IMG/VR virus record: IMGVR_UViG_3300045988_139834
Location: 1-13,127 of that record
Origin: a virus
Strand: one strand, 5' to 3'
Length of the DNA stretch: 13,127 nucleotides
Shown: one piece after another, positions 1 through 13,127 of the stretch
Layout of the letters: the number at the start of each line of letters is the position of its first letter
Position numbering within the stretch: position 1 is the stretch's first letter
Program-made: the position numbers and the translations under genes
Notes under the pieces: generated by a model
Told to the model about the DNA's origin: nothing
The model's input: the letters and a program-made list of their open reading frames with translations, nothing else
The model's database searches: none

Positions 1-239
1 AAAGTATATACATGTCCGTGTGTGACGGACAATTCCCCAAAAATGTACGCGAGTGACGGACACAGCTCGTCAGTTCTGTCCGCGGTAGATAAACACAAAC
101 CACCCAGTCTGTCCGCGGCGAACGCACACGAAACATATGTTCGAAATGGCTTCGCTCCCTCCGGTCGCTTCGCCCATGAGTTAGTAGCATTTAACTTAGA
201 CGGGAACAAAGTTAGTCCCAACTAACTCGCTCGCGAAAA
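1..239. repeat. Left inverted terminal repeat (ITR) of a linear protein-primed genome
   Basis: Base-by-base comparison shows 1-239 is the reverse complement of 12889-13127, with two mismatches (217 C vs T, 229 G vs A). Degenerate similarity continues to about 266. The ITR starts 5'-AAAGTA. By hand count it is about 50% GC, against a visibly AT-rich genome. Confidence 0.95.
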
Positions 240-264
240 AAAGAGGACAGCCGAAGCTACCCTC
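236..264 (-). terminator. Rho-independent terminator of the leftward early operon
   Basis: The minus strand reads GAGGGTAGC-TTCG-GCTGTCCTC followed by TTTTTTT. That is a 9-bp stem with two G.T pairs, a UUCG tetraloop and a 7-T run. It lies downstream of the polymerase stop at 403. Confidence 0.8.
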
Positions 265-402
265 TCACAGAAAATCACTTTTCAATTTCTTTTCTCAGTT
301 CTATATCATAACTAAGAAGTTCTGCTAAAAACACTCACAAACAGTCTGTCCAACTCTTCATTAGTTTTTACATATGTCATAGCGTCAATAGTTTCTATCA
401 AT

Positions 403-2517
403 TTATCTTTTGCGTTGTAAACTTTCAAGTTCATATCTTTTTAACCTCTCATTCTCTAAAAATTCATTCCAATTTCCAACAGATGCCAGAATATACATAT
501 ACTCAGCCGATAAACCGATTTCATATGTTGATTCTCGTAGCACAACATTTGAACGAATTTCAATTCTATGTTCTGGTGAATCATCCGTATAGTAAGTTCC
601 ATAATCACAGTCATTGTAGACTGATTCCAACTTACCCGTATCACGGAATATGAAGCCAACATTGAAGTTCTCGATTTTTCCCATTTCTCTCGCTCCTGAT
701 TTCTTCGGTACTCCCGCAATTGTAATTTTAAATTGTCCATCTTCATCAACATACGCATACTTTTTCGCTCCTAACGTCTTAAATTGTTTATATGTTTCTT
801 CATATTCATATACACCTAAGTAGTGTGTAACGCCTTTCTTATCATCGGCATATCCCTTATTTGAAATACTGAGTTCTTTAAGTTCTTGATTATATTCTTC
901 TATTTTCTGAACAATTCTTTCATAATCATCACGAACAAGGAACTTGACAGAATCAGTGTCGCAATATACAAAATTATCTCCAACAATGTTTATCATCTCT
1001 TTCAGCTTTAATCTCGCCCATGCAGTCACCCAACAGCCCCACGCATATAAAAGGAATGCTTTCTTGTTGTATTTTTCAAGTTTTTCTTCTATGTCAGCGA
1101 TTTCTTCAAGTTTAAAAGCTTGTTCTGGTTCATCCATGTAAATTACATCCGGCTTTACAGGGTTTTGGGCGCACATTCCATACAGTGAGTTGATTAATTC
1201 CTTACTTCTCATGTAGTTCAGTTCTTGCCCCTCAACATTCTTGAGTGATGTTTTCTTATGAAACAAGTCAATGACCAGATTTCTAAATGCCTGTGGTAAA
1301 TACCCATATTTTGCAATATATACTTGACTTATCTCAACTTTACCAACATACTCACTCTTGACTATCTTCCAATCAATATCGTTGAACACGTACACAGCTT
1401 TTTTAGCACTCAGTACTCGACCATTGTCTACTACTTGACCACTTATATCAATTGCCTTGTCAAGACTGAGGTACGGCGCACCGTAGTATATATCCCTCTG
1501 TTCTAGATTCGTGATAGTAAATACGGCAATGAAGCAACAATCTCTGATTTTGCACTTTCTCTCAAGTTCCTCTATATCAGTTATCATTCTCGGTGTGAAT
1601 ACACTCATGGGGAATCTATAATTAAGCATAACATCGGGATAACTGCTTGCTCTATCAAAACTTGCCACGTTTTCAAGTATCTGATTAACATGATACCTAT
1701 TAGCGTGCGTATCACCACCACGAAACTCAAGTCTTAGCAGTCTATACACATCTGTATTGCACATCATGGCATGAAGCTGTTTATAGTTATATGTTTTCAT
1801 TGCATTCCTAGCAAGCCGTCTTACATATCCAGTAGAAGTAAGTGGTATAGAATATAGTGTGTCATGTTCCATATCCATTCTAATTTTCATAGCTTCGAGC
1901 AGACCAACAACATCATTACATCCATATGCTAATTCGTATTCTGCCATTGCAGTCCACGGGTAACGCTTCTTAGAATAGTCATATTCAACCCCACTGAGCT
2001 TTTTATGAGCAACCCCCATGTCTTTAGTGAATGCGTCAAGACTTTTGTTTGTTTGTATATACGAACATCGGAACTGCACCCCCTCAATATCCGCTCTCAC
2101 AACTTTTCTTGACTTGAGAGCAAATATCTTGTTTTTCATAAAAGGTAGCCAATGTCGCATAAACTGAAATTCGTAACTCAAGTTATGCACCCATATCATC
2201 ACAGTGATACCATCATGGTAGAAGCTGTTTAACAACTCTATAAATTCTTCCCATGTTCTGCCGAAGCAGTACCATATATTCTCTGATTCTAAGTCCATTA
2301 CAGCAAATTGCCAGATATACATGATACTCTGTTCAATTTCATCCAGATAAGTAGTTTCAATGTCAAAAGCGCACATACAGTTGCGAAACAATGTCTTATC
2401 AACTTTTTTTCGTCTGTTGTAGTTTCTGGCAATCGGAATATTTTTGATAATACTAGAAAGATACTCTTTTTGGACTTCTTTTACGAAATTCTGACTCAAA
2501 TTCTCTATACCTCTCAA
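403..2517 (-). CDS. Protein-primed family-B DNA polymerase (phi29 gp2-like)
   Basis: Exo I is FDIET. Exo II is HNLSYEF. Exo III is YGCNDVVGLLEAM. Motif A is DRASSYPDVM, motif B is KELINSLYGMCAQ, motif C is VYCDTDSV, and the KxY motif is GAKKYAY. These match recalled phi29 motifs YSCDFETT, HNLKFDG, YIKNDIQII, DVNSLYP, KLMLNSLYG and YCDTDS. The start is uncertain: 2517 is a TTG with no clear SD, and the first ATG is at 2376, only 4 codons before Exo I. Confidence 0.93.
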   Translation of the reverse strand: MRGIENLSQNFVKEVQKEYLSSIIKNIPIARNYNRRKKVDKTLFRNCMCAFDIETTYLDEIEQSIMYIWQFAVMDLESENIWYCFGRTWEEFIELLNSFYHDGITVMIWVHNLSYEFQFMRHWLPFMKNKIFALKSRKVVRADIEGVQFRCSYIQTNKSLDAFTKDMGVAHKKLSGVEYDYSKKRYPWTAMAEYELAYGCNDVVGLLEAMKIRMDMEHDTLYSIPLTSTGYVRRLARNAMKTYNYKQLHAMMCNTDVYRLLRLEFRGGDTHANRYHVNQILENVASFDRASSYPDVMLNYRFPMSVFTPRMITDIEELERKCKIRDCCFIAVFTITNLEQRDIYYGAPYLSLDKAIDISGQVVDNGRVLSAKKAVYVFNDIDWKIVKSEYVGKVEISQVYIAKYGYLPQAFRNLVIDLFHKKTSLKNVEGQELNYMRSKELINSLYGMCAQNPVKPDVIYMDEPEQAFKLEEIADIEEKLEKYNKKAFLLYAWGCWVTAWARLKLKEMINIVGDNFVYCDTDSVKFLVRDDYERIVQKIEEYNQELKELSISNKGYADDKKGVTHYLGVYEYEETYKQFKTLGAKKYAYVDEDGQFKITIAGVPKKSGAREMGKIENFNVGFIFRDTGKLESVYNDCDYGTYYTDDSPEHRIEIRSNVVLRESTYEIGLSAEYMYILASVGNWNEFLENERLKRYELESLQRKR

Positions 2518-2959
2518 TTATCTGTGCTGGTTTTTCGTCTGAGTGTTCCAGAAATATGTCTACAGCCTTGTCACTGTCGTAGATTATATCTTGTGAATGC
2601 TCACGAACTTGTTCCATGAACTCATAGAATTTTGATGCCTGTCGGTAGTTTTTAAAGTAATCAGTGCCGAATGTTTCATTCAACATTTCAATAGTTTTTT
2701 TTCTCATACGTTTTCTCTCAGCTATCACAAATGTCTTATTCTTCAATGCCGCTTCTGCTTCACGAATAGCCATTTCTAAGTTACGTTTTGTCTTAATCTT
2801 AGAAACGCTAGGAATTCTTGGTTCTATATATGCCTTGGCTTTTTCAACATCTTTGACATATGCGCTTTTCGATACTTTCTCAATTTGTCCTATCAGCTTT
2901 TTTCTCAACTCCCTATACCTAACTTCAAGCTGTATTCTACTTGCAGATTTCTTTGCCAT
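2453..2959 (-). CDS. Candidate terminal protein (replication primer protein), assigned by position only
   Basis: A 168-aa, highly charged K/R/E-rich ORF lies immediately upstream of the polymerase ORF and overlaps it, the same arrangement as phi29 genes 3-2. I chose the ATG at 2959 because AAGGAG sits 10 nt upstream. The GTG at 2968 used by the ORF track is only 1 nt from that SD. I recognise no sequence motif. Confidence 0.45.
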   Translation of the reverse strand: MAKKSASRIQLEVRYRELRKKLIGQIEKVSKSAYVKDVEKAKAYIEPRIPSVSKIKTKRNLEMAIREAEAALKNKTFVIAERKRMRKKTIEMLNETFGTDYFKNYRQASKFYEFMEQVREHSQDIIYDSDKAVDIFLEHSDEKPAQIIERYREFESEFRKRSPKRVSF

Positions 2960-3110
2960 ATTTTCCACACTCCTTATTTAAGAGGGAGAGTATAACATTC
3001 TCCCTCAAAACGATCATTAATGTATTACTTCTAGAAGTCCCTAACTTCTCTGACAGGGAATCAAGGTTGTTTAATATTTGTTCGTCGAAGTTGATACTCA
3101 CAGTTTTCAT
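2937..3110 (-). CDS. Ribbon-helix-helix (CopG/Arc-like) DNA-binding protein, 57 aa, absent from the ORF track
   Basis: My own translation is MKTVSINFDEQILNNLDSLSEKLGTSRSNTLMIVLRENVILSLLNKECGKYGKEICK. It has an N-terminal beta-strand, then a helix, a G-x-S-R-S turn and a second helix, which is the classic RHH signature. A strong SD (AAAGGAGA) lies 5 nt upstream. Its ATG overlaps the upstream stop as ATGA. Confidence 0.65.
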   Translation of the reverse strand: MKTVSINFDEQILNNLDSLSEKLGTSRSNTLMIVLRENVILSLLNKECGKYGKEICK

Positions 3111-3190
3111 TTCTTTCTCCTTTCATCCAAACCGAACACTATCATTCCTACCATACAGCCTACAACAAAACCTAGCATTAAAAGACTCAT
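3107..3190 (-). CDS. 27-aa hydrophobic (single transmembrane) peptide, absent from the ORF track
   Basis: My own translation is MSLLMLGFVVGCMVGMIVFGLDERRKK. SD AAGGTGA lies 7 nt upstream. ATGA overlaps link it to both the 77-aa ORF stop and the RHH ORF start, indicating translational coupling. Confidence 0.4.
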   Translation of the reverse strand: MSLLMLGFVVGCMVGMIVFGLDERRKK

Positions 3191-3420
3191 TTTATAATCA
3201 CCTTAAAATCAATATTTGTAATATCATCCTCCCATATACTAGCTGATAACATACCCTCATTATCCTTGATGTAAATGGTGTAGCCCGTGTTATCCTTTTT
3301 AAATTCCAGACTGCTGTAGTCAACGTAGAAACGAAGATAATTAACTCTTAATGCTAATGTGTGATAATCCTTAGTGTTTTCAAGTTCCTCTAATTTTTTT
3401 CTTATTTCCTGTTTACTCAT
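3187..3420 (-). CDS. Hypothetical early protein, 77 aa
   Basis: It is the first ORF downstream of the leftward promoter, with SD AAGGAG 8 nt upstream of the ATG. No motif recognised. Confidence 0.6.
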   Translation of the reverse strand: MSKQEIRKKLEELENTKDYHTLALRVNYLRFYVDYSSLEFKKDNTGYTIYIKDNEGMLSASIWEDDITNIDFKVIIK

Positions 3421-3463
3421 TTTTAATCTCCTTATTATTTAGCTAGTTTCCTGTTACAAGTAT

Positions 3464-3492
3464 ATAATACCACGCTTATTGTTGAATGTCAA
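3464..3492 (-). promoter_or_regulatory. Leftward early promoter (sigma-A type, extended -10)
   Basis: The minus strand reads TTGACA, a 17-nt spacer, then TGgTATTAT. The -35 is at 3487-3492 and the -10 at 3464-3469. A GTTGA-atg-TCAAC inverted repeat overlaps the -35. Confidence 0.7.
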
Positions 3493-3512
3493 CAACCAAT
3501 TCGAAAAAATTG

Positions 3513-3541
3513 CTGACAAACCAAAAATATTATGCTATTAT
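3513..3541 (+). promoter_or_regulatory. Rightward promoter (sigma-A type, extended -10)
   Basis: CTGACA (3513-3518), a 17-nt spacer, then TGcTATTAT (-10 at 3536-3541). An A-tract lies upstream. The palindrome GTACT-caaga-AGTAC (3548-3562) sits at the predicted transcription start. Confidence 0.6.
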
Positions 3542-3601
3542 AATAATGTACTCAAGAAGTACACAGAAATGACACTATAATAAGAAAAGGAGTGAAACAA
3601 A

Positions 3602-3910
3602 ATGGTTAGAACTATTACAACCACAGTAATGAATCTGCACTACAGAGAGCAGGATTCGGACGAGATCAAAGTAGCTACGCGTGAATTTATCGGAACTGCG
3701 TGGACTCAGACAAAAATGTATAATGATATGAAAAAAGATGATCTTGTCCCGGCAGGTGCGACTGTGGAAAATATTACTACTGATACAAAATTCTGCACAT
3801 ACCACCTCACAGACGAAAACTTCGTCAAGGCGGCGATCAAGGAACTTGAAGACAGCAGAGTACCATCAGAACCGACAGAAGAAGCAGACATGAAATCTGT
3901 AGTGGATTAG
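3602..3910 (+). CDS. Hypothetical protein, 102 aa; possibly a phi29 p6-like dsDNA-binding protein
   Basis: SD AAGGAG lies 9 nt upstream. The size, an N-terminal T-rich segment (RTITTTV vs recalled p6 REITKTTV), an E-x-F-[IV]-G segment and an acidic C-terminal tail resemble phi29 p6 as I remember it. The similarity is weak. Confidence 0.6.
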   Translation: MVRTITTTVMNLHYREQDSDEIKVATREFIGTAWTQTKMYNDMKKDDLVPAGATVENITTDTKFCTYHLTDENFVKAAIKELEDSRVPSEPTEEADMKSVVD

Positions 3911-3952
3911 CATTGCAGTGTAGCTTTTCGATCACTATTTAATCACTAAAAC

Positions 3953-3966
3953 GTTTCACGTGAAAC
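3953..3966. promoter_or_regulatory. Perfect 14-bp palindrome GTTTCACGTGAAAC upstream of the SSB-like gene
   Basis: The palindrome was read directly from the sequence. It ends 8 nt before the AAGGAG SD. It is preceded by the direct repeat ATCACTA at 3931-3937 and 3942-3948. A near-identical copy lies at 7780-7797. Confidence 0.5.
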
Positions 3967-3986
3967 ATTAAAAAAGGAGAAATAAC

Positions 3987-4343
3987 ATGGACATTTTAAG
4001 AACAAATATTATGGACAACGAGTGGACTATGGATCTATCATACGATATGTTTGAATCCCCGGATAGAATGCGCGGAGCAGATCTTAAAGGACATCAGGTG
4101 CATATTGACAAGTATTGTCTCTATGTTGAAGAAGATGCGCATGGAAATCCAGTTAAAATCCTCACAGTATCAACAACTGAGGGACAGGTATTTGCAACTA
4201 CATCTGCGGCATTTGTTCGCACATTCGACAGAATTATGGAACTTGCAAAACGTTGCAACGTTGCAGATGTATGTATCGAAATCGTTGCAGAACGTAGCAA
4301 GAACAACCGGGAGTACATCACTGCAAAATATGTCAAAGAATAA
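3987..4343 (+). CDS. Hypothetical protein, 118 aa; possibly a phi29 p5-like ssDNA-binding protein
   Basis: SD AAGGAG is present. The C-terminal 58 aa (ILTVSTTEGQVFATTS...IEIVAERSKNNREYITAKY) align without gaps to recalled phi29 p5 (VTTIFAADGSLYSAIS...VKVVQGTSSKGNVFFSLQL), with scattered identities. The coding call is solid. The function is tentative. Confidence 0.65.
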   Translation: MDILRTNIMDNEWTMDLSYDMFESPDRMRGADLKGHQVHIDKYCLYVEEDAHGNPVKILTVSTTEGQVFATTSAAFVRTFDRIMELAKRCNVADVCIEIVAERSKNNREYITAKYVKE

Positions 4344-5394
4344 ATTCAAGAGCCTGTACACAACGCAAGGTTATCTGGATGTTGAGGGGATAGTCCAAAA
4401 AGGCTATCCCTTCAACTTTATCTGGGGGGGACGCGGTACGGGTAAGACATATGGTGGTCTGAAATATGTCGTGGAGCACAACAAGACTTTCATGTATTCC
4501 AGAACAAAACAAACTCAGCTTGATAAGATTAAGAATGTAGAGTTATCCCCATTCAAACCGTTAAATGCAGATAATGATTGGAATATACAGCCATTCCCTG
4601 TAGATGATATTGCAGGATTTTATCACACAGAACTTAATGAGAAAGACCGACTTGTGCCAGTTGGTTCACCTGTTGGTTATGCGTCAGCTATCACCACACT
4701 AGCGAATTTACGTGGATTTTCCGCTGAGGATGTGTCTGTATGGATATGGGACGAATTCATACCGCAGAAAGGTGACCGTGTTCCGAAAGGAATTGCAACG
4801 TCTTTTCTTCACGGCTATGAAACCATGAACCGAAACAGGGAGTTGAAAGGACTACCGCCGCTACAGGTGCTATGCTTCTCGAACTCAGACAATGTGGGCT
4901 GTGAACTGTTCGCCAGTCTAGGACTTATCCGCAAAGTCGCGGATATGTCACGGAAAAGACAGGAAACAGCTTTCCTCAAGTCAAGGGGCATCGCTCTGTA
5001 TAACTTATGTAATAGTCCTATCTCACAGGCGAAAAAAGAAACAGCACTCTATAAGATGGTAGGCGAACACAGCGGCTTTTCTCAAATGGCTTTAGGAAAC
5101 GAATTCTATGATACTGACTATTCAGATGTAAGATCGCAAAACCTATCGGAATATCTTCCGTTAGTATTTTTCGAAGAAATCGCAATCTATGAACACAAAT
5201 CATCAGATATGCTCTATGTGTGCAAACATAAGCAGGGTACACCAATTCGAGCATTTACCGGAATTAACGAGAAGAACATTAAAGCTTTTAAACGGTACTA
5301 TTCATGGATATGGAATGTAAATTATCTCGAAGACAAAATCTTTTTCGAGGACATAGAATCTAAATTTCTACTTGACAGCTATTTTCATATGTAG
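4330..5394 (+). CDS. DNA encapsidation (packaging) ATPase, phi29 gp16-like
   Basis: Walker A is NFIWGGRGTGKTYG (phi29 NFVIGARGIGKSYA). Walker B is WIWDEFI (phi29 TIVFDEFI). NRNRE...VLCFSNS matches phi29 FRNRE...CICLSNA. I chose the start at ATG 4330, which gives 354 aa against 332 aa for gp16. The ORF-track start at 4051 would add 93 aa overlapping the upstream gene. Confidence 0.88.
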   Translation: MSKNKFKSLYTTQGYLDVEGIVQKGYPFNFIWGGRGTGKTYGGLKYVVEHNKTFMYSRTKQTQLDKIKNVELSPFKPLNADNDWNIQPFPVDDIAGFYHTELNEKDRLVPVGSPVGYASAITTLANLRGFSAEDVSVWIWDEFIPQKGDRVPKGIATSFLHGYETMNRNRELKGLPPLQVLCFSNSDNVGCELFASLGLIRKVADMSRKRQETAFLKSRGIALYNLCNSPISQAKKETALYKMVGEHSGFSQMALGNEFYDTDYSDVRSQNLSEYLPLVFFEEIAIYEHKSSDMLYVCKHKQGTPIRAFTGINEKNIKAFKRYYSWIWNVNYLEDKIFFEDIESKFLLDSYFHM

Positions 5395-5400
5395 TACAAT
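5372..5400 (+). promoter_or_regulatory. Near-consensus internal promoter in the last codons of the ATPase gene
   Basis: TTGACA (5372-5377), an exact 17-nt spacer, then TACAAT (5395-5400). The predicted start is near A5407. It is the only TTGACA on the plus strand for which I could find a good -10. Confidence 0.6.
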
Positions 5401-5405
5401 GTTCG

Positions 5406-5497
5406 TATAGGGAAAACAAAAGTCCGTGGCACAAGGACATACAGCGGAACTGTAGTGCGAGGATTCGTCCAATCCATGATACGGACTTTCCCTATAT
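5406..5497 (+). ncRNA. Structured RNA element: three-way junction, candidate pRNA-like packaging RNA or structured late leader
   Basis: There is no ORF in 5395-5530. Hand-folded helices are as follows. P1a is 5406-5415/5487-5496 (UAUAGGGAAA/UUUCCCUAUA). A bulge spans 5416-5421. P1b is 5422-5427/5481-5486 (GUCCGU/ACGGAC). P2a is 5429-5432/5455-5458 (GCAC/GUGC), with a one-sided 7-nt bulge AAGGACA at 5433-5439. P2b is 5440-5444/5450-5454 with loop CGGAA. P3 is 5461-5465/5471-5475 (GGAUU/AAUCC) with loop CGUCC. Confidence 0.5.
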
Positions 5498-5530
5498 TTC
5501 ACAGTTCCAAAAAGAAAGTGGGTGATTAAA

Positions 5531-5728
5531 ATGGACATTAATTCATTAAGTACAATTTTTGCAAATTTGGGCGTGCCTGTGGCATGTCTCACTGTGACAT
5601 TCTATCTGTGGTATCAGGAGATGCAGTCGCACAAAGAAGAAGTGAGTAAGTTACAGGATGCGCTCAACAACAACACGCTTGTCTTACAGAAACTTCTTGA
5701 CAGACTGGGAGAGGGTGATTCACATTGA
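5531..5728 (+). CDS. Holin-like protein (BhlA/UviB-type architecture)
   Basis: The 65-aa product has an N-terminal transmembrane segment (LSTIFANLGVPVACLTVTFYLW) followed by a charged coiled-coil tail, as in BhlA/UviB-family holin-like peptides. I prefer ATG 5531 with SD GGGTGA 5 nt upstream over the GTG at 5522. Confidence 0.55.
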   Translation: MDINSLSTIFANLGVPVACLTVTFYLWYQEMQSHKEEVSKLQDALNNNTLVLQKLLDRLGEGDSH

Positions 5729-6045
5729 ACATATCAGCAGAAATCATTGCAAAAACATCTGAAAGCGTAAAGGGATATATGCTTCATCCGCACACGGATA
5801 TATACGGCGAATTAAAAGTTGATACCAAAAACCTTGACTTAATGTTACGCGATGCACCGACTTTTGACAGCAATGTGATCGCTTCTATGCCAAAAGGCAG
5901 TACATTTTTTGGATATGGATTTACCGATTCCACCCTTAAATGGGTACTCGGACAGTATACCATGCCGAACGGAAAAATGATTGCAGGATTCGCCCACATT
6001 GACTATCTAATCAGAAAGGAGAATAAAAGACATGACAATGGATGA
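5725..6045 (+). CDS. Free-standing SH3b-like (cell-wall-binding type) domain protein
   Basis: LMLRDAPTFDSNVIASMPKGSTFFGYGF...KWVLGQYTMPNGKMIAGFAHIDYL follows the bacterial SH3_3 pattern (LNVRsgPs..skvig.l.kG..v......W.kv...nGk.GwvhssYL). The TTG start overlaps the holin stop as TTGA, with SD GGGAGAGGGTGA upstream. Confidence 0.5.
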   Translation: MNISAEIIAKTSESVKGYMLHPHTDIYGELKVDTKNLDLMLRDAPTFDSNVIASMPKGSTFFGYGFTDSTLKWVLGQYTMPNGKMIAGFAHIDYLIRKENKRHDNG

Positions 6046-6538
6046 TATTATCGCACTCGCGGGTGCGGGATTTACGAAAAATGACATTATTTCATTAATT
6101 AACACCACGCCAGCACCAGCACCAGCACCAGCACCAGCACCAGCACCAGCACCAGCACCAGCACCAGCACCAGCACCAGTGGTACAGCCAAACATGGGAA
6201 TGCCGCCAGTACCAGTAGGAGCTATGGCGCAGCAGGTAGTCACACCACCTGAGTTATTACAGGATCAGCTTACAAGTCCGTCAACAGCAGGACAGGCCCA
6301 GAGTCAGTTAGTTGATTATGCTTTTCAGCAGGGGGGTTACAGTGGGATGCCGACTCAGAGCGTGACGGGTAGACAGTTATCAAACAATGACCAGTTGACA
6401 AGTTCTATTAATGCTCTGACAAGAGCTGTACAGGCGAATGGGATTTCACAGAATTTAATGAGTGAGAGTCATGTACCGACTGTCGATGAAATGACAGCCG
6501 CTATTATTAATCCACCTAGTGTAATGAGAAAGGGGTGA
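6032..6538 (+). CDS. Candidate scaffolding protein with (Pro-Ala)11 linker
   Basis: The 168-aa ORF lies immediately upstream of the capsid gene, the position of phi29 gene 7. SD AAAGGAG is present. The product is Q-rich and low in complexity. The assignment is positional only. Confidence 0.4.
   Translation: MTMDDIIALAGAGFTKNDIISLINTTPAPAPAPAPAPAPAPAPAPAPAPVVQPNMGMPPVPVGAMAQQVVTPPELLQDQLTSPSTAGQAQSQLVDYAFQQGGYSGMPTQSVTGRQLSNNDQLTSSINALTRAVQANGISQNLMSESHVPTVDEMTAAIINPPSVMRKG
6110..6179 (+). repeat. Perfect hexanucleotide microsatellite (CCAGCA)x11 plus CCAG
   Basis: Counted directly: 11 identical CCAGCA units from 6110 to 6175 and a partial unit to 6179. The repeat is in frame and encodes PAPAPAPAPAPAPAPAPAPAPAP. 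Confidence 0.98.
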
Positions 6539-6542
6539 TATA

Positions 6543-7736
6543 ATGGGTTCTGAGAGTTCAATTAATAATTCGAAACCGAGTGTCTCAAATTTCAGTTCAT
6601 CTGCTATTTTGAATGAAATTGTTAAACAGGCAACAGGAATCAACAATATTGCAAATATTAGTTCGTCATTTATTTCTGTGGCGAATATTGCACTGGGGAT
6701 TTCTGCCGATTCTCTATTAGGGGCTATATCTCAGGTGATTTCCAGAACTGTCTTTTCTATTCGTCCTTACAGTCGCAAGTTTGCAGGACTTTTTGTTGAT
6801 GATATGAAATGGGGCAACCATGTTCGTAAAATCAACATCGGAGATAAAGACTGGGAAACTAACGTTTCCTACGACCTTGTAGATGGACAAAGCATTGACG
6901 CTGATATTGTCAGCAAGCCGGACATTTTACAGACAAACTTTTATGGTCAGTGCGTGTACAGCAAGCACTATACTATATTCCGTGACCAGTTAAATATTGC
7001 GTTACAGAGTGAAGATGAATTTCAGAGATTTTACACTATGTTGACACAGAACATGATGGACATGATTGAACAGTGTCACGAAAACACCTCACGTGCGACT
7101 ATTGCTAATCTTATTAATGGAAAAGTTAAGGGCGATGCTAATAACGTTATTCACTTAGTCACAGAATATAACGATGTGACAGGACTCGCACTTGACAGTG
7201 ACACAGTGAAAAAACCAGAAAATTTTGTACCATTTTACAAATGGGCATTCTCAAGAATCAAGACAATATCCGGTCTTATGACAGAAAGAAGCCTGCAATA
7301 TCACATAAATATTACAGGACACAATATCATGCGTCATACACCTGTACAGAATCAGAGATTATATTTGTACGCGCCAGAAATGAACAATGTAGAAAGTTCC
7401 GTATTTTCCAGTGTGTTCAACGAACAGTATTTAAAAATGATGGATTATGAGGGTGTTAATTTTTGGCAAAGTATTAAAACTCCTATGGGAATTAAAACTA
7501 CTCCTAGTTATTTATTATCGACCGGTTATGTTACAAGTGAAAGTGAAGAAGTAGCAACGTCAAACATCTTCGGAATCCTCATGGACGAAGAAACGGCAGG
7601 AATCACTACATACGGTGAGAGAACAGCAACCACGCCATATAACGCCCGTGGTGAGTATACAAACGTGTGGTTTCACTTTAATGATCGTTATTGGAATGAT
7701 TTCACTGAGAACGCTGTTGTGTTTTTACTTGACTAA
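6543..7736 (+). CDS. Major capsid protein (phi29 gp8-like, without the C-terminal Ig-like domain)
   Basis: TNFYGQCVYSKHYTIFRDQLNIALQSEDEFQRF matches recalled gp8 [30 protein letters not shown]. The C-terminal NARGEYTNVWFHF...NAVVF matches gp8 NPRGLYWNYYYHV...NAVAF. SD GGGGTGA is present and a terminator follows. Confidence 0.85.
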   Translation: MGSESSINNSKPSVSNFSSSAILNEIVKQATGINNIANISSSFISVANIALGISADSLLGAISQVISRTVFSIRPYSRKFAGLFVDDMKWGNHVRKINIGDKDWETNVSYDLVDGQSIDADIVSKPDILQTNFYGQCVYSKHYTIFRDQLNIALQSEDEFQRFYTMLTQNMMDMIEQCHENTSRATIANLINGKVKGDANNVIHLVTEYNDVTGLALDSDTVKKPENFVPFYKWAFSRIKTISGLMTERSLQYHINITGHNIMRHTPVQNQRLYLYAPEMNNVESSVFSSVFNEQYLKMMDYEGVNFWQSIKTPMGIKTTPSYLLSTGYVTSESEEVATSNIFGILMDEETAGITTYGERTATTPYNARGEYTNVWFHFNDRYWNDFTENAVVFLLD

Positions 7737-7749
7737 GTTTTCTCCTATG

Positions 7750-7774
7750 GGGCGGGTGTTATGCCCGCTCTTTT
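7750..7774 (+). terminator. Rho-independent terminator after the capsid gene
   Basis: GGGCGGG-tgttatg-CCCGCTC forms a 7-bp stem including one G.T pair, followed by TTTT (7771-7774). Confidence 0.75.
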
Positions 7775-7779
7775 AATTA

Positions 7780-7797
7780 ATGTTTCACGTAAAACAT
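7780..7797. promoter_or_regulatory. Second copy of the palindromic motif (ATGTTTCACGTAAAACAT) upstream of the tail knob gene
   Basis: It matches the site at 3953-3968 at 15 of 16 aligned positions (GTTTCACGT[G/A]AAACAT). It lies between the capsid terminator and the SD GAGGTGA. Confidence 0.5.
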
Positions 7798-7810
7798 ATG
7801 AGGTGATATT

Positions 7811-9214
7811 ATGAGTTTCAACGTTGAGTTTTTCCGGGTGGCAAAAAGAAAAAATTCCACTTTTGTACCAGAAACTAAAGACGTTACAAGAACAGAAATG
7901 TGTACTATTAAAGAGGGAACGGGTGTGCTAAATCCTGTTATTACTATCGCAAATTCTTCCGCATCTTTTAATCCGTCAGGATGGAACTATTGTCATATTA
8001 GTACATTTTCACGATATTACTGGATTAGTGACTGGAAAAATGAGGATAATTTGTGGACTGCCCAGTTGAAAGTTGATGTTCTCGCGTCATATAAAGATAC
8101 CATTAAAGACTATAACTACTATGTGGTAAGGTCTTCTACTTCTTTTGATGGTGGCATTGCTGACGCTCTTTATCCGAAAAAGCCACAGGTCAACAGGCAA
8201 ACTGTGACTGGCAATCCGTTATGGCAGATTGAACAGGGATTTGACGTTGCGGGTTCTTATGTAGTAGGTGTTGTAAATAAACAGGGACTTTGCAATTATT
8301 ATGCTATGAATCCGGCAAATTTTAAAAATTTTGCCAATGCAATATTCGGCAATATTAAGTGGATGATAGGGGACGGAATTTCGGGAGTGTCTGACAATCT
8401 GGTACAAATAGCTGTTAATCCCGCTCAGTACATTACGTCAGTGACATGGTTTCCATTCACGCTCGGCGGAACGCAAATGTCTGGTATTTCTATTGGTTGG
8501 TGGGATGTCACGGGACTGACATTATATAAGCTAGATGATGACTTATGGAAAACAAAAGAAACTTCTGTCACTCCTACATCACATCCACAGTTAGAACGCG
8601 GCAATTATCTTAATTGTCAGCCATATAGATATATCAGAGTATATATTCCACCTTTCGGCTGTCTCACTGTTGACAGTGGAAAAATAAGAGATGGTGAAAG
8701 TATCAAAATAAGTGCAGACGTAGACCCACGTACAGGTCATGCATTATGTCGCGTATCAGTTGATAATACTGGTGGTGGAAATGAGTTACTCGGAATCATG
8801 TACTCCAATATTGGCGTTTCTATTTCAACCAGCGATATCAAAACCAATTTCTCAAACGTAATATCAGGTGCAAGCAACGCATTAGGTTCACTATCTAGAC
8901 TTGATATTGGTGGCTTTGCAAAAGGAGTTGCGAACAGTGCTATGGCTGTAGGTTCGGCAGAAGTCTCTACAAAAGGCGGTCAGGGGTCAACTATCGGTTT
9001 GACTTCCTATGTGTATTGCTATATTGACTGTATGTTATTAGTTGATGAGGACAGAGCGGATAATGGTAGACCGTATTGTAAAAATAATAAATTCTCAGCA
9101 CTCGGAAATGGTTATTATGAAGTTGAGAATGGTAGTACCCCTCTGTCTGGAGCATATCAAAATGAAATTGATGAGGTTAAAAATTTTTTGGAAAGCGGGG
9201 TGTATTATGCGTAG
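7811..9214 (+). CDS. Tail knob / distal tail tube protein (phi29 gp9-like)
   Basis: RYYWISDWKNEDNLWTAQLKVDVLASY matches recalled gp9 NKWFYAFVTELEF...VHFEIDVLQTW. CQPYRYIRVYIPPFG matches gp9 MYPYCVTEITDFKG. A Gly/Ala/Ser-rich segment lies near the C-terminus, as in gp9. SD GAGGTGA is present. Confidence 0.7.
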   Translation: MSFNVEFFRVAKRKNSTFVPETKDVTRTEMCTIKEGTGVLNPVITIANSSASFNPSGWNYCHISTFSRYYWISDWKNEDNLWTAQLKVDVLASYKDTIKDYNYYVVRSSTSFDGGIADALYPKKPQVNRQTVTGNPLWQIEQGFDVAGSYVVGVVNKQGLCNYYAMNPANFKNFANAIFGNIKWMIGDGISGVSDNLVQIAVNPAQYITSVTWFPFTLGGTQMSGISIGWWDVTGLTLYKLDDDLWKTKETSVTPTSHPQLERGNYLNCQPYRYIRVYIPPFGCLTVDSGKIRDGESIKISADVDPRTGHALCRVSVDNTGGGNELLGIMYSNIGVSISTSDIKTNFSNVISGASNALGSLSRLDIGGFAKGVANSAMAVGSAEVSTKGGQGSTIGLTSYVYCYIDCMLLVDEDRADNGRPYCKNNKFSALGNGYYEVENGSTPLSGAYQNEIDEVKNFLESGVYYA

Positions 9215-9863
9215 TTATTACAATGAGGGCAGAGGAACGGCTCTTATCTTCTATCTGTTAGGAAAACAGCAAGGCGGGGGCACAGTACCACCAATTACAC
9301 CGGCAGGTGAATGGAAAACCATTGTTACCGACACAACCTCGGGTTATCTTTCGCAGTCAGACATGGAAAGTAATGCCACTATTATTTGGGACTATTTCTA
9401 TCAGAAACTCGGATGGAATGTTAACAGTGTTGCGGCATTACTCGGAAACATGCAAGGCGAAAGTACTTTGAATCCGGGTCTTATTGAGGTTGGTGGTGGT
9501 ACTACATCGTCAGGAGCAGGACATGGACTTGTACAGTGGACACCCGCTTCTGATCTTTACAAAGTGCTTGACGTTTTATATGGTGGTCACGAAGACTGGT
9601 ATGACGGGAATAAACAGCTAGGTGTTATCTACGCAGAGTATCAGGAAAGTGTAGGTGAAGCACACAGAGGTATCGAACCTCAGTGGTATAAGACTACAAA
9701 ATATCCATGTGATTTCAGACAGTGGGCGTTTAATCAGCTTAACTACGACCTGGAAAAATTAACCTATGCTTTTGCGGCAAATTACTTGCGTCCAGCTGTA
9801 GTAGAACAACCACAAAGAGTCACATATACGCGTCAGTGGCTTAATTATTTTTTAAAGGGGTGA
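9207..9863 (+). CDS. Tail-associated peptidoglycan hydrolase (phage tail lysozyme, phi29 gp13 N-domain-like)
   Basis: AALLGNMQGESTLNPGLIE...GHGLVQWT is the GNxxxES..NP...E...G.GLxQWT signature of the phage tail lysozyme family. I chose the start at ATG 9207 with SD GGGGTG. The longer ORF from 9042 lies inside the tail knob gene. Confidence 0.75.
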   Translation: MRSYYNEGRGTALIFYLLGKQQGGGTVPPITPAGEWKTIVTDTTSGYLSQSDMESNATIIWDYFYQKLGWNVNSVAALLGNMQGESTLNPGLIEVGGGTTSSGAGHGLVQWTPASDLYKVLDVLYGGHEDWYDGNKQLGVIYAEYQESVGEAHRGIEPQWYKTTKYPCDFRQWAFNQLNYDLEKLTYAFAANYLRPAVVEQPQRVTYTRQWLNYFLKG

Positions 9864-9867
9864 GAAA

Positions 9868-10791
9868 ATGATTAATTATTTGAATAATTGTGGTGTGCCT
9901 GTTAATTATGACATGATTAATTTATACACCTCTAGTTATTCACCGTCTACATTGCATTGCAAAAACACTCAGTTATATTCATATTTTCTGAGGTATCTGC
10001 TTCAAAAATGTATGTCTGTGTTCACATGGGAGTTGCCAGAAGAATGGGATAAGAATTACTTCTTATACACGTTATACTGTTGGGGTTTTTTATGCGTGTT
10101 TTACACCGACAAGTATGGTGTGATTCCGCAGGCATGTGGTATACAGGGTTATAATATCTTTTATCAACCGACTCAAGTTAATATTGCTAATCCATTATTA
10201 GTAGGTATTAACACAAGGACTATCAACAAGGATTGCGTAATTATAAGATTACAACCAGACTGGCGTGGTGTAATGGACATATGTTCTTACTACGCAGACA
10301 ATATGGCATTAACTGCTGAAACTTGTGAAATTAACATCGCTAACAGTAAGTTAGCATATATGTTTGGCGTTGATGGAAAAGTACAAGCGGAGTCCTTGAA
10401 AAAAACGTTTGATCAAATTATGGCAGGAAATACCGCGGTATATTATGGAAATAATCTCAGACGAAGAGATTCTATGGGAAATACTACTGAACCATGGTCA
10501 ACGTTCGCGAATAAATTGCGGGATAATTTCATAGCACCAGATTTACAGGACACTCTAAGGAGATGGGAAGAAATGTTCTGTAATGACGTTGGAATTCCTA
10601 ACGTACGGTCGGACAAGAAAGAACGGCTGATAACTGCTGAAGCTGAGAGTAATAATTTCGAGACACAGAGTAAGTGTGATTTGTGGCTTGAAGAATTACA
10701 GAAAAGCTGTAATAGAATTAATAATATGTTTGGTGATCGACTTAGCAGTAGAGTGTGGGTTGATTGGAGAAAGAGTGAAAAAAATGTGTAA
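9868..10791 (+). CDS. Head-tail connector / portal (upper collar, phi29 gp10-like)
   Basis: The product is 307 aa against 309 aa for gp10. [23 protein letters not shown] matches recalled gp10 [53 protein letters not shown] matches gp10 [29 protein letters not shown]. Confidence 0.88.
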   Translation: [307 protein letters not shown]

Positions 10792-10848
10792 AAATAACTA
10801 TTGCTATTGTAGTGTATGCAGATTTGACAAAATAAAGTGGGTGAGTGT

Positions 10849-11514
10849 ATGAGTTCTTATATTTCAATTATAGGTCTTCTAAACTGGGACGAGACTATAA
10901 TCGACAGCACATTTCTTGATGTATTTATCTCATTGTTCGAGACTGAGATAATTGCTATGAATATGCTGAAACGCTTAGAAGATTTAATTGTGTATGAGTG
11001 TGGTGAGTTAGAGGTTACTTTACCTAATCCGACATTTTTCAAAAGAATCGTAAAAAGTTGGGCTGATAACCAGACAGAAGTGTGGAAAGCGTACTATTCC
11101 GCACAAAAAGCTGTAGACGTTGACTCAAGTAATATATTGTTAGGTGGCACACAGGAAGTGTTGACAGGAAAAGACGGAGCTTCAAGTACTAGAGCATTAG
11201 AGCGTGGTGGTAATACTTCAATACAGCATACCGGTAATAACGTTGTTGACACCTCAGTATTTGGATTCAATGAGAGTGCCGCAAAACCAAAAGATAATAC
11301 CGTGTCAACAGATGATTTTACAGATACTAATAATGTTAATCTGTCTGATAATGAAACATTCAAAAATGATGTGACTAGAAATCAGACAAAAACATTTACG
11401 GATTATGGAAAATTTTTTGACATGGCTAGTAAATTTGACACACTGTCAAGAATGAATGTAATAAATAAAATTGTATATGATTTTAGAGATAGATTCTGTC
11501 TTAGTGTTTATTAA
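10849..11514 (+). CDS. Candidate lower collar / tail tube adaptor protein (positional analogue of phi29 gp11)
   Basis: The ORF directly follows the connector gene. I prefer ATG 10849 with SD GGGTGAG over the GTG at 10837. No motif recognised. Confidence 0.4.
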   Translation: MSSYISIIGLLNWDETIIDSTFLDVFISLFETEIIAMNMLKRLEDLIVYECGELEVTLPNPTFFKRIVKSWADNQTEVWKAYYSAQKAVDVDSSNILLGGTQEVLTGKDGASSTRALERGGNTSIQHTGNNVVDTSVFGFNESAAKPKDNTVSTDDFTDTNNVNLSDNETFKNDVTRNQTKTFTDYGKFFDMASKFDTLSRMNVINKIVYDFRDRFCLSVY

Positions 11515-11528
11515 CAGGAGGTATAAAT

Positions 11529-12860
11529 ATGGTATTCTGGAATAAATTTCCTTTTACAAATTTTCACGAAATGAATCTGGACTGGTTAATTGCTACCATG
11601 AAAGAATTAACGGACGGTTTTAATGTTCTTGACAATAGTGTTAAACAGCAGTTAAAAGACTTCAACACCACAATGACTAACACGCTCACTTCTCAGAATA
11701 CGAAGATTAACGACTTTGTTAATAATTATGAAGCGAAAGTTAATGATATTCCGAATCAGGTGTTGAAAGACGTTAGAATTGTTATGCGTGACTATGAAAG
11801 TGGTGGTGTTTTTCAAGAAATTATTGAAGACACATATGGAGCAGTCAGTTATCTTAATGATATGCAGGATAAGAATATCGTTATTTTAGGTGATAGTCTT
11901 ACAGATGATAGCAGGAGTGTGTCGTGGGTTAACGAATTTAAAAATATTACTACGGGAACTGGAATCACTGTATTGAGTTATGCTAAAAGTGGCGAAAAAA
12001 TGCAACAGCAGGCTGACAGATTTAATACATGTGCTGTTAAGCCCGATATCCTGTGGATATGGTGTGGAATTAATGATGTACGTGATCAGACAAGTCTTTC
12101 CGCGTTAAATTCTGCATTAAATCAGATACGCACCAAAATACAAACTCTTAATCCATCTTGTCAAGTGTATTTAATGAGCACGTATAAAAATAAACGTGGT
12201 ATGAGTTCAGACTGGATTATTCCTCAAACTGCATATTGGCGATATATGTCGCAATATGCCATTATCAATGGGTGGACTTTTATAGACGGTTTTTCCAGTG
12301 CACCAGTTATCACACCGGAAACATCTAAAATGAAAAGCAGTTTCTATTCCGAAACAAACGGTCAATATTTACATTATACGGCGGCATACTCAAAAATTCT
12401 TGCAAGATGGATTCTAAATTGTATGATTAATCAATCTCCTGTCCCCCTCGGAGATTATAAAGAACTTGTTCCCGCGGCTAACTTTTCAGCAAAAATCAAT
12501 GCAACCTCTAAGTTTGTACCTAACAGTGGTGGTACATTCTGTGAATTCGGAACACATATGGTTCATGTAAGATTAGTGGGTGCTTTCACGCCAGGCTCTA
12601 ATAGTCCGCAATACACTAAAATTTGTACGTTGCCAGAATTTTGTAGACCAAAACAGACTTTAGGACATGAACTTGCTTTTCGTGGTGGTGGTATTGGTTC
12701 TGATGGTGGTCAGTATGTAGTTCCTGTTTATCTTGATGCTGATGGTAGTGTTTATTTTTATAACAGGTCATTGACATTAGAAAGTTTCACTTCGGCCACA
12801 TTGTCATGTGATATTTATATTCACGACCTTAAAACTGATTGGGAGATAACAGCTTCCTAA
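11529..12860 (+). CDS. Tail appendage / receptor-binding protein with an SGNH (GDSL) hydrolase domain
   Basis: Block I is IVILGDSLTDD. Block III is WIWCGINDV. The block V region is GQYLHYTAAYSKILARWI. The N-terminal FPFTNFHEMNLDWLI looks like a virion-attachment segment, and the C-terminal 140 aa or so looks beta-rich. SD AGGAGGT is present and a terminator follows. Confidence 0.7.
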   Translation: MVFWNKFPFTNFHEMNLDWLIATMKELTDGFNVLDNSVKQQLKDFNTTMTNTLTSQNTKINDFVNNYEAKVNDIPNQVLKDVRIVMRDYESGGVFQEIIEDTYGAVSYLNDMQDKNIVILGDSLTDDSRSVSWVNEFKNITTGTGITVLSYAKSGEKMQQQADRFNTCAVKPDILWIWCGINDVRDQTSLSALNSALNQIRTKIQTLNPSCQVYLMSTYKNKRGMSSDWIIPQTAYWRYMSQYAIINGWTFIDGFSSAPVITPETSKMKSSFYSETNGQYLHYTAAYSKILARWILNCMINQSPVPLGDYKELVPAANFSAKINATSKFVPNSGGTFCEFGTHMVHVRLVGAFTPGSNSPQYTKICTLPEFCRPKQTLGHELAFRGGGIGSDGGQYVVPVYLDADGSVYFYNRSLTLESFTSATLSCDIYIHDLKTDWEITAS

Positions 12861-12865
12861 ACGTT

Positions 12866-12892
12866 AGGGTGACTTCGGTTGCCCTCTCTTTT
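12866..12892 (+). terminator. Rho-independent terminator of the rightward late operon
   Basis: AGGGTGAC-TTCG-GTTGCCCT forms an 8-bp stem with a UUCG loop, followed by CTCTTTT. It is a diverged inverted copy of the left-end terminator. Confidence 0.75.
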
Positions 12893-13127
12893 CGCGAGTG
12901 AGTTAGTTGGAACTAACTTTGTTCCCGTCTAAGTTAAATGCTACTAACTCATGGGCGAAGCGACCGGAGGGAGCGAAGCCATTTCGAACATATGTTTCGT
13001 GTGCGTTCGCCGCGGACAGACTGGGTGGTTTGTGTTTATCTACCGCGGACAGAACTGACGAGCTGTGTCCGTCACTCGCGTACATTTTTGGGGAATTGTC
13101 CGTCACACACGGACATGTATATACTTT
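12889..13127. repeat. Right inverted terminal repeat (ITR)
   Basis: Reverse complement of 1-239, as described for the left ITR. It ends exactly at the window edge, which implies the window is a whole linear replicon. Confidence 0.95.

Follow-up and report, generated by a model that had tools for sequence, protein, structure and literature searches.

Reviews of 2016 and 2024 (PMC5066667, PMC11476376) confine prohead RNA (pRNA) to phi29 and its relatives among the Bacillus phages. The corresponding Rfam family (RF00044, Phage_pRNA) is that of the Bacillus phages phi29, B103, M2/NF, SF5, GA-1, and DLc1 and their relatives, and a 2025 survey, whose seeds were phi29, GA1, and DLc1 only, added 12 pRNAs, with Bacillus again accounting for the named phage groups (PMC12670572). 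The bulge-loop complementarity of the Bacillus pRNAs is reported to be maintained through changing pairing sequences (PMC12670572). For the Lactococcus phi29 relative asccphi28, the literature reports no evidence of a pRNA (PMC7823558). A preliminary description of the DNA examined here had proposed a pRNA-like RNA next to a packaging ATPase gene and had stated that pRNA was known only from Bacillus relatives of phi29; our literature searches supported the latter statement.

The stretch of DNA analyzed (hereafter the window; 13,127 nucleotides, IMG/VR record IMGVR_UViG_3300045988_139834) was a complete, phi29-type genome of a 13-kb gut phage with inverted terminal repeats of 239 nt. In addition to the ATPase and connector genes (Table 1), it encoded a protein-primed family-B polymerase (PolB) and a phi29-type capsid protein. 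The ATPase matched PHROG 2150 (terminase; E 2.4e-21), and its top sequence matches in PDB were the phi29 gp16 entries 5HD9 and 7JQQ, while the connector matched phi29 gp10 (1H5W) and the connector/portal chains 7PV2/7PV4; this connector is presumably the docking partner of the RNA described below. The Pfam, PHROG, and PDB assignments and the terminal repeats together revealed a phi29-type packaging motor, with a gp10-type connector and a gp16-type ATPase, and a protein-primed linear genome. A Pfam search of the small neighboring proteins, including the 65-amino acid product of the first downstream gene, gave no match. We judged the hosts to be Firmicutes of the gut and rumen rather than Bacillus, because of the types of promoter and ribosome-binding site and because a cultured relative grows on Amedibacillus. 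As noted in the preliminary description, the gap of ~136 nt between the ATPase gene (end, 5394) and the next start (5531, or GTG at 5522) contained no ORF.

Table 1. Positions of the RNA element, its parts, and neighboring features in the window.
Feature	Position	Strand	Remarks
gp16-like DNA-packaging ATPase gene (MSKNKF...)	4330..5394	+	Pfam Podovirus_Gp16, E 6.6e-7
Sigma-70-type promoter, TTGACA-17-TACAAT	5372..5400	+	11/12, joint best in window
Structured RNA, three-way junction, ~93 nt	5405..5497	+	MFE -31.8 kcal/mol
Helix A1	5405-5414 with 5488-5497	+	10 bp
Helix-A bulge, A-rich	5415-5420	+	6 nt, 5' strand
Helix A2	5421-5428 with 5480-5487	+	8 pairs: 6 conserved in the family, 2 specific to the window
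Helix C	5429-5432 with 5455-5458	+	4 bp
One-sided bulge AAGGACA	5433-5439	+	7 nt, between helices C and E
E hairpin	5440-5454	+	loop CGGAA, 5445-5449
D hairpin	5461-5475	+	stem 5461-5465 with 5471-5475; loop CGUCC, 5466-5470
3' strand of closing helix A	5480..5497	+	A2' 5480-5487, A1' 5488-5497; then AUAUUUCAC, no terminator
First downstream gene, 65-aa product	5531..5728	+	start ATG 5531 (GTG 5522)
Phi29-type connector (portal) gene	9868..10791	+	Pfam Phage_connector, E 1.7e-19

When positions 5400-5500 were folded, every element previously assigned by hand was recovered at its coordinates, and the fold was considerably more stable than shuffled controls: -31.8 and -20.8 +/- 3.3 kcal/mol, respectively (z = -3.35), with none of 200 shuffles being as good. 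The proposed complementarity between GGAC in the bulge (5435-5438) and GUCC in the D loop (5467-5470) was also confirmed in the window.

Relatives of the RNA were collected with a covariance model (R2), which was built in this analysis and used with default filters over 97 sources. R2 matched positions 5403-5499 of the window (87.2 bits, E 3e-25) and found one copy per locus in 87 of the 97 sources, reaching relatives with an ATPase identity as low as ~36%. The RNA was always located on the strand of the ATPase gene, and nearly always within ~100 nt downstream of the gp16-like ATPase gene; in one locus (L124), ~830 nt were inserted between the two. Unfiltered searches added weaker copies in L162, L158, L160, L159, L129, L131, and L139, together with a weak copy in the phage AD70P3. 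AD70P2 and AD70P3 are both cultured phages on Amedibacillus. The AD70P3 branch was supported by a comparison with L161, in which the bulge and loop were identical and all helices differed by compensatory changes; a search for further relatives of AD70P3 found only one contig, identical to AD70P3 itself. In total, more than 90 related contigs of gut and rumen phages carried the RNA. With the filters off, only noise was obtained in partial loci of the Clostridium innocuum phages CI55P1, CI644P4, and CI130P1, in Streptococcus phage Cp-1, and in one fecal contig, and therefore either the boundary of the family falls short of these phages or R2 is too narrow.

Family statistics were calculated on 82 distinct sequences, for which alignments fitted to the covariance model replaced those of MAFFT, since MAFFT alone mis-registered the 3' strand of helix A. 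The RNAalifold consensus was the same three-way junction, in the order helix A, C-E arm, and D hairpin. Compensatory changes, which the preliminary description had named as a check, were found in every helix, and all 27 nested pairs had double changes; in helix A, all 13 modeled pairs had changed on both sides among the relatives. Across the family, 90.7% of the pair cells were paired (55.3% in shuffles), with values as high as 99.4% for helix C and 98.4% for helix E, and the covariation score was 0.778, against 0.176 for shuffles and at most 0.123 when the partners were slid. Such conservation among the relatives, with the helices kept by compensatory changes, places the element far outside what chance would produce.

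The suggested co-variation of the bulge with the D loop was likewise borne out: the two were complementary in all 82 distinct sequences by way of 30 different pairing sequences. Complementarity of this kind is what defines the prohead RNA of phi29, where it involves 3-5 bases. The mean length of the bulge-loop run was 4.3 bp (2.1 bp for mismatched combinations of bulge and loop), and at least four contiguous Watson-Crick pairs were present in 75 of the 82, compared with 6.5% of the mismatched combinations. Four of the five pseudoknot pairs showed double changes in the model-fitted alignment. At the level of sequence, the covariation thus establishes a bulge-loop pairing that would be compatible with contacts either between molecules or within one molecule; steric considerations based on the linker lengths did not discriminate between the two and were given no weight.

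The dimensions of the unpaired segments were also largely constant: 7 nt for the CE bulge (63/82), 5 nt for the D loop (69/82), 2 nt for the C-to-D linker (76/82), and 6 nt for the D-to-A linker (76/82). The 5'-strand bulge of helix A was present in approximately half of the family and absent from the other half, and the span between the outer ends of helix A was 72-97 nt. The E loop was CGGAA in 79 of the 82 sequences. The near-invariance of this loop, despite identities of 30-40% among the phage proteins, could point to a conserved host partner. Other invariant unpaired bases were essentially limited to A54 (bulge), G84 (D loop), and A98 (D-to-A linker; numbers of alignment columns). This scarcity of invariant unpaired bases is in keeping with a scaffold and not with a core that binds a ligand or acts in catalysis.

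Coding on either strand, including a 74-amino acid antisense ORF (5368-5592), was rejected because no frame was kept open across the relatives: each of the six frames was open in just 24-37 of the 82 sequences, and the lengths were not multiples of three.

The near-consensus promoter reported upstream of the RNA was confirmed (Table 1); it overlaps the last codons of the ATPase gene, and the transcript start predicted from it, ~5405-5407, would fall at the base of helix A. A promoter of at least 9/12 ended ~3-7 nt upstream of helix A in 76 of the 82 distinct family members. The ribosome-binding site of the first downstream gene lay ~25 nt downstream of the RNA in the window, and nearly all relatives had a start codon with a ribosome-binding-site-like motif 14-67 nt after the RNA. 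Neither a terminator directly 3' of the RNA nor a second promoter between it and the next ribosome-binding site was found in the window and most relatives; with no terminator before the next gene, the RNA, as transcribed, is therefore a 5' leader. In one locus (L147), the RNA had its own 12/12 promoter and a 13-bp intrinsic terminator, followed by a second promoter for the next gene. Terminator-like hairpins immediately after the RNA were also present in L110 and L134; these were spotted by eye, and their loops or stems exceeded the criteria of the automatic screen. By inspection, we noticed no part of the RNA that would alternatively pair with the ribosome-binding site.

This arrangement raises the alternative that the structural (late) operon carries the RNA as a cis-acting 5' leader, which would fold on its own, with the bulge-loop contact being an intramolecular pseudoknot, and act on the transcript to which it belongs. 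Such a leader might promote processive antitermination, as HK022 put or Bacillus EAR RNAs do, shield the 5' end of the mRNA, or be bound as an operator by a protein of the phage or host. HK022 putL/putR and Bacillus EAR are processive antitermination RNAs, and they share with the present RNA a structured element right after the promoter that heads a long operon with internal terminators; the window has an intrinsic terminator within the operon, 3' of the capsid gene (7749-7771), which an element of this type could override. The order promoter, RNA, and first structural gene was also kept throughout, including the locus with the long insertion, and a host target that is itself conserved, such as RNA polymerase, would be a fitting partner for the nearly invariant CGGAA loop. 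However, the antitermination RNAs have other folds (put consists of two stem-loops) with no pRNA-like bulge-loop arrangement, and no cis-regulatory or antitermination family of Rfam matched here at E <= 10. Among the relatives, the stretch from the RNA to the ribosome-binding site varied in length and sequence and had no conserved terminator, which is not what the expression platform of a riboswitch or leader would require, and the terminator and fresh promoter in L147 separate the RNA from the operon. A leader function also leaves unexplained why a phage with a phi29-type motor has the helix order, bulge side, and loop register of pRNA. We consider this alternative unlikely, while giving it some weight.

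A role as another class of structured small RNA, unrelated to packaging and to late-gene control (a riboswitch, a self-cleaving ribozyme, or an RNA acting in trans in regulation or anti-defense), appears improbable. Hammerhead ribozymes and purine riboswitches are likewise built as three-way junctions in which a tertiary contact links two of the arms, and natural hammerheads are known to pair two arms of a single junction with each other; a hammerhead with a loop-loop or loop-bulge pseudoknot would thus resemble this RNA in its three helices at the junction and in the Watson-Crick pairing between two arms. Nevertheless, the junction strands were short and poorly conserved, no conserved ligand pocket was found, the invariant bases were concentrated in one hairpin loop, and such RNAs would not be expected to be so strictly linked to a packaging ATPase gene, as seen here in more than 90 loci. 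A hammerhead reading of the junction was rejected: the CUGAUGA/GAA core was absent, the junction columns were variable, and no ribozyme of Rfam matched. As for inverted repeats acting at the DNA level (a cruciform or protein-binding site) or a chance fold, the minus strand folded about equally (-31.4 kcal/mol, z -3.33). On the other hand, G-U pairs outnumbered A-C pairs in the family (101 and 36, respectively), and an RNA of the plus strand is therefore favored over a minus-strand RNA or a DNA structure. A promoter on the plus strand was conserved at a fixed distance upstream, it is not evident what covariation between the bulge and the loop, which are not nested, would mean for duplex DNA, and conservation in more than 90 loci excludes a chance fold. 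With the nested and bulge-loop covariation and the G-U excess, this last alternative is effectively refuted.

We also compared the RNA with the known pRNAs using covariance models. RF00044, for which the gathering score is 100 bits and which scored 145 bits on phi29 as a positive control, had no match in the window even at E <= 10, and the check with the Rfam pRNA model named in the preliminary description was thus negative. Searches with all 4227 Rfam families at E <= 10 against the window, a 151-nt region, and 11 diverse relatives detected no pRNA, ribozyme, riboswitch, or leader; only chance-level matches to eukaryotic RNAs were returned. R2, run with filters off against the full phi29 genome, gave only noise (at most 8 bits). 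Since RF00044 and R2 each miss the other's family, homology to pRNA is undetectable with covariance models.

These results suggested that the element is a divergent, miniature counterpart of phi29 pRNA with a probable function in packaging: an RNA of ~75-100 nt in a large clade of 12-15-kb phi29-like phages of the gut and rumen. We assign this reading a probability of approximately two-thirds (0.65). The interpretation put forward in the preliminary description was thereby supported, with three of the four computational checks (folding, helix covariation, and GGAC/GUCC) in its favor. The narrower claim of a functional pRNA that shares ancestry with that of phi29 is, in our estimation, only slightly favored.

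As a pRNA counterpart, the RNA might act as follows. Host RNA polymerase would start at ~5405-5407 from the conserved promoter. As shown by folding and covariation, the 5' and 3' ends pair as helix A, and the rest forms a rigid three-way junction of the C-E arm and the D hairpin. Covariation further shows that the 3' part of the bulge pairs with the D loop, of which the last four bases are engaged. If this pairing occurred between neighboring identical RNAs, it would close a ring, which could sit on the phi29-type connector at the portal vertex. The CGGAA loop of the E hairpin would be a likely protein contact, and the A helices may point outward and dock the gp16-like ATPase, with the RNA departing after packaging. 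In most family members, the transcript of the structural genes begins with this RNA, and processing or partial termination would be needed for free RNA. Ring formation, prohead binding, and a packaging role are all presumed here.

If the reading of a functional pRNA with ancestry shared with phi29 is true, RNA-scaffolded motors are old and widespread in protein-primed podophages, including abundant phages of the human gut and rumen, and are no peculiarity of Bacillus. Whether the RNA ring is ancestral to the motor or a late addition specific to Bacillus becomes directly testable with more than 90 divergent gut and rumen contigs and a cultured Amedibacillus phage. The family would also be a natural collection of minimal (~75-95 nt) ring-forming RNAs with dozens of self-recognition codes; for RNA nanotechnology, it would offer a much smaller natural version of a widely used building block, with ~30 natural pairing codes. 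The mRNA of the structural genes would usually begin with the motor RNA, an arrangement that could couple motor assembly to the synthesis of capsid protein. The R2 model may be used to annotate the RNA in viromes.

The architecture of the new RNA was finally compared with the consensus structure of RF00044. The new RNA is shorter (72-97 nt, helix A end to end) than domain I of phi29 pRNA (~117 nt), has a helix C of 4 bp rather than 9 bp, and differs in the linkers: 6 nt and 0 nt for D-to-A, and 2 nt and 3 nt for C-to-D, respectively. Its near-invariant E loop is unlike that of phi29 pRNA, and it lacks a second domain and, in most cases, a terminator of its own. The gene is located mid-genome between the ATPase and structural genes, whereas that of phi29 pRNA is at the left end, and the hosts are gut and rumen bacteria instead of Bacillus. 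In the window, the 5' strand of helix A has a 6-nt, A-rich bulge 8 bp below the junction, at the position of the CCA bulge that phi29 pRNA needs for docking of the ATPase, whereas about half of the family has no such bulge. The order from 5' to 3' is the same in both RNAs (A, C, bulge, E hairpin, C', D hairpin, and A'), the two ends pair as helix A within a few bases of the transcript start, and the CE bulge is confined to the 5' strand, with its pairing bases at the 3' end beside helix E. Both RNAs have a D loop of 5 nt in which the first base is free and the last four pair with the bulge, in both the bulge-loop pairing covaries fast among lineages while the fold is kept, and both belong to protein-primed phages with a gp16-type ATPase, a gp10-type connector, and a phi29-type capsid protein.

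The ATPase gene ended at position 5394 and the next gene started with the ATG at 5531, confirming the ORF-free gap reported in the preliminary description. RNAfold of positions 5400-5500 reproduced the three-way junction proposed there, with the A, C, bulge, E, and D elements named after those of phi29 prohead RNA (pRNA). In the folding check proposed there, this region was more stable than shuffled controls: -31.8 vs. -20.8 ± 3.3 kcal/mol (z = -3.35; 0/200 as good). GGAC of the bulge (5435-5438) was indeed complementary to GUCC of the D loop (5467-5470), and the near-consensus promoter was recovered.

Features of the window, of the RNA following its ATPase gene, and of selected relatives
Feature	Source	Position	Strand	Basis or remark
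DNA polymerase, family B, protein-primed type	Window	403-2517	-	Pfam DNA_pol_B_2; PHROG 1907, E 3e-66
gp16-like packaging ATPase	Window	about 4330-5394	+	Pfam Podovirus_Gp16, E 6.6e-7; PHROG 2150, E 2e-21
Promoter TTGACA-17-TACAAT	Window	5372-5400	+	11/12, joint best in window
Helix A, part 1	Window	5405-5414 with 5488-5497	+	RNAfold of 5400-5500
Helix A, part 2	Window	5421-5428 with 5480-5487	+	RNAfold; 6-nt bulge between both parts
Helix C, 4 bp	Window	5429-5432 with 5455-5458	+	RNAfold
One-sided bulge AAGGACA	Window	5433-5439	+	RNAfold
E hairpin, loop CGGAA	Window		+	RNAfold of 5400-5500
D hairpin, loop CGUCC	Window		+	RNAfold of 5400-5500
Major capsid protein, phi29-type	Window	6543-7736		
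Connector, phi29-type	Window	9868-10791	+	
Intrinsic terminator, 13 bp	L147	3617-3650		
Second promoter, serving next gene	L147	3676-3704		
Most distant RNA candidate	L157 (AD70P3, OP172639)	5832-5936		
Most distant RNA candidate	L161	5056-5133		

Inverted terminal repeats of 239 nt (99% identical) at both ends (1-239 and 12889-13127) showed that the window (13,127 bp) is a complete linear phage genome. Its gene set is of the phi29 type. By sequence, the best solved relatives were phi29 gp16 (5HD9 and 7JQQ) for the ATPase, and phi29 gp10 (1H5W) together with connector/portal chains 7PV2/7PV4 for the connector. Each terminal repeat contained one mechanical 67-aa ORF (22-225; 12903-13106), and a terminator-like hairpin overlapped or adjoined the inner end of each repeat (266-241, -; 12866-12885, +). 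A 168-aa ORF with a long (Pro-Ala)n run (6032-6538, +) may, given that the capsid gene follows it, encode a scaffold-like protein; the GCACCA-type repeat coding for the run gives rise to a spurious 20-pair "terminator" (6152-6107, -). Directly 3' of the capsid gene, within the structural operon, an intrinsic terminator (GGGGCGGGTGTTATGCCCGCTCT and a T-run; 7749-7771, +) was followed by a 14-mer palindrome and then the next gene, and would reduce downstream gene expression unless read through. Within the ATPase coding sequence, a perfect 15-bp hairpin, GTTGAGGGGATAGTC-CAAAAA-GGCTATCCCTTCAAC (4381-4416, +), whose 3' arm codes for the conserved GYPFNF motif, was kept with both arms changed in L013, L020, L026, L063, and L064 (related loci; ATPase identity down to 42%) and absent from L097 and L112. 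It may act as a regulatory RNA element close to the start of the ATPase mRNA, or it may simply follow from conservation of the encoded protein.

Relatives were gathered by protein-guided scans with the ATPase as the query: 31 IMG/VR loci and more distant ones, 80 metagenome loci (human gut and other samples), and 8 contigs binned into metagenome-assembled genomes. Close relatives of the window came from human fecal/gut metagenomes. The stretch 3' of the ATPase gene was conserved, with compensatory changes recognisable by eye, and a covariance model was built from close relatives (R1) and rebuilt from its matches (R2). With default filters, R2 gave exactly one match each in 87 of 97 sources; all were on the ATPase strand, nearly all started within about 100 nt 3' of the ATPase gene, and they extended to ATPase identities of only about 36%. 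Among the 10 unmatched sources, L088, L116, and L144 were truncated at the end of the ATPase gene or no more than about 70 nt past it, L129, L131, and L139 carried weaker copies in the unfiltered search, and L093 had a hairpin alone at the site. Turning the filters off also revealed weaker copies in the same place in L158, L159, L160, and L162, and one in AD70P3, a cultured Amedibacillus phage of the Guelinviridae (16.4 bits, E 0.03), filling the 124-nt gap 3' of the packaging gene, inside which record OP172639 has no annotation. In L065-L067, the other three of the 10 unmatched sources, the unfiltered R2 search gave noise only; their ATPases were just 26-30% identical. AD70P3 and L161 had a common bulge (UAUCCAA) and D loop (GGGA; UCC/GGA pairing), and all of their helices differed by compensatory changes; the E loop of AD70P3 was CCGAA, not CGGAA. 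An RNA variant in L111 (3517-3626) and L114 (3518-3628) contained an extra small hairpin, CCCGUAACGGG, between helices A and C, which would give a four-way junction and marks an insertion-tolerant site.

Covariation statistics were calculated on 82 distinct sequences in an alignment fitted to the nested structure. Standard pairs accounted for 90.7% of pair cells, vs. 55.3% in shuffles and 34-44% with partners slid, and the covariation score was 0.778 vs. 0.176. The compensatory changes sought in the preliminary description were present in every helix (both sides changed in 27/27 nested pairs). Given this fitting, the cleaner test was offered by the bulge-loop pair, which lies outside the model. 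In a register-free comparison, bulge and D loop formed at least 3 contiguous Watson-Crick pairs in 82/82 and at least 4 in 75/82. The anticipated GGAC/GUCC co-variation was borne out through 30 different pairing sequences, including GGAC/GUCC itself, GAACA/UGUUC, GGUCA/UGACC, GGGCA/UGCCC, UAUCA/UGAUA, GUGC/GCAC, CUACG/CGUAG, and GUUGC/GCAAC. When bulges were matched with other sequences' loops, the mean was 2.1 pairs and 6.5% reached 4.

The geometry was largely constant: the bulge was 7 nt in 63/82, the E loop CGGAA in 79/82, the D loop 5 nt in 69/82, and the C-to-D and D-to-A linkers 2 and 6 nt, respectively (76/82 each). The few invariant unpaired bases were in the E loop and at A54 (bulge 3' end), G84 (D loop), and A98 (D-to-A linker; columns of alignment A6). 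Since G-U pairs outnumbered A-C pairs (101 vs. 36), the + strand RNA appeared to be the selected form, and no reading frame was kept open across the family. A sigma-70-type promoter (at least 9/12) ended about 3-7 nt 5' of helix A in 76/82, and the transcript is therefore predicted to start at the helix A base. In most members, a start codon preceded by a motif resembling a ribosome-binding site lay 14-67 nt past the RNA, and in most, a terminator or second promoter was absent between the RNA and the next gene. In L147 (3514-3740), the RNA was an independent transcription unit in the order promoter (12/12), RNA, terminator, and second promoter; L110 and L134 had terminator-like hairpins directly 3' of the RNA, with no second promoter evident.

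The 14-mer palindrome GTTTCACGTGAAAC was found in the window at 3946-3971 and 7777-7802, 10-30 nt 5' of start codons 3987 and 7811, and recurred in L004 (three copies), L020:2608, L134:3528, L150:6111, and L157:3704, the last being the cultured phage AD70P3. In L150/151/153/154/101/104, it was located within the spacer of the promoter serving the RNA; in L134, it lay immediately 5' of the -35 box; and in L004-L009 and L021-L025, it followed the RNA and preceded the next ribosome-binding site. It looks like the operator of a conserved regulator.

The RNA is best read as a divergent, miniature pRNA (probability of roughly 0.65), combining the observed fold, bulge-loop pairing, promoter, ATPase-gene linkage, and phi29-type motor proteins; as far as computation reaches, the initial proposal of a pRNA-like packaging RNA was supported, and the observation itself was confirmed. 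Bulge and loop would pair between molecules, an RNA ring would form on the connector, helix A may dock the ATPase, and the RNA, usually made as the 5' end of a structural mRNA, would be set free from it. The main rival is a leader that acts in cis and forms a pseudoknot within one molecule (for antitermination, mRNA stability, or as a protein operator). It is less likely: the absence of a terminator in most members and the invariant E loop are consistent with it, but it fits L147 poorly and leaves the detailed pRNA likeness unexplained. A ribozyme, a riboswitch, a DNA-level element, and chance were weak candidates.

Reviews from 2016 and 2024 described pRNA as confined to phi29 and its relatives among Bacillus phages (PMC5066667, PMC11476376), a 2025 search adding 12 pRNAs used phi29, GA1, and DLc1 as seeds and named Bacillus phage groups (PMC12670572), and the authors of work on Lactococcus phage asccphi28 stated that evidence for a pRNA is lacking there (PMC7823558). 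Our literature search found no pRNA-like RNA outside Bacillus and no report of the motif in gut phages. The AD70P3 ATPase, by sequence identity, is about equally close to Bacillus gp16 proteins (30% to B103 and 27% to phi29) and the window's ATPase (26%). Provided that the AD70P3 copy is genuine, three deep branches would bear pRNA-like RNAs, as judged from pairwise identities and not a tree, and this would favour common ancestry. Cultured Amedibacillus phages offer a direct experimental route.

The bulge-loop pairing principle of pRNAs has been described (PMC12670572). In the Rfam consensus structure, used here as the phi29 reference, the 5' strand of helix A carries a 3-nt bulge 8 bp below the junction. 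A 1-nt linker leads to helix C (9 bp). A 9-nt bulge confined to the 5' strand and the E hairpin (4 bp) come next, and the helix C return strand begins directly after that hairpin. Past a 3-nt linker, the D hairpin (6 bp) closes a 5-nt loop, UGGUU, and joins helix A with a 0-nt linker. The last four UGGUU bases pair with AACC at the bulge 3' end. The new RNA differed in the length of helix C (4 vs. 9 bp), the linkers (D-to-A, 6 vs. 0 nt), its size (72-97 nt, helix A end to end, vs. about 117 nt for phi29 domain I), the lack of a second domain and usually of a terminator, and its mid-genome gene position. On the other hand, element order, bulge side, position of the pairing bases, and D-loop size and register were shared, as was, in the window, the place of the helix-A bulge, which about half of the family lacks; phi29 pRNA starts about 7 nt past promoter A1 with helix A within 3 nt from there, and a like arrangement is predicted here. 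Because neither the Rfam model of phi29 pRNA (RF00044) nor R2 detected the other family, the new RNA falls outside RF00044, though it looks as if built to work likewise.
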